Shown here: positions 1-64,000 of the stretch, piece by piece
Numbering within the stretch: position 1 is the stretch's first letter
How the letters are laid out: every line of letters starts with the position of its first letter
From: Hydrogenophilaceae bacterium
GTDB taxonomy: Bacteria > Pseudomonadota > Gammaproteobacteria > Burkholderiales > Thiobacillaceae
Reading direction: 5' to 3'
Assembly: GCA_031426735.1 (NCBI GenBank)
Contig: JASJPK010000048.1
Location: 92,607 to 156,606 of the forward strand
Length of the DNA: 64,000 nucleotides
Notes under the pieces: model-generated
What the model was told of the DNA's origin: nothing
Seen by the model: the letters and a program-made list of their open reading frames with translations, nothing else
Databases searched by the model: none
Position numbers and translations under genes: made by a program

Positions 1-280
1 TGGCATAGGACTCTGGGTCTTCCATGCGTCGCGCGAATTCCAGAAAGATGGCCGGGTCGCTGAATGTTTCCATCAACCTGACGAAGTTCTTCGGATCCTT
101 GAAACCCCAGCCATTGACCGTGGAGTCGGTACAGCGATCCGCCCATTCTGTGACATTCGCCGGGGCGGGTTGCCACCCCGGCGATTTGTCGGCGACCGGC
201 GCCTGTTCCGGCTGGATCGCGGCAACTGCCGAAGTCGCGGTCCATAGCGCCGTAGAGATGATGCATATAGTTTTTTTCAT
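1..280 (-). CDS. hypothetical secreted protein (C-terminal part runs off the window)
   Basis: Own translation of the minus strand. ATG at 280-278 is preceded by a GGAGGAGAC Shine-Dalgarno. MKKTICIISTALWTATSAVAAIQPEQ... looks like a Sec signal peptide. The frame stays open to the window edge. It is absent from the ORF track because it is truncated. Confidence 0.5.
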   Translation of the reverse strand, partial: MKKTICIISTALWTATSAVAAIQPEQAPVADKSPGWQPAPANVTEWADRCTDSTVNGWGFKDPKNFVRLMETFSDPAIFLEFARRMEDPESYA

Positions 281-486
281 GTCTCCTCCATCCGTGATTG
301 GTGCCCGTTGCCGGGCTGCGAATGAGACACGAAGCTTAAAAAATGGAGGGGAGAACGGACAATTGGCAATTCCTTTAGGCCTTGAAGCATTCTTTGCACG
401 TGGCCCCGTGGCTGGCGCCCAGTGCGGCGTTGGGCTTCGCTTCGGCACTTCCTATACTGGCCTTATGGAGCGGAAGGAGCGTTTGC

Positions 487-1044
487 ATGGCTATCGGTAG
501 TGTCGGTGGAACATCGCCGATGCCCGTTTTTCAACGGGCCGGGAGTGCTGCGAGCGCGTTGACGCCGGAGCAGCAGCAGGAAGTGAATCGCCTGAAGGCC
601 ATCGACCGCAAAGTGCGTGCCCACGAACAGGCGCACATGGCAGCCGGCGGCGGTCTTGCCGGCGGGGCCAGCTTTCAATTCGTGCGCGGACCGGATGGCC
701 GCCAATATGCGGTGGCCGGCGAGGTTTCGATCAGTCTTTCATCCGGCCAGACGCCGGAATCGACCATCGCCCGCGCCCGCCAGATTCAGGCTGCCGCCCT
801 GGCGCCGATCGATCCGTCGTCGCAGGATCGCGCCGTCGCCGCTGCCGCCGCCCAGATGGAAAGCCAGGCGCGGGCGGAGTTGAGCCGAATGAAACAGGCG
901 GAACTGGCTGACGCTTCTTCCGGCGATAGCGCTGCTTCGGGTCGCGCTGCCTCCGCCAACGCGCTAGCCCGCGGCCTGTCGGCCTACGCCGCGCAGGAAG
1001 ATGTGCCGCCGCCGAACCCTGGCCGGATCGACCAGTACGCCTGA
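487..1044 (+). CDS. SprA-related / putative HExxH metalloprotease family protein
   Basis: Motif block EVNRLKAIDRKVRAHEQAHMAAGG...FQFVRGPDGRQYAVAGEVSI is typical of the SprA-related family. HEQAH is an HExxH motif. The internal ATG at 487 follows GGAAGGAG; the upstream part of ORF 382-1044 looks non-coding. Confidence 0.7.
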   Translation: MAIGSVGGTSPMPVFQRAGSAASALTPEQQQEVNRLKAIDRKVRAHEQAHMAAGGGLAGGASFQFVRGPDGRQYAVAGEVSISLSSGQTPESTIARARQIQAAALAPIDPSSQDRAVAAAAAQMESQARAELSRMKQAELADASSGDSAASGRAASANALARGLSAYAAQEDVPPPNPGRIDQYA

Positions 1045-1066
1045 GTCTGAGCCGTCCGACCGGCCA

Positions 1067-2578
1067 TCATGTTCCGCAGAAAGTCCGAAATTCCGCCATG
1101 AATTCCCCCGATGCCGGCTCGGCGTAGCGGGCCAGGGCCGGGTCTTCGTCGAAGGGCTGCTGCAGCGCATTCAGCAGTTGCTCGAACGGCGCCAGGTTGC
1201 CTTCGTCCGAAGCCGCGTTCAGGGCTTCCTCGACGCGATGGTTGCGCGGAATCAGCCAGGGATTGACCCGGCGCATCGCCCCGGCGCGTGCACTGGCCGC
1301 AACGGGGTCGACAGCCTCGGCAGCGCAGCGCTCGTGCCAGCGTTGCAACCAGCGCTCCAGCCCCGGTTGTCCGGCGAACAAGGCACGTAGCGGCGCTTCG
1401 TTGCCTGCCGCCGCATCTGCCAGCCGTCTCCAGGCCAGCGTGAAATCCACCTGCTGGGCATGCAGCAGATCCAGCCAACTTTCGCCCAGCGCGGTATCGA
1501 CATGATCGCCATGCTCGACGGTGCCGCGTAGCCCCAGCTTGGCACGCACGCCGGTCAGCCAGTGCTGTTGATAGCGCCCCATGAAGGCGTCGATCACCTC
1601 GCTGGCTAGGCTGATCGCGCGGCCCTCGTCGGCATCGATCAGAGGCAGCAGCGTCTCGGCCAGGCGGGCCAGGTTCCAGCGCGCGATGCGCGGCTGCGCC
1701 TCGTAGGCATAGCGGCCCATTTCGTCGATGGAGCTGAACACCGCGCGCGGGTCGTAGGCCTCCATGAAGGCGCAGGGGCCGAAGTCGATGCTCTCGCCGG
1801 GAATGCCCATGTTGTCGGTGTTCATCACGCCGTGGATGAAGCCGACATGCATCCATTGCGCGATCAGCGCCGCCTGGCGTTCGGCGACGGAACGCAGGAA
1901 TTCCAGATAGCGGTTATCGGCGTCGGCGAGTTCGGGGAAATGGCGCGCGATGGCGTAATCGGCGAGTTGGCGCAACTTCTCCGGCGTGCCGTGCGCCGCA
2001 AAGTACTGAAAAGTGCCGACCCGCAAATGGCTCGCGGCGACCCGCGTGAGGATGGCGCCGGGCAGTGTGCGCTCGCGCCAGACCGGTTCGCCGGTGGACA
2101 CCACCGCCAGCGCGCGCGTGGTGGGTATGCCCAGCGCGTGCATCGCCTCGCCGATCAGCACCTCGCGCAGCATCGGCCCCACCGCCGCCTTGCCGTCGCC
2201 GCGGCGGGAGAAGGGTGTGCGCCCCGAACCCTTCAGCGCGATGTCGCGGCGCCGGCCGTGGCGGTCGATGACCTCGCCGATCAGCAGCGCCCGGCCGTCG
2301 CCCAACTGGGGATTGAACTGCCCGAACTGATGCCCCGAATAGGCCTGGGCAATCGGCTGCGCGCCCTCCGGCAGCGCGTTGCCCGAAAACATCGCCGCCA
2401 GCGCGGCAGCGTCCTGTCCCGCCAGGCCCAACTGCAATTCCGCCGCCAGCCCGTGGTTGAAGAACAGCAACAGCGGTTCACCTACCGTCGCGGGCTGGCA
2501 AGGCTCGTAGAAGCCGGGCAGGTCGCGGGCATAGGTGTTGTCGAAAGGGATGGCGGGGTTGGGCATCGGAGGATTCAC
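1067..2578 (-). CDS. selO: protein adenylyltransferase SelO (YdiU/UPF0061)
   Basis: 503-aa ORF with characteristic SelO blocks: AYSGHQFG..QLGDGRA, LKGSGRTPFSR.GDG.A, IHGVMNTDNM. Confidence 0.9.
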   Translation of the reverse strand: MNPPMPNPAIPFDNTYARDLPGFYEPCQPATVGEPLLLFFNHGLAAELQLGLAGQDAAALAAMFSGNALPEGAQPIAQAYSGHQFGQFNPQLGDGRALLIGEVIDRHGRRRDIALKGSGRTPFSRRGDGKAAVGPMLREVLIGEAMHALGIPTTRALAVVSTGEPVWRERTLPGAILTRVAASHLRVGTFQYFAAHGTPEKLRQLADYAIARHFPELADADNRYLEFLRSVAERQAALIAQWMHVGFIHGVMNTDNMGIPGESIDFGPCAFMEAYDPRAVFSSIDEMGRYAYEAQPRIARWNLARLAETLLPLIDADEGRAISLASEVIDAFMGRYQQHWLTGVRAKLGLRGTVEHGDHVDTALGESWLDLLHAQQVDFTLAWRRLADAAAGNEAPLRALFAGQPGLERWLQRWHERCAAEAVDPVAASARAGAMRRVNPWLIPRNHRVEEALNAASDEGNLAPFEQLLNALQQPFDEDPALARYAEPASGEFMAEFRTFCGT

Positions 2579-2669
2579 ATTTCAGGAGTTGCAGTTGGCT
2601 GACCGGAACTTGAGGCCAATCGCGCGGAAATTCCACCCCAAGGCGAGCAGGGAAACACCGCTTGATGCG

Positions 2670-4004
2670 TTAATGCACTGCGCCCAACCTTGTGGACTGC
2701 CTTCTCATGCCGCTGAAAATCGCTGCCGCCAGATCCATGGGGAAGTCGTCCGGCAACAACTTCTCGACCTCGCCGATCACGCTTTCCGTGGCGACGATCA
2801 CTTGCTCAATCAAGCGCTCGGCCGCTACAGCCCCGAGGCCGACTTGTTGCGCCTGGGCGATCCAGTGCCTTGGCTGGATTTTGTCGATCAGGTCGTGGTT
2901 GCTGCTCCCCCGTACCGCCATGGCAAGTCTGGCCTTTTGCGGTGGAATCCGGTTTCTTCCCGTCCCGATGACGGGATGGGCGGACAGCACATCGTAGATG
3001 GGGGTGGCGCGGTAGCGGCCGCCGGGGAGCAGGGCGAGGCTGAAGTTTTTCCCATGGCCATCGGTGGCGGCCAGCAGCCAGAAAATGATCTGGGTCTTGA
3101 AGAAGGTGTCCCGGTCCTGCGCTGCATTGTCCGAGCCGAGCAGCAATTCCATGATGCGGGCAATGCCCGGGCCGCCATCCGCCTGATATTTGAGGAGTGG
3201 CGATGTTCCCGTTGCCTGGCACATGTCCTCCTGGGGCAGACGAACGATCCAGCTTCCATCGCTGGCCGGGGTGCGGTCGAAGCGTTCGACCAGCAGGGCT
3301 TTCTGTTCCTCGAAATGTGCGATTTCGCACGCTGCGATGGGGATGTCGTAAGCCGCCATGATTTTCGAACACAACCATTCGTTCTCGACCGAGGTGCGCA
3401 TATCGGCCTGCATGTGGCCGACCAAACCCAGAGGTAGTTTGAAGATGTGCGTGGTGGGGGTGCTGCCATGGGGCAACAGCCATTGCTCCCCATGACGCAA
3501 CAAGGCGGTTTTCTCCTGCGCGCCGGCGATGGATAGTCTCAGGTCGGCATCGTCACCCTGCTGCCCCAAAGCGGGTGTCAATGTGACATTGCGCAGTCGT
3601 TGGGCGACTCCCGCGACATCCAGTGCCTTGCCATGGATTTCATAGACATCAGCCGGCGTTTCATCCTCGGGGAGGAGCTGTATCGCACCCACACAGTCCC
3701 GCCCCAATTTCGCCAGCAGGCGAAAGGCATCCATGCCTCCGGTCTGATAACGCTGCGCCAGACGACGGCGGATGGCATCGTTGTCAGGCAGCAGGTTGTC
3801 GAAATAGTCGGTCACGATCTGCCCCTGGTAAGGCGCATTGCCCGGCAGGAAGGGCAGCGATAACGACAATGGGCGGGACTGTTCGTCCGCAAGCCATGCA
3901 TCGAAATAGCCGAGCCGTTCGCTTTGCCGGGTGGTTTCCCAGTAGCCGACCGGAAGGCCGTTCATCCAGATATGCAGCCTTTGTGTCTGTGCGCGGCGTC
4001 CCAT
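2670..4004 (-). CDS. hipA: type II toxin HipA-family serine/threonine kinase
   Basis: 444 aa. N-terminal coupling domain (LHIWMNGLPVGYW) and kinase core (GAQEKTALL, ATDGHGKNFSL). It starts 2 nt after the stop of the upstream HTH gene. Confidence 0.9.
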   Translation of the reverse strand: MGRRAQTQRLHIWMNGLPVGYWETTRQSERLGYFDAWLADEQSRPLSLSLPFLPGNAPYQGQIVTDYFDNLLPDNDAIRRRLAQRYQTGGMDAFRLLAKLGRDCVGAIQLLPEDETPADVYEIHGKALDVAGVAQRLRNVTLTPALGQQGDDADLRLSIAGAQEKTALLRHGEQWLLPHGSTPTTHIFKLPLGLVGHMQADMRTSVENEWLCSKIMAAYDIPIAACEIAHFEEQKALLVERFDRTPASDGSWIVRLPQEDMCQATGTSPLLKYQADGGPGIARIMELLLGSDNAAQDRDTFFKTQIIFWLLAATDGHGKNFSLALLPGGRYRATPIYDVLSAHPVIGTGRNRIPPQKARLAMAVRGSSNHDLIDKIQPRHWIAQAQQVGLGAVAAERLIEQVIVATESVIGEVEKLLPDDFPMDLAAAIFSGMRRQSTRLGAVH

Positions 4005-4006
4005 GC

Positions 4007-4348
4007 TTACCAGCTTTCCTTTTTTCTGGTCGGGCCAGAGGGCTTCTCTGCCTTTGTTTTCCTGACCGGCGTGTTGCCAGTGAGCTTGCCGATGGTCTGG
4101 CTGGCGGGTGCATTCACCTCGCTGTCGGCAGACGCGATCTGATCCAGCGAAATGTCGACATCCAGCAGACGCAGCACCAGGAAAAGCCGCTCCAGCGTCG
4201 CGGTCGCAGGATTGGCTTCAAAGTAGGCATAACTTTGCTGGGTGATGCCCAGTTTCTCTGCCATGGCCGCCTGGGTCAGCCCTTTCTCCTTGCGAAAGCC
4301 CTTGAGGACCAGAGGGAGTTGGCTGAGCGTCTTGATGGGGTAGATCAC
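4007..4348 (-). CDS. hipB: HipB-like XRE-family HTH antitoxin
   Basis: 113 aa. HTH block GLTQAAMAEKLGITQQSYAYFE. The C-terminus ends in Trp (..KKESW), as in E. coli HipB. It lies immediately upstream of hipA. Confidence 0.8.
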   Translation of the reverse strand: MIYPIKTLSQLPLVLKGFRKEKGLTQAAMAEKLGITQQSYAYFEANPATATLERLFLVLRLLDVDISLDQIASADSEVNAPASQTIGKLTGNTPVRKTKAEKPSGPTRKKESW

Positions 4349-4391
4349 TTTTGCCTCCGTGCGCGAGCCTTGCGGAAATACAGGCCTCGGG

Positions 4392-4464
4392 CTGTAAATT
4401 TATTTAACAGTCCTGTATTTGTATCTTATGTTTACAGAACGTATTTTGTAAATTTAATTTACAG
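4392..4464 (-). promoter_or_regulatory. candidate hipBA operator/promoter region with repeated CTGTA...TACAG palindromes
   Basis: AT-rich stretch 44-115 bp upstream of hipB. CTGTAAATTTATTTAACAG at 4392-4410. A perfect 17-bp palindrome TGTAAATTTAATTTACA at 4447-4463. Further CTGTA/TACAG half sites lie between and after them. Confidence 0.5.
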
Positions 4465-4594
4465 GCTTGAGTCTGTATTTAATCCGCTGAAACGCGGCCT
4501 CGTGCCTTCCTCCGGATGATGTCGGAAGGTGCCGGCAAAAAAACGCCAGCTTTCCCAATTTACGCACTCATCATCGGCAGGGCGCGCAGCGAGC

Positions 4595-4624
4595 GTAGCC
4601 CGGATGGAGCAACGCGGAATCCGG
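4595..4624. repeat. REP-C partial copy (GTAGCCCGGATG..GGAATCCGG)
   Basis: Matches the left arm, loop and part of the right arm of the element at 33527-33565. Confidence 0.5.
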
Positions 4625-4671
4625 CGCCCTGATGAAGCTTCTGTCGCATCCTACGACCCGTAACGGGGTCG

Positions 4672-6447
4672 TCAGCCCCTGGCGCGAGAAAGCCGTTCAT
4701 CACTCGCCAGGCTCCCGCTGGTCACCCGGTTCCTGCCCTGTTCCTTGGATTGGTAGAGGCACTGATCGGCGGCTGCAATCAGGGCATCCAGGGTAGCGTG
4801 AGTGTCCTCTTTCTGGGCGATGCCGATGCTGACGGTCACCGAGGTTTCCCCCGTTCCGTGCGGGACGGCCATTCCGGCGATGCTGATGCGCAACCTTTCC
4901 GCCAGCACCCTGGCTGCGGACAGGTCGGTTTCGGGCAGGAAAACAATGAATTCCTCGCCGCCCCACCGGGCCGCCACATCCCCCTGTCGGATGGATTGTT
5001 TGAGGACTTCGGCCATCGCCTTCAGCACCACGTCGCCGTGGGCGTGGCCTAGCGTGTCGTTGATACGCTTGAACCAGTCGACGTCGAACAACATCACTGC
5101 AGCGGGGTGTTGATGGCGGATGGCGTTGTTCCAGAGGGGACCGGTCCTGTGGTAGAAGGCGCGTCGATTGTTCAATCCCGTCAGCGGGTCCTGCTGCGCC
5201 AGTTGTTCGGCGCGCAGTTTTTCCTCCTGGCCAACGCGGAACTGGTAGCCCAGCGCCAGGGCGAGCAGGGTGGCATCCAGCAGCATGCCGATTTCCACGG
5301 CCCGGAACGTCCAGTCGTTGTGGGGAATGAAGCCCCAGGTCGAAAGCAAGGTCAGCAGGGCGCCCACCATGGCCGCCACGGCGGCGATCAGGAAATATTG
5401 CGCCGGCTTGTGGCCGGCCCTGACCGAGACGATGCCCAGGAACAACATGATTCCGGTGAACAGGAACGCGAAGGAAAACGAGATCAGCAGCGCGGCAAAC
5501 CGGCTGTCCAGCAGGATGGCGCCGGCCAGCGAGGCGACGCCTGCGCCGCAAAAGCCGAGCACGATCCTGCGGATGTGGGGGAAATCGTCGCGCAGGTTGA
5601 GAAAGCGGATGGCGAACAGCAGGCCGCTCACGCCGTAGAGGATGATCAGCACCGCGTTGGACCAGGCCTGCCAAGTCGGCGCACCCGGCCAGAGCCAGGC
5701 GTAACCATGGCCGGTATAGGCGACGTTCAGGGCGACGAACGCCATCAGGTAGAACGCGTAGAGCAGGTAGCGCTTGCTGCGCAGGCTGACGTAGAGCAGG
5801 GCGTTGTAGGCCATCAGGGCCAGCAGGAAGCCGTAGATGACGCCATAGCTGAATTCCTGGCGCGCTTCACGGGTACGCGCCGTATCCGGGCTGGCCAAGT
5901 GGATCGGCAACACCATGGGGTCGGGCGTTTCGACGCGGATGAAGACATCGCTGATCCCGGGCGCATAGGCCTGGTCGAACATGAAATAGCGGCTCGTCAC
6001 CGGCCGTCGAGCGAACTCCAGGTGGTCGCCGGCGCGATACGGCGCGACGCTGCGGCCGCCATGCCGGAAATACACCTCGATATGGTCGAGCCAGGCCGTT
6101 TCCAGGGACAGTCTGCGGACCTGTGGCTGCGCCGTGGGATTGTCCACGGCGAGGTGTATCCAGACCGGTTTTGCGCCGATGCCGAAATTCAGAACCGGGC
6201 TTTTCCCCGGCGTGAATTTTCCGGCATTGAAGGCGGCAAGCGCATCCGGCAAGGCAAGTCGGTCGTTTTCCTCGCGCAGGGATCGGGTGGACAGGCCGAG
6301 GGCGCCGTCGGGCGTTCCGATCACCGACACCGGCGCGGCGGCGACCGGCGTGGCCGCGCTGACGATCCACATGGTCGTTAACAGGACCAGCAAGGCGATC
6401 AGGAAACTGTCGTGCGCGAACCTACGCGACCGTCCAGCCGTAGCCAT
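4672..6447 (-). CDS. diguanylate cyclase with 7TMR-DISM-type sensor (signal peptide, periplasmic domain, 7 TM, GGDEF)
   Basis: 591 aa. The C-terminal GGDEF domain has an intact RWGGEEF motif. The centre has multiple hydrophobic helices, preceded by an N-terminal periplasmic domain. Confidence 0.85.
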   Translation of the reverse strand: MATAGRSRRFAHDSFLIALLVLLTTMWIVSAATPVAAAPVSVIGTPDGALGLSTRSLREENDRLALPDALAAFNAGKFTPGKSPVLNFGIGAKPVWIHLAVDNPTAQPQVRRLSLETAWLDHIEVYFRHGGRSVAPYRAGDHLEFARRPVTSRYFMFDQAYAPGISDVFIRVETPDPMVLPIHLASPDTARTREARQEFSYGVIYGFLLALMAYNALLYVSLRSKRYLLYAFYLMAFVALNVAYTGHGYAWLWPGAPTWQAWSNAVLIILYGVSGLLFAIRFLNLRDDFPHIRRIVLGFCGAGVASLAGAILLDSRFAALLISFSFAFLFTGIMLFLGIVSVRAGHKPAQYFLIAAVAAMVGALLTLLSTWGFIPHNDWTFRAVEIGMLLDATLLALALGYQFRVGQEEKLRAEQLAQQDPLTGLNNRRAFYHRTGPLWNNAIRHQHPAAVMLFDVDWFKRINDTLGHAHGDVVLKAMAEVLKQSIRQGDVAARWGGEEFIVFLPETDLSAARVLAERLRISIAGMAVPHGTGETSVTVSIGIAQKEDTHATLDALIAAADQCLYQSKEQGRNRVTSGSLASDERLSRARG

Positions 6448-6493
6448 GGGGTGCGGTGTCAGGCGGACTCTGAAAATGGCATCGTTTCCGGGA

Positions 6494-8575
<2,082 letters not shown>

Positions 8576-8640
8576 CGGAAACTAGCCCAAAGCCGCCTAC
8601 AAAACAACCATATCGGCGGCGCGGAAGGGGTATCGCGTCG

Positions 8641-11600
8641 TTACGACGCCGGCTGCGCCAGCTTTTGCAGCAACGCGGGCACGTGCTCGGCGAGTACCGG
8701 CCGGCTCACGAAGTAGCCCTGGATGCTGTCGCAATCGAGCTGGCGCAGGATGTAAAGCTGCGCCTCGGTTTCCACGCCTTCCGCGATCACCCACAGCTTG
8801 AGGCTCTTCGCCAGCGCGATCACCGCTTCGGCGATGGCCTTGTCGTCCGGGTCCACGGTGATGTCGCGGACGAAGGTGCGGTCTATCTTCAGCGTGCTCA
8901 CCGGGAAGCGCTTGAGGTAGCCGAGCGAGGAATAACCGGTGCCGAAATCGTCGATGGACAGCCGCACGCCCAGGCTGCGCAAGCCGGTGAGCGTGGCGAT
9001 GGTTTCGCCGGTATCGCCCATCAGGATGCTCTCGGTGATTTCCAGTTCCAGCTTGGCGGCCGGGATGCCGGCCTCGCCGAGCACGCGGGCGACGGTGTCG
9101 AGCAGCCCCTTCTGGCGGAACTGCACTGCCGACAGGTTGACCGATATGGTCAGATCGTCGCGCCCGGCATCGTGCCAGGCCTTGAGCTGGTTGCAGGCGG
9201 TGCGCAAGATCCATTCGCCGATCGGGATGATCAGCCGCGTTTCCTCCGCCAGCGGAATGAACTTGTCGGGCGGAATCTGGCCCAGGACCGGGTGGCGCCA
9301 GCGCGCCAAGGCTTCCAGACCGAACACCGCGCCGGTTTTCAGGTCGAGTTGGGGCTGATATTCCAGGTACAGCTCGCCGCGTTCGATGGCTTTGCGCAGG
9401 CCGTTTTCCAGCTCCAGCCGCTCCATCGCCAGCGTGTTGATGCGCTCCGAATAGAACTGGAAGCTGTTGCGGCCCTGGTCCTTGGCCTGATACAGGGCGA
9501 TGTCCGCGTTCTTCAGCAGGCTGTCCATGTCGGCCGTGTCGGTCGGGTACAGGCTGATGCCGACGCTGGCGGTGATGAAGATTTCGTGCTCGTCGACCGG
9601 GAACGGCGCCTGCATTGTCGCGATGATCTTTTCCGCCACCGCCACGGCTTCCTCGCTGCCGTGGACATTGCCCAGGACCACCGCGAATTCGTCGCCGCCC
9701 AGGCGCGAAATGGTGTCCTCTTCGCGCACGCAATGGGCGAGGCGGATCGCGGCGGCCTTGAGCAGCGCGTCGCCGACGCTGTGGCCGAGGGTGTCGTTGA
9801 CCGTCTTGAAGCGGTCGAGATCGATGTACAGCAGCGCCGCCTGGGTGCCGCCGCGCCGGCTCCAGATGATCGCCCGCTCCAGCCGCTCGCGCATCAGGCG
9901 GCGGTTGGGCAGGTCGGTGAGCGGATCGTAGAAGGCGAGGCGGCGGATGGTGGATTCGGCCAATTTGCGTTCGCTGATGTCTTCCATCATGCCGACGAAA
10001 TGGGTGATTTCGCCGCGTTCGTTCTTGACCGGCGAGATCGATTCGAGGCACCAGTACAGTTCCCCGTTTTTGCGCCGGTTCCTGAATTCGCCGCGCCATT
10101 CCGCGCCGGCCAGCAGGTTGTCCCACATTTCCCGGTAAAGCTCGCCCGCCGTTTCGCCCGAACTCAACAGGCGCGGGTTGCGGCCGATCGCTTCGGCGGC
10201 CGTATAGCCGTTGATCTCGCTGAACTTGGGATTGACGTATTCGATCCTGCCGGCGCGATCGGTCACGATCACCGCGTTGGGACTTTGCTCCACGGCGCGC
10301 GACAGCTTGCGCAGACTTTCATCGGCCTGCCGGCGCGCGGAGGCGTCCACGAACGCCACCACCGTGCCGATCACCTTGCCGTCGCGGCGCATCGGATGCG
10401 ACCAGTACTCCACCGGGAAAGCGCTGCCGTCGGCGCGCCAGAAGATTTCGTCGTCGACATGCACGCCCGCCTCGGCATCGATGCCGCCGCGGGTCTTGCA
10501 TTCGTGCGCGGGGTAGGCGGAACCGTCAGGATGGGTGTGATGGATCAGCGGGTGCAGGGCTCGGCCGAGCAGTTGCTCGGCGCGGTCGTAGCCCAGCAGC
10601 CGCACGCTGGCCGGATTGGCGAGCACGCAGATGCCTTCGGTGTCCACTCCGATCAAGCCTTCGGCGGTGGAATCGAGCAGCAGATGCACTTTTTCCTCGC
10701 TCTCGCGCAGGACGCGCTGTGCCTGCTCCTGTTCGCCCGAATGGCGCCGGGCGCGTAGCGAGACGAAACCGATGGAGAACATCCCCAGCAGCCAGATGCC
10801 GCCGTGGCTGAGGCCGAGATACTCGATCTCGCGCGCCTTGATCTGGTAATAGTGCCGCAGCGGCACTGACACCCCGGTCGCGCCGCGGATGCCGCCGACC
10901 GGAATCTTGGTCCAGGCATGGCACTTCACGCAGCCCGGTTCCATGATCATCGGCCGCATCACGCGCAGATACGGCACGCCGTCGATCTGCTCGACCGTCG
11001 TCGCCTGCCTGGCGCCGCGCTCGAACGTGAGCAGGGCGTTCTTTTCCCAGGCATCCGGCCGGTTGGCCGGATTCAACACTTGCAGGCCGGTGATGCGCGC
11101 CTTGACGCCGTACAGATCGCCGAATTCCTCCATCATCTGGCGCAGCATCATGGCCGGGTTCATCAGCGTCAGCTGCTCGCCGCTGTGGGCGGTGAGATCG
11201 CGGTTGGGGATATGCGCGAGATACGGGCTGGGCTGAACTTTTTTGCCGATCGCCGCATAGAGCCCGCCGCGGCTGGTGGCCCAGAGCCGAAAGGCGAGAT
11301 CGCGGTTGATGTTGGCCCGGGCTTCCGCCATGGCGAGTTCCATCACCTTGGCGTCTTCCTGGTGAATGTTCCAGCCGAGCGACGACCCGACCGCCAGGGT
11401 CCACACCAGCGCCACCACGCCGGTGAGGCGATTGATGGTTTTCCGCTGTCCGGCGGAAAGCGCAGGCGGCGCGATTACGCTGAACAATAAACCCCCGAGT
11501 TCGATAACGTCATGAGCATCCTCCGGAAACCGACTCTCAACCAGGCGGTTCAGTGCGCAGAAGATGACGTCGGCGCGGCCAGGGCGGATGTAGAACGGCT

Positions 11601-11685
11601 TGGTGCAGCAAGCCGCAATTGTGCAGGCGTGGCGGCGGATTGTCCGTTGGGAATCCGCCCTACGTGGATTCCCAAGCCGCTCCAA
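8641..11685 (-). CDS. sensor protein: TM + periplasmic heme-c (CxxCH, DUF3365-like) domain, 2 PAS, GGDEF, EAL
   Basis: The N-terminal domain contains CVKCH. Intact RLGGDEF and LEALARW...DDFGTGYSSL motifs. The true start is uncertain: there is no internal ATG before the first TM helix, and a TTG near 11490 with a GGGGG SD is possible. Confidence 0.85.
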   Translation of the reverse strand: MERLGNPRRADSQRTIRRHACTIAACCTKPFYIRPGRADVIFCALNRLVESRFPEDAHDVIELGGLLFSVIAPPALSAGQRKTINRLTGVVALVWTLAVGSSLGWNIHQEDAKVMELAMAEARANINRDLAFRLWATSRGGLYAAIGKKVQPSPYLAHIPNRDLTAHSGEQLTLMNPAMMLRQMMEEFGDLYGVKARITGLQVLNPANRPDAWEKNALLTFERGARQATTVEQIDGVPYLRVMRPMIMEPGCVKCHAWTKIPVGGIRGATGVSVPLRHYYQIKAREIEYLGLSHGGIWLLGMFSIGFVSLRARRHSGEQEQAQRVLRESEEKVHLLLDSTAEGLIGVDTEGICVLANPASVRLLGYDRAEQLLGRALHPLIHHTHPDGSAYPAHECKTRGGIDAEAGVHVDDEIFWRADGSAFPVEYWSHPMRRDGKVIGTVVAFVDASARRQADESLRKLSRAVEQSPNAVIVTDRAGRIEYVNPKFSEINGYTAAEAIGRNPRLLSSGETAGELYREMWDNLLAGAEWRGEFRNRRKNGELYWCLESISPVKNERGEITHFVGMMEDISERKLAESTIRRLAFYDPLTDLPNRRLMRERLERAIIWSRRGGTQAALLYIDLDRFKTVNDTLGHSVGDALLKAAAIRLAHCVREEDTISRLGGDEFAVVLGNVHGSEEAVAVAEKIIATMQAPFPVDEHEIFITASVGISLYPTDTADMDSLLKNADIALYQAKDQGRNSFQFYSERINTLAMERLELENGLRKAIERGELYLEYQPQLDLKTGAVFGLEALARWRHPVLGQIPPDKFIPLAEETRLIIPIGEWILRTACNQLKAWHDAGRDDLTISVNLSAVQFRQKGLLDTVARVLGEAGIPAAKLELEITESILMGDTGETIATLTGLRSLGVRLSIDDFGTGYSSLGYLKRFPVSTLKIDRTFVRDITVDPDDKAIAEAVIALAKSLKLWVIAEGVETEAQLYILRQLDCDSIQGYFVSRPVLAEHVPALLQKLAQPAS

Positions 11686-11798
11686 CAGGGCAACGTCTCA
11701 GCCAAATCCCGATGCCGTGCGACGGGGCGTCCATGGCAAACTCGCGCGCATTGCCTCCGGCCGCCGCCGGGAGGTGCTTCCGACTGGGCGGGTCTGGC

Positions 11799-14700
11799 AT
11801 GTCTCTCGATGTACGTTTGCTCTGCGCGACCGAAGCCCGATTGGGGCTGCCGCTCAAATTTCCCTATACCAAGGTGTTCGCGCTGCTCGCCTATCTGCTG
11901 CTGGAGACCGGTCGGCAGCGGCGGGAAATCCTGACCGATCTGCTCTGGCCGCAGCAGGACGAGGACACGGCCAGAACCAATCTGCGCAATGCCGTGCATG
12001 CGCTGCGCAAACTGCTCGGGCCGGAGCGGCTGGGCAGCGACCGGCTGCAGGTCTGGTTCATTCCACGCGTGGGCGACAGCGTCGATGCGGTGCAGCTGCA
12101 GGGCGTCGCCGCCAGCGCATTCAACAGCGCCGACGCCGAGCGCGTGTTCGAACAGGTGAGCGGTTATTCCGGCGAACTGATGCCGGGTTTCATCGTGCCG
12201 GATGCGCCCGCTTACATGGAATGGCTCGATCTGAAGCGGCTGGCGTTTCATCAGAAGCTGCTCGTGATCTGCGAACAATTGATGGATTTCTTTGGCGCCG
12301 CCGGCAACAGCGCGCGCCAGATCGAGTTGGCGCAGACGCAGACCCGCATCGATCCCTGGAACGAGTCCTTCCATCTGCGTCTGCTCCGGCTGCTCGCCGA
12401 GGCTGGCCGCATTCCCACCGCGCTGGCGCATTTCGATTTCATGCGCGGCCTGTTTCTGCGCGAACTGGATATCGCGCCGGGGCAGGAAGTGCGCGATCTG
12501 ATCGGCCGCCTGAATGCTTCGGCGCATCCCCTCACGCAACTGCAGACGCGGGCGGAACCGGTGCAGGTGGTGGCGCGGCTGCGGCCGATGACGCTGCTCT
12601 TTGTCGAGATCCGCAGCCTGGCAACGCAGGACGTACACAAGCTGGCGGCACTGATGCGCGCGCGCCAGTTCGTCAGTGCCGAGGTCAGCCGCTACGGCGC
12701 TCACGCCTGCCTGACGCCGGATGGCAGCATCCTGGCGTTTTTCGGTTACCCGAACGGCGTGCCCAATGCCTGCCAGAGCGCGTTGCGCGCGGCCTACAAC
12801 ATCCGCTTGCAGCAGGAAATCGACGATGTCCTGCTGCGTTTCGCACTGCATCACGGCCCCATGCTGGTGTGGCCGGCAGCGGACTGCCCCGATGCCTTGG
12901 GGGTGATGAGCGATATCGCCATGAAGCTCGCCGCCAGCGGCAGCCCCGGGGAGATCCTGGCCACCGGCGCGTTTGTCGAACGCGTCAACACGCTCGCCCT
13001 GGCGCCGCTGGAGCGGTCGCCCGAGTTCTTTCCGCAGGAGGGCCTGGAGGCCTACCGCATCGGCAACCTGGCGAACGCACCGGCGCGGCGGGAACCGGCT
13101 CTGGTCGGACGCGAAGCGGAGCGCCGCCAGCTCGGCAAGTTGTGGCGCAGCGTGCAGCGCGGCGGCTTGCGCGCGGTCGTCCTCGGCGGTCCGCCCGGCA
13201 GCGGCAAGAGCCGCCTGGCCAAGTGGCTGCTCGGCACACTGGCGGAGCCGGGGCAGGCGGTAGTCCTGCAATGCTGGCAGAACCAGAGCGAGGCGCCGTT
13301 CTTCCCGATCGGTGAAGCCATCAAACTTCAGTGCGGCATTCATGCTGGCGATAGCCCGGAAATTCGCCAGCTGAAAATGGATCGCTGGCTGGAGCGGCGG
13401 CACCCGGATCTGGCCGAAGAACATCGCCGCATGGCCGCTTGGCTGGTCGGCCTGCCGCTGGACGACGCCGCCGCGTCGCCGGCTTCGCGCCGCCGCTGCC
13501 TGCACCAGGCCCTGCGCGCCATGCTGGCCAATCTGGCCGGCAACGGCCCGGTGCTGGTGGTGCTGGAAGATATCCATTGGGCCGACCCGTCGACGCTGCA
13601 ATTCATCGCCGATCTGCTCGCCACGGCCGCCGATCTGCCCTGGCTGTTGCTGATCACCGCGCGGGCGCCGCTCGCCGACACCTGGCAACCGCAATTGCCG
13701 CGTCTCCGGCTCGATCCGCTCAGCGCCGCGCAGAGCCGCGAGTTGGTCAAAAGTCTGCAGCACGCGCCGCTCGACGAAAGCCATGTCGCCGACATCGTCG
13801 CGCGCGCCGACGGCAATCCGCTGTTCATCGAATCGCTGGTGCTGGCGCAGGCCGGCACGAACCAACCGCAACAGCCGCTGGCCAGCCTGGAAGAGAGCAT
13901 CCTGGCGCCCCTCGTCGGCGACGAACTGCTTTGCCGCATCGCCTGGGGTGCCGCGGCTTTGGGCGAGGAGTTCGATGCCGGCCTGCTGCGCGCCCTGTTC
14001 CCGGAGATCGGCGATGCGCGTTTCGCCGCCGCCTTGCTTGCCCTGGAGCGGCACGGCCTGGTCAAGCCGGGCGCGGGCGGACGCCGGCGTTTTCACCATG
14101 CCCTGGTCTGCGAAACCCTCTACAACAGCCTGTCCTTCCATGAGCGGCGCCAGATGCATGGCCGCATCCAGGCGGCGACGCCGGCATTCATGCCCGCTCT
14201 GGCCGCCGAACAGCCGCACTGGCTGGCGCGCCATGCCGCGTTGGCGGGCGACCCGGCGAGCGCGGTCGACTTGTACGAACAGGCGGCGCGGCGCGATCTG
14301 AGCATGGCGGCGCACACCGAGGCGGCGCGCCATTTTTGCAGCGCGCGCGAACTGCTGGAGCGCATGCCGACATCGCCCGCCAACGACCGCCGCATCCTGC
14401 AATTGCTGCTCGGCGAGGGCAATGCCACGGTGGCGCTACGCGGCTATGGCGCGGCCGAGACGCGGGCGCTGTTCAGCCAGGTGCTGGAACGCAGCAACCC
14501 GGATTCGGAGCGGGAAGAGATTTTTCTGGCCGAATACGGCCTCTGGCTGGGCGGCAGTTCGCACGACGGCTACCTACACGCCTTGCGCTACGTCGACAAA
14601 CTGCAGCGCACCGCCGAGACGACCGGTTCCGTATTGCATCGCCTGCAGACCGCCTATGCCTACGGCAATACCTACCTCTGGCTGGGCGAACTGGACCAGG

Positions 14701-15401
14701 CGCGTCGGCACCTGGATGCGGCCGTCGCGCTCTACGACACTCAGCGGCCGCCCGAACTGCTCGATCAATTTCATGAAGACACCGGCGTCACCAGCCTGTC
14801 GCTGCTCGCCTGGACACTCTGGCTGCAGGGCGACGCGGCCGCCGCCGCCGCCGCGCAGGCCCGCGCCGTCGAACTCGCCGAAACGCTCGCCCATCCTTAT
14901 TCGCTGGCCTTCGCCGTCGCCTGCGCCGCGCGGCTGGAACTGCTGCGCGGCGAGATCGAACCGGTGCGGCACTTCGCCGACCGTCTGATGGCGCTGGCGG
15001 ACCGGCACGATTTCGCGATCTGGCAGGGCGTCGGCGCGGTCATGCAGGCCTGGGTGCGCTGCTGCGCCGGCGACGCCGGCGGCATCCCGCTCGCCGTGCG
15101 CAGCCTGGAACTGATCGGCCAGGCCTTGCCCAGCCTGGAAGTCACCATCCTGTCGATGTACGTCGACGGCCTCTATCGCCTGGGCGATCTGGCCGCGTGC
15201 GCCGCTCACCTCGATACCGCGCTGGCGCGCTGCGCCTACTGGCATGACCACTACGTCGAAGCCGAATTGCTGCGCCTGCGCGGTCTATGCGCCGCCGCCG
15301 CCGGCGACGCCGCTGCCGCGTGCGAATGGCGCGACGCCGCACACGCGCTGGCCAGCCGCCAGGGCGCGCTGGTCATCCTCGAACGTATCGAAATCGCTTA
15401 A
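11799..15401 (+). CDS. AfsR-like large regulator: SARP wHTH + BTAD, cyclase-homology domain, AAA_16/STAND ATPase, TPR
   Basis: Start chosen at ATG 11799 (MSLDVRL). The N-terminus resembles a SARP/OmpR wHTH (TDLLWPQQDEDTARTNLRNAVHALRKLL) plus BTAD. The class III cyclase-like segment is LLFVEIRS...PDGSILAFFGYP. Walker A GPPGSGKS, Walker B VLVVLEDIHWAD, and a helical repeat C-terminus. The antisense 950-aa ORF was rejected. Confidence 0.75.
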   Translation: MSLDVRLLCATEARLGLPLKFPYTKVFALLAYLLLETGRQRREILTDLLWPQQDEDTARTNLRNAVHALRKLLGPERLGSDRLQVWFIPRVGDSVDAVQLQGVAASAFNSADAERVFEQVSGYSGELMPGFIVPDAPAYMEWLDLKRLAFHQKLLVICEQLMDFFGAAGNSARQIELAQTQTRIDPWNESFHLRLLRLLAEAGRIPTALAHFDFMRGLFLRELDIAPGQEVRDLIGRLNASAHPLTQLQTRAEPVQVVARLRPMTLLFVEIRSLATQDVHKLAALMRARQFVSAEVSRYGAHACLTPDGSILAFFGYPNGVPNACQSALRAAYNIRLQQEIDDVLLRFALHHGPMLVWPAADCPDALGVMSDIAMKLAASGSPGEILATGAFVERVNTLALAPLERSPEFFPQEGLEAYRIGNLANAPARREPALVGREAERRQLGKLWRSVQRGGLRAVVLGGPPGSGKSRLAKWLLGTLAEPGQAVVLQCWQNQSEAPFFPIGEAIKLQCGIHAGDSPEIRQLKMDRWLERRHPDLAEEHRRMAAWLVGLPLDDAAASPASRRRCLHQALRAMLANLAGNGPVLVVLEDIHWADPSTLQFIADLLATAADLPWLLLITARAPLADTWQPQLPRLRLDPLSAAQSRELVKSLQHAPLDESHVADIVARADGNPLFIESLVLAQAGTNQPQQPLASLEESILAPLVGDELLCRIAWGAAALGEEFDAGLLRALFPEIGDARFAAALLALERHGLVKPGAGGRRRFHHALVCETLYNSLSFHERRQMHGRIQAATPAFMPALAAEQPHWLARHAALAGDPASAVDLYEQAARRDLSMAAHTEAARHFCSARELLERMPTSPANDRRILQLLLGEGNATVALRGYGAAETRALFSQVLERSNPDSEREEIFLAEYGLWLGGSSHDGYLHALRYVDKLQRTAETTGSVLHRLQTAYAYGNTYLWLGELDQARRHLDAAVALYDTQRPPELLDQFHEDTGVTSLSLLAWTLWLQGDAAAAAAAQARAVELAETLAHPYSLAFAVACAARLELLRGEIEPVRHFADRLMALADRHDFAIWQGVGAVMQAWVRCCAGDAGGIPLAVRSLELIGQALPSLEVTILSMYVDGLYRLGDLAACAAHLDTALARCAYWHDHYVEAELLRLRGLCAAAAGDAAAACEWRDAAHALASRQGALVILERIEIA

Positions 15402-15428
15402 CCGCGCATCGTGGCGTGGACGTCGCTC

Positions 15429-17186
15429 CTACCGCGCCGGGGTTGCGCAGGAGCGGCTGCCAGGCCGCGATATGGCCGTCGGCGACGTCGCTGCCGCTGC
15501 CAGATGCGCGGCCAGTTCATCGGCCGGCATCGGTCTGCCGAACAAATAGCCCTGCGCGAATTCGCAGTCGCGGGCGGCCAGAAAGTCGGCCTGTTGCTGG
15601 GTCTCGACGCCCTCGGCGACGATCTCCAGGTCGAGGCGATGGCCCATTTCGATCATGGTTTCGATCAGGGCCCGATCGCGCGGGTTGTCCTCGCATTCAT
15701 GCACGAAGGCCTGGTCGATTTTCAGCGTGGTGATCGGGAAGCGTGAGAGATAGCTGAGGCTTGAATAGCCGGTGCCGAAGTCGTCCACCGCGATACGTAC
15801 GCCCAGTTGCCGCAAGCTGCGCAGCGCGGCGATGGCGGCGTCCTGGGCTTGCATGACGATGCTTTCGGTGATTTCCAGTTCGAGACGGTCCGGCGCGATG
15901 GCGTGGTCGCGCAGCGCGTCGGCGACCACCCGTGTCAGCGCCGCATCGCCGAATTGCAGGGCGGACAGATTCACCGCCATGCGCACGGGGCTGTGGCCGG
16001 CATCCTCCCAGGCGCGCAGCTGGGCGCAGGCGCTGTCGATGATCCAGGCACCGACCGGCACGATCAGGCCGGTCTTTTCCAGCAGCGGGATGAATTCGAG
16101 CGGCGCGATCGGCCCCCATTCCGGATGCCGCCAGCGCAGCAGGGCTTCGACCGAAACCGTGCGGCCGCTGCACAGGTCGACTTGCGGCTGGTAGGCCAGC
16201 GCGAACTCGCGCTTGTCCAGGGCACGATGCAAGGCGGCCTCGATGACAAACTCGCGTGTTCCCGTTCTCGCCATGGACGGGTGGAAGCTGCGATGGCTGT
16301 TGCCGGCAGTCTGCTTGGCGTGGAACAGCGCGGCTTCGGCATGGCTGAGCAGCGTTTCGGCGCAGTTGGCATCCGCCGGTAAAGTGCAGTCGCCCAGACT
16401 CAGTGTGATGAACAGTTCGACATCGCCGAGGGGGATCGGCTGGCTGACGCACGCGGTCAAGTTGGCCAGCGACGCCGCAACGTCTGCGCCGGAGACCACC
16501 AGCGCGAAACTGTGGCCGCCGAGGTGCGCCAGGAAATTGTCCGGCCCGGCACAGTCGGCAAGGCGCCCTGCGACTGCGGCAATCACCTGGTTGGCGCGCT
16601 GCGCGCCCAGGCTGCGGCTGAGGTGTTGAAAGCGATTGATTTCGACCAGGATCAGGCCGAATGGCGGCGCACCCGCCGCGCACTGCTCGGCCCGTTCTGC
16701 CAGTTCGCGCAACAGAGAGGCGCGATTCGGCAAGCCGGTGAGCGGGTCGAAATTGGCCAGCTGCAGCAGGTTGCCGCTCAGGCGGTCCAATTCGTCGGCC
16801 ATCTCGAACGTGGCGAGTTCCCGTTGGATGACCGGGATCAGCTTGCCCAGGGCGTTCTTGTGGATGAAGTCGCGCGCACCGCGCCGCATGGCTTCGATGG
16901 CCTGCGCGTCGGCGATGGAGCCGGACAGGATGACGAACGGTGTGGCGATGCCAAGTTCGCCGACCATCTGCAGGACATCGAGGGAATCCATGCCGGGCAG
17001 ATTGTGGTCGCTCAGGATCAGATCCCATGTCGACTCGCGCAGGCAGGCTTCAACGCCGGCACGGGTGTCGACGCGCTGGATCGCGGGGGCAAAATTCGCC
17101 TCGCTCAAGGTCAACCGCACTAGTTCCGCGTCGTCCTCGCGATCCTCCACCAACAGCACGCGCAGGCTGTTTCGCCTTGTTTTCAT
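15429..17186 (-). CDS. response regulator REC + degenerate GGDEF + EAL (c-di-GMP phosphodiesterase type)
   Basis: REC (VLLVEDREDD ... LILSDHNLPGMD). The GGDEF motif is replaced by GGHSF. EAL block VEALLRW...DDFGTGYSSLSYL. It is the last gene of the MCP/CheW operon, with a 26-nt gap. Confidence 0.85.
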   Translation of the reverse strand: MKTRRNSLRVLLVEDREDDAELVRLTLSEANFAPAIQRVDTRAGVEACLRESTWDLILSDHNLPGMDSLDVLQMVGELGIATPFVILSGSIADAQAIEAMRRGARDFIHKNALGKLIPVIQRELATFEMADELDRLSGNLLQLANFDPLTGLPNRASLLRELAERAEQCAAGAPPFGLILVEINRFQHLSRSLGAQRANQVIAAVAGRLADCAGPDNFLAHLGGHSFALVVSGADVAASLANLTACVSQPIPLGDVELFITLSLGDCTLPADANCAETLLSHAEAALFHAKQTAGNSHRSFHPSMARTGTREFVIEAALHRALDKREFALAYQPQVDLCSGRTVSVEALLRWRHPEWGPIAPLEFIPLLEKTGLIVPVGAWIIDSACAQLRAWEDAGHSPVRMAVNLSALQFGDAALTRVVADALRDHAIAPDRLELEITESIVMQAQDAAIAALRSLRQLGVRIAVDDFGTGYSSLSYLSRFPITTLKIDQAFVHECEDNPRDRALIETMIEMGHRLDLEIVAEGVETQQQADFLAARDCEFAQGYLFGRPMPADELAAHLAAAATSPTAISRPGSRSCATPAR

Positions 17187-17212
17187 GGCTGCATCCTCCC
17201 GTCGGGTTTGAT

Positions 17213-18781
17213 TTAAGCGGCGGCCAGCAGCGCGGCTTGCCAGCCTGCTGTCGAAGACGCCGTGGCATGTGACGCTGCGGGCGCCGCCACTTCGTCCGGC
17301 GAAACCTTGAAGAACGCCATGAGTTGCTGCAGATGTTCCGCCTGACTGCTCATTTCCTCGGCGGTGGCGGCGAGTTGCTCGGAAGCGGCGGCATTGAGTT
17401 GCGTGGTCTGGGTGAGTTGGTTCATCGCCTGATTGATCTGGCCGACGCCGAGCGACTGCTCCTGCGACGCGGCGGTGATTTCCTGCACCAGATGGGCGGT
17501 CTTGCCGATGGCGGGCACCAGTTCGTCGAGGCGGCTGCCGGCCGTTTCGGCGAGCTGCACACTGCCCGTGGCGACCTGGCCGATTTCCTGCGCCGCCACC
17601 TGACTCCGCTCGGCCAGCTTGCGCACTTCCGCTGCGACCACCGCGAAGCCCTTGCCATGCTCGCCGGCGCGCGCCGCTTCGATGGCGGCGTTGAGCGCGA
17701 GCAGATTGGTCTGATAGGCGATGTCGTCGATGATGCCGATCTTGCCGGCAATCTGTTTCATCGCCTGTACCGTCCCCTTCACCGCTTCGCCGCCCTGGCT
17801 GGCGGCAATGGCAGACTGGCCGGCCATGCCTTCGGTGATTTTGGCGTTCTCGGTGTTCTGGGCGATGCTGGCGGTCATCTGTTCGATCGATGCCGAGGTC
17901 TGTTCGACGCCGCTGGCTTGCTCGCTGGAGCCCTGCGCCAGGCTTTGCGCGGTGGCGCTGACTTGTGCCGCGGCGGCGCCGAGTGCGTTCGACGAATTGC
18001 GCACTTCGCCGATGATGTGGGCGAGCTTGCCGACCACATTGCCCATTGCCGCCAGCAACTGGCCGACTTCATCGCGAGAGCTTGCGAAGCGCACGCCGAG
18101 GTCGCCTTCGGCCAGCCGGTTGGCGGTGGCGACGGCTTGTTGTAGCGGCCGGGTGATGCTCTGCATCAACAGATAGCCGGCAATCAACACGATCAGCAGT
18201 GCGGCGCCGCTCAGACCGATGCCCCAGGCCACCGTGCGCGCGCCGATCTGGCCGATCTCGCCGACGGCAACGGTGAGCGCGGCTTTTTTCGCTTTGTTCA
18301 GATCGATCAGGCGGGTGCGCATTTCGCGCCACAGCGGCGTTTCCTCGCCATTGATGGCGGCAATGGCGGCGGCCGTTTGTTGCTCCGCCAGCGTGACGAT
18401 GCGCGCTTGCACCGGCTGCTGTTTTTCGCGCAGCGCAACGATCTCGCGCAATGACGCAACCGTCTTCGCATCGTCGCCGGCGAGTTGCAGCGCAGTTGCC
18501 GCCTGCTGCGCAAACTCTTCGCTGGCCTGCTGCATATTCTTGTGGGCACGCTGGTTCTTGAAATCGAGCACGATGTTGCGCAGCGCCTGTTCCATCTGCA
18601 GGCCTTGCGCGAGCATTTCGACACTGGTGAAGGCGAGCGCCTGATCGCGCGCGACCATGTCCTGCACCCGCTGTTCGATGCGCAACAAGCCGCCGAGACT
18701 GGTGCCGACGGCAAATGCGCCGCACAGCAGGATGATCGCCAGGATGGCTGCGAGCCGGATCTTGATGCTGATGTTGTTCAT
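17213..18781 (-). CDS. methyl-accepting chemotaxis protein
   Basis: 522 aa. N-terminal TM/4-helix sensor, HAMP, and conserved signalling hairpin ([43 protein letters not shown]). Confidence 0.9.
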
Positions 18782-18814
18782 GAGGTCTCCAACTATTTTT
18801 CGGGTTTTTAGGTT

Positions 18815-20431
18815 TCAGAAACGTACGAAGTTGTCGCCGACGGCGTGAGAGAAAGCCGGGCGCGATGCCACAGCCAGCGCTGCGGATGGCTTGGCCGCAC
18901 GTCTCATGTGGGCGCTCGGCGCCGATTGTTGCGTCTTGAAGAAGGCCATGATTTGCTGGAGCTGGTCGGCCTGACTGTTCAATTCCTCGGCGGTGGCGGC
19001 AAGTTCCTCGGACGCGGAAGCGTTCTGTTGCGTGGTCTGATTGAGCTGATTCATCGCGCTCTGGATCTGGCCGACTCCGGACGACTGTTCCTGTGAGGCG
19101 GCGCTAATCTCCTGCACCAGGCCCGAGGTCTGCTTGATCGACGGCACCATCTCATCCAGCAGACGGCCGGCCTGCTCGGCCAGTTGCACGCTGCCATGCG
19201 CAACCTGGCCGATTTCCTGGGCCGCGACCTGACTCCGCTCGGCCAGTTTGCGCACTTCGGCGGCGACGACTGCGAAGCCCTTGCCGTGCTCGCCGGCACG
19301 GGCCGCTTCAATCGCGGCATTGAGGGCGAGCAGGTTGGTCTGGTAGGCGATGTCGTCGATGATGCCGATCTTGGCGGCGATGGACTGCATCGCTTTGACG
19401 GTTTCGCGCACCACGCCACCGCCGTTTTCGGCCTCCGCCGCAACGCGGCGTGCCAGGCTGTCGGTCGTGCCGGCGCCGGCGCTGTTCTGCTCGATGGAAA
19501 CAGCCATCTGTTTGACCGCGTCGCCGGTCTGTTCGACCGTGCTTGCCTGTTCAGTGGTGGCCTGCGCCAGGCTTTGCGCGGTGGCATTGATCTGCGCCGA
19601 GGCGCTGCCCAGGGATGCGGTCGAACTACGCACGCTGCCGATGATGTTAGAAAGCTTGCTGGCCATGTTTTGCATGGCGGCGACCAACTGGCCGGTTTCA
19701 TCGCGGCTGGTCGCCACGCCGGCATCCAGACTGGCCAGGTCGCCGGTCGCGATGCGTTCAGCCGTTTGCGTCGCCTGGCGCAGCGGCACCAGCAGGCTGC
19801 GCATCAGCCAGGCCGCGACCAGCGCGGTGAACAGCAGGCTGGTCAGGCCGGTGGCGACCACGACGGTGTGCGCCCAACCGATGCGCGCACCCTGGCGTTC
19901 TGTTGCCGCGTCCATCGAGACGCCCTGGCGTTCGATCATCGCCCTGATCGCATCGACATACTTTTGCCGCAACGGCATGGTTTCCTGCATCAACATCTGT
20001 TGCGCCGCCAGCGGCTGGCCGGATTGCAACAGGCCGATGGCTTGCTTGCGGCTGCCGACATAGTTTTTGCGCGCTGCCAGCACGCCTTCGATGATCCGTT
20101 TTTCTTCTGCATCGGTACCCAGCGCTTCCAGCGCTTTGTAGAGATCGGTCAGCGCCTTCGATTTCTCGCCCATGCGCTTGACGCGCTCGGCGATGTCGGC
20201 CGGATCGGAGACGTACATCAGCGCCAGCACTTCCTGGGTGTTTTCGTTCACCGCATCGATGATCTGGCTGGAAATCCGTGCCTTTGGCCAGTATTCGGTG
20301 GCCACGGCGCGGGTGTCTTGCGCCACCTCGCCGAACGTCAGCCACAGGATGAGCAGACTAGCCAGGGAGAGCGAGATCAGCAGACCGAAACTGCCGGCCA
20401 GTTTGGTACTCCACTTGCGATTGCGAAACAT
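18815..20431 (-). CDS. methyl-accepting chemotaxis protein (tandem paralog)
   Basis: 538 aa. The signalling domain is identical to the downstream MCP, and the DNA of the two signalling domains is highly similar. Confidence 0.9.
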
Positions 20432-20467
20432 GATGGCTCCTTTTTTTGAGTAGGTATGCGTGAGGCG

Positions 20468-21001
20468 TCAGGCAGGCAGGGCCGGCACGGGCATTCTGTC
20501 TGTCGATACGAGGCGCGTTTGGGCGGGCAGATGGGCGCTGTTGGCGATCCGGTCGATGTCCAGAATCGCCACGAAGCGCTCCGCCACCTTGCCCAGGCCG
20601 ACGATGAAGCGGGGGTCCATGCTGCCGAAGCAGGGCACCGGCTCGATATCAGCTGCCGGGATGCCGACCACTTCGTCGACGGCATCGACCAGGATGCCGA
20701 AATCGCTTGGCTCGCCGCCGTTATCCGCTGCCACGATGACGATGCAGGTGCGGCGCTGCGTCTCGCTGCGCCCCTGGCCGAAGCGGGCGAGCAGGTCGAG
20801 CACCGGCACCACGGCGCCGCGCAGATTGATCACGCCGCGGATGAAGGACGGCATCATCGGAACGGTGGTCAACTTGCCGTATTCGATGATTTCCTTGATG
20901 CCGCGTATGCCGATCGAATAGGTTTCGTTACCCACCTCGAAGGTCAGGTATTGACTCGTTTGCGCAGCGTCGTCGCTGACGACAGCAAGGTTTTTTTGCA
21001 T
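20468..21001 (-). CDS. cheW: chemotaxis coupling protein CheW
   Basis: QYLTFEVGNETYSIGIRGIKEI...VINLRGAVVPVLDL is a CheW fold signature. ATG at 21001 (MQKNLAV). Confidence 0.85.
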   Translation of the reverse strand: MQKNLAVVSDDAAQTSQYLTFEVGNETYSIGIRGIKEIIEYGKLTTVPMMPSFIRGVINLRGAVVPVLDLLARFGQGRSETQRRTCIVIVAADNGGEPSDFGILVDAVDEVVGIPAADIEPVPCFGSMDPRFIVGLGKVAERFVAILDIDRIANSAHLPAQTRLVSTDRMPVPALPA

Positions 21002-21035
21002 GGACGATTTCCTTTGTCGGGTGTCGCAGCGTTCT

Positions 21036-21356
21036 TTACGCGGCAAGCGGGCGCGTTGTTTCGAACTTGAAGAAATTGCTCAGATTCATCAGGTGCAGGC
21101 ATTCGAGCACCACCGGGTTCTGCCCGATGAAACGCACCACGCGATTGCGCAGCAGGGCTTCCTTGCGCGCCATCAGCAGAATCTGCAGGCCGGCGCAATC
21201 GATCTCGGTGACGCCGGTCAGGTCGATGGCGACGCTGCGGTTGGCAACGAGTGCTTCGTTAAGGGTGCGGGCGAACAGGCTGGCGGTGTAGAGGGTCAGT
21301 TCGTCGTCGATGCGGATGCGGCAGCCGCCTGCTTCGTTGAGTGATTCGATGCTCAT
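21036..21356 (-). CDS. STAS-domain protein (anti-sigma-antagonist-like)
   Basis: 106 aa. The pattern IDLTGVTEIDCAGLQILLMARKEA...IGQNPVVLECLHLMNL is typical of STAS/SpoIIAA-like proteins. Good SD (AAGGAGAC). Confidence 0.75.
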   Translation of the reverse strand: MSIESLNEAGGCRIRIDDELTLYTASLFARTLNEALVANRSVAIDLTGVTEIDCAGLQILLMARKEALLRNRVVRFIGQNPVVLECLHLMNLSNFFKFETTRPLAA

Positions 21357-21404
21357 GTGAGTCTCCTTGGAATTATTCGGTGCGACGCTGGCTCGTCTTG
21401 CTGG

Positions 21405-21587
21405 TCACCAGTTGTTGCGGTTGGCATGGCTCGACCACCAGGCCTGCATGCCGCTTTTCTTGTCCGGTTTTTCTGGCGTTTTCTTGCTCAACGCGTCGCC
21501 TTTCAGGTTTGGCCGTTTCATGTCGCAGCCGTCGCGCTTGGCTTCGCAGTTGCCTGCCGGCGGTGAGTTGGGGGGTGGGGTTTTCAT
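21405..21587 (-). CDS. small Lys-rich hypothetical protein (60 aa)
   Basis: Own translation: MKTPPPNSPPAGNCEAKRDGCDMKRPNLKGDALSKKTPEKPDKKSGMQAWWSSHANRNNW. The ATG overlaps the TGA of the upstream receiver gene (ATGA). Third codon positions are mostly G/C. I recognise no homology. Confidence 0.35.
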   Translation of the reverse strand: MKTPPPNSPPAGNCEAKRDGCDMKRPNLKGDALSKKTPEKPDKKSGMQAWWSSHANRNNW

Positions 21588-21982
21588 GCCGGCAGCGCTG
21601 CATGCGAACCGGCCTTGTCGCTTGCGCTCAGCAGGCGATCCAGCGTCGGCAGGATGGCCTCGAACTGGCTGGCGATGTTCAGCACGGCGGCGGCGCCGAG
21701 ATCCTGCGCGTGCGCCCGGTATTGCCATTCGTCGCTCTCGGAAAGCAGGATCACCGGCAAAGAGTGCTGCGTGCGGCGCAGGCTTTTCAGGAGATTGAAG
21801 CCGCTGCCGTCGGCGAGGCGTAGCGCCAGCAACAAGGCATCCGGTTGGCAGGCCTTGATCTTTTCGAGCGCGGCGGTGGCACTGTTTACGCAGCCTTTGC
21901 CCTCATAGCGGCCGTCTTCGCCGAGCAATGCCAGCAGCCTTGCGCAGATTGCCGACGAGTTTTCGATCACCAGAACTTTCAT
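21584..21982 (-). CDS. receiver-like (pseudo-receiver) single-domain protein
   Basis: MKVLVIENSS...PDALLLALRLADGSG...PVILLSES. The pattern is REC-like, but the acidic pocket (EN) and the phospho-acceptor position (LLLA where LLLD is expected) are substituted. Confidence 0.7.
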   Translation of the reverse strand: MKVLVIENSSAICARLLALLGEDGRYEGKGCVNSATAALEKIKACQPDALLLALRLADGSGFNLLKSLRRTQHSLPVILLSESDEWQYRAHAQDLGAAAVLNIASQFEAILPTLDRLLSASDKAGSHAALPA

Positions 21983-22157
21983 ATGCACCCCGAACATGAG
22001 GACGTTGATTCGACGGGTGCATGGTGCCCATGGCATGCCGCCGAAAAAATCGGCGGATGCTTAAACTGCGTGTGGGAGAGCGACGAGGCGCTGTAGGAGG
22101 ATTCCTAGCACGAATTAACCTGAACCTTGGAGAGGTGCTGATTTATTCGTTTCCGTC

Positions 22158-22177
22158 GTTCCCGCGAAGGCGGGAAC
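22158..22177. repeat. REP-B hairpin (GTTCCCGC GAAG GCGGGAAC)
   Basis: 8-bp stem and 4-nt loop. It is a variant of the ATTCCCGCGAAGGCGGGAAT elements at 38213-38232 and 38284-38303. Confidence 0.6.
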
Positions 22178-22189
22178 CCAGTTGAATCA

Positions 22190-22231
22190 GCGCGAAGTCC
22201 GCAAGAATCGCGCCTTGGAAGGCGCGCCTAC
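22190..22231. repeat. REP-A partial copy (..TCGCGCCTTGGAAGGCGCGCCTAC)
   Basis: Matches the loop and right arm of the elements at 33445-33505 and 42078-42136. Confidence 0.6.
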
Positions 22232-22253
22232 GAAACAGCAGACGTTGGTCAAC

Positions 22254-22293
22254 GTAGGAGGTGAAGGATTCGGCCCGCAAGCGGACCTCCTAC
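22254..22293. repeat. hairpin GTAGGAGGT-N22-ACCTCCTAC downstream of the NarL-type regulator gene
   Basis: 9-bp perfect inverted repeat starting 12 nt after the stop at 22305. There is no U-run, so it is not called as a terminator. Confidence 0.4.
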
Positions 22294-22304
22294 CAGCGTA
22301 CGAA

Positions 22305-22943
22305 TCAGCGCGGATCGAACAAGGCGTGCTCGATGGCGTAATGGATCAGGTCGGCGTTGCTCGACATACGCATCTTTTGCAGGATGCGCGCCTTGTGGGT
22401 GCTGATGGTCTTGACGCTGACGCAGAGCGTGTCGGCGATGGCGGTGACGTTCCTGCCGGCCACGAGCAATTCGAAAATCTGGTATTCGCGGTCGGACAAC
22501 TGCGTGTGCGAGGCCTCGTCCTGCGGTACGCCGTAATCCATGGCGATGCGCTCGGCCACGGCCGGTGTGATGAAGGCGCCGCCGGCGGCTACTTTGCGGA
22601 TGGCGCTGACCAGTTGTTCCGGCGCGCTTTCCTTGGTCAGGTAGCCCTTGGCACCGGCTTTCATGGCGCGTACCGCGTATTGCTCTTCCTGATGCATGGT
22701 CAGTACCAGGATCGGCAATTTCGGTTTTTCGGCCTTGATCAGCTTGATCAGTTCGATGCCGCTGCGGCCCGGCATCGACATGTCGAGCACCAGCACGTCG
22801 AAGTCCGATTCGCCCACCAGCTTCAGCGTTTCGCTGCCATCGGCCGCTTCGGCGACGACCTGGAAATCCACTTCTTCGCTGAGCAGTTGCTTGAGGCCAC
22901 GGCGTACGATCAGGTGGTCGTCGGCGAGTGCGATACGGATCAT
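22305..22943 (-). CDS. NarL/LuxR-family response regulator
   Basis: ATG at 22943 (MIRIALADDH). REC (VLVLDMSMPGRSG) plus a C-terminal LuxR HTH (LSDREYQIFELLVAGRNVTAIADTLCVSVKTISTHKARI). The upstream extension in the ORF track is Arg-rich noise. Confidence 0.9.
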   Translation of the reverse strand: MIRIALADDHLIVRRGLKQLLSEEVDFQVVAEAADGSETLKLVGESDFDVLVLDMSMPGRSGIELIKLIKAEKPKLPILVLTMHQEEQYAVRAMKAGAKGYLTKESAPEQLVSAIRKVAAGGAFITPAVAERIAMDYGVPQDEASHTQLSDREYQIFELLVAGRNVTAIADTLCVSVKTISTHKARILQKMRMSSNADLIHYAIEHALFDPR

Positions 22944-24028
22944 GGCAGCCTGCTTTCTGGGGTGAGTGGAATGGATGCCTCGACGCTGACGCCGCCGTTC
23001 GGCACGCTGTGCAGGTCGAGCCTGCCGCCGAGTGCCTGGGCGCGCTCGCGCATGCCGAGCAGGCCGTAGTGGCCTGCGCCGGCAGGTGCGGCGGGCAGGC
23101 CGCGGCCGTTGTCCCGCACCGTGATGGCGAGGCTGTCGTTGCGCACGCCGACGAAGACATGAATCGTGCTGGCTTCGGCGTGGCGGGAGACGTTGGTCAG
23201 GCATTCCTGCACGATGCGAAACGCGGCGGTGGCCAGCGTGTCGGCAATCTCATGCTCGTCGAGCGCGAAGGCCAGTTCGCAATGGATCGCCGTATTGCGG
23301 CGGCCGAATTCTTCCGCCAACCATTCGACGGCGGCCTTCAGGCCGAGGTCGTCGAGCATGACCGGACGCAGGTCGGAGGAAATGCGCCGCACGGCGGCGA
23401 TGGTGTCGTCGATCAGCAACTTCATGTTGTCGAGCTTGTGGTCGACGCCGGCCGCCTCGCTGCTCTGCCAGCGGTTGCGCAGCCAGGACACGTCGATCTT
23501 GAGCGCGGTGAGCATCTGGCCGAGTTCGTCGTGCAGTTCGCGTGCGATGTGCGTGCGCTCGTCTTCGCGCACGCTTTGCAGGTGGCTGGACAGCGCGCGC
23601 AGTTGCAAGCGGGATGCGACCAGTTCCTGCGTCGCCCGGAAATGGGCGCGGCGCGTTTCCGCCTCGCGCAGCTCGCGTTCGATGGCGGGCGCCAGCCGTG
23701 CCAGGTTGTTCTTCGCCACGAAATCGTGGGCGCCGGCCTTGAGGATGGCGACGGCGGCTTCTTCGCCGATGCAGCCGGAAACGACGATGAAGGGAATGTC
23801 GAACGCGAATGTCTGCAGCATGGCAAGCGCATCTGCGGCGCTGAAGCTGGGCAGGTTGAAATCGGCAATCAGCAGATCCCACGGCGTCCGCTGCAGCGCA
23901 TCGCGCAACTCCGCATCGGTTTCGACCCGGCTGGCTTCGATTGCCAGGCCGGCGTCGGCGAGCGCGAGCAGGATCAGTTCTGCGTCATTCTCCGAGTCCT
24001 CGACCAGCAGAAGATGCAGCGGCTGCAT
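22940..24028 (-). CDS. hybrid REC + HisKA_3/HATPase histidine kinase
   Basis: N-terminal REC (LLLVEDSENDAE...LLIADFNLP). NarX-type H-box (ERTHIARELHDELGQ). ATPase N/G boxes. ATGA overlap with the downstream regulator. Confidence 0.85.
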   Translation of the reverse strand: MQPLHLLLVEDSENDAELILLALADAGLAIEASRVETDAELRDALQRTPWDLLIADFNLPSFSAADALAMLQTFAFDIPFIVVSGCIGEEAAVAILKAGAHDFVAKNNLARLAPAIERELREAETRRAHFRATQELVASRLQLRALSSHLQSVREDERTHIARELHDELGQMLTALKIDVSWLRNRWQSSEAAGVDHKLDNMKLLIDDTIAAVRRISSDLRPVMLDDLGLKAAVEWLAEEFGRRNTAIHCELAFALDEHEIADTLATAAFRIVQECLTNVSRHAEASTIHVFVGVRNDSLAITVRDNGRGLPAAPAGAGHYGLLGMRERAQALGGRLDLHSVPNGGVSVEASIPLTPESRLP

Positions 24029-24035
24029 GGTGCGT

Positions 24036-24482
24036 TCAGTGCTGCGGCACGTTGACGTTGAGCACCAGCCAATAGAGTCCGACCTGGCGCACCGCTTCGC
24101 CGAAACGGACGAAATCGACCGGTTTCTGGATGAAGCTGTTGGCGCCCAGGTCGTAGCTGGAGATCAGATCGGATTCCTCGCGGCTGGTGGTCATCACCAC
24201 GACCGGAATGTATTTTGTGTGGGCGTCGGCGCGGATGCGTTGCAATACTTCGTGGCCATCGACCTTGGGCAGCTTGAGGTCGAGCAGGATCAGTTGCGGC
24301 ATGTCGGTAAGATCGCGCGTCGCGTAGCGGCCGCTGCCGAACAGGTATTCGAGCGCTTCCTCGCCATCGCGTACCACCACGAGTTCGTTGGCGACATGGC
24401 TTTCCTCGAACGCCAGCCGCGTCAGTTCTTCATCGTCCGGGTTGTCCTCGACGAGAAGAATGGTCTTGTCCTTGTATCTCAA
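24036..24482 (-). CDS. single-domain response regulator
   Basis: KTILLVEDNPDDEELT...LILLDLKLPKVDG...VVMTTS...ANSFIQKP. The only plausible start is the TTG at 24482, which overlaps the TGA of the upstream kinase (TTGA). Confidence 0.75.
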   Translation of the reverse strand: MRYKDKTILLVEDNPDDEELTRLAFEESHVANELVVVRDGEEALEYLFGSGRYATRDLTDMPQLILLDLKLPKVDGHEVLQRIRADAHTKYIPVVVMTTSREESDLISSYDLGANSFIQKPVDFVRFGEAVRQVGLYWLVLNVNVPQH

Positions 24483-27400
24483 AACGTCTGCCCCTGTTCG
24501 TCCATGATGTCGCTGATTTCGTCGTCCCGCGCCGGATCGCGTTGCGGCAACGTAAACCAGAACGTCGCGCCGTTGCCCTTTTCTCCCGTCGCGCCGACGC
24601 GGCCGTGATGGCGCAGGATAACCCGCTGCACGGTGGCAAGACCGATGCCGGTTCCTTCGAAGTCTCGCTCGCTGTGCAGGCGCTGGAATACCTGGAACAG
24701 CTTTTTCGCATAGGCGTTGTCGAAGCCGGCGCCGTTGTCGCGGACGAAATATACCCATTCGTTTTCCTGTACGCGGCTACCGAATTCGATTTCGGCATTT
24801 TCGCGGTGACGGGTGAATTTCCAGGCGTTGCCGAGCAGGTTGTCGAGCACCACACGCAGCAGACCGGGATCGCCGAAAACGTGCAGGTCGGGTTGCACTC
24901 GGAGCTGGACCTGGCGTTCCGGTGCCGCCCGCTGCAAATCCTGCAGCAGCGCCACGGCCAGCGTCGACAGGTCGACTTCCTGCCGCCGCAAGGGGCCGCG
25001 CGTCATCCGCGACAGTTGCAGCAGGTCGTCGATCAGTTCGCCCATGCGCTGGCTGGCGCGGCGCACCCGGCCGAGATAGTCGCGGCCGGTGTCGTCCAGC
25101 GCGTCGGCATAGCGCTGCAGCAGCACCTGGCTGAAACCGTCGATGCTGCGCAGCGGCGCGCGCAGATCGTGGGAAACGGAATAGCTGAAGGATTCCAGTT
25201 CCTTGTTGGCCACTTCGAGTTCGCGCGTGCGCTGCCGCACACGTTGTTCGAGCTGCTCGTTGAGCTGGCGCAGATCGTCTTCCGCTTTCTGGCGGCGTTC
25301 TGCCTCGTCATGGGCATTCATCGCGAACGAGACATCTTCGGTGAGGTCGTCGAGCAACGCGACCACGGCGGCGGAGAAATAGCCCGGTGTCGGCGCGTAG
25401 AGATTGATGGCGCCGACCACTTCGCCGCCGATGCGCACCGGGAACGCCGCCGAGGCGCGGTAGCCGCGCGCCAGCGCCAGTTCGCGCCAGGGCGCCATGT
25501 GCGGATCGTTGGCGATGTCGTCGCAGAGGTAGTGGCGGCCTTCGCGGATCGCCGTGCCGGTCGGGCCGCCGCCCAATGCGCGATCCGCGACGAGGATGCG
25601 CACCTGCTCCAGATAACCGTCTTCGCGCCCCCAGTGGGCATACGGAATCACCCGACCCGCACCGACGCGGCCGGCCCAGGCCATGACGAAGCCGCCTTCC
25701 TCGACGGCGACGCGGCAGATTTCCTCCAGCAGCGGGTCGATCTCGCGGATGCGCACGATGGCCTGGTTGGCGCGGTTGAGCAGCGCGTAAAGATGATTGA
25801 GGCGGGTCAGCTCGCTTTCCGTCCGCTTGCGCTCGCTGATGTCGTACAGCGTGCTGCGGCTCATCAGGTAGCGCCCCGCCTCGTCGTATGCGGCGGTTGC
25901 GCTCAGCAGTACGGTGAAGGTCGACGCATCCTGGCGTATCAACTCGTATTCCAGGTCGTGCACTTCGCCGTTTGCCTTGAAGCGCGGGTAGTTATCCTGA
26001 AATAAAGTGCGGCTGGCCGGGGTCAGCAGGTCGGCAAAGGGTTTGCCGATGATTTCCTCGCGGCGATAGCCCAGCCAGTCGAGTTCGGTCTGATTGATGC
26101 GCACGAAACAGCCGCCGTCATCCAGCGAGTGGTAGCCGCAAGGGGCGTGATGATAGAAGTCGTCGAGTTCGGCCAGCGCGCGTTGCAAGGCTTCTTTGGC
26201 GGCACGGCGAGAGGTGATGTCGAGGAAACTGACGACCACTTCACCGATCTTTCCGGCCGCATCGAGATGCGGAAAGGCATTGACCTGGACCCACAACGAC
26301 GCGGCGGCTTCGTCGCGGGCGATACCCAGTACCACGCCGTGCACAGGCGCCTGGCTGGTCAGGACTCGATGCACCGGATAATCCGCCGCTGCCATCGCGC
26401 TGCCGTCTTCGTGGCGATAGTGCCAGGCGAACACTGCGCCGCCTTCGCCGGGATTCAATCCGAGCAGGCGGTTGGCCTCCTCATTGGTGTAGCGGATCGC
26501 GCCATCCGCGCCATGTACCACCACGGCTGCCGGTAGATGCGCGAGCAGTTCCTGTTGATAGCGTTCCCGCGCCAGCAACTCGCGGTTCATCTCGGCCGCC
26601 AGTTTGAGTGCGCGGGCGCGGCCATGCAGCAGCAGCCACAGAATCGCCGCCAGCATCAAGCTGCCGATGCTGCCGATGCCGGCAATTGCGAGCAGCTTCG
26701 GCGCCTCGGGCGCGCGTGCCGCGTGCACCAGCACGGTCCAGACACGTCCGCCGATGCGAATCTGCCGCTTGGCCAGATGGCCGCCCGATGGCACTTGGGC
26801 GAGCCGGCTGATCTTGTCGCTGTCGTACAGCATGTTCGCCGCCGACGGATCGCTGCCGTCGAAAATTTCCAGGTCGAGCGCAGCCGTCTTTTCTCCGAAA
26901 TTCTTCTGCAGGATGTTCCGCATCAAGTCGTTCATGCGGAACGGCGCGTAGACCCAGCCAAGCAGGTTGCCGCGGCGTTGCGCGGGGCTGGCGTGGGCAA
27001 GCTGGTTGCGATACACCGGCATGTACATCAGGAAACCCGCCTGAATGTCCGCCTCGGTTTCCTGCCGCAGGGTGACCTTGCCGGAGATTGCGCTGACGCC
27101 TTCCTCCCAGGCGCGCTGCATGGCGACGCGGCGCACCGGATCGGAATACATGTCGTAGCCGAAGGCACGTCGGTTGCGCCAATCGAACGGCTCGATATAA
27201 ACGATGGCGGTGTAGAAATCGCGCGCATCGCCAGGGTGCAGGTCGTATTCCGGAAAGCCTTCGCGCTGGACCTGCTCGATATGGCGCTGCCGCTCGCGGG
27301 CTGGAATCAGCCGGGAAAACCCCACGCCCTGGATGCCAGGGTAGTTCTCCGCCAGGCGCAGTACATCGACATTGGCTTTGAACTCGTTGCGCGTGACGTT

Positions 27401-27685
27401 CTCGGAAGCGGAAAACAAGCCAGCCGTGCCGAGTAACACCTGCTCGTAGGCCCGCATGCGGCCCTCGATGTCTCGGCTGATCTCGGCGACACGGAAGTCG
27501 AATTTCTCCTGTGCGACCTGCACGCTGTCGGAACGGGTGTCATGCCAGACGGCATAGGTAATCCCGAGACCGATCAGCAAGGTCAGCCAGGGTAGCCAGG
27601 TAAGCGGCGGAACATTGGAACTCAGGCGATCAAGTTTCAAACAGCCTCCCTCGGTCGTCGGTTGTTCGGCAGACCGGCGTTTCAT
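24479..27685 (-). CDS. sensor histidine kinase: CHASE, 2 PAS, GAF, HisKA, HATPase
   Basis: Periplasmic CHASE-like block (YPGIQGVGFSRLI..FDWRNRRAFGYDM). PAS and GAF segments. H-box SVSHDLRAPLRSI. G boxes. Start set at ATG 27685 (MKRRSAEQ); 27721 is also possible. Confidence 0.85.
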   Translation of the reverse strand: MKRRSAEQPTTEGGCLKLDRLSSNVPPLTWLPWLTLLIGLGITYAVWHDTRSDSVQVAQEKFDFRVAEISRDIEGRMRAYEQVLLGTAGLFSASENVTRNEFKANVDVLRLAENYPGIQGVGFSRLIPARERQRHIEQVQREGFPEYDLHPGDARDFYTAIVYIEPFDWRNRRAFGYDMYSDPVRRVAMQRAWEEGVSAISGKVTLRQETEADIQAGFLMYMPVYRNQLAHASPAQRRGNLLGWVYAPFRMNDLMRNILQKNFGEKTAALDLEIFDGSDPSAANMLYDSDKISRLAQVPSGGHLAKRQIRIGGRVWTVLVHAARAPEAPKLLAIAGIGSIGSLMLAAILWLLLHGRARALKLAAEMNRELLARERYQQELLAHLPAAVVVHGADGAIRYTNEEANRLLGLNPGEGGAVFAWHYRHEDGSAMAAADYPVHRVLTSQAPVHGVVLGIARDEAAASLWVQVNAFPHLDAAGKIGEVVVSFLDITSRRAAKEALQRALAELDDFYHHAPCGYHSLDDGGCFVRINQTELDWLGYRREEIIGKPFADLLTPASRTLFQDNYPRFKANGEVHDLEYELIRQDASTFTVLLSATAAYDEAGRYLMSRSTLYDISERKRTESELTRLNHLYALLNRANQAIVRIREIDPLLEEICRVAVEEGGFVMAWAGRVGAGRVIPYAHWGREDGYLEQVRILVADRALGGGPTGTAIREGRHYLCDDIANDPHMAPWRELALARGYRASAAFPVRIGGEVVGAINLYAPTPGYFSAAVVALLDDLTEDVSFAMNAHDEAERRQKAEDDLRQLNEQLEQRVRQRTRELEVANKELESFSYSVSHDLRAPLRSIDGFSQVLLQRYADALDDTGRDYLGRVRRASQRMGELIDDLLQLSRMTRGPLRRQEVDLSTLAVALLQDLQRAAPERQVQLRVQPDLHVFGDPGLLRVVLDNLLGNAWKFTRHRENAEIEFGSRVQENEWVYFVRDNGAGFDNAYAKKLFQVFQRLHSERDFEGTGIGLATVQRVILRHHGRVGATGEKGNGATFWFTLPQRDPARDDEISDIMDEQGQTF

Positions 27686-27710
27686 GTCGGGCAGAACGAT
27701 GCCGACATGA

Positions 27711-27733
27711 AAAAAAGCCACTCGGAAGCGGCC
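27711..27733 (-). terminator. weak intrinsic terminator after tRNA-Leu
   Basis: The minus strand reads GCCGC UUCCGA GUGGC followed by UUUUUUU. The stem is 5 bp including one G-U pair. Confidence 0.35.
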
Positions 27734-27750
27734 TTTTTCGTTGTTATGTC

Positions 27751-27835
27751 TGGTGCCCGGAACCGGAATCGAACCGGTACGGCTTGCGCCGAGGGATTTT
27801 AAGTCCCTTGTGTCTACCTATTTCACCATCCGGGC
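27751..27835 (-). tRNA. tRNA-Leu (anticodon UAA)
   Basis: The reverse complement GCCCGGATGGTGAAATAGGTAGACACAAGGGACTTAAAATCCCTCGGCGCAAGCCGTACCGGTTCGATTCCGGTTCCGGGCACCA folds as a cloverleaf. It has a long variable arm, anticodon loop CT-TAA-AA, a GGTTCGATTCC T-arm, and an encoded CCA. Confidence 0.9.
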
Positions 27836-27851
27836 GAATCTGGCGGCCAGC

Positions 27852-28481
27852 TTACTTGAGCTTGAGTTCCTGGGCGATCAGCGCATCCATGGTCTTGAAC
27901 AGGGCGGGATGTCCGCCGGTCATGTAGGCAGAGGTGGTGTACTTGCCGTTGATGGCGATGGCAGGGACGCCGGTGAGTTTGTAGTCGCGGGTCATTTGCT
28001 GGGCGCGCATGACTTTGGTGTCGACTGCAAAGCTGTTGTAGGCGTTGGCCAGTTTCTTGCGGTCGACGCCTTTGGTGACGGCCCAGTCGAAGAAGGTTTC
28101 CGGCGGGGTCAGATCCATACCTTGCACGTGATAGGCGTTGAACACTTCGGCATGCAATTTGTTGCTCATGCCGATCGCTTCCAACGCGTAGTAAGCGCGC
28201 GCTGCCGGTGCCCACTTTTCGTTGAGGATGGCGGGAACCCGGATCAGCACGGCATTCTTCGACTTTTTACTGTTCCACGCGTTGAGTTCGGGCTCCAGGT
28301 CGAAGCAATGCGGGCAGCGGTACCAGAAGAACTCGAGAACTTCGATCTGGCCCTTCTTGACGCTGGTTGGTTGCTTGGGCGAAAGCTCGGCGTAGTCTTT
28401 GCCGGCTTCCAGCGCGTGTGTGCTGGGTGCAGCGAAGGAAAGGGCAAGGGTAAGCGCGAGCAGCGTCATCAGCGATTTCAT
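27852..28481 (-). CDS. dsbA: thiol:disulfide interchange protein DsbA
   Basis: Signal peptide and thioredoxin motif FFWYRCPHCFDLEP. Confidence 0.9.
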   Translation of the reverse strand: MKSLMTLLALTLALSFAAPSTHALEAGKDYAELSPKQPTSVKKGQIEVLEFFWYRCPHCFDLEPELNAWNSKKSKNAVLIRVPAILNEKWAPAARAYYALEAIGMSNKLHAEVFNAYHVQGMDLTPPETFFDWAVTKGVDRKKLANAYNSFAVDTKVMRAQQMTRDYKLTGVPAIAINGKYTTSAYMTGGHPALFKTMDALIAQELKLK

Positions 28482-28497
28482 GGATTCTCCTGGTCGA

Positions 28498-29148
28498 TCA
28501 AGGGGTGTTGGGTTCTTTAAACAGGCGCGGTTCGAAATCGTTCGCGGCGAGGGTATCGAGGTCGCCGAGTGCGTCGTCCTCGCGTTTGTACGGGCCGGTC
28601 CGGATGCGATAGAGCGGACCGCTGCCGCTATCGACTTTCTGCATGGCGACTTGCAGGCCCAGCATGGTCAGGCGGGCTTTCAGCTTGTCGGCGTCGGCGG
28701 GGCTTTTGAGCGCGGCGACCTGGAGCCACCAGACATCTTTGCTCTTCGGCGCCGTTGGTGCCGGCAAGGCTTGCTTGGCCGGTTTGTCGCCGGGCAGGAT
28801 GCCGTAGAAGGTGTAATCGACGCGCGGCTTGTTTGTGCTCGGCGCGGCATCGGCGGTCGGCGGCGAATTCGGGGCTTCTTTTGCGGCGGCGGGTTCGGCT
28901 GGCGTAGCGGTTTCCACCGGCGGCGCCGCATCGCGCTGGGCGGATTTTTCGGCCTTGGCAGCGCTGGGCGAAACTTCTTCGGCGGCCTTGAAGGGGCTGC
29001 GGTTGTTGAAGTACCAGGCCAGACCGGCAGCCACGACAAGACCGATCACCAGGCCGATGAATACGCCGGTTAGCAGGTTGCCGCTTTTGCCCTGTCGCGG
29101 CTTCGGTTCGTCGCGCCGCGGATTGCCGGGGGTTTTTCGCGCTGACAC
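28498..29148 (-). CDS. SPOR-domain cell-division protein (FtsN/DedD-like)
   Basis: N-terminal TM helix, Pro/Ala-rich linker, and C-terminal SPOR-like block (WWLQVAALKSPADADKLKARL...YRIRTGPY). The GTG start directly follows the argS stop. Confidence 0.8.
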   Translation of the reverse strand: MSARKTPGNPRRDEPKPRQGKSGNLLTGVFIGLVIGLVVAAGLAWYFNNRSPFKAAEEVSPSAAKAEKSAQRDAAPPVETATPAEPAAAKEAPNSPPTADAAPSTNKPRVDYTFYGILPGDKPAKQALPAPTAPKSKDVWWLQVAALKSPADADKLKARLTMLGLQVAMQKVDSGSGPLYRIRTGPYKREDDALGDLDTLAANDFEPRLFKEPNTP

Positions 29149-30936
<1,788 letters not shown>

Positions 30937-31134
30937 GGCATACACCTTTAATTGGCGCGGATTATAGCGGCAGCGGGTGCTTTTCCGGCTAGCGGCGCTT
31001 GGCCGGATTGCCGTTACGGCGATGTCCTCCAGTCTAGTCGCCCGCTTTGCGGCAGCCGTGTGATGCCACGCATAGTCGACGCATCGGCCGCAAAGTTAAG
31101 GTGCTGCCTTCCTTGACTTCAGTCGCTACCCATC

Positions 31135-31617
31135 ATGTTTCGCGCCAGTCCCGATGTTTTCGATTTTGTGACGTTGCATTCCGCCAGACAGGCGAAACCG
31201 TGGACGGAAGAAGCCTGCAAGAAACGTTTGCTGGGGAAGCTGCGCGAGATCAAGAAACGGGAGAATCTGACTGTCGCGGCTTATGTCTTGCTCGATGACC
31301 ATGCCCATTTTCTGTTGCGCGCGCCCACCGGCCATTCCTGTTCGACCGTGGTGGAAGCGCTGCAAACCGATTTCCTCGACCTCTGGCGCGAGGCCTCCGC
31401 GCAGTTGCCGGGCCTGGAGCATCGCTCGGTGGTCGGTGCCGAGCAATTGCGCGCGTATCTGGATTTCATCCATTACGAACCGGTGCGGCGAGGCCTGGTT
31501 GAACGCGCCGCCGACTATCGCTGGTCCAGTTTGCCGACCCGCGTAGTGCAAGGGCATTACCCGGAAGACTGGGCGGCGCTGGGGCCGCCTGCCGCAATCT
31601 CGCGCATCATGCGCTGA
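31135..31617 (+). CDS. rayT: REP-associated tyrosine transposase (RayT / IS200-like Y1 transposase)
   Basis: HUH motif in VLLDDHAHFLL and catalytic Tyr block FIHYEPVRRGLVERAADYRWSS. It is colinear with E. coli RayT (VVLPEHMHCIW ... YIYINPVKHGWV..WPFST..YPIDW). The 3' end overlaps the convergent allophanate hydrolase gene by 11 bp. Confidence 0.8.
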   Translation: MFRASPDVFDFVTLHSARQAKPWTEEACKKRLLGKLREIKKRENLTVAAYVLLDDHAHFLLRAPTGHSCSTVVEALQTDFLDLWREASAQLPGLEHRSVVGAEQLRAYLDFIHYEPVRRGLVERAADYRWSSLPTRVVQGHYPEDWAALGPPAAISRIMR

Positions 31618-33403
31618 AGCGACTGCGGTCGGCCAGCCAGGCGCGCCAACCGCCGTAAGTCGTGATGTCTTCCGCATCGGCCACGCCGAGGCCTTCGCAG
31701 ATGAAGCCGTTCACTGTCGTGCCATCCGCCAGTTCCAGCTTGCCGATGCCGAGTGGCGCGGGAATGCCGGCGACGAAGGAGCCGAACTGGCTGGCGGGCA
31801 TTTCCCACACTTCGCAAGCGATGGCTGCGCCGCCTTCCGAGACCTGGATCAGGCCTGGGCGTTTGCCGTCGGGCAGCGCGTAGAAACGGTATTTCGGCGC
31901 GGTCTGCGTGGCTTCGAGCAGGCGGGCCTGGCGTTGCGTGAGCTGGAAATTCAGCGGCAGGCCGGACAGGTGGGCGCCGACCACGGCGACCTTGATCTGG
32001 CTGCTGGGATGCAAGTTCAAGGTTTCTGTCGCCGGCAGACCATGTTGCGTGGCGCCGAGTTTGTCGCTGGTTATCCGCTGTAGTCGCGCGGCCAGATGCA
32101 GCAAGGGCGCATCCTGATGCGGCGGCGCGATCAGCGTGACGCCGAATGGCAGGCCATCCGCCTGAAACCCGGCCGGAACGGCGGTGGCAGCCAGATCCAG
32201 CAGGTTCATGAAGTTGGTGTAGTAACCCAGATTGGCGTTCAGGCGAATCGGGTCGGCCTGCATTTCCGCGACGGTGTAGATCGTGCCGGCGGTCGGCGTC
32301 AGCAGCACGTCGATGTTGTTCCAGACCGTGTCGCATTGCGCTTTCAGCGCGCGCAACCGGTAAAGACCAGCGAAGGCGTCGGCGGCGGTTTGCGTTTTGC
32401 CGCCGGCGATGATTTCGCGCACTGGCAGGAAAACCTGATCGGCGTGCGCGTCAAAGAAGTCGCGGATGGCTAGGTAGCGTTCCGCCACCCAGGCGCCGCC
32501 GTAGAGCAGGCGGGCGGTTTCCAGAAACGGCGCCAGGTCGATTTCGACTGGGACGCCGCCGAGAGATTGCATTCGCTCCACGCTTGCCTCGAACAGCCAC
32601 GCTGCCTCGGTATTGCCGAAGAATTCCAGGTCTTTCGCCAGCGGTACGCCGAAACGGAAGCCGGCGGCGCGGCCGAAATCGTAGCCGTGTGCGGCCAATG
32701 GACGCGAAAAAGGGTCTTGCGGATCATGACCGGCCGTCACCGCCAACACGCGTTCTGCATCCTCGGCGGTCAGCGCGAAGATCGACACTGCATCGAGCGA
32801 GCGGCAGGCCGGCACGACGCCGCGCGTCGACAGCGCGCCGCAACTCGGCTTGTGCCCGATCAGGTTGTTGAACGCCGCCGGCACGCGGCCGGAACCGGCG
32901 GTATCGGTGCCCAGCGAAAAACTGGCCAGACCCAGCGCCACCGCCACGGCGGAACCGGAACTGGAGCCGCCGGAAATGTAGTCCGGGTTGAACGCATTGC
33001 GGCAGGCGCCGTAGGGCGAGCGCGTGCCGTTCAAGCCGGTGGCGAACTGGTCGAGATTGGTCTTGCCGAGCGGGATCGCGCCGGCGTCGATCAGACGTTG
33101 CACTACCGGTGCCGATGCGGCCGGCGTGTAGGCGTAGGCCGGGCAGCCCGCCGTGGTCGGCAGACCGGCCAGGTCGATGTTGTCCTTGATCGCGAACGGA
33201 ATGCCATACAGCGGCAGGTCGTTCTTGCCCGCGAGGCCGGCGGCATAGGCGTGCAACGTGTCGGCGTCGAGGCGGCTGATCCAGATCGCGTGCGGGTCAT
33301 CGCCCTGCATGGGTGGCAGCAGATGCTCCACCAGTTGCATCGGCGTCAGTTCGCCGCTGCGATACAGGCGTTGCAGGTTGGCAATGTTGAGGCTGATGTT
33401 CAT
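31607..33403 (-). CDS. allophanate hydrolase (amidase-signature enzyme)
   Basis: Amidase signature (GGSSSGSAVAVA) and the allophanate hydrolase C-terminal domain. It is the last gene of the carboxylase operon. Confidence 0.9.
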   Translation of the reverse strand: MNISLNIANLQRLYRSGELTPMQLVEHLLPPMQGDDPHAIWISRLDADTLHAYAAGLAGKNDLPLYGIPFAIKDNIDLAGLPTTAGCPAYAYTPAASAPVVQRLIDAGAIPLGKTNLDQFATGLNGTRSPYGACRNAFNPDYISGGSSSGSAVAVALGLASFSLGTDTAGSGRVPAAFNNLIGHKPSCGALSTRGVVPACRSLDAVSIFALTAEDAERVLAVTAGHDPQDPFSRPLAAHGYDFGRAAGFRFGVPLAKDLEFFGNTEAAWLFEASVERMQSLGGVPVEIDLAPFLETARLLYGGAWVAERYLAIRDFFDAHADQVFLPVREIIAGGKTQTAADAFAGLYRLRALKAQCDTVWNNIDVLLTPTAGTIYTVAEMQADPIRLNANLGYYTNFMNLLDLAATAVPAGFQADGLPFGVTLIAPPHQDAPLLHLAARLQRITSDKLGATQHGLPATETLNLHPSSQIKVAVVGAHLSGLPLNFQLTQRQARLLEATQTAPKYRFYALPDGKRPGLIQVSEGGAAIACEVWEMPASQFGSFVAGIPAPLGIGKLELADGTTVNGFICEGLGVADAEDITTYGGWRAWLADRSRFSA

Positions 33404-33444
33404 GGCTAGTCCTTTTTCCTGGAAACCTCAGTGAGTGGCGACTC

Positions 33445-33505
33445 GTAGGAGCGCCTTCCAAGGCGCGAAAGTCCGGAACAATCGCGCCTTGGAAGGCGCT
33501 CCTAC
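33445..33505. repeat. REP-A (GTAGGAGCGCCTTCCAAGGCGCGA-N13-TCGCGCCTTGGAAGGCGCTCCTAC)
   Basis: 24-bp perfect inverted arms. It lies between the carboxylase and allophanate hydrolase genes. A near-identical copy is at 42078-42136. Confidence 0.85.
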
Positions 33506-33526
33506 GACACCGGCAACTGCAAGTCC

Positions 33527-33565
33527 GTAGCCCGGATGCAGGCCGAAGGCCGGAATCCGGGCTAC
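33527..33565. repeat. REP-C (GTAGCCCGGATGCAGGCCGAAGGCCGGAATCCGGGCTAC)
   Basis: Imperfect palindrome adjacent to REP-A. A partial copy is at 4595-4624. Confidence 0.7.
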
Positions 33566-33576
33566 GGCTTCGCGAT

Positions 33577-36500
33577 TCAATCCACCACCAGCACCAGCAA
33601 ATCCTGCCCGGCGCTGACCTGGCCGCCTTCGCGGCAGAACACCTGGTAAATCGTGCCGTCGCAGGGCGCGGCCACGCTGAATTCCATCTTCATCGACTCG
33701 ACGATGACCAGCGGATCGCCCGCTTTAACCTTTGCACCGGGCGCGGCCATGATTTTCCAGACGTTGCCGGCGATATGGCTGGCGACGGCGCGGCCGTGTT
33801 CGGGCAGGTCGAGTTCGCTGTCGGTGGCGGCTTCGGCGACGCTGGCGTCGGTGGCGTAGTCGGCCTGGCCGGCGGCTTTCCAGCGCTCGCGTTCGGCTTC
33901 GAAGGCGGTTTGCTGCTGTGTCTTGAAGGCGGCGATGGACGCGGCGTTGTCGGCCAGGAAGCGGTTGTAGTCGGCCAGCCGGAAGGTGGTTTCCTCGATG
34001 CGCAGCTTGTAGCGGCCGAGCGGGAAGTCCTCACGGATTTGCAGCAATTCCTCGGCGCTGACCGGGTAGAAACGAATCTGGTCGAAGAAGCGCAGCAGCC
34101 ACGGTTTGCCGGCGGTGAACTGTGCGGCGCCCTGACGTTCATCCCGCCAGCGATTCCACATCTGCAAGGTGCGGCCGACGAACTGGTAGCCGCCGGGGCC
34201 TTCCATGCCGTAGACACACATGTAGGCTCCGCCGATGCCGACCGCGTTTTCCGGCGTCCAGGTGCGCGCCGGGTTGTACTTGGTGGTAACCAGACGATGG
34301 CGCGGATCGACCGGCGTCGCCACCGGCGCACCGAGATAGACATCGCCCAGGCCCATGACCAGATAGCTCGCCTCGAACACGATGCGCTTCACTTCGTCGA
34401 TGGAGTCCAGATCGTTGATGCGGCGGATGAATTCGATATTGGACGGGCACCACGGCGCGTCCTTGCGCACCGACTGCATGTACTTCTCGATCGCCAGCCG
34501 CGTCGCGGCGTCGTCCCAGGACAGCGGCAGATGGACGATGCGAGTCGGTACTTCCATGTCCTCGATGGCGGGCAATTGCCGTTCCACCGCCAGCAGCAGG
34601 TCCATCAACCGGTCCAGCGGCAACCTGCGCGAGTCGTAATGCACCTGCAGCGAGCGAATGCCGGGGGTCAGATCGAGGATGCCGGGAATGGCTTCGGTTT
34701 CCAGCCGGGTCATCAACGCATGCACGCGGAAGCGCAGATTCAGGTCCAGCACCAGCGGGCCGTATTCGATCAGCAGGTACTTGTCGCCGGCGCGCCGGTA
34801 GACGACTTCGACCGGGTTTTCGGTGAGCGGCGTGCGGTGCAGGATGGGTTGGGCAACCGGGTTTTCTTCGGACGTGGCGGATGCGGAACCGTCGCCAAAT
34901 CCCCCCTGCCCCCCTTTTTCAAAGGGGGGAGACAGCGTCGCAATCGCCGCGTCCTGCGCCGCTTCCAGCCGTTCCGCGTCGGCCTGCGACAGTCGCACGA
35001 AGCGCACCGTATCGCCCGGCCGCAACTGGCCCATCTTCCACAGTTCCGCCTGCACGATGGTGGCCGGGCAGACGAAGCCGCCCAGGCTGGGGCCGTCCGG
35101 GCCGAGGATGACCGGCATGTCGCCGGTGAAATCGACCGCGCCGATGGCATAGGCGTTGTCGTGGATGTTGGACGGATGCAGGCCCGCTTCGCCGCCGTCG
35201 CGCCGCGCCCATTCCGGCTTCGGACCGATCAGGCGCACACCGGTGCGACTGGAGTTGTAGTGCACCTCCCAGTCGGTGGCGAAGAACATCTCGATGTCGG
35301 CCTCGGTGAAGAAGTCCGGCGCGCCGTGCGGGCCGTAGAGCACGCCGATCTGCCAGGCGTGGGTGTAGGGCACGGCCACTCCCCCCTTTGTCAAAGGGGG
35401 GCAGGGGGGATTTAGCGACGGTTCCACTTGCGCAATGTCCGGCGAAATCCCTGATGGAACTTCCAGCCAACTGACTAAGCCGCCAAACGACGGCGGCCAA
35501 GTCTCTGGCTGCCCTAGCCCCCCTTTTTCAAAGGGGGGAACAGTTTGAGCAAGATCGAGGTGGATATGCAGCACATCCCCCACCCGCAGCGTTCTTCCGG
35601 CATGTCCGCCGAACTGCCCCAGCGTGAAGGTGGACTTGCTGCCTAGGTAGTCCGGCACGTCGAATCCGCCGCGCACGGCCAGGTAGGCGCGGGTGCCGGT
35701 GTCCTTGATGGCGCCGAGTTTCAGGATCGAACCGGCCGGTATGGCATGGGCGGCCCAGTTGGCCAGCGGCTGGCCATCGAGTTCAGCGCCCATATCGGCG
35801 CCGGCCAGCGCGATGACGGCGTCGGTGTTGAAGCGCAGCGTCGGGCCGGCGACAGTGAGTTCCAGGCCGGCGGTGCCTTCTGCATTGCCCGCCAGCCGGT
35901 TGGCCAGGCGGAAAGCCAGATGGTCCATCGGACCGGACGGCGGCACGCCGACGTTCCAGTAGCCGGTGCGGCCGGGCCAGTCCTGAATGCTGCTCTGCAC
36001 GCCCGGTTCGATGACGTCGAGGGTCGCCGGCCGGTAGCGGAAGGCGTTCAGGTAGCGCGTGGTCTGGCGACCTTCGGCAAATACGTTGTCGGCCAGAATC
36101 TGGCGCAGGTATTCCAGATTGCATTCGATGCCGGCGATGCGGGTGTCGGCAAGCGCCTGTTGCATCTTGCTGAGTGCTGCGGCGCGGTCGTCCGCCTTGA
36201 CGATGATCTTGGCCAGCATCGGGTCGTAGAACGGTGGCACTTCGCTGCCGCGTTCGACCCAGGTTTCAATCCGAGCCTGTGGTGAGAACTCGACCTGGGT
36301 CAGCACACCGGCGGCGGGTTGGAAGTCCTTGCCGGGGTCTTCTGCATACAGACGCACCTGGATCGAAGCACCCTGCGGCGCGGCATGGAAGCCGCTCAAA
36401 TCCAGTTCGCCGGCGGCCTCCCGCACCATCCATTCGACCAGATCGACGCCGCTGACTTCCTCCGTGACGCCGTGCTCGACCTGCAAGCGGGTGTTCACTT

Positions 36501-37362
36501 CCAGAAAATAGAACTGGCCGCTTTGCGTGTCATAGACGAATTCCACGGTGCCGGCGGAGCGGTAGCCGACCGCCTGGCCCAGCCGCACGGCGGTATCGAG
36601 CAGGTTCTGCCGTTGCGCGTCGGTCAGGCCTGGCGCCGGGGTTTCCTCGATGACCTTCTGGTTGCGCCGCTGCACCGAGCAATCGCGCTCGCCCAATGCG
36701 ACGACATGCCCTTTGCCGTCGCCGAAGATCTGCACTTCGATATGGCGCGCGTGTTCGACGTATTTCTCCAGAAAGATGCCGGCTTCCTTGAAGTTGGCGC
36801 GCGCCAGCCGCTCCACCGACTGGAACGCCTCAACCAGTTCGTCGGCGCTCCAGATCAGCCGCATGCCGATGCCGCCGCCGCCGGCCGTGCTCTTCAGCAT
36901 CACCGGATAGCCGATGCGCGCGGCTTCCGCCTGGGCGTGGCCGGCGTCGCTCAACAGGCCGGAGCCGGGCAGCAGCGGCACATGATTGGCTGCGGCCAGA
37001 TCGCGCGCCGTGTGCTTGAGGCCAAAGGCGCGCATCTGCTCCGGGCTGGGGCCGATGAAGGCGATGCCGGCGGCGGCGCAGTCTTCCGCGAAACCGGGGT
37101 TTTCCGACAGGAAACCGTAGCCGGGATGGATCGCCTGCGCGCCGCTGGCTTGCGCGGCTGCCAGGATTTTTTCCGCGCGCAGATAGCTTTGCGCCGCCGG
37201 GCCGGGACCGATTTCGATGGCCGCGTCGGCCAGGCTGACATGCAGCGAATGCCGGTCGGCCTCGGAATACACCGCGACCGATTTGACGCCCATGCGGCGC
37301 AGCGTGCGGATGATGCGGCAGGCGATGGCGCCGCGATTGGCGATGAGTACGGTATCGAACAT
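33577..37362 (-). CDS. urea carboxylase-family biotin enzyme, probably guanidine carboxylase
   Basis: 1261 aa. It has a biotin carboxylase N-terminus ([20 protein letters not shown]), KipA/KipI-like carboxyltransferase domains and a C-terminal biotinyl domain (VESMKME). It sits in an operon headed by a guanidine-I riboswitch and contains in-frame palindromic repeat insertions. Confidence 0.9.
34897..34929. repeat. REP-D (AAATCCCCCCTG + CCCCCCTTTTTCAAAGGGGGG) inside the carboxylase CDS
   Basis: Palindromic core plus arm. It is translated in frame as [13 protein letters not shown]. Confidence 0.8.
35381..35413. repeat. REP-D copy, inverted orientation, inside the carboxylase CDS
   Basis: CCCCCCTTTGTCAAAGGGGGGCAGGGGGGATTT, translated as [12 protein letters not shown]. 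Confidence 0.8.
35518..35538. repeat. REP-D core copy inside the carboxylase CDS
   Basis: CCCCCCTTTTTCAAAGGGGGG, translated as PPFEKGG. Together with 35381-35413 it brackets about 104 bp. Confidence 0.8.
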
Positions 37363-37438
37363 GTGTCCTCGCTCGCGGGTCGTCCCGCATGCATTTCGTG
37401 CGCTGGACAGGTCGTCCTGTCGCGGCGTTGTTTTTCTT

Positions 37439-37533
37439 CCCCCTTTTTAAAGGGGGATCGAGGGGGATTTGAACGAGGGTCGATCTGGCCGCCCGCGCTA
37501 AATCCCCCCCAGCCCCCTTTTTTCAAAGGGGGG
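37439..37533. repeat. REP-D inverted doublet (REPIN-like) between the UAAP2 and carboxylase genes
   Basis: CCCCCTTTTTAAAGGGGGATCGAGGGGGATTT ... AAATCCCCCCCAGCCCCCTTTTTTCAAAGGGGGG. The second core contains the TGA stop (37523-37525) of the upstream gene. Confidence 0.8.
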
Positions 37534-38188
37534 TGTGCTTTGAGTCCCACACCAGAAACTGCACCGGCGTCGGGTTGTAGGCGTTGCACGGGTTGTTCAG
37601 TTGCGGGCAGTTGGAGACCAGCACCCAGACGTCCATCTCGGCGTGCAATTCGACGTACTTGCCCGGCCCGGAAACGCCATCGGCGAATGTCAGGTCGCCG
37701 TTTTCGGTGACTGGCACGTTCATGAAGAAGTTGATGTTGGGCACCAGATCGGCCTTGGAAAGGCCCGAGTCGGAATGCTGCATGGCGAGCAGGTAGTTGT
37801 CGCGGCAGCTGTGCATGAACTTCTTGCTCAGCGCGTAGCGCACCATGTTGCTCTCCGCCGCGCAGGCGCCGCCTAGCGTGTCGTGGCGGCCGCAGGTATC
37901 GGCGACGATGCTGAGCAGGGGACGCCCCTCGCTGCTATAGAGCACGGAACCGGTGGTCAGGTAGATGCCGCCCTGGCGCAGCATGGTTTCGGTGGCGCTG
38001 TAGTGCTCGTTGGTGTCGTGCCGGTTGTAGAAGATCACGTCGGCGGCCTGGTTGCCATCGAGGTCGACGATGCGCAGGGTCTGCCCCTGCTTCACTTCAT
38101 GCAGCCAGGGTTCGCCGGCGGGCAGCACGACGCTGTGGATGGCGTCGGCGGGATTCAGCGGGCTTTCCTGGATTCGGATGGCGGTCAT
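37523..38188 (-). CDS. urea-carboxylase-associated protein 2 (DUF1989), candidate carboxyguanidine deiminase subunit
   Basis: ATG at 38188 after AAGGAGGA (MTAIRIQESPL). The sequence is DUF1989-like, paralogous to the upstream gene. The N-terminal extension in the ORF track reads through a REP (..SRLRGNDG..). Confidence 0.85.
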   Translation of the reverse strand: MTAIRIQESPLNPADAIHSVVLPAGEPWLHEVKQGQTLRIVDLDGNQAADVIFYNRHDTNEHYSATETMLRQGGIYLTTGSVLYSSEGRPLLSIVADTCGRHDTLGGACAAESNMVRYALSKKFMHSCRDNYLLAMQHSDSGLSKADLVPNINFFMNVPVTENGDLTFADGVSGPGKYVELHAEMDVWVLVSNCPQLNNPCNAYNPTPVQFLVWDSKHTPL

Positions 38189-38206
38189 GGCATCCTCCTT
38201 GTAAAT

Positions 38207-38308
38207 CCCGTCATTCCCGCGAAGGCGGGAATCCAGTCCTGGCAACGGTCTGCATCAATATAACAATCGGATTCAGGAACTGGATTCCCGCATGCGCGGG
38301 AATGACGG
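38207..38308. repeat. REP-B inverted doublet (REPIN-like)
   Basis: CCGTCATTCCCGCGAAGGCGGGAATCCAGTCCTG ... CAGGAACTGGATTCCCGCATGCGCGGGAATGACGG. Two hairpins in inverted orientation flank about 45 bp of lower-GC sequence, between the two DUF1989 genes. Confidence 0.85.
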
Positions 38309-38342
38309 AATGGGTGCGCGGGTTCTTTGAGCATTTCAACAC

Positions 38343-39077
38343 TTACACCAGATATTGCAGATCGGTCAGTTGCAGCGCGCGCCCGCATTCCGGGCGGAAG
38401 GCGCGGCAATAGTCGTCGGCCGCAGCCGGGCCGGAACGCCAGGCGCTGACGCCGACCGGCGCCGGGGCGTAGTCCGGACGCGGGTCGAGCGGATGCGGCG
38501 CGCTGGAAACGGCGACGATGACATCCATGTCCAGGCGCAGGTCGACGGCATCGCCGGCCCTGGCGTGGTTTTCGTGAAAGCGGAAACCGCCTTGTTCGTC
38601 GACGCTGACCTTGCTGAAGAAATTCACCGGCGCGACCAGATCGCGCCGGGTCAGGCCGTATTTGCCGATCTCGATCAGCAGGCCGTCCTTGCCGGCGCGG
38701 TACATGCCGTTGCGGTGCTGCTGGTAGTTGTGGGCGCCGTACTTGGCGTGCATCCGTTCGGCGTCGAGCAGCAGCCCGAGCGGATCGTGCCAGCCCAGGC
38801 TGTCGGCGGTGACCGAAGCCATCGCGCAGCCCATGTCGCTCATCAGCACATGGCCACGCGTGTAGTGCGCGGTGTGCTGCGCCTTCAGCGAATCGGGCAT
38901 GTTGTAGCGTTCCAGCTTCTGGCCGGCGTTGTACAACACCAGCGCCAGATTGGCGCCGTCGGCCTTGGCGGTCAGGCGCAGCGTGACGCCGCGCGGCAAG
39001 CGCCAGGACCAGTGGCAGCCGCCGGGAACGGTTTCTTGCCAGAGCAGTTTTTCGGGGGGGATGGTCGCTAAGGTCAT
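38343..39077 (-). CDS. urea-carboxylase-associated protein 1 (DUF1989), candidate carboxyguanidine deiminase subunit
   Basis: 244 aa, DUF1989-like. There is a 4-bp overlap with the upstream ATPase gene. Confidence 0.85.
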   Translation of the reverse strand: MTLATIPPEKLLWQETVPGGCHWSWRLPRGVTLRLTAKADGANLALVLYNAGQKLERYNMPDSLKAQHTAHYTRGHVLMSDMGCAMASVTADSLGWHDPLGLLLDAERMHAKYGAHNYQQHRNGMYRAGKDGLLIEIGKYGLTRRDLVAPVNFFSKVSVDEQGGFRFHENHARAGDAVDLRLDMDVIVAVSSAPHPLDPRPDYAPAPVGVSAWRSGPAAADDYCRAFRPECGRALQLTDLQYLV

Positions 39078-39913
39078 GCCGCCACCCCGCCCAGATTGAG
39101 TTGATCGAGCATGTCCTGATCGGTCTGCATGCCGGAGGTCTCCTTGATGCGTGCCAGGATTTCCTTTTTCAGCGCGAGGAATTCCGGCGTGTGTTTCATG
39201 TCCTGCTCGCGCTCGGCAGGCAGCGGCACGGTGTAGATGCTGTCGATGCGGCCCGGACGCGGCGCCATCAGCACGACGCGGTCGGCCAGGTAGATCGCTT
39301 CCTCGACGTCGTGCGTGACGAAGGCGATGGTCGGTTTTTCCAGCTTGTGCACATGCAGGATCAGGTCGTGCATGACTTCCCGCGTCTGCGCGTCGAGCGC
39401 GCCGAACGGCTCGTCCATCAGCAGGATCTGCGGCCGCCCCATCAAGGCGCGGGCGATGGCGACGCGCTGCTGCATGCCGCCGGAAAGCTGGTTGGGATAG
39501 GCGTTGGCGGCGGCATTCAGACCCATCAGGCCGAGCAGCGCATCGGCGCGGCCGGAAGCCGCTTCGACATCGCTGTCGCTCAGATTTTCGCGGCCATGGC
39601 GCAGTTGCCGGCTGAACTTGATGTTCTCCATCACCTTCAGCCAGGGATACAGGCTGTAATGCTGGAACACCATCGCCCGCTCGGCGCCGGGGCCGGCGAC
39701 CGGCCGGCCATCGGTCAGCACCTCGCCGGCGGTGTGGTATTCGAGGCCGCCGATGATGCGCAGCAAGGTCGATTTGCCGCAGCCGGAAGCGCCGACGAAG
39801 GTGACGAATTCGTTGTCGGCGATGTCCAGGCTGACGTCCTTGAGCGCCTCGACGGTGTGCGGGCCGTAGCCGAACACCTTGCCAACCTGCTGGATGGAAA
39901 TCTTCGTGCTCAT
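39074..39913 (-). CDS. ABC transporter ATP-binding protein (NitT/TauT type)
   Basis: Walker [10 protein letters not shown], signature LSGGMQQR, Walker B LLMDEP. The ATG at 39913 overlaps the permease stop (ATGA). The longer ORF 39074-40690 is an artefact. Confidence 0.9.
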
Positions 39914-40725
39914 GATCTGAGGTACAGCCAGGGAAAGGCCTTGCGGTGGGCGAAACGGAACATCTGGTCCATGACCAGGCCGATCAGGCCGATCAGGATG
40001 ATGCCGACGAAGATCTTGTCGGTCTGCAGAAAGCGCTGCGCCTTCAGGATCGAGTAACCGAGGCCGGAGTTGGCCGCGACCAGTTCCGCCACGACCAGAT
40101 AGGTCCACGCCCAGCCCATGGTGACGCGCAGGGTGTCCAGCAGCGCCGGCTTGGCGGACTGGAAAATGACCTTTTCGATGACCTCGCTGCGCGTCGCGCC
40201 CATGGTCTGCGCCGCCTCGATCTGCGCCTGCGGCACGCGCCGCACGTCCTCGGCCATCATCAGCAGCATCTGGAAGAAGGTGCCGATCCAGATGATGGCG
40301 ATCTTGGACGATTCCTCGATGCCGACCCACAACATGACCAGCGGAATGAACGCCACCGCCGGCATGTAGCGGATGAAATCGGTGAGCGGTTCCAGAAACG
40401 CCTGCACCGGGCGGAAGGTGCCGACCAGCAGGCCGAGCGGCAGCGCGATGATGGCGGACAGCAGAAAACCTGCCACCACGCGCCAGACGCTGACCCAGAC
40501 GTCGTCCATCAGGTCGTCTTCGGCGTACCACTGCAGCAGGCGGTGAAACACGTCCGGCGGGCCGGGCAGGAACACCTTGTCGACGCCTTCCCCGCTCGCC
40601 GCGAACCACCACAGCGCCAGCGGCGCGAACAGTCCGAGCAGCGCGAACAGCCAGTACTGCGCGGGCGACAGCGGGCCGCGGATGGTCCACATGCCGGGGC
40701 GGCGGGGGCGTGAGCGGGGCGTCAT
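39910..40725 (-). CDS. ABC transporter permease (NitT/TauT type)
   Basis: 271 aa, six hydrophobic segments, EAA-like loop (EAAQTMGATRSEV). Confidence 0.9.
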   Translation of the reverse strand: MTPRSRPRRPGMWTIRGPLSPAQYWLFALLGLFAPLALWWFAASGEGVDKVFLPGPPDVFHRLLQWYAEDDLMDDVWVSVWRVVAGFLLSAIIALPLGLLVGTFRPVQAFLEPLTDFIRYMPAVAFIPLVMLWVGIEESSKIAIIWIGTFFQMLLMMAEDVRRVPQAQIEAAQTMGATRSEVIEKVIFQSAKPALLDTLRVTMGWAWTYLVVAELVAANSGLGYSILKAQRFLQTDKIFVGIILIGLIGLVMDQMFRFAHRKAFPWLYLRS

Positions 40726-40740
40726 GCGATTTGCCAGGGC

Positions 40741-41733
40741 TTATTTGACGCCGGCCGCTTCTTTGACCAGCGAGGCATCCAGCCCCTTGGCGTAATCGAC
40801 CTTGCCTTCCATCAGCTTGTTGTCGACCAGGAACTTGGCGATGGTCGGGGCGACGCCCAACAACGAGGTCGCGTCGGTCGCCGGGCCGAATGCCTGCAGG
40901 TTGGCTTTCTGGTCGAAGAAGCGGGTGCCGGGCAGGAAGATCTTGTATTCCTTGGCCTCCATGCCGACCACCTTGGCCATGATCTTGGCGGCTTCATCCG
41001 GGTTGGCCTGGATGAATTTCTCGGTGTCGTACCAGGCCTTGATCATGCCGACGAAGTCCTTGCGCTTGGCTTTGATGGATTTCTCCTGCGCCACCAGCAG
41101 GTCGGGAATCAGGCCGGGCACATCCTTCGAGGTGAACAGCGCCTTGCCCTTGCCACTGCTCTGAATCTTGTTGACCCACGGGTTCCACACCACGGCGGCA
41201 TCGACGCGGCCGGCCATGAACGCGGCGGCGGCATCACCGGCGGACATGTTGACCACCTGCACGTCCTTCAGGCTCATGTTGTTCTTGGCCAGCGCCATGG
41301 TGAGCAGGAAGTGCGACACGCTGAATTCTTCCAGCGCGATCTTCTTGCCCTTCAGTTCGGCGAACGACTTGATTTTCGGGCTGACCAGCAGCGCATCGTT
41401 GCCGGCCGAGTTGTCGTTGACCAGAATGGTCTTCAGCGCCAGGCCCTTCGACAGCGGCGCCATGGTGTCGCTCCAGGTCTGCGAGTTGGCGTCGACCTGG
41501 CCGGCGGACAGCGCGCTGATCGAATCGGTGTAGTTGGCGAACCAGACCAGCTTCACGTCGGCGCCATGCTTCTTGAAGTAGCCCTTCTGCTCGGCGACAT
41601 ACCAGGCTACCCAGCCCGGCCAGTCGGACAGGCCGATCTTGACTTCGGCCGCGGCCGGCAGCGGTGCGGCCAGGAAACCGGCGGCTAAAGTGAGGGCGGC
41701 AAGGCCAGGGGAAAGACGTTTGAGAATTCGCAT
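40741..41733 (-). CDS. periplasmic substrate-binding protein of the urea-carboxylase-region ABC transporter (NMT1-like)
   Basis: Signal peptide (..APLPAAAE). NMT1/THI5-like SBP pattern. It is the first gene after the riboswitch. Confidence 0.9.
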   Translation of the reverse strand: MRILKRLSPGLAALTLAAGFLAAPLPAAAEVKIGLSDWPGWVAWYVAEQKGYFKKHGADVKLVWFANYTDSISALSAGQVDANSQTWSDTMAPLSKGLALKTILVNDNSAGNDALLVSPKIKSFAELKGKKIALEEFSVSHFLLTMALAKNNMSLKDVQVVNMSAGDAAAAFMAGRVDAAVVWNPWVNKIQSSGKGKALFTSKDVPGLIPDLLVAQEKSIKAKRKDFVGMIKAWYDTEKFIQANPDEAAKIMAKVVGMEAKEYKIFLPGTRFFDQKANLQAFGPATDATSLLGVAPTIAKFLVDNKLMEGKVDYAKGLDASLVKEAAGVK

Positions 41734-41756
41734 GACAGGCTCCAGTCGGTTCCGGG

Positions 41757-41885
41757 AAAAAGGGCGAGAGGGCGGCGCAGCGCTACCTCCCGGGCTTTTA
41801 TCCCTCCGTGGAGCCCCGCCCGAGGGCGGAACCGGCCGGCTCTCGGACCAGACATCCCTTGCGGGACCGGAACCCTAGCTGGCCT
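41757..41885 (-). promoter_or_regulatory. guanidine-I (ykkC, Rfam RF00442) riboswitch with terminator-like expression platform
   Basis: The minus strand reads AGCUAGGGUUCCGGUCCCGCAAGGGAUGUCUGGUCCGAGAGCCGG...CCACGGAGGGAUAAAAGCCCGGGAGG. It carries the conserved CUAGGGUUCCG, GGUCCGAGAG and ACGGAGGGAUAAAAGCCCGGGAG blocks. CGGGAGG can alternatively pair with CCUCUCG, which is followed by CCCUUUUU. Confidence 0.85.
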
Positions 41886-41918
41886 AAGGCACATCGCTGC
41901 ACCTCTCGACTGATCTTT

Positions 41919-41934
41919 AGCAGAAGCCGTGCCA
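41919..41934 (-). promoter_or_regulatory. sigma54 (-24/-12) promoter of the guanidine operon
   Basis: The minus strand reads CTGGCACGGCTTCTGCT, against the consensus YTGGCACGR-N3-TTGCW. GG-N10-GC spacing is correct. It lies about 35 nt upstream of the riboswitch 5' end. Confidence 0.6.
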
Positions 41935-42018
41935 GCAATTATGTTTAGTTAATAGTGCCGTTGAATCAACGGGTTGGGTATTGTTTCAGGGCAATTTGCC
42001 GGATCATTTGAAAAGGGC

Positions 42019-42035
42019 TGCACTATGTTGGTGCA
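42019..42035. promoter_or_regulatory. candidate NtrC enhancer site
   Basis: TGCACTATGTTGGTGCA matches the palindromic NtrC consensus TGCACY-N5-GGTGCA at every defined position. It lies about 95 bp upstream of the sigma54 promoter. Confidence 0.6.
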
Positions 42036-42077
42036 TGGCATCGGTTTCATGCCCCGCACCGGAGCGGACCCCTCCGG

Positions 42078-42136
42078 GTAGGAGCGCCTTCCAAGGCGCG
42101 AAGAACGGACAATCGCGCCTTGGAAGGCGCTCCTAC
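42078..42136. repeat. REP-A copy
   Basis: GTAGGAGCGCCTTCCAAGGCGCGA-N11-TCGCGCCTTGGAAGGCGCTCCTAC. Confidence 0.85.
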
Positions 42137-42193
42137 GGCAACTGCGCGAAACGGGTTGTTACTTTGAAAAGTTGTCATCCGCGACACCCAATG

Positions 42194-42220
42194 AAAAAGG
42201 GCGCCTCGCGGCGCCCTTTT
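42194..42220 (-). terminator. intrinsic terminator of amtB
   Basis: GGGCGCC GCGA GGCGCCC followed by UUUUU on the minus strand, 18 nt after the amtB stop. Confidence 0.75.
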
Positions 42221-42237
42221 CAAAGGCTAGGAACCGA

Positions 42238-43773
42238 TCAGAGGTTGTAGGCTCGTTCGCCGTGGCTGGCGGTATCGAGACCTTCGCGTTCCTGTTCTTC
42301 CGGTGCACGCAGACCCATGGTCATGTCAATCAGCTTGAACACGACGAAGGCAACCACGCCGGACCAGACGATCGCGGTGCCGACGGCCTGGGCCTGTATC
42401 CAGACCTGTGCGCCGATCGACGTGTCGATCACGGTGTTGTTGACGTAGTCGAGGATGCCGGTACCGCCCATCGACCAGGTGTTGAACACACCGGTCAGCA
42501 GTGCGCCCAGGATGCCGCCGATAGCGTGGATGCCGAATACGTCGAGTGCGTCATCCGCGCCCAGCATCTTCTTCAGGCCGGTCACGCCCCATAGACAGAC
42601 GACACCTGCCAGAGCACCGATCGCCAGCGCGCCGCCGACGCCCACCCAGCCGCAGGCCGGGGTGATCGCCACCAGACCGGCTACCGCGCCGGATGCCGCG
42701 CCCAGCATGGAGGGCTTGCCCTTGAGCAGCCACTCGGCGAAGGTCCAGGTCAGTGCCGCAGCAGCGGTTGCGTTCAGCGTGTTGATGAAAGCCAGCGCAG
42801 CCGTGCCGCCCGCTTCCAGTGCCGAACCCGCGTTGAAACCGAACCAGCCCACCCACAGCAGGGAAGCACCGATCATGGTCATGGTCAGACTGTGCGGGGT
42901 GAAGGCTTCGCGGCCGTAGCCAATCCGCTTGCCGACCACGATGGCGCCAACCAGGCCGGCGATACCGGCGTTGATGTGAACGACGGTGCCGCCGGCGAAG
43001 TCAAGCGCGCCCTTCTGGAACAGCCAGCCGGAGGCGGCAACTGCAGCCGCGCCCGCTTCGGCGTCGGTGAAGGCATCCGGGCCGGGCCAGAACCAGACCA
43101 TGTGCGCCATCGGCAGGTAGGCGAAGGTGAACCACAGCGCGGCGAACAGCAGCACGGCGGAGAACTTCATGCGCTCAGCGAAGGCGCCGACGGTCAGCGC
43201 CACGGTGATGGCGGCGAAGGTAGCCTGGAAGGCGACGAAGGTGAACTCGGGAATGACGACGCCCTTGCTGAACGTGGCGGCGTTGGCGACGCTGCCGGTC
43301 ATCGGGTCGAAGATGCCTCTCAGGAACAGCCGGTCGAAGCCGCCGATGAAGGCATTGCCCTGCGTGAAGGCCAGCGAGTAGCCGTAGATGGCCCACAACA
43401 CGGTGATCAGCGCGAAGATCGAGAATACCTGCATCAGGATCGACAGCATGTTCTTGCTGCGTACCAGGCCGCCGTAGAACAGGGCGAGGCCGGGGATGGT
43501 CATCATGATGACCAGCAGGGTGGCAACCATCATCCAGGTGGTGTCGCCCTTGTTCGGGGTGGGAGCGGGAGCCGGAGCGGCTTCGGCCGGTGCTGCCTCG
43601 GCAGCGGCGGGGGCCGCTACGGGGGCTGCTTCAGGCATTGCGGCATCGGCGGCCGGTGCGGCGACGGCTTCGGTCGCAACTGCCGGTGCAGCTGGCGGCG
43701 CTTCCTGGGACAGGGCTGCGCCGGTGAATCCCAGCGAACCCAGGAGCATCAATGTAGCGAAGAGCTTTTTCAT
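42238..43773 (-). CDS. amtB: ammonium transporter AmtB
   Basis: Signal peptide plus Ala/Pro-rich linker, then Amt family blocks (DFAGGTVVHINAG, FGFNAGSA, VFGIHAIGGILG). Confidence 0.95.
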   Translation of the reverse strand: MKKLFATLMLLGSLGFTGAALSQEAPPAAPAVATEAVAAPAADAAMPEAAPVAAPAAAEAAPAEAAPAPAPTPNKGDTTWMMVATLLVIMMTIPGLALFYGGLVRSKNMLSILMQVFSIFALITVLWAIYGYSLAFTQGNAFIGGFDRLFLRGIFDPMTGSVANAATFSKGVVIPEFTFVAFQATFAAITVALTVGAFAERMKFSAVLLFAALWFTFAYLPMAHMVWFWPGPDAFTDAEAGAAAVAASGWLFQKGALDFAGGTVVHINAGIAGLVGAIVVGKRIGYGREAFTPHSLTMTMIGASLLWVGWFGFNAGSALEAGGTAALAFINTLNATAAAALTWTFAEWLLKGKPSMLGAASGAVAGLVAITPACGWVGVGGALAIGALAGVVCLWGVTGLKKMLGADDALDVFGIHAIGGILGALLTGVFNTWSMGGTGILDYVNNTVIDTSIGAQVWIQAQAVGTAIVWSGVVAFVVFKLIDMTMGLRAPEEQEREGLDTASHGERAYNL

Positions 43774-43785
43774 GGTGGATTCTCC

Positions 43786-44981
<1,196 letters not shown>

Positions 44982-45025
44982 GACGGTTCTCCAGAAAAAG
45001 TGGTGCGATGGTGCACGGCCTCTTT

Positions 45026-45043
45026 CAGCATTAACTGTGCCAA
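45026..45043 (-). promoter_or_regulatory. sigma54 (-24/-12) promoter of the porin-glnK-amtB operon
   Basis: The minus strand reads TTGGCACAGTTAATGCTG. GG-N10-GC spacing is correct. It lies 45-60 nt upstream of the porin ATG. Confidence 0.55.
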
Positions 45044-45115
45044 CAAAATTAATTGTTATGAATCAACGTGTTGTCGTTATCTGGGCGATATTGGCGCATT
45101 TTGACGCTCGTTCTT

Positions 45116-45141
45116 GGTGCATCAAGAAAACCTGATGCACC
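45116..45141. promoter_or_regulatory. inverted repeat GGTGCATCA-N8-TGATGCACC (possible enhancer with NtrC-like half sites)
   Basis: 9-bp perfect arms containing GGTGCA/TGCACC, about 75-115 bp upstream of the sigma54 promoter. The half-site order is inverted relative to the canonical NtrC site. Confidence 0.35.
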
Positions 45142-45238
45142 GCGTTGGCACCCGGGATTGCAGTGTCCCCTTTGTTAAACTCGGGCATCGCCAGCTTGTC
45201 TACGTGGTTTGTCCATTCAATCGTCACGAAAGCCCGTC

Positions 45239-45475
45239 ATGCTCAAACAGAAACTCGCTCAGGAAGTCGCCGGAAAGGTGTCTGAAATCCTGGCATTCAG
45301 CCCGGCCAAGGATGTCGAAAAAAATCTCAAGGCCAGTCTGGCTGCGTGGTTGTCCAAACTCGATCTGGTGACACGCGAGGAATTCGACGTGCAAACCCAG
45401 GTGCTGGCGCGCACGCGCGCGAAATTGCAGGAACTGGAAGCGCGTCTCGACAGTCTTGAAAAGTCAGATTCCTGA
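45239..45475 (+). CDS. ubiK: UbiK/YqiC-family accessory protein
   Basis: LDLVTREEFDVQTQVLARTRAKLQELEARL is a coiled-coil signature. ATG at 45239 is preferred over the TTG at 45209. Confidence 0.7.
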   Translation: MLKQKLAQEVAGKVSEILAFSPAKDVEKNLKASLAAWLSKLDLVTREEFDVQTQVLARTRAKLQELEARLDSLEKSDS

Positions 45476-45492
45476 TCGGCTGGCTCATCACC

Positions 45493-46413
45493 ATGAAATT
45501 CAAGAAAACTTTGATCTACACGGCGCTGTTCGCCACGCTGGCGGGGTGCACAACCAATCCGATGACCGGGCGCTCGCAGCTTTCCCTGGTCTCCGAGAAA
45601 CAGGTCATCGCGCAGGCCGGTTCGGCCTATGTGAATGAGCTCGGCCCGTGGGAAAAGAAGGGCAAGGTCAATAACGACCCGCGGCTCAAGGCGCGTGTCG
45701 ATGCCATCACCAACCGCCTGGTGGCGCAGGCCATACGCTACCGTCCGGATTCCGCGAATTGGGACTGGCAAGTGAGCGTGATCGACGATCCCGAGACGCT
45801 CAATGCCTACTGTCTGCCCGGCGGCCGCATGGCGATCTATACCGGTCTGATCGACAAGTTGCAGGCCACCGACGACGAGATCGGGCAGGTGATGGGGCAT
45901 GAGATCGGCCATGCGCTCGCCAATCACGGCGCGGAAAAGATGTCGAACTCCATGCTGGCGCAAGGCGCGGTGGCGGTCGCGGCGGCGGCTTCGGGCAGGA
46001 ACAGCAATGCGGTGATGCAGGTCGGTCCGGCTTTGGCGCAGTTGGGCTGGCTGTTGCCCAACAGTCGTGGCGCGGAGAGCGAGGCCGATCGCATCGGCAT
46101 CGAAATCGCCGCCCGCGCCGGGTTTGAACCGGCTGCGGCCGTGAGCTTGTGGAAAAAGATGCTTGCCGCGAGCGGCAAGGGGGGGCCGCAATTCCTCTCG
46201 ACGCACCCGGCGCCGGATACCCGCATCAAGGATCTGTCAGCACTCGCACCCCGCATGCAGCCGCTCTATGCCAGCGCCTCGAAGTCGTCGGTGGCAGCAC
46301 CGACGCGCATGTCCGACAACGTGCGCGATGTGACGCCGGGTGCGGCCGTGCCGGAGCAGAAGGCGCTGACTCTGGTTCCTTTGCCCGACAAAAACAGTAC
46401 GCCCGCGCGGTGA
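45493..46413 (+). CDS. M48-family metallopeptidase lipoprotein
   Basis: Lipobox LAGC, HEIGHAL (HExxH) and a downstream ESEADRIG block. Confidence 0.85.
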   Translation: MKFKKTLIYTALFATLAGCTTNPMTGRSQLSLVSEKQVIAQAGSAYVNELGPWEKKGKVNNDPRLKARVDAITNRLVAQAIRYRPDSANWDWQVSVIDDPETLNAYCLPGGRMAIYTGLIDKLQATDDEIGQVMGHEIGHALANHGAEKMSNSMLAQGAVAVAAAASGRNSNAVMQVGPALAQLGWLLPNSRGAESEADRIGIEIAARAGFEPAAAVSLWKKMLAASGKGGPQFLSTHPAPDTRIKDLSALAPRMQPLYASASKSSVAAPTRMSDNVRDVTPGAAVPEQKALTLVPLPDKNSTPAR

Positions 46414-46427
46414 AAGCGGCATCGAGC

Positions 46428-47357
46428 ATGTCGGAGTGCATCGTCGAAGTTGCCGCCGCGGTGATCGAACGCCCGGATGGTCTGTTCCTGATGGCGAGCC
46501 GGCCCGAGGGCAAGGTGTATGCCGGCTGGTGGGAGTTTCCCGGCGGCAAGGTGGAGGCCGGCGAAACCGCGCGCCAGGCGCTGGAGCGGGAGTTGCGCGA
46601 GGAACTGGGCATCGAGGTCGAACAGGCTTGGCCCTGGCTGAACCGGATTTTCGCGTATCCGCATGCGACGGTGATGTTGCGTTTCTTCCGGGTGACGCGC
46701 TGGCGCGGCGAACCGCATCCGCATGAAGGCCAGCAATTTGCCTGGACCCGCGCCGCCGCACCCGATGTGGCGCCGATCCTGCCCGCCAACGGGCCGATCC
46801 TGAAGGCGCTGCACTTGCCGCTGGAATACGCTATTTCGGATGCCGCCAAGTTGGGGCCGACAGTGTTTCTACAACGTCTCGACCAGCGTCTGGTAGACGG
46901 TCTGAAACTGTTGCAGTGGCGTGAAAGGGATGCGCCGGCCGGCCTGCTCGAACAGGTCGCCGCACGCTGCAAAGCTGCCGGCGCGGTGCTGATGTGCAAT
47001 GCCGATGCGGCGCAGGCTGCCGGCCTCGGCGCTGGCTTGCATTTCAATTCGACCCAATTGGTCGGGCTGGATCGACGACCCGATTTCGAGTGGGTGGCCG
47101 CGTCGTGCCATAACCAGGCGGAACTGCAGCGCGCCGCCGAACTGGAACTCGATTTCGTGGTGCTTTCGCCGGTCTTGCCCACCCCCAGCCATCCCGGCGA
47201 ACCCGCTCTGGGCTGGCCGGTATTCAGCGCGTTGCTGCGCGATTGCCCGCTGCCGGTGTTTGCGCTGGGCGGTCTCGGTCAGGCCGACCTGGCCCTGGCG
47301 CGCGGCTATGGCGCGCACGGTATCGCGCTGAAAAGCCAGGCCTGGAGCGCAAAATGA
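46428..47357 (+). CDS. Nudix (MutT-like) hydrolase fused to a ThiE/TenI-like domain
   Basis: Nudix box GGKVEAGETARQALERELREELGI. The C-terminal TIM-like domain ends ALGGL...GAHGIA. ATG at 46428. Confidence 0.8.
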   Translation: MSECIVEVAAAVIERPDGLFLMASRPEGKVYAGWWEFPGGKVEAGETARQALERELREELGIEVEQAWPWLNRIFAYPHATVMLRFFRVTRWRGEPHPHEGQQFAWTRAAAPDVAPILPANGPILKALHLPLEYAISDAAKLGPTVFLQRLDQRLVDGLKLLQWRERDAPAGLLEQVAARCKAAGAVLMCNADAAQAAGLGAGLHFNSTQLVGLDRRPDFEWVAASCHNQAELQRAAELELDFVVLSPVLPTPSHPGEPALGWPVFSALLRDCPLPVFALGGLGQADLALARGYGAHGIALKSQAWSAK

Positions 47358-47782
47358 AGGCGCCGGCATGGCTGATTCGGGTCTGGCCGCTGGCGCTGAT
47401 CGCGCTCATCGCGCTGGTGCTTTGGGCCAGTCGCAAGCCTGAAGGCGGGCATGACACGCTGGTTACCTGTGCGACGCTTGCCCGCGGTTGCTCGGTGCAA
47501 GCCGATGGCCGCGAATTCCGCTTGGGCATGGAAGGCGAATTGAAGCCGCTGGTGCCGTTCCAGATCTGGGTCAAAGCACCGGGCTTGCACAAGGCGGAGG
47601 CGCGCTTTCAGATGGAAGGTATGGAAATGGGCTTCAACCTGTATACCTTGCGTGCCGATAGCCAAGGTATCTTTCGCGCAACGGTTACGTTGCCGATCTG
47701 CGTCACCGGGCGCCGCGACTGGCGCCTGCTTCTCGATGTGGACCAGACGCGTTTGACCGTGCCATTTGTCACCGAGCTGTAA
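47354..47782 (+). CDS. hypothetical membrane-anchored protein
   Basis: The ATG overlaps the upstream stop (ATGA). One N-terminal TM helix (WLIRVWPLALIALIALVLW). I recognise no family. Confidence 0.55.
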   Translation: MKAPAWLIRVWPLALIALIALVLWASRKPEGGHDTLVTCATLARGCSVQADGREFRLGMEGELKPLVPFQIWVKAPGLHKAEARFQMEGMEMGFNLYTLRADSQGIFRATVTLPICVTGRRDWRLLLDVDQTRLTVPFVTEL

Positions 47783-47883
47783 TATTTGGCCAGGTTGGCC
47801 CCCCTATAATCCGCGAAGCCGCCGAGGCAAGGACAATCCCGTGAGCAACACCCCAACGAGCGGCAATCGAAGGAGACACAGCA

Positions 47884-48585
47884 ATGCCCAGTGAACATAT
47901 CTATAAGCAATTCGATGCCGACATGGAGGCCGTGCGCGCGCGCGTACTGGAAATGGGCGGCATGGTGGAGGAACAGGTCAATATGGCCGTTGAGGCCTTG
48001 ATTTCCGGCAATACCAAGCTGGCCGATGAAGTGATTGCCAACGATCAAAAGGTCAATGCGATGGAAGTGGGGGCCGACGAAGCCTGTACTCAGATCATCG
48101 CGCTACGCCAGCCTACCGCTGGGGATCTGCGCATGATCCTGACCATCATCAAGACGATTACCGATCTGGAGCGGATCGGCGACGAGGCGGCCAAGATCGC
48201 CCGCTTCGCGATCAAGGTGTACGACAGCGACCGCATCCTGACGCCGCGCTACAACGAGATCAAATACATGGCCGGCCTGACCACCAAGATGCTGCGCGAG
48301 TCGCTCGACGCGTTCGCCCGTCTCGATGCCTCGGGTGCGGCCGGCGTGGCGCGGCAGGATATGGAAGTGGACGAGGAATTCCATCTCATCACGCGCCACC
48401 TGATCACCTTCATGATGGAAGACCCGCGCACCATTTCCACTTTCATCGATTTGCTGTTCGTCGTGAAAGCCATCGAACGCATCGGCGACCATGCCACCAA
48501 CATGTCGGAATACGTGGTGTTCATGGTCAAGGGCAAAGATGTGCGCCACGCCACGATCGAAGAGTTGGAACGCGAGATTCAGTAA
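47884..48585 (+). CDS. phoU: phosphate signalling complex protein PhoU
   Basis: Two PhoU repeats (DLERIGDEAAKIA / AIERIGDHATNM). Confidence 0.95.
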   Translation: MPSEHIYKQFDADMEAVRARVLEMGGMVEEQVNMAVEALISGNTKLADEVIANDQKVNAMEVGADEACTQIIALRQPTAGDLRMILTIIKTITDLERIGDEAAKIARFAIKVYDSDRILTPRYNEIKYMAGLTTKMLRESLDAFARLDASGAAGVARQDMEVDEEFHLITRHLITFMMEDPRTISTFIDLLFVVKAIERIGDHATNMSEYVVFMVKGKDVRHATIEELEREIQ

Positions 48586-48603
48586 ACCGGTTCAGCATTT
48601 CGC

Positions 48604-48637
48604 AAAAAAGCCGGCGGGGTGACCTGCTGGCTTTTTT
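48604..48637. terminator. bidirectional intrinsic terminator between phoU and the PCuAC gene
   Basis: AAAAAAGCCGGC-loop-GCTGGCTTTTTT. The stem has one G-U/mismatch and is flanked by A and T runs. Confidence 0.6.
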
Positions 48638-48651
48638 GTTTGGGACGCCGC

Positions 48652-49089
48652 TCAGTGCCCGCCGGGTTTGCGTACTTCCGCTTGCACGTCCAGCTTCTGT
48701 TCCTTGCCGTCCGCGCCTTTCGCGATCAACGTGATCGGCACCTTGTCACCGGGTTTGATCTGCTGCTTGATGCCGATGAACATGATGTGCAGCCCTCCCG
48801 GCTGCAGCTTCACGGTCTCGCCTTTGGGCAGCGCGATCTCCTTGACCTGACGCATTTCCATGACACCGCCATCCATTTTCATGATGTGCAGTTCGAGCGA
48901 TCGGGACACCGGGCTGCTGCCGCCGACCAGTGCCATGTCGGCATCGGCGGTGAGTTGCATGAAGCCGCCGGCCACCTTCTGGCCGGGCGCGGTGGCACGC
49001 ACCCAGGCGTCTTCGATCTTGACGCTGTCGGCAAGCGCGGGGAGGGCGAGGCTCATGCCCAGAATCAGGGGGAGCAAGCTGCGATACAT
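48652..49089 (-). CDS. periplasmic copper chaperone PCu(A)C (DUF461)
   Basis: ATG at 49089. Signal peptide. Blocks AWVRATAPGQKVAGGFM and LHIMKMDGGVMEMR..GGLHIMF (H(M)x10Mx21HxM-type Met/His motif). Confidence 0.85.
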   Translation of the reverse strand: MYRSLLPLILGMSLALPALADSVKIEDAWVRATAPGQKVAGGFMQLTADADMALVGGSSPVSRSLELHIMKMDGGVMEMRQVKEIALPKGETVKLQPGGLHIMFIGIKQQIKPGDKVPITLIAKGADGKEQKLDVQAEVRKPGGH

Positions 49090-49100
49090 GGCGATTCCTT

Positions 49101-51170
49101 TCACAAAATCCATTCCAGTTGAGCTAAGGCGAAGCGGCCGGCACTGGGAAGGTGGGTGCCGACGGCCACATCGCCGCCGCTGACGCGGTTGATGCCGCCG
49201 AGGTGGTCGTAATAAAGCTTGTCGAGCAGGTTGTCGATGCCGAAACGCATTTTCACGTTCTTGGCAGCCTGCCATTGCGCGTGCCAGTCGAACACGGCAT
49301 AGCCCGGCGTGATCGGTTCGTTGTTCAGCGCCGTGCCGCTGCCCGGCTTGGCGTACTGTGCCACGTCCTCCTGCCGCTGTGCCATGCGGACGCCCAACGT
49401 GTTGTCCCAGGCGCCGCGTCGATGGCTGGCTTGCAGGTTCAGGCGCAAGGGCGCGAGGCGGTACAGATTGCTGTCGCTATCCAGATTGCGGCCGCGCACA
49501 TAGCTCAGCGTCGCGTCTACATGCCATGCGCCAGCCTGGTAAGCCCAGACGCCGTCGATGCCTTGCAGGCGCGCATCATGGTTCTCGTAGCGCAACACGT
49601 TGTTGATGCCATCGGTGGTATGCGGCGTGCCGACGATGTAGTCGCCGACGCGCTGGTAGAACGCGCCCACCTTGTAGCTGTGCCCGCCTGCCTCGCCGTG
49701 CAGGGCAAGGTTCAGCGCATGCGCGACTTCAGGTTTCAGGTTCAGGTTGCCCAGATAACTGTTGTTGTCCGCCTGGCCGGCACTGGCGTTGAGCGGGGTC
49801 CATTCATAGCGTTCGAGCAGGCTGGGCGAACGCGTTTTGCGGGTCAGGCCCAACTCGTAGCCCAGGTCTGACGCAGCCGCGTACTGGAACAGCGCGTTCC
49901 AGTCCCAGTTGTGGTCGGTCTTCTTGTGCGACAAGGCGTTGAAAGCGCCGCCCAGGCCGGTTGTGGCGACCGCCTGCGCCGGGCCGGAACGGACCTGGCC
50001 GGTATCCATGCTTACCGTATCCGAACGCAGGCCCAGGTTGGCGCTCCAGGCGCCGCCGAGCGAACCTTGCCACTCGCCGAATACGCCCAGGCGCTCGCGG
50101 TTGGCATCGCGCAGGATGTCGGCCGCGAAGGCATTCGTGGTTGCATTCCACTGGTAGGCGTCGAAGTCGTTGCCCAGCCATTCCGCACCGAAACGCATCC
50201 GCCCGCCCGCCAGCTTGCGTTTGCCGCCGAGGACCAGGCCGACGTCCGTGCTGGTGGCGGGGGCATACATGCGGGTGCCGACGTTGGCGCGCAGGCTGTA
50301 GTTGTCCATCAGATGCTCGATGTCGTGCCAATACACGCGGGCGGTCGCGCTGGTATCGCCCAGCTTGCCTTCCCAGGCCAGATTCACCGCATTGGCGTCG
50401 TCCCTGATCATGTCCATCGGCAACGACGGGTTGCCGGCATCGCTGACCTGATGCCGACTCACGCTGACGTCGAAGCGGCCGCTTTCAGTGCCGCGCGCGT
50501 AGTTCAGTTTGTTGCGCCGGCTGTCGTAGCCGCTGTCTTTCACCGTGCCATGGGCATAGTTCAGATCGTCGCCCTGGGCAAAATTGCCGGCGTAGGACAG
50601 TGCATTGTTCCGGTTGCCGGTGCTGGCGTTTAGTCCCAGGTTCCAGCCGTCGTTGGCGCCGCTGAAACCGGCGTCGACCTTGCCGTTGGCTTGCCAGGCG
50701 TCGCCGGCGGAGAACTGCGGCCGCAGCGAACGCGCCAGGATCGTGGCGCCGAGCGCATCGCCGCCGGCCGATACTGGCGAGGCACCGGCGATCAGGCTCA
50801 GACTTTCGCTATCCGCTGCGGCTGCGTAGTGCAGTGGCGGGTCCATGTGGTTGGGGCAGGCCGGGGTGATGTCCATGCCGTCCACCAGGATGTTGACGCG
50901 GTCGCCGGCGAGACCGCGTACCTGCGCAATGCCGGTGAGCGGGCCGTTCTTCACCACGGCCGCACCGGGCAGTTCCGCCAGCGCGGTGGCAAGATCGGTA
51001 TGCAGCGGGGTGGGCATGGCCTGGCTGGTTGCGAACGGCGTGAAGCCGGGGCGCTGCGCCGTGACCAGGATTTCTTCCAGAACGGGGAGTTCGGCGGCGC
51101 TCGCCAGACAGGGCGGCAGGGCTAACAGCAGAGCTAAAGGCTTGAGTTTCATGCGAGGCTTCGGGGTCAT
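49101..51170 (-). CDS. TonB-dependent copper receptor (OprC/NosA-like)
   Basis: Plug and 22-strand barrel. C-terminal ...LAQLEWIL. CPNHM (CxxxM) and HLM (HxM) motifs resemble the OprC copper site. ATG at 51170 is preferred over the TTG at 51197. It lies 11 nt upstream of the PCuAC gene. Confidence 0.85.
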   Translation of the reverse strand: MTPKPRMKLKPLALLLALPPCLASAAELPVLEEILVTAQRPGFTPFATSQAMPTPLHTDLATALAELPGAAVVKNGPLTGIAQVRGLAGDRVNILVDGMDITPACPNHMDPPLHYAAAADSESLSLIAGASPVSAGGDALGATILARSLRPQFSAGDAWQANGKVDAGFSGANDGWNLGLNASTGNRNNALSYAGNFAQGDDLNYAHGTVKDSGYDSRRNKLNYARGTESGRFDVSVSRHQVSDAGNPSLPMDMIRDDANAVNLAWEGKLGDTSATARVYWHDIEHLMDNYSLRANVGTRMYAPATSTDVGLVLGGKRKLAGGRMRFGAEWLGNDFDAYQWNATTNAFAADILRDANRERLGVFGEWQGSLGGAWSANLGLRSDTVSMDTGQVRSGPAQAVATTGLGGAFNALSHKKTDHNWDWNALFQYAAASDLGYELGLTRKTRSPSLLERYEWTPLNASAGQADNNSYLGNLNLKPEVAHALNLALHGEAGGHSYKVGAFYQRVGDYIVGTPHTTDGINNVLRYENHDARLQGIDGVWAYQAGAWHVDATLSYVRGRNLDSDSNLYRLAPLRLNLQASHRRGAWDNTLGVRMAQRQEDVAQYAKPGSGTALNNEPITPGYAVFDWHAQWQAAKNVKMRFGIDNLLDKLYYDHLGGINRVSGGDVAVGTHLPSAGRFALAQLEWIL

Positions 51171-51211
51171 GGGGGCCTCGAATATTAGGGATTTCAACTA
51201 CGGTGCCGCCT

Positions 51212-51226
51212 GTGACAAATTGTCGC
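51212..51226. promoter_or_regulatory. candidate RegA/RegR box 1 (GTGACAAATTGTCGC)
   Basis: Imperfect palindrome 42-56 bp upstream of the receptor ATG. It is part of a 19-mer repeated at 51351-51369. Confidence 0.45.
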
Positions 51227-51352
51227 AGGTGGTTCCGGCGGAATTCCGGGCAAAAAAATGGCCCGCGTTGGCGTTTGCCAAGGCGGGCCGAGCGATACGT
51301 AAAAACGTATGGAAGCGAACGCATCATAGCGAGGCGGCCACGCCGGCGGAAT

Positions 51353-51367
51353 GCGACATGTTGTCGC
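51353..51367. promoter_or_regulatory. candidate RegA/RegR box 2 (GCGACATGTTGTCGC)
   Basis: Perfect GCGACA-N3-TGTCGC palindrome 36-50 bp upstream of regB. It fits GNGRCRTTNNGNCGC except at one position. Confidence 0.45.
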
Positions 51368-51402
51368 AGGGGGATAGCGCCATCGCTCGTTAGAATGACG
51401 CC

Positions 51403-52653
51403 ATGCTTTCGCTTACCAGATTATTCCGGGTCGCTCACGAAGTGCCGAACGTGGCGCAGCAGCGCCTGATCAAGGTGCGCGCCGCGCTGATCCTGAGCGA
51501 ATGGGCTGGCGTCGCTCTGCTTGTGCTGGGGCTGCATGCAAGTTTGCCGCTGCGGCCGCTCGCCTTAATTCTCGCTGTGCACGTGATCTTGAATGGCGTC
51601 GCCTGGCTGCGCCTGCGCGCCGGTGGCGCGGCGCAGACGGAAGTGGCGTTGCAACTGGCGGTCGATGCGTCCTGCATCGGTGCGCTGGTGTTCCTGACCG
51701 GCGGCTATGCCAACCCTTTCATTTCGCTGTTGCTGGCGCCGCTGATTCTGGCTGCGGTGACCTTGCCGCCGCTGCACGCATGGGGCATGGCGTTGTGGGT
51801 CGGCGGGCTTTATACGGTGCTGATGCGCTTCTATCACCCATTGCAGATCCAGGTTTCGCCCGAGGCGGCGGTGGATCTGCATTTATCCGGCATGTGGCTG
51901 AATTTTCTGTTGACCGCTGCACTGGTCGCAGCATTTGCCGGCCGCCAGGCGGCGAGTTTGCGGCGTCGCGATGCGGAACTGGCGCAAGCGCGCGAACAAC
52001 GTCTGCGCGACGAGCAATTGTTCGCGCTCGGCCTGCAAGCTGCCACGGCGGCACACGATCTGGCGACGCCGATGACTTCGGTTCGCATTGCGCTGGACGA
52101 GTTGAGGCGTGATTACGCAGGCGACGATGAACTGGCCCAGCCGCTGGCCTTGCTTTCCGGTCAGGTGACCCGCATGCAGAGCGTGCTGGATCGTCTGGGG
52201 GCGTCGGCGCGGGCGCGCGATACCCGTCAACGCGCCGGACCGCCGCTGCCGGCGCGGGCCTGGCTGGCGCGGACATTGGAACGCTGGGGGCTGATGTGGC
52301 CGCAAGTCCGGGTTCACCTGGATGTGGCAGCCGAGGTGGCGGATGGTCAGCTGTTATTGGAGGACGATCCGGCGCTGGAGGCAGTCCTGATCGTGCTGCT
52401 CAACAATGCCGCGCAGGCCTCGCCCGATGACGTGAGCTTGTCGGCCAGTCGTTCGGGTGAGTCCCTGTGCCTTGCTGTGGTGGATTGCGGCGGTGGCTTG
52501 GCCAGCGGCAAACGAACGGGCTGGGGCGTCGGTCTGGAGCTGGCGCGCGCGGCACTGGAACGCATGGGCGGTGAACTGGAAATCGGGACATCGGAGAGTG
52601 GCGGCGTTAAAGCCCGCATCATCCTGCCGCTCCCCCTGATGGCGTCGACGTGA
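51403..52653 (+). CDS. regB: RegB/PrrB/ActS-type membrane histidine kinase
   Basis: Six N-terminal TM helices, H-box AAHDLATPMTS, N/G boxes. The stop overlaps the regA start. Confidence 0.75.
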   Translation: MLSLTRLFRVAHEVPNVAQQRLIKVRAALILSEWAGVALLVLGLHASLPLRPLALILAVHVILNGVAWLRLRAGGAAQTEVALQLAVDASCIGALVFLTGGYANPFISLLLAPLILAAVTLPPLHAWGMALWVGGLYTVLMRFYHPLQIQVSPEAAVDLHLSGMWLNFLLTAALVAAFAGRQAASLRRRDAELAQAREQRLRDEQLFALGLQAATAAHDLATPMTSVRIALDELRRDYAGDDELAQPLALLSGQVTRMQSVLDRLGASARARDTRQRAGPPLPARAWLARTLERWGLMWPQVRVHLDVAAEVADGQLLLEDDPALEAVLIVLLNNAAQASPDDVSLSASRSGESLCLAVVDCGGGLASGKRTGWGVGLELARAALERMGGELEIGTSESGGVKARIILPLPLMAST

Positions 52654-53183
52654 TGCGTTGGCATATCCTGATCGTCGACGATGACGCCGTGTTCGCCCAG
52701 ACCCTGGCGTACGCCATGACACGGCGTGGCCATCGGGTCGATGCGGCGGAAAATATCGAAGCGGCGTTGAGCATGGCGGCGAGCCAGAACTTCGATGCCG
52801 TGGTGCTGGATTTGCGCCTCGGCGCCGAGTCCGGCCTGCATCTGATCGAGCCGCTGCGCCAGCGCCAACCGCAGGCGCGCATCCTGCTGCTGACCGGCTA
52901 TGCCAGCATCGCAACCGCAGTTGCGGCGATCAAACTGGGTGCCGTGCAATACCTGCCGAAACCGGCGAGCGTGGAGGCGATACTGGCCGCCCTGGGCGAC
53001 GACAGCGGTGGCGAGGATGTCGATCTGCCGGATGCGCCGTTATCGGTGGATCGTCTGGAGTGGGAGCACATCCAGAAGGTACTGGCGCAGCACGAAGGCA
53101 ATCTGTCCGCGACGGCGCGGGCGCTGAAAATGCACCGGCGCACCTTGCAGCGCAAACTCGCCAAACGTCCGGTCAAAGCCTGA
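52653..53183 (+). CDS. regA: RegA/PrrA/ActR-type response regulator
   Basis: REC (ILIVDDD...VVLDLRLG...LLLTGY..LPKP) and the very conserved C-terminal HTH NLSATARALKMHRRTLQRKLAKRP. Confidence 0.85.
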   Translation: MRWHILIVDDDAVFAQTLAYAMTRRGHRVDAAENIEAALSMAASQNFDAVVLDLRLGAESGLHLIEPLRQRQPQARILLLTGYASIATAVAAIKLGAVQYLPKPASVEAILAALGDDSGGEDVDLPDAPLSVDRLEWEHIQKVLAQHEGNLSATARALKMHRRTLQRKLAKRPVKA

Positions 53184-53184
53184 T

Positions 53185-53230
53185 CGGTTCAAGGCCAGAC
53201 CGGTTCAAGGCCAGACCGGTTCAAGGCGCC
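53185..53230. repeat. 16-bp tandem repeat (CGGTTCAAGGCCAGAC x2 plus a diverged third copy)
   Basis: Read directly. The third copy (CGGTTCAAGGCGCC) contains the hslV stop codon and last codons. It sits between the convergent regA and hslV genes. Confidence 0.8.
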
Positions 53231-53760
53231 AGCGTTTCGATCAGGATGTTGCGGTTGGTATAGATGCAGATGTCGGCGGCGATGCCGATCGATTCCCTGA
53301 CGATGGTTTCCGGATCGAGGTCGCTATGTTCCAGCAGGGCGCGTGCCGCCGACTGGGCGTAAGCACCACCGCTGCCGATGGCGGCGATGCCCTGTTCGGG
53401 TTCCAGCACATCGCCGGCGCCGGTGATGATCAGGGTGCTGGTGTGGTCGGCCACCGCCAGCATGGCTTCCAGGCGACGCAGGATACGGTCGGTACGCCAG
53501 TCCTTGGCCAGTTCCACCGCGCTCCTGACCAGGTGCCCCTGGTGCTTGTCGAGCTTGGCTTCGAACCGTTCGAACAAGGTGAACGCATCCGCCGTGCCGC
53601 CCGCGAAGCCGGCCAGGATGCGCTCCTGATACAGGCGGCGGATTTTGCGGGCGCTGGCTTTGATGACGATGTTGCCGAGGGTGACCTGGCCGTCGCCGCC
53701 CATGGCGACGGAGCCGCCGCGGCGAACGGAAAGGATGGTGGTGCCGTGAAATTGTTCCAT
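53221..53760 (-). CDS. hslV: ATP-dependent protease subunit HslV
   Basis: ATG at 53760. [16 protein letters not shown]...GDGQVTLG (N-terminal Thr after processing). Confidence 0.9.
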
Positions 53761-53808
53761 GTGCGTCTTGCTGAAAAGAGGAGAGGCTGGCAACGCCGGC
53801 GGGACTGG

Positions 53809-54936
53809 CTAGGCGCGGGTGCGTCCGAGGACCACGGCGAACTGACTGGCGCCAACGATGTGGAGCAGGGTGTTCACCAGTTCGTTGCCTTCCTTGAACA
53901 GGATCTTGCTGCCTGCCGCGGAGATGGCAATCAGGTTTTCGAGTAACAGGCCAACCACGGAGAAGTCGATACGGCTGACCTGACTGAGGTCGATTTCAAC
54001 CTGCTTGCGGCCTTCTGCATACTGTTTGAGATCTTTGAACTGTGCTTCGCAGCCGGGGCCGATCAGGCCGGTCAGCTTGAATGCGGTGTCCAGTGCCGGG
54101 GCGGCAAGCGTATCGGCCTTGCCGTTCTTGTTCGGTAGCGGGCGCGGTTGCGTGTAGGAGGGCGGCGAAACCTCGAATGCAACGGCGTAGTCAACCGCCG
54201 CATTGTCGAAATCGTCCTCCTTGCCCAGCAATTGCAATACCGCCAGGAACAGGAACCAGCCAGACTCGGACAGGCGTTCGCCTTGGCGTGCCGCATCCAG
54301 CCTTACCGCGAATCCCGCTCCGCCGATCAGTTCGACGGGCTTGCGCATTTCATCCAGATGGATGAAGTCGTTCAGAATCGCACGGGCGGTTTCTTCATCC
54401 GGTGCCAGCGTCTTGGAAACGTCGAGCCGCACATAGGGGGCATGTTCCGCATCGTGGAAAAAACGACTTTGCTTGACGCGTTCCAGGCTGCCGTATTTTT
54501 CGCCATAAGTCATCAGCGGCGCCGGCTGGCTGCTGCCTTTCGGCTTGTCGCGCGGGGTCCAGGTCGGCGGCGAACGCTCGAACTTCACCGCGAAGTCGAC
54601 AGCGGCATCCTCGAACGGAGCGGACTGGTCGCTGACCTCGTAGAGGTCGAACAACATGTACCAGGGCAGCGGATCATGGTTGTCGCGGTGGTCGAGCAGG
54701 TAGCGGTTGAGCAATGCCGCGGTTTCGCCGATCTTGCCGTTGGCATACAAGATCGCCGCTTCTTCCAGTTCCGGCACCAGGCCGCCCATGGCTTCCTGCA
54801 CTTCGATCCCGCCGCTGACGTCTTCCGCGGGGCGTTTGGCGCCCGCGTAGGCCGGTCCGGGACCGAACGCGTCATGGCCTTCCTTGAGGAAAGCAAGGAA
54901 ATCGTCAGGTTTTTCTTTGCGGAAGAAGGAAAACAC
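53809..54936 (-). CDS. hypothetical protein with internal duplication and C-terminal STAS-like domain
   Basis: GTG start. Two related modules (..FEDAAVDFAVKFERSPPTW.. / ..FDNAAVDYAVAFEVSPPSY..). The C-terminus VEIDLSQVSRIDFSVVGLLLENL... is STAS-like. Confidence 0.6.
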   Translation of the reverse strand: MFSFFRKEKPDDFLAFLKEGHDAFGPGPAYAGAKRPAEDVSGGIEVQEAMGGLVPELEEAAILYANGKIGETAALLNRYLLDHRDNHDPLPWYMLFDLYEVSDQSAPFEDAAVDFAVKFERSPPTWTPRDKPKGSSQPAPLMTYGEKYGSLERVKQSRFFHDAEHAPYVRLDVSKTLAPDEETARAILNDFIHLDEMRKPVELIGGAGFAVRLDAARQGERLSESGWFLFLAVLQLLGKEDDFDNAAVDYAVAFEVSPPSYTQPRPLPNKNGKADTLAAPALDTAFKLTGLIGPGCEAQFKDLKQYAEGRKQVEIDLSQVSRIDFSVVGLLLENLIAISAAGSKILFKEGNELVNTLLHIVGASQFAVVLGRTRA

Positions 54937-55060
54937 GCTACGTCAGATTCGCTACAGGAGAGTTATCGCAGCATAGCAGAAGCATTTGCCACTTGTTGTG
55001 AGCGAACGCACTAAGCCTCTGGTGGGTAAGGAAATTTGCAGCGAAAGCACGGGTTTTTAC

Positions 55061-55990
<930 letters not shown>

Positions 55991-56023
55991 CTACAAAGCC
56001 GCAAACCGGGACGGCAAAAAAAG

Positions 56024-56048
56024 GGCGGCCGCGACCGCCCTTCGTATA
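56024..56048 (-). terminator. intrinsic terminator of the hsp20 gene
   Basis: The minus strand reads GGGCGG UCGCGG CCGCCC followed by UUUUUUU. Confidence 0.7.
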
Positions 56049-56060
56049 AACGCTGCCGGA

Positions 56061-56495
56061 TCATTGGATCGCCAATTTCCTGGCTGCGGAAACGGCTTTC
56101 TTGGGCAGCGTCAATTCCAGTATGCCGTTTTCGAATTTGGCCCGCGCGCCGGCTTCGTCCACATCCTGGCCGAGTGCGAAACTGCGGTAAACCTTGCCGT
56201 AGTAACGCTCGCTGCGCAGAACCTTGTCGCCTTCCTTTTGTTCGCTGTTTTTTTTGATCTCGGCGCTTACTGCGACCGTGTTGCCTTCCAGCGTGACATG
56301 AATATCGTCTTTGCCCACCCCAGGCAACTCGGCATGCACCGTGTAATCCTTGTCACTTTCCTTCACATCCATTTTGATCTTTTGCATCTCGTGCATTTCT
56401 GCTGGAAACCGCATCGGACGCACAAAATAACCTCTGAACATATCATCCAGCATGTCATCGAGCGCGAAAGGATCTCGCCGAACGATGTTGCTCAT
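56061..56495 (-). CDS. Hsp20/alpha-crystallin small heat-shock protein
   Basis: ATG at 56495 after AGAAAGGAGCC. Alpha-crystallin domain (DVKESDKDYTVHAELPGVGKDDIHVTL...GILELTLPK). Confidence 0.9.
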   Translation of the reverse strand: MSNIVRRDPFALDDMLDDMFRGYFVRPMRFPAEMHEMQKIKMDVKESDKDYTVHAELPGVGKDDIHVTLEGNTVAVSAEIKKNSEQKEGDKVLRSERYYGKVYRSFALGQDVDEAGARAKFENGILELTLPKKAVSAARKLAIQ

Positions 56496-56547
56496 GATTG
56501 GCTCCTTTCTGTGATGAAAACCGGAAATCCATCCGGCTGGCAATTTC

Positions 56548-56575
56548 ATTATTGCTTCGATTCGAAGCAATTCAA
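56548..56575 (-). promoter_or_regulatory. candidate sigma70 promoter of hsp20 with a 21-bp perfect palindrome in the spacer
   Basis: On the minus strand: TTGAAT, 16 nt, then AATAAT. The palindrome ATTGCTTCGA-T-TCGAAGCAAT (56551-56571) fills the spacer. Confidence 0.4.
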
Positions 56576-56785
56576 GATGTAGCTATCTTATTGACTTTAA
56601 TAAAGAACTTGCCGTTTTTCAGGGCAGCGCCTAGATTGGATGCGTCCGATAAAAATCATGGATCGACGGGAATAAAACTTGATTTCCCGCTGTTTGTGCT
56701 TTGCCGAACCCAGCCTGAGGAGGAGGGGGGAAGCGAACCTTGCCACTACCGGCATTCTTCGTTTTGAACGATTTGGAGATTCAAC

Positions 56786-57151
56786 ATGGCTACTAATAAA
56801 ACCGCTCTGACCCTGGCGCTGGGTTCCGCCATCGCTGCTTCGCTGGCCGCCGCACCGGCATCCGCCAACGAGAACCCGTTTGCGGCACAGTCGATGACAA
56901 AGGGCTATATGGTCGCCGAGGCGGCCCCCGACGCCGCCAAAGCCCCGGAAGCGAAGTGTGGCGCGCAGAAGCGCATGGAAGGCAAGTGCGGCAATAAAGC
57001 CAAAGCCAAGGCCAAGGAAGGCAAGTGCGGTGGCATGAAGAGCGCCGCCGATGTCGAGGCGAACAAGAAAATGATGAAGGAAGGCAAATGCGGCGAGGGC
57101 ATGTGCGGCGCCAAAAATGCCAAGGAAGGCAAGTGCGGCGGCAAGAACTGA
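56786..57151 (+). CDS. secreted Cys-repeat (EGKCG) RiPP precursor, HvfA/bufferin-like
   Basis: GGAGA SD. Signal peptide ..SLAAAPASA|NE. Six Cys in EAKCG, EGKCG (x4) and EGMCG contexts. It is followed by DUF692 and DUF2063 genes. Confidence 0.75.
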   Translation: MATNKTALTLALGSAIAASLAAAPASANENPFAAQSMTKGYMVAEAAPDAAKAPEAKCGAQKRMEGKCGNKAKAKAKEGKCGGMKSAADVEANKKMMKEGKCGEGMCGAKNAKEGKCGGKN

Positions 57152-57173
57152 TTGCCGCCAGTTTGCCAGGCGC

Positions 57174-58019
57174 ATGAACGCTCCGCGTCTTTCCGGCGCG
57201 GGACTCGGCTTTCGGCGCGATCTCATTCCCGCGCTGAAAGCCGGGGTTCCCGCAGCCATCGATTTCTTTGAGCTCGCGCCGGAAAACTGGATCGATATGG
57301 GCGGTCGCTATGCCCGCGATCTGCGTGAGTTCAGCGAACGCCATCCCTTCGTCTGCCATGGCCTGTCGCTCTCCCTGGGCGGTCCGACGCCGCTGGATGA
57401 AGTGCTGTTACGCAAGATCAAGTCCTTCATGGCCACGCATCGGATGCCGCTTTACACCGAACATCTGTCCTACTGTTCCGACCACGGCCATCTTTACGAC
57501 CTTCTGCCGATTCCGCCCACGGCCGAGGCGGTGAAATATGTGGCCACCCGCATTCGCCGCGTGCAGGACATCCTGGAACAGAAGATCGCCATCGAAAATG
57601 CCAGTTATTACGTGGCCGCGCCGATCGGCGAGATGGACGAGCCGACCTTCATCAACGCCGTGCTGGCGGAAGCCGACTGCTGGCTGCATCTGGATGTGAA
57701 CAACATCTACGTCAACAGCGTCAACTTCAAGTTCGACCCGATCGACTACCTGCGCCGCATGCCCGCCGAGCGCATCGTCTATATGCACATGGCCGGCCAT
57801 TACCAGCAAGCGCCCGATCTCATCATCGACACCCACGGCGCCGACGTGATCGATCCGGTCTGGCAATTGCTGGACACCGCGTATGACTTGTTGGGCGTGC
57901 ATCCCACCTGCCTGGAACGGGATTTCAATATTCCGCCGCTTCCTGCGTTGCTATCGGAAGTCGTACATATCAAGGAAATTCAGGTCGGGCATGCGGAACG
58001 GGCAACACGGGCGGCATGA
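57174..58019 (+). CDS. DUF692/UPF0276 MNIO-family (MbnB-like) peptide-modifying enzyme
   Basis: ATG at 57174. Blocks GLGFRRDL, FFELAPENW, HGLSLSLGG, YTEHLSY, AIENASYY, LHLDVNNIYVNS, MHMAGH, IDTHG. Confidence 0.85.
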   Translation: MNAPRLSGAGLGFRRDLIPALKAGVPAAIDFFELAPENWIDMGGRYARDLREFSERHPFVCHGLSLSLGGPTPLDEVLLRKIKSFMATHRMPLYTEHLSYCSDHGHLYDLLPIPPTAEAVKYVATRIRRVQDILEQKIAIENASYYVAAPIGEMDEPTFINAVLAEADCWLHLDVNNIYVNSVNFKFDPIDYLRRMPAERIVYMHMAGHYQQAPDLIIDTHGADVIDPVWQLLDTAYDLLGVHPTCLERDFNIPPLPALLSEVVHIKEIQVGHAERATRAA

Positions 58020-58786
58020 GCGTGGATAGGCAGCCGATGGATTTCCAGCAATACCAGCGCGAATTTACCGCCCACATCCGCGATCCGCAGGGGGTAAGCC
58101 GCCCCAAGGGCGTGCCGGCGCGTCGCATGAAGGTCTACAACGCGCTGCTCTACAACAACCTGGAGGGTTTTCTGCTCTCCTGCTTCCCGGTTTGCCGCAA
58201 GATTCTCGGTCAGCGTCGCTGGACTCGGCTGGTCCGCGCTTTCATGCGCGACCACGTCAGCCACACCCCGTATTTCCGGCAGATTCCCGAAGAGTTCCTG
58301 AACTATCTGCAGAGTGAGTGGCAGCGTCCCGACGACGTGCCGCCCTTCCTGCCGGAGTTGGCGCATTACGAATGGATCGAACTCGAACTGGATACGTCCG
58401 ACCGCGATGCGGATCTGCCCGAGCATGATGCGGCGGGCGACTTGCTGGCAGGCCGGCCGCTGCTCAACCCGGTCTTGCGCGTGCTGGCCTATCGCTGGCC
58501 GGTGCATCGGCTTTCGCCGCGATTCAAGCCGATCGAACCACCCGCGCAGGCCACCTTCACGCTGGCGTTTCGCGATGCCGAGCATCGCGTCCGCTTCGTG
58601 TTGCTCAACCCGGCCAGCGCGCGTCTGCTCAACCTGTTACAGGAAAACCCCGAGTCGAGCGGACGCGCGGCGGTCGTTTCACTTGCCCAGGAAATGGGGC
58701 TCTCGCCCGATGCCTTGCTCGGCTTTGCGCAAAGCCTGCTGCAAGACTTATTAGCGCAAGGCGCTATTCTCGGAGTTCGGGTCTGA
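58016..58786 (+). CDS. DUF2063-family (MbnC-like) RiPP maturation partner
   Basis: ATGA overlap with the DUF692 gene. The N-terminal pattern FQQYQREFTAHIRDP...RMKVYNALLYNNLEGFLLSCFPV is typical of DUF2063. Confidence 0.8.
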   Translation: MSVDRQPMDFQQYQREFTAHIRDPQGVSRPKGVPARRMKVYNALLYNNLEGFLLSCFPVCRKILGQRRWTRLVRAFMRDHVSHTPYFRQIPEEFLNYLQSEWQRPDDVPPFLPELAHYEWIELELDTSDRDADLPEHDAAGDLLAGRPLLNPVLRVLAYRWPVHRLSPRFKPIEPPAQATFTLAFRDAEHRVRFVLLNPASARLLNLLQENPESSGRAAVVSLAQEMGLSPDALLGFAQSLLQDLLAQGAILGVRV

Positions 58787-58953
58787 TCGGCGTCGTTCGC
58801 AAACCTGCGGTTGAACTGTGCCGGTGTTGAAAGTAGTATCTCCCGGTTTCGCCTCAATATTCATTGCCCGGTCGCGTATCGGGCGAGCCGCGTCAGACAC
58901 CCTCGGTTTGGCGCGTGCAGCGGTTAGTCGAGGGATGGATAGGGTTAGCAGTA

Positions 58954-63593
<4,640 letters not shown>

Positions 63594-63594
<1 letters not shown>

Positions 63595-64000
63595 TGGGCA
63601 AGATCACCGGGTTCCTCGAATACGCGCGGCTGGCGGAAGCCAACCTGCCGGTTGCCGAGCGGGTCAACAACTACCAAGAATTCGTGCTGCACCTGTCCGA
63701 CGACGAGGCCAAGGTGCAAGGCGCGCGTTGTATGGATTGCGGCATCCCGTTCTGCATGAGCGGCTGCCCAGTCAACAACATCATTCCGGACTGGAACGAT
63801 CTGGTGTTCAAGCAGAACTGGCACCAGGCCATCGACGTGCTGCATTCCACCAACAACTTCCCGGAATTCACCGGCCGCATCTGCCCGGCGCCGTGCGAAG
63901 CGGCTTGCACGTTGAACATTAATGACGACGCGGTCGGCATCAAGTCGATCGAACACGCCATCATCGACAAGGCCTGGGAAATGGGCTGGGTGCAACCGCA
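63594..64000 (+). CDS. gltD: glutamate synthase small subunit (5' part, runs off the window)
   Basis: Own translation: [13 protein letters not shown]...[28 protein letters not shown]...[14 protein letters not shown]. The ATG overlaps the gltB TGA. Confidence 0.9.

Follow-up and report, generated by a model that had tools for sequence, protein, structure and literature searches.

How can a gene for a multidomain enzyme hold several palindromic repeats within its reading frame and still encode an intact protein? We studied this question in a 64,000-nt stretch of DNA (the window), where three copies of a short palindrome lie within a single 1261-codon ORF. In the reading that we consider likely, two unconstrained connectors in the CT region of a riboswitch-controlled guanidine/urea carboxylase harbour elements of a REP/REPIN-like family, which we name KGG (see below).

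The carboxylase gene and its operon

The host gene (33577..37362, negative strand) encodes a protein of 1261 aa annotated as urea carboxylase, with the Pfam domain order BC, CT_A_B, CT_C_D and BCCP; in a profile search the protein matched TIGR02712 (urea carboxylase) with 1908 bits against a cut-off of 1304. The ORF was uninterrupted over its 1261 codons and contained the full set of catalytic domains, and the gene evolves under purifying selection (dN/dS of 0.09-0.14 versus six orthologues). Directly 5' of its start codon lies a guanidine-II (mini-ykkC) riboswitch (37375..37423, negative strand), identified by an Rfam search (RF01068, 39.2 bits; gathering score, 32), whose twin ACGR hairpins were kept in 7/7 loci compared.

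Both guanidine-I and guanidine-II riboswitches were present around the operon, which comprises the urea-carboxylase-type gene, two DUF1989 genes (carboxyguanidine deiminase), an allophanate hydrolase gene and an ABC importer under guanidine riboswitch control. Where PMC12186494 describes the guanidine carboxylase operon, the layout is the one found here. The domain architecture, the riboswitch and the operon genes of our locus are all those of a guanidine carboxylase. Because of the guanidine-I and guanidine-II riboswitches and the neighbouring genes, the sequence suggests that the 1261-aa enzyme is probably a guanidine carboxylase; such an enzyme would have an active-site Asp where a urea carboxylase has Asn. 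The initial annotation had taken it for an essential enzyme; it is probably a conditionally used, riboswitch-controlled enzyme of nitrogen assimilation and not obviously essential. One of the two DUF1989 (carboxyguanidine deiminase-like) ORFs (37523..38245, negative strand) runs with its 3' end into a KGG doublet, and its true start is probably near 38188.

Organization of the KGG repeat

A pattern search located the palindrome CCCCCCTTTNNCAAAGGGGGG at 34909-34929, 35381-35401 and 35518-35538, inside the unbroken ORF, as the initial annotation had claimed for what it named REP-D; the translations that it quoted (20 and 12 residues) were exact, and the 104-nt spacer between the last two copies was also found. 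Degenerate copies at 37438-37457 and 37513-37533 form a doublet that adjoins the ORF upstream. The same search gave no further copies elsewhere in the 64,000-nt window, and dinucleotide shuffles gave an expectation of 0 copies by chance.

The repeat unit exceeds the palindrome, to which AAATCCCCCC-NN is joined, and reads in full AAATCCCCCC-NN-CCCCCCTTT-NNN-AAAGGGGGG. Its usual form is an inverted doublet of ~98 nt. KGG doublets measured 98-162 nt and had strong predicted folds (-98.8, -74.9 and -78.9 kcal/mol, z about -7), their arms being terminal inverted repeats of 28-37 nt, 72-86% complementary, as in MITEs; like REPINs, the inverted doublets fold into one long hairpin. The KGG copies are REPIN-like inverted doublets and not single palindromes: the copies described earlier stand, their description as single units does not, and one of them, at site B, is a truncated doublet.

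The G/C-rich palindrome has no stop in 5/6 frames. A TGA arises in one of the three frames of TTTGAAAAA, in agreement with the earlier proposal that only TGA-free frames are usable, and the same frame ends the upstream DUF1989 gene. No Rfam match to the KGG element was obtained (other hairpins gave chance microRNA-like matches only), and a literature search for KGG-encoded peptides gave no match. We could not find the KGG repeat family described in print.

Two inserts in the CT region

The site A insert (35379..35540, negative strand), in the connector that joins CT subdomains A and B, is a complete KGG inverted doublet, REPIN-like, which encodes about VPPFEKGG...PPLTKGG at residues ~610-663 and aligns at the DNA level to canonical KGG doublets; its RNA fold reached -98.8 kcal/mol (z -7.2). 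None of the representative proteins aligned through it. Palindrome 1, CCCCCCTTTGAAAAAGGGGGG (35518..35538, negative strand), is read PPFEKGG in frame 0, and palindrome 2 with its AAATCCCCCC arm (35381..35413, negative strand) has a 12-residue reading in frame 1. Between palindrome 1 and the GGGATTT arm lies an extra 60-nt hairpin module (35452..35511, negative strand), in frame with 20 codons, that is a gap in the alignment to canonical doublets and folds as its own stem-loop. We rejected this module as a repeat in its own right, its copy being the single one in the window. Other members of the KGG family have a variable hairpin at the corresponding place, and the module is best read as the variable internal hairpin of the family, not as a demonstrated nested transposition.

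Site B is the linker between CT_A_B and CT_C_D. Here the truncated doublet (34866..34929, negative strand) consists of palindrome 1, a GGGGGGATTT arm and a 31-nt spacer, with a 21-residue reading. This copy, which extends over 34866-34929 or more, shows 83% complementarity with a portion of the site A element across 78 nt. The second palindrome, absent in the window, is kept in relatives, which are 12 codons longer at this site; the deletion junction is flanked by AAA. The fold of the window's site B was no better than that of shuffled sequence (z +0.4).

As read from the ORF, both inserts would be translated into the protein as Pro/Gly-rich peptide (PPFxKGG...). Two AF2 models of the CT region, for which only close homologues were supplied, had mean pLDDT values of 54 and 59.5, and pLDDT fell below 50 at the inserts in a low-confidence model whose core matches 3va7 and 5i8i. 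The models are usable only to call the inserts low-confidence coil. From the hypervariability of the sites, their position in linkers and the low pLDDT, we infer that the inserts would lie on the protein surface.

Sites A and B in orthologous genes

We compared 120 orthologues (79-90% identity, mostly from Thiobacillus MAGs), a set of intact proteins that versions broken by out-of-frame insertions would escape; a second search with a diverse protein profile returned mostly the same Thiobacillus set. Length variation among the 120 was confined essentially to sites A and B. REP-like peptides of at least eight families occurred at site A in 46 and at site B in 58 of these proteins, and comparison at the DNA level showed that they are true inverted doublets. 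About half of the close orthologues were insert-free at a given site. Baseline orthologues, of 1197-1200 aa, were without inserts, as were those of more distant genera. The earlier claim that the segments are insertions was borne out by protein P0099 (locus L125; 1197 aa), which has short, unrelated loops at both sites and not homologous residues. Across carboxylases of 35-66% identity both sites were hypervariable in length and sequence, PxpC homologues having only about 7 residues at site A, and each of the two slots coincides precisely with a boundary between domains or subdomains.

Some of the other-family occupants in orthologues were GTAG- or CGTC-tagged REPs. In other lineages, sites A and B are general hot spots for many REP families. 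We rejected a count of events from an NJ tree with Fitch parsimony (30 and 35 state changes), the clade being star-like, and took the number of distinct families as the lower bound on insertion events. Among the loci compared no clean pair of filled and empty sites was found, and no target duplication was readable.

KGG junctions and homologous spacers at sites A and B were common to relatives at dS up to about 0.7, so the KGG insertions appear to be old and not recent landings. Among relatives at dS 0.25-0.3, one occupant has given way to another at both slots. Compared with the other genomes, the window at site A and locus L001 at site B have the spacer in inverted orientation, and the spacers of the two sites are homologous to each other. 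Two defined linkers of a single orthologue group are seen empty, filled, flipped, truncated or with a replaced occupant, which shows in unusual detail how palindromic elements classed as "extragenic" can supply and swap stretches of peptide in a working enzyme.

Metagenome-type assemblies are prone to errors at strong hairpins and homopolymer runs, which could mean that the palindromes were misassembled, or else the gene might be a decaying pseudogene. We hold this to be highly improbable: the same architecture, at the same two sites, was found at the DNA level in six independent assemblies and again in further protein clusters from NCBI, JGI and ENA, and the 1261-codon ORF is intact, with complete catalytic domains and dN/dS about 0.1.

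In the reading that we favor, resident KGG elements keep the frame and, their palindrome being stop-free in 5/6 frames, would be read as Pro/Gly-rich peptide; enzyme function would have been kept because these two sites are hypervariable, in sequence as in length, throughout the homologues. The old insertions would since have been reshaped where they stood: the spacer would have flipped between its inverted arms, site B would have lost an arm, and site A has an extra hairpin module. Sister lineages have REPIN doublets from other families in these two slots.

Other doublets in the operon

A third KGG doublet (37436..37535, negative strand; -60.1 kcal/mol, z -6.0) lies between the DUF1989 gene and the guanidine-II riboswitch. 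The initial annotation had described an intergenic doublet at 37439-37533. The doublet is there, but it is not purely intergenic, as the final 4 codons and the TGA stop of the upstream DUF1989 gene lie within it, the TGA being part of the palindrome. The C-terminus reads ...WDSKHTPL* in the window versus ...WDSK* in the closest relative. In L001 this position, 5' of the carboxylase gene, is taken by a doublet from a different family.

Two REPIN doublets of other families (33443..33567, unstranded), of GTAGGAGCGCC type at 33443-33507 and of CCGTAGCCCGG type at 33525-33567, fill the spacer between the carboxylase and allophanate hydrolase genes; judged by gene spacing, this spacer is absent in relatives in which the two genes overlap or abut (L002). 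A doublet of the GTCATTCCCGCGAAGGCGGGAATCCAG family (38205..38311, unstranded) lies between the two DUF1989 genes; in other orthologues, members of that family occur at sites A and B, with the in-frame readings VIPAxAGIQ / WIPAxAGMT. Real proteins of these taxa can be expected to contain low-complexity loops encoded by REPs (PPFxKGG, VIPAxAGIQ, GEGWGEG and others), which matters to annotators and protein modellers.

Conservation of the stems

In the stems of the KGG elements, all 13 of 13 four-fold synonymous sites were invariant among the 4-6 genomes compared, against 30-40% gene-wide, and the stem codons were CCC and GGG in every genome compared. The 3-nt loops and the 31-nt spacers, unlike the stems, vary freely. 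This invariance was unexpected and is not predicted by simple neutral tolerance; it offers a testable handle on whether the elements are tolerated or kept for a function.

The hairpins might be retained for a role in the nucleic acid, the peptide being a by-product: ribosome pausing at domain or subdomain boundaries that aids co-translational folding, a site for RNase III or other processing that tunes decay of the operon mRNA, or protein binding. Such a role would agree with invariant stems beside free loops and spacers, with CCC and GGG stem codons in all genomes compared and with very stable predicted folds (z about -7). The slots lie at domain or subdomain boundaries, where other lineages have other strong hairpin doublets, and of 15 REP units detected across the window, 13 fall in this 9-kb operon. 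However, about half of the close orthologues do without an insert at a given site, and the two insert-free orthologues compared at the DNA level, L125 and (at site B) L002, show the same purifying selection; the window's own site B is without its partner arm and folds no more stably than shuffled DNA (z +0.4). Stem conservation could also stem from constraints on the element, such as recognition by a mobilising enzyme, or from gene conversion. We therefore consider retention for a nucleic-acid role rather unlikely. It is doubtful that the CT linkers are docking slots where REPIN hairpins, kept by nucleic-acid selection, would set the tempo of translation or of mRNA processing where domains meet; on that view KGG would be an undescribed cross-phylum palindromic element with a host-level role in coding sequence.

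Stems would also look conserved if the copies were young, or were refreshed, either by re-insertion or through gene conversion with other KGG copies as donors, sites A and B of the one gene among them. The inverted spacers of site A in the window and site B in L001 fit flipping or re-insertion, and the turnover of slot occupants at dS 0.25-0.3, the other-family doublet that L001 has in place of the upstream KGG doublet and the homology of the site A and site B spacers are consistent with refreshment. Yet the identical junctions go with homologous spacers that are strongly diverged and with diverged flanking codons, with no sign of recent segment exchange, and donors are scarce, the roughly 190 kb of flanking DNA holding one KGG palindrome away from the gene region. 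Conversion from arm to arm, moreover, would keep complementarity but not one sequence across all lineages, and we judge this explanation to be quite unlikely.

Dispersal of the KGG family

In GTDB genomes, from many phyla, the KGG family was found at no fewer than 120 loci, and in metagenomes on at least 120 contigs, with GC contents of 43-72%. Sulfuricella, Chromatium okenii and Lysobacter are examples of hosts with many KGG units. Most copies lie outside long ORFs, and KGG shares with REPs the form of a short imperfect palindrome in many, mostly extragenic, copies. In-frame copies occurred in an Lhr helicase, Tex, RecJ, RlpA, a POR/DUF6537 oxidoreductase, a solute-binding protein, an FGE-sulfatase-domain protein and a hybrid kinase; a repeat family of bacteria from 43% to 72% GC is thus read in frame in several unrelated proteins. 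Doublets made up about a quarter of the metagenomic copies.

In about 190 kb from six KGG-carrying Thiobacillus-type genomes, 21 of 22 KGG palindromes lay in or adjoining the carboxylase gene. The near-absence of KGG from the sampled flanks was unexpected and is odd for an active dispersed family. The spacer-arm junction GAACCGTYGCYAAATCCCCCC had 0 matches in the metagenome collection scanned, and in that collection this type of spacer therefore does not form a dispersed sub-family.

The consensus of 154 oriented copies was aAAtcCCCCCc..CCCCCCTTTTtCAAAGGGGGG, from which the GTAG/CGTC tag of RAYT-type REPs was absent. Mobilisation would have occurred in trans, by a hairpin-recognising enzyme. 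A RAYT-like ORF (31135-31617) is located 2 kb from the carboxylase gene; its match to NF047646 (63 bits) falls short of the cut-off of 80, and its match to Pfam Y1_Tnp (28 bits) exceeds that of 23. No KGG or other REP units flank this ORF, and no homologues of it were found at the 120 GTDB KGG loci searched; we rejected it as the mobiliser of KGG, as it has no flanking REPs and no homologues near other KGG copies. Around 240 KGG loci, no recurrent neighbour gene or transposase was specific to the repeat.

Comparison with known palindromic elements

The consensus of the Rickettsia palindromic elements (RPE, families RPE-1 to RPE-8) is AT-rich and is not known to be related to that of KGG. As in RPE, a palindromic repeat of tens to ~150 nt, present also elsewhere in genomes (at least 240 dispersed loci), is inserted within a gene with the frame kept, and orthologues are without the insert. 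The earlier proposal of an RPE-like, in-frame, tolerated element is right because of the insert-free orthologues, the dispersed identical DNA units and the intact ORF under purifying selection. Our data support the view that palindromic repeats in frame inside this enzyme are a further, well-documented case of a known phenomenon. In the accounts of RPE given by PMC3733652 and PMC3184786 (after Ogata et al. 2000), these elements are palindromes of ~100-150 nt found in frame in functional genes; the family also occurs between genes, and a gene may have several insertions. RPE belong to an obligate intracellular genus, whereas KGG is found in free-living Betaproteobacteria and many other phyla; in the present case, moreover, many families from different lineages occupy the same two slots of one gene, and synonymous sites in the stems are conserved.

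Di Nocera, De Gregorio and Rocco 2013 (PMC3733652) described GTAG/CGTC REPs and their inverted dimers inside known genes, where the dimers encode 20-30 aa, some genes have two inserts and the inserts were read as tolerated. Several families at sites A and B of the orthologues are exactly of this type, but KGG has no GTAG or CGTC tag. The host genes in that study are different, mostly of DNA repair or replication, and no hot spot shared by several families was described in it.

REPINs (Bertels and Rainey; Nunvar et al. 2010), which RAYT transposases mobilise, are presented in PMC3733652 and PMC5581495 as two inverted REPs with a short spacer that form a long hairpin, non-autonomous and dispersed, with orthologous copies that persist for long. 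KGG resembles them in its inverted doublet and in the RAYT-like gene 2 kb from the carboxylase gene. It differs in that no RAYT link and no GTAG tag were found, and in that its hosts range from 43 to 72% GC, against one species or genus for a REPIN family.

In-frame copies of the palindrome in the carboxylase gene

A pattern search placed three copies of the palindrome CCCCCCTTTNNCAAAGGGGGG inside the carboxylase gene, at 34909-34929, 35381-35401 and 35518-35538, as the initial annotation had it, and two looser copies at 37438-37457 and 37513-37533; the remainder of the 64 kb held no further copy (0 expected from shuffles). The region 34700-35700 falls wholly within a single minus-strand ORF of 1261 codons (33577-37362), whose translation agreed exactly with the peptide readings first given. 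The repeat unit is larger than the palindrome: 34854-34931 and 35379-35456 are 83% complementary over 78 nt, and inverted doublet arms were found at 35380-35407/35512-35539 and 37439-37470/37500-37531. The latter doublet, originally described as intergenic, is indeed present in the 37439-37533 region but overlaps the 3' end of a DUF1989 gene (37523-37535), where the gene's own stop has been replaced by a palindrome-derived TGA preceded by an added HTPL; this upstream gene is 4 codons longer in the window than in the orthologous locus L001. Inside the carboxylase, the reading frame of palindrome 1 was always frame 0 (PPFxKGG) and that of palindrome 2 frame 1. The proposed frame restriction was borne out, the third frame of TTTGA being a stop and the DUF1989 gene ending in exactly that frame.

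The host gene and its operon

The protein matched NCBIfam TIGR02712 (urea carboxylase) with 1908 bits over profile positions 1-1200 of 1201, and its Pfam domains followed the order Biotin_carb_N, CPSase_L_D2, Biotin_carb_C, CT_A_B, CT_C_D and Biotin_lipoyl. Because the CT_A_B match (319 residues) exceeds its profile (260 positions), insertion site A was placed within that domain; site B sits between CT_A_B and CT_C_D. Rfam searches revealed a guanidine-II riboswitch (37375-37423, minus strand) directly upstream of the carboxylase start codon and a guanidine-I riboswitch (41785-41889, minus strand) upstream of the ABC-transporter and DUF1989 genes. The operon bracketed by both riboswitches comprises an ABC importer, two DUF1989 genes, the carboxylase and, downstream, an allophanate hydrolase. 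PMC12186494 reports the same gene layout for the guanidine carboxylase pathway; therefore, the enzyme annotated as urea carboxylase is probably a guanidine carboxylase, as predicted from operon layout and riboswitches. The Rfam gathering scan also gave a TPP riboswitch (8473-8576) and a tRNA gene (27754-27835), both on the minus strand and unrelated to the KGG finding.

The possibility of a pseudogene was checked against six orthologues with the two slots excluded: dN/dS was 0.09-0.14 at dS of 0.25-0.70, and the gene is alive. An assembly artefact was excluded because independent NCBI, JGI and ENA assemblies share the same architecture.

Limits of the inserts

The comparison set consisted of the best 120 cluster representatives (79-90% identical; those with a source name mostly Thiobacillus), all retrieved as intact proteins, so that copies disrupted by out-of-frame insertion would escape detection. 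Their lengths ranged from 1178 to 1277 aa (mode 1197-1200), and a MAFFT alignment showed that, beyond the termini, length changes of more than a few residues were confined to two places: site A, from GDVLH to YTHAW (query about 602-664), and site B, from AQDAAIA to PILHRT (query about 811-832). The alignment delimited the inserts as anticipated. Orthologues without them have short loops with no similarity to KGG peptides, e.g., in P0099, from the insert-free locus L125, IEAADASAMGEALPASLIPAY (site A) and LAAPELINDNGPLAEP (site B). Loops of this type also occur in the more distant Sulfuricella, Novimethylophilus, Tepidimonas and a cyanobacterium. Among representatives at 35-66% identity both sites were hypervariable in length and sequence; site A has only about 7 residues in stand-alone PxpC homologues and about 28, unaligned, in the K. 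lactis urea carboxylase. When 1.84 billion representatives were scanned, the majority of the matches listed were split into at least two stretches, the best of which began just past the site A insert. Hypervariability, position at subdomain boundaries and pLDDT below 50 suggest that the inserts would lie at the surface; the CT-domain model, weak overall, had pLDDT below 50 at residues 161-218 and 371-391, and its confident portions match 3va7 and 5i8i.

Anatomy of the KGG element

The canonical KGG doublet, found at both sites of L001, is about 98 nt long and consists of palindrome 1 (CCCCCCTTTGAAAAAGGGGGG), 1-2 nt, GGGGGGATTT, a 31-nt spacer, AAATCCCCCC, 2-3 nt and palindrome 2. It folds as a single long hairpin (-74.9 and -78.9 kcal/mol, z about -6.7). 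Site A of the window carries this doublet plus 60 nt (35452-35511) between palindrome 1 and the GGGATTT arm, in frame and with a stem-loop of its own, the entire element reaching -98.8 kcal/mol (z -7.2). A variable hairpin occupies the equivalent position in other KGG members from metagenomes. The 60-nt piece thus resembles a variable module that is a regular part of the family, rather than a proven nested transposition. At site B of the window palindrome 2 is gone, 36 nt having been lost with a junction at an AAA microhomology.

The junctions between element and gene were the same across all genomes (at site A, both the window and L001 read ...GTT|CCCCCC and GGGGGG|AG..CCCTAC). Despite strong divergence, the spacers are homologous, both between the two sites and between genomes; relative to other genomes their orientation is inverted at site A of the window and site B of L001. 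Either re-insertion or recombination between the inverted arms would account for this inversion; such recombination keeps length and frame.

Reuse of the slots by other repeat families

Peptide signatures of REP-like sequence were present at site A in 46 and at site B in 58 of the 120 orthologues. The families involved were KGG (PPFEKGG...PPFSKGG), VIPAxAGIQ/WIPAxAGMT, GEGWGEG, CRSELARD...IASKLAPT, PVGAASRPR, MPESS, VGLKPNL and FDRLRANG. In eight orthologous loci these peptides corresponded to true inverted doublets at the DNA level: GTAGGAGCGGGCTTGCCCGCGAT...ATCGCGGGCAAGCCCGCTCCTAC (site A) and GTAGGAGCGAGCTTGCTCGCGAT...ATCGCGAGCAAGCTCGCTCCTAC (site B) in L123, GTCATACCGGCGAATGCCGGTATCCAG...CTGGATACCGGCATCCGCCGGTATGAC at site A of L124, and two adjacent families at site B of L126. 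Within the spacer of VIPA-type doublets, four proteins (P0049, P0058, P0085 and P0093; sites A and B) contain a module HPQGVGHGCKA..., by its sequence a putative further nested or variable module inside the in-frame REPIN.

Occupancy also varies in the stretch from the DUF1989 stop to the riboswitch: L001, L002 and L124 each have their own, different doublet there, and L125 and L126 lack one. In the baseline locus L125, the second DUF1989 gene (9279-9872) was called as 197 aa with an unrelated C-terminus, and its normal C-terminal coding sequence carries on in a different frame, pointing to a frameshift or to a sequencing error in that assembly.

Of the window's 15 REP units, which belong to four families, the 9-kb guanidine operon (33.4-42.2 kb) contains 13, and units occupy its every intergenic gap (33443-33507, 33525-33567, 37436-37535, 38205-38311 and 42078-42136); the doublet at 38205-38311 belongs to one of the families filling the orthologue slots. 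The sole units outside are at 22155 and 22208.

Conservation of the stems

About 190 kb sampled from six KGG-bearing Thiobacillus-type genomes contained 19 palindromes in the carboxylase gene, 2 abutting it and 1 elsewhere. The stems CCCCCCTTT/AAAGGGGGG were identical across all genomes; variation was seen in the 3-nt loops and in the spacers. Among four-fold degenerate stem sites with a conserved amino acid, all were invariant (13/13), against a gene-wide fraction of 30-40% in the same genome sets; the product of these fractions is about 1e-6, for sites that are few and possibly non-independent. As flanking codons and spacers have diverged, the segment is unlikely to have been exchanged recently. 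Neither the scarcity outside the gene nor the stem conservation is predicted by a simple 'tolerated junk' model. The stems point either to constraint on the palindrome itself or to its renewal by some other process.

The KGG family in other genomes

With one genome scanned per GTDB species, at least 120 KGG loci were obtained, those among the matches listed coming from Delta-, Beta- and Gammaproteobacteria, Nitrospirota, Acidobacteriota, Chloroflexota, Planctomycetota and others, several from the same MAG. The exact 32-mer AATCCCCCCTGCCCCCCTTTNNCAAAGGGGGG occurred in at least 120 metagenome contigs (GC 43% to 72%); among the matches listed, none encoded this carboxylase and about a quarter of KGG copies were doublets. 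No recurrent neighbour gene was found around 240 KGG loci, and no Rfam family matches the element.

KGG copies avoid long ORFs (median longest spanning ORF 206 aa vs 402 aa at control positions). Nevertheless, Pfam-supported genes contain at least nine copies in frame, most of them placed in interdomain linkers or lengthening a domain from within. These genes encode an Lhr helicase (Luteimonas; L077:684-6632), Tex (L091:2668-5094), RecJ (L020:6188-7984), RlpA (L024:372-2417) and a POR/DUF6537 oxidoreductase (L078:1069-4824), with peptides PPFEKGG and PLLQRGE, as well as a solute-binding protein, an FGE-sulfatase-domain protein, a DNA methylase and a hybrid kinase.

Relation to known elements and proposed origin

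In-frame palindromic insertions are established for the Rickettsia RPEs, according to PMC3733652 and PMC3184786, and in several bacteria GTAG/CGTC REP dimers lie in frame and encode 20-30 residues, some genes having two inserts (PMC3733652, PMC3184786). The precedent drawn from RPEs is apt, the KGG case working like them and like the in-frame REP dimers. The oriented KGG consensus retains the AAATCCCCCC arm and lacks the GTAG/CGTC tag; with this tag missing and no cognate transposase found, KGG did not qualify as a RAYT-type REP. A literature search found no published description of the element or its peptides. Three features appear to be new: a cross-phylum repeat family, the reuse of two linker slots by at least eight families in one orthologue group, and stems conserved at synonymous sites.

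We consider it likely that, in an ancestor of this Thiobacillus-type clade, two unconstrained linkers received a non-autonomous palindromic element. The element would be translated as flexible Pro/Gly-rich loops and would since have undergone inversion and trimming, with other REPINs taking its place in sister lineages. By analogy, KGG would be mobilised by a hairpin-recognising enzyme. The window contains a RAYT-like Y1 transposase ORF of 160 aa (31135-31617, plus strand) with HxH and YxWSS-type motifs; no flanking REPs and nothing tying this gene to KGG were found. This ORF converges on the allophanate hydrolase gene, the ends of the two overlapping by 11 nt, and its counterpart in L001 is 91% identical and syntenic.

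Follow-up and report, generated by a model that had tools for sequence, protein, structure and literature searches.

Three contiguous genes at positions 56786 to 58786 of the window, the 64-kb stretch of DNA that was analysed, raise the question of which class of RiPP cluster they form and whether any of their features depart from it. An earlier note on this DNA had described a secreted precursor with EGKCG repeats alongside an MNIO and a DUF2063 protein, and had read them as an HvfA-type RiPP metallophore locus, with which both NCBIfam and Pfam agree. In HMM searches for the two enzymes and the precursor, as that note had proposed, the HvfB, HvfC, and HvfA-family models all scored above their curated cutoffs, and the catalytic residues were kept, which makes it very probable, judging from the sequence, that the locus is an hvfABC-type cluster ("captophorin", Buf_EGKCG/oxazolin) of a Thiobacillus-like betaproteobacterium. 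Thousands of hvfABC-type loci have been counted in published surveys, and this one is an ordinary three-gene example of a well-described and very widespread cluster type. Since the NCBIfam models already name all three genes, the locus opens no new question; it adds one hvfABC/captophorin cluster from a sulfur-oxidiser-like betaproteobacterium, and its modest value is that of a natural test case for isolated EGKCG units, Met at repeat position 3, and copper binding mode.

Enzyme genes and cluster class

The gene hvfB (57174..58019, forward strand), encoding an MNIO (formerly DUF692) peptide maturase of 281 aa, starts with an ATG at 57174, 22 nt past the hvfA TGA (57149–57151), and its end is overlapped by ATGA with hvfC (58016..58786, forward strand), which encodes a DUF2063 partner of 256 aa with a putative C-terminal RRE-type domain. 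The same spacing and protein types had been noted from the sequence alone, and the Pfam matches bear them out: HvfB matched PF05114 (MNIO, MbnB_TglH_ChrH) with 336 bits (cutoff 25), and HvfC matched PF09836 (DUF2063) with 95 bits and PF22106 (NGO1945_C) with 98 bits. The equivalog models NF003818 (HvfB, 417 bits vs a cutoff of 360) and NF050145 (HvfC, 296 bits vs a cutoff of 142) were also passed, and residues 194–251 of HvfC gave weak PqqD-type matches (E = 0.004–0.008, below cutoffs). The nearest solved structures were PDB 3BWW for HvfB (254 bits) and PDB 3DEE, the NGO1945 protein of Neisseria gonorrhoeae, which HvfC resembles (63 bits); these are the two entries assigned to the HvfBC-type class in PMC12668002.

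Residues H62, H97, E141, D174, N177, H205, D219, H221, E248, and D250 of HvfB align with the iron ligands and general base of VcMbnB (in order, H55, H91, E135, D165, N168, H194, D209, H211, E238, and D240; PMC8888699), so that in this alignment none of the nine MbnB iron ligands is replaced, nor is the general-base Asp. In addition, HvfB contains the motifs GFRRD (R14, R15) and ERDF (D250, F251), which are taken to correspond to FonB R15/R16, D249, and F250 by motif and numbering rather than by alignment to FonB. Mutagenesis of FonB showed that the Arg-Arg and Phe residues govern Glu-x-Lys-Cys substrates (PMC12668002).

Both bufferins (BufA DUF2282 or Buf2, with BufBC) and MbnABC share with the proposal made here an MNIO and a DUF2063-type partner that oxidise Cys to Cu-binding heterocycles, and bufferins, too, carry Sec signal peptides and work in the periplasm (PMC11626156, PMC12452194). 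The earlier label "HvfA/bufferin type" holds for the HvfA/EGKCG (Lys-Cys) group only, as a bufferin in the strict sense (BufABC) was ruled out: HvfB scored 249 bits against the BufB model NF050167 (cutoff 310), and neither DUF2282 nor any other Pfam match was found in the precursor by Pfam search. A methanobactin cluster (MbnABC) was likewise ruled out by the MbnB model TIGR04159 (38 bits vs a cutoff of 325), the Sec signal of the precursor, and the lack of adjacent transport genes; methanobactin systems combine oxazolone/thioamide chemistry with a leader peptide and with genes for secretion and uptake, features that were not seen at the locus.

The precursor, its leader, and its cysteine repeats

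The precursor gene hvfA (56786..57151, forward strand) encodes 121 aa and follows a Shine-Dalgarno GGAG read from the sequence at 56775..56778 (forward strand), 7 nt before its ATG. Its N-terminus, MATNK-TALTLALGSAIAASLAAAP-ASA|NE, shows by eye an n-region of basic character, then a hydrophobic h-region and an A-x-A at −3/−1, as is usual in signals for Sec and signal peptidase I, and a Sec signal peptide is accordingly predicted at residues 1–27 (56786..56866, forward strand) with cleavage at ASA|NE. This call rests on visual inspection and on the homologues, in whose alignment both the hydrophobic core and the A-x-A site are kept. The good SD and the Sec-type signal that had been claimed for the 121-aa ORF are borne out by these features.

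The predicted mature product has 94 aa, is Lys/Gly/Ala-rich, and is expected to be disordered, consistent with the mean pLDDT of 49 of its AlphaFold model, because of which neither a beta-helix nor another precursor fold is supported. The HvfA-family repeat model NF050137 was passed (30.3 bits vs a cutoff of 19.5), whereas the HvfA equivalog model NF050188 was failed (32.7 bits vs a cutoff of 95); by these scores, the precursor is a member of the HvfA family and not an orthologue of HvfA from nontypeable Haemophilus influenzae (NTHi). The search for precursor homologues yielded 630 sequences, and six Cys is the commonest number in homologues.

Downstream of the signal peptide, a conserved leader segment, NPFAAQSMTKGYMVAE, was found at residues 30–45 (56873..56920, forward strand), with F32, Y41, and A44 invariant and P31, G40, M42, and V43 conserved in at least 90% of 27 aligned sequences. 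Of 121 precursor sequences, 114 carry the motif G[YF]x[VL]A, which also occurs in a Microbulbifer homologue and in other genera, so that the long non-repeat N-terminal part, which had been thought unusual, is a conserved leader (NPF..GYMVA). By analogy with data in PMC12538549, this segment is likely a recognition element for HvfC. Stand-alone precursor genes also occur among the related loci and in the literature (PMC12452194), and the precursor of a close relative locus, L020, is truncated.

The core, with six [E][G/A][K/M]CG units, extends over 56948..57148 (forward strand). All six Cys (C58, C68, C81, C102, C107, and C117) lie within repeat units, in the contexts EAKCG, EGKCG, EGKCG, EGKCG, EGMCG, and EGKCG, respectively. 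As the first of them is residue 58, about 30 mature residues are Cys-free, and both this segment and the six Cys described in the earlier note were confirmed. So was its fourfold repeat at the DNA level: GAAGGCAARTGCGG occurs four times, always within the hvfA ORF, with 0 occurrences expected from shuffles and 0 of 100 shuffles reaching four. In contrast, the repeat variants regarded there as unusual and degenerate recur among homologues (57 occurrences of EAKCG and 11 of EGMCG).

Among the closest known systems is the NTHi hvfABC(X) operon, with oxazolin as product, which shares with this locus the Sec signal, six potentially modifiable EGKCG-type Cys, HvfB, and an HvfC DUF2063 partner. However, in NTHi HvfA (95 aa) the AEGKCGEGKCG cassette is repeated three times in tandem, and C38/C43 form a disulfide near the N-terminus (PMC11252979), whereas the precursor here has one tandem pair (C102/C107, EGKCGEG(M)CG), four isolated units 10–21 residues apart, and no extra Cys. 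The clusters fonABC (Fontimonas thermophila, fontiphorin) and ngo (N. gonorrhoeae, gonophorin) belong to the same "captophorin" Lys-Cys group with an EGKCG 5-mer; FonA carries the EAKCG variant, as does the precursor here, and fontiphorin has seven 5-thiooxazoles. Microbulbifer mmrABC (bulbicupramide fragment) also has three genes, without DoxX and without a protease (PMC12538549). Its conserved N-terminal leader, as here, precedes a variable EGKCG core of 5–8 Cys, and thiooxazoles and Cu(I) binding were demonstrated for its product (PMC12538549). The Microbulbifer locus L065 showed identities of 47% (hvfA), 62% (hvfB), and 39% (hvfC) to the locus here, with the NPF..GY leader in common; unlike the cluster here, mmrABC is gammaproteobacterial, with regular di-Cys cassettes and another genomic context.

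Position-3 Met (EGMCG) and isolated single repeats, as found here, lie outside the substrates of the characterised systems. In vitro, FonBC left a short single-repeat peptide unmodified (PMC12668002), so full six-fold processing of this HvfA is not assured. In addition, the Met content of the precursor (6.4% vs a median of 3.2% in homologues) is high, with Met near Cys (KKMMKEGKCGEGMCG). There is a small chance that the Thiobacillus-lineage precursor represents an uncharacterised core architecture of mostly isolated KxKEGKCG units, 10–21 residues apart and Met-flanked (KKMMKEGKCGEGMCG). If HvfBC, unlike FonBC, processes isolated units, Cu(I) sites would have to form between distant thiooxazoles or between a thiooxazole and Met, and stoichiometry or binding mode would then differ from what is known of tandem di-Cys cassettes.

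Genomic context and expression signals

Related loci were collected with the precursor alignment (A2), giving a set of 80, and in 60 of them, from Beta- and Gammaproteobacteria, hvfA, hvfB, and hvfC are contiguous. Upstream of hvfA lies a divergent hsp20 (56061–56495, reverse strand; PF00011), and downstream of hvfC lies gltB (NF008730, 1736 bits). The order found here, regB-regA-hslV-STAS-argB-(hsp20)-hvfABC-gltBD, recurs in loci L001 and L002, and argB-hsp20-hvfABC-gltBD is an inherited synteny of Thiobacillus-like relatives, in whose lineage hvfABC lacks DoxX and has been passed down vertically at one and the same site. Hence, although the adjacency to gltB that had been noted is real, an insertion upstream of gltBD was ruled out by the equal gene order in L001 and L002. 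In the same way, the divergent hsp20 is a genuine gene but part of the lineage synteny and not unusual; it adjoins hvf only in L001, L003, L020, and L046 and is absent from L002, which keeps hvfABC, and a functional tie to hvf was ruled out on these grounds. The neighbouring hslV was considered as the betaproteobacterial proteasome homologue BPH, which was also ruled out, as its product is a canonical HslV that matches the E. coli protein with 243 bits.

The absence of a DoxX-like fourth gene was confirmed for the 64-kb window by tblastn with hvf-linked DoxX proteins from related loci (best E = 1.1). It sets the locus apart from the NTHi operon, which also has the DoxX-like HvfX (PMC11252979), but it is not unusual, as had been supposed: hvf-linked DoxX (PF07681, Pfam-confirmed) was found in only 27 of the 80 related loci and is missing from the characterised mmrABC (PMC12538549), and the class is not defined by DoxX (PMC12452194, PMC12538549). 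By tblastn, hvfA, hvfB, and hvfC each have a single copy in the window, and the intergenic regions 56500–56785 and 58787–58953 contain neither a further precursor nor another small ORF that would be plausible.

Regarding expression, a putative sigma-70-type promoter for hvfABC was located at 56609..56637 (forward strand), with TTGCCG (56609–56614), a 17-nt spacer, and TAGATT (56632–56637), preceded by an A/T-rich stretch. In the intergenic alignment with L001, L002, and L020, no stretch is better conserved than this block, and TTGCCG-N17-TAGATT, picked from that alignment alone, would be a weak promoter. It has 8 of 12 consensus positions and is therefore absent from the output of the consensus scan, which gave no strong promoter before hvfA and no terminator after hvfC. 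An Rfam scan of 55900–59100 (E up to 1) returned one chance-level match only, and none in the leader of ~140 nt. Inspection by eye of the conserved intergenic block revealed no convincing MerR/CueR-type dyads in a long spacer or ECF-type −35/−10 elements, and neither a copper regulator nor a recognisable copper-responsive operator was detected beside the hvf genes. The Microbulbifer cluster, for its part, showed no expression under the conditions tested (PMC12538549), which weakens the case for a copper-protective role of EGKCG peptides.

Predicted modification and role of the peptide

The following account of how the peptide would be modified and exported, bind copper, and serve the cell is carried over from characterised relatives. 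By analogy with them, the 121-aa precursor would be made in the cytoplasm and captured ahead of export by an HvfB-HvfC heterodimer, the putative RRE-type C-terminal domain of HvfC binding the signal peptide and/or the NPF..GYMVA segment. Using O2 at a mixed-valent Fe(II)/Fe(III) centre, HvfB would then carry out a four-electron oxidation per Lys/Met-Cys-Gly unit, converting Cys into 5-thiooxazole (−4 Da each, up to six per peptide). In related systems, the enzyme needs HvfC to reach its active diiron state, and in vitro it prefers HvfA at full length, signal peptide included (10.64898/2026.07.17.739211). Finally, the modified peptide would be exported by Sec and cut after Ala27, and the disordered Lys-rich product of 94 residues would bind Cu(I) in the periplasm via thiooxazole N,S ligands, a sequestration that would buffer excess copper.

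It is also conceivable, although improbable, that the modified peptide serves copper supply and not detoxification, storing Cu(I) in the periplasm or relaying it to cuproenzymes via PCuAC-type chaperones in a respiratory chemolithotroph. A PCuAC gene (48652–49275; PF04314, 121 bits), flanked by a TonB-dependent receptor with its best match in the copper-receptor family, lies upstream, these copper-related genes being 5.5–8 kb from hvfA; in addition, the PCuAC homologue found directly 3' of hvfC in locus L046 and the stable inheritance of the cluster at a housekeeping position would fit such a role. However, the receptor is far below the copper-receptor cutoff (210 vs 472 bits), and hslV, a STAS-domain gene, argB, and hsp20 separate the copper genes from hvfA, so that their proximity, put forward earlier as unusual, is a matter of genes standing kilobases away behind housekeeping genes. 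Moreover, no dedicated exporter or uptake gene was found within the hvf cluster, and the literature on relatives favours excess-metal induction and protection (PMC11626156, PMC12668002).

Regarding the chemistry, the same enzymology could give a product with methanobactin-like oxazolone/thioamide pairs, which was the original assignment for oxazolin (PMC11252979), still stands in the NCBIfam family name ("oxazolone/thioamide-modified"), and implies the same −4 Da change as 5-thiooxazole. We consider this distinctly unlikely, as the HvfA/EGKCG modification of oxazolin and related products has been reassigned to 5-thiooxazole twice, independently, and in one case by the authors of the first assignment (PMC12668002; bioRxiv 10.64898/2026.06.05.730506), and the enzyme is close to HvfB and far from MbnB, with its 38 bits against a cutoff of 325. 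The methanobactin-like heterocycle/thioamide chemistry assumed in the earlier note is thus superseded for HvfA-type Cys.

A role mainly against another stress (other thiophilic metals, or oxidative/proteotoxic envelope stress), copper binding being incidental, appears very unlikely. Related clusters have been tied to oxidative stress and other metals (PMC12452194, PMC12668002, PMC11252979), and the divergent hsp20 shares the hvfA intergenic region, but this adjacency is limited to a few Thiobacillus-like loci and is missing in the close relative L002, and Cu(I) is bound by every characterised EGKCG product: oxazolin, fontiphorin, gonophorin, and bulbicupramide all show −4 Da per Cys, absorbance at ~302–305 nm, and Cu(I) binding (PMC11252979, PMC12668002, PMC12538549). 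Least credible of all is that the small ORF encodes a secreted low-complexity protein left unmodified by HvfBC, or that the cluster is inactive, as stand-alone precursor genes (PMC12452194) and the truncated precursor of the closely related L020 might suggest, given that none of the three genes is disrupted and their spacing is tight (a gap of 22 nt, then the ATGA overlap), the HvfB catalytic residues are unaltered, and the gene order is kept across 60 loci.

Identity of the precursor and its partner genes

The ORF at 56786–57151 (+) encodes a 121-aa precursor (hvfA) with a Shine-Dalgarno GGAG 7 nt before the ATG, as read from the sequence. Its N-terminus (MATNK / TALTLALGSAIAASLAAAP / ASA|NE) follows the three-part Sec layout with A-x-A ahead of the predicted cleavage site, and this layout together with conservation in homologues points to a Sec signal peptide. 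The mature part shows about 30 residues before the first Cys, followed by six Cys (58, 68, 81, 102, 107, and 117) in the contexts EAKCG, EGKCG, EGKCG, EGKCG, EGMCG, and EGKCG, respectively. The DNA word GAAGGCAARTGCGG was found in four copies, all of them within the hvfA ORF, whereas shuffles expect 0. Thus, the ORF with its predicted signal peptide, the Cys pattern, and the repeated DNA word described in the earlier note were all confirmed. The AlphaFold model of the precursor had a mean pLDDT of 49 without a confident fold, which fits a flexible peptide.

As also described previously, hvfB (57174–58019) begins 22 nt past the hvfA stop codon, and hvfC (58016–58786) overlaps it by ATGA. The proposed MNIO and DUF2063 identities held in HMM searches, as hvfB matched PF05114 and the NCBIfam HvfB equivalog NF003818 (417 bits, cutoff 360), and hvfC matched PF09836 (DUF2063), PF22106 (NGO1945_C), and the HvfC equivalog NF050145 (296 bits, cutoff 142). 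The precursor matched no Pfam family; it passed the HvfA-family repeat model NF050137 (30.3 bits, cutoff 19.5) and fell below the strict HvfA equivalog NF050188 (32.7 bits, cutoff 95). The identification as an HvfA-type locus is therefore correct, and the locus belongs to a known, very large class in which current NCBIfam models name all three genes.

Regarding the double label "HvfA/bufferin", only its first half stood. A strict bufferin maturase was ruled out by the BufB model (249 bits, below the cutoff of 310), and a methanobactin enzyme by the MbnB model (38 bits, cutoff 325); these far lower scores place the enzyme in the HvfB branch. The nearest solved structures were 3BWW (Histophilus somni DUF692, 254 bits) for HvfB and 3DEE (Neisseria NGO1945, 63 bits) for HvfC, both assigned to the HvfB/HvfC-type class (PMC12668002). 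Alignment of HvfB to Vibrio MbnB, with positions mapped by script, matched H62, H97, E141, D174, N177, H205, D219, H221, and E248 to the published iron ligands and D250 to the general base (PMC8888699). In addition, by motif and numbering rather than direct alignment, GFRRD (R14, R15) and ERDF (F251) appear to be the counterparts of R15, R16, and F250 of the Fontimonas thermophila enzyme FonB, which mutagenesis links to Glu-x-Lys-Cys substrate recognition (PMC12668002).

Predicted maturation and copper binding

In characterized systems, HvfB and HvfC form a heterodimer in which HvfC binds the precursor (PMC11252979), and full-length HvfA that retains the signal peptide is the preferred form for modification in vitro, suggesting that the signal peptide acts in a leader-like manner (10.64898/2026.07.17.739211). 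Each Cys loses 4 Da, giving a product originally named oxazolone/thioamide (PMC11252979), which both the Mitchell group (PMC12668002) and the original authors (10.64898/2026.06.05.730506) later revised to 5-thiooxazole. Hence, the MbnBC-like chemistry proposed earlier agrees with these relatives in the mass loss but not in the oxazolone/thioamide product. Cu(I) is bound by oxazolin, fontiphorin (up to 4 Cu), and bulbicupramide (PMC11252979, PMC12668002, PMC12538549), and bufferins are protective under copper excess (PMC11626156).

By homology, the HvfB and HvfC of the window would form a heterodimer with HvfC binding the precursor, each precursor Cys would be converted to 5-thiooxazole (−4 Da), and the modified peptide would bind Cu(I). 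At this locus, all prerequisites are supported by the sequence; that the peptide is modified, exported, binds copper, and plays a physiological role is predicted. FonBC left a single-repeat test peptide unmodified, and the variants assayed with it did not include Met at repeat position 3 (PMC12668002). In the window precursor, four of the six Cys occupy isolated units, with EGMCG as one of the six repeat units, so how many sites are modified and how copper sites form could differ from the tandem-cassette peptides studied to date. As this isolated-unit architecture is common among homologues, it represents a characterization gap and not a peculiarity of this locus.

The precursor among its homologues

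The search recovered 630 precursor homologues at E ≤ 0.001, the best of them 84% identical, so the exact precursor is absent from the searched collection. A locus scan with one genome per species, from which 80 loci were kept, gave at least 320 confirmed hvf loci across Beta- and Gammaproteobacteria, and hvfB and hvfC homologues directly followed the precursor in 60 of the 80. Five loci (L015, L051, L059, L064, and L072) carried a precursor homologue yet no hvfB/hvfC within 8 kb downstream; such stand-alone precursors have been reported (PMC12452194).

The features flagged as unusual in the earlier note are either family-typical or lineage synteny. Among the best 120 homologues plus the window sequence (n = 121), six was the commonest Cys number (54 sequences), and the most frequent 5-mers were EGKCG (477), DGKCG (93), EAKCG (57), EGNCG (17), and EGMCG (11); the supposedly degenerate AKCG and GMCG variants are thus ordinary. 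Cys–Cys spacings of 5 (165 cases) and 10 (149) were about equally common, and 5-spaced tandems held a mean of 45% of the Cys, versus two of six in the window precursor. Nor is the long non-repeat N-terminal part exceptional: across 27 sequences, F32, Y41, and A44 were invariant and conservation of P31, G40, M42, and V43 was 90% or higher, the motif G[YF]x[VL]A was present in 114 of 121, and the NPF..GY segment was seen in Microbulbifer, Alteromonas, Shewanella, Methylovulum, and other homologues. Judged by this conservation, the Cys-free part is a conserved leader. A highly conserved leader is also reported for Microbulbifer, where it was modelled with the partner protein's RRE (PMC12538549).

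The segment 57050–57110 (residues 89–108), D-x-E-A-N-K-K-M-M-K-EGKCGEG(M/K/L)CG, is common to Thiobacillus-like homologues and rich in Met (6.4% in the core, versus a median of 3.2% among homologues), residues that might serve as extra Cu(I) ligands. In a related Hydrogenophilales MAG (L020, 8001–8283), the precursor frame ends at 49 aa, just beyond the GYMVA leader, next to hvfB and hvfC only 44–45% identical to those of the window. This cluster could be decaying or have been replaced, or the assembly could be in error.

Genomic neighbourhood

The absence of a DoxX-like fourth gene was confirmed by tblastn across the window (no match, best E = 1.1), but it is not unusual: DoxX (PF07681) was detected in only 27 of 80 related loci, within ~1.2 kb downstream of hvfC in 22 of 60 analysed, and in none of the Thiobacillus-like ones. 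The Microbulbifer mmrABC cluster likewise has three genes (PMC12538549), and according to published surveys, genes of the four types occur "in various combinations" (PMC12452194).

The nearest locus, L001 from the metagenome-assembled Hydrogenophilales bacterium 28-61-23 (protein identities: hvfA 80%, hvfB 86%, hvfC 86%, argB 94%, gltB 93%), shares the order regB-regA-hslV-STAS protein-argB-hsp20-hvfABC-gltBD with the window, and the related L002 keeps it minus hsp20. This shared order indicates inheritance in place and rules out the proposed insertion of hvfABC directly upstream of gltBD; the divergent hsp20, listed as another oddity, is a lineage-specific neighbour. The hslV gene (53221–53793, −) is canonical (243 bits to E. 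coli HslV) without an adjoining hslU, and its downstream neighbour is a regA-like response regulator encoded on the opposite strand; the two genes adjoin in the same way in both L001 and L002. A 375-aa protein (53809–54936, −) encoded between hslV and argB, 82–84% identical in both loci, shows only a weak STAS domain at its C-terminus, which misses the Pfam cutoff, and matches no NCBIfam model.

No Rfam elements were found, and a consensus scan detected no terminator-like site after hvfC and no strong promoter before hvfA. Since the hvfC–gltB gap (58787–58953) lacks a terminator-like structure, hvfABC may read through into gltBD. When the intergenic region was aligned with L001, L002, and L020, conservation was highest in a block containing TTGCCG-N17-TAGATT (56609–56637), a putative hvfABC promoter that would give a leader of ~140 nt. 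An inverted repeat of two perfectly matching 9-bp arms separated by 1 nt (TTGCTTCGA-T-TCGAAGCAA, 56552–56570) sits between minus-strand −35-like and −10-like hexamers upstream of hsp20 and looks like an operator; it was not conserved in the alignment with L001.

Upstream, a small copper/redox neighbourhood (48652–53183) comprises PCuAC (48652–49275, −; PF04314, 121 bits), a TonB-dependent receptor (49101–51197, −) whose top match was a copper-receptor family (210 bits, below the cutoff of 472), and a divergent RegB/RegA-like pair (51403–53183, +), both below equivalog cutoffs. These copper-related genes, pointed out earlier as OprC-like/PCuAC/RegBA, are real yet loosely linked to the hvf cluster, as four unrelated genes separate them from hvfA. 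The only direct hvf–PCuAC adjacency seen was in locus L046, where a PCuAC homologue (10091–10471, −; 46% identity to that of the window) lies directly downstream of hvfC in convergent orientation, which weakly suggests a link to copper.
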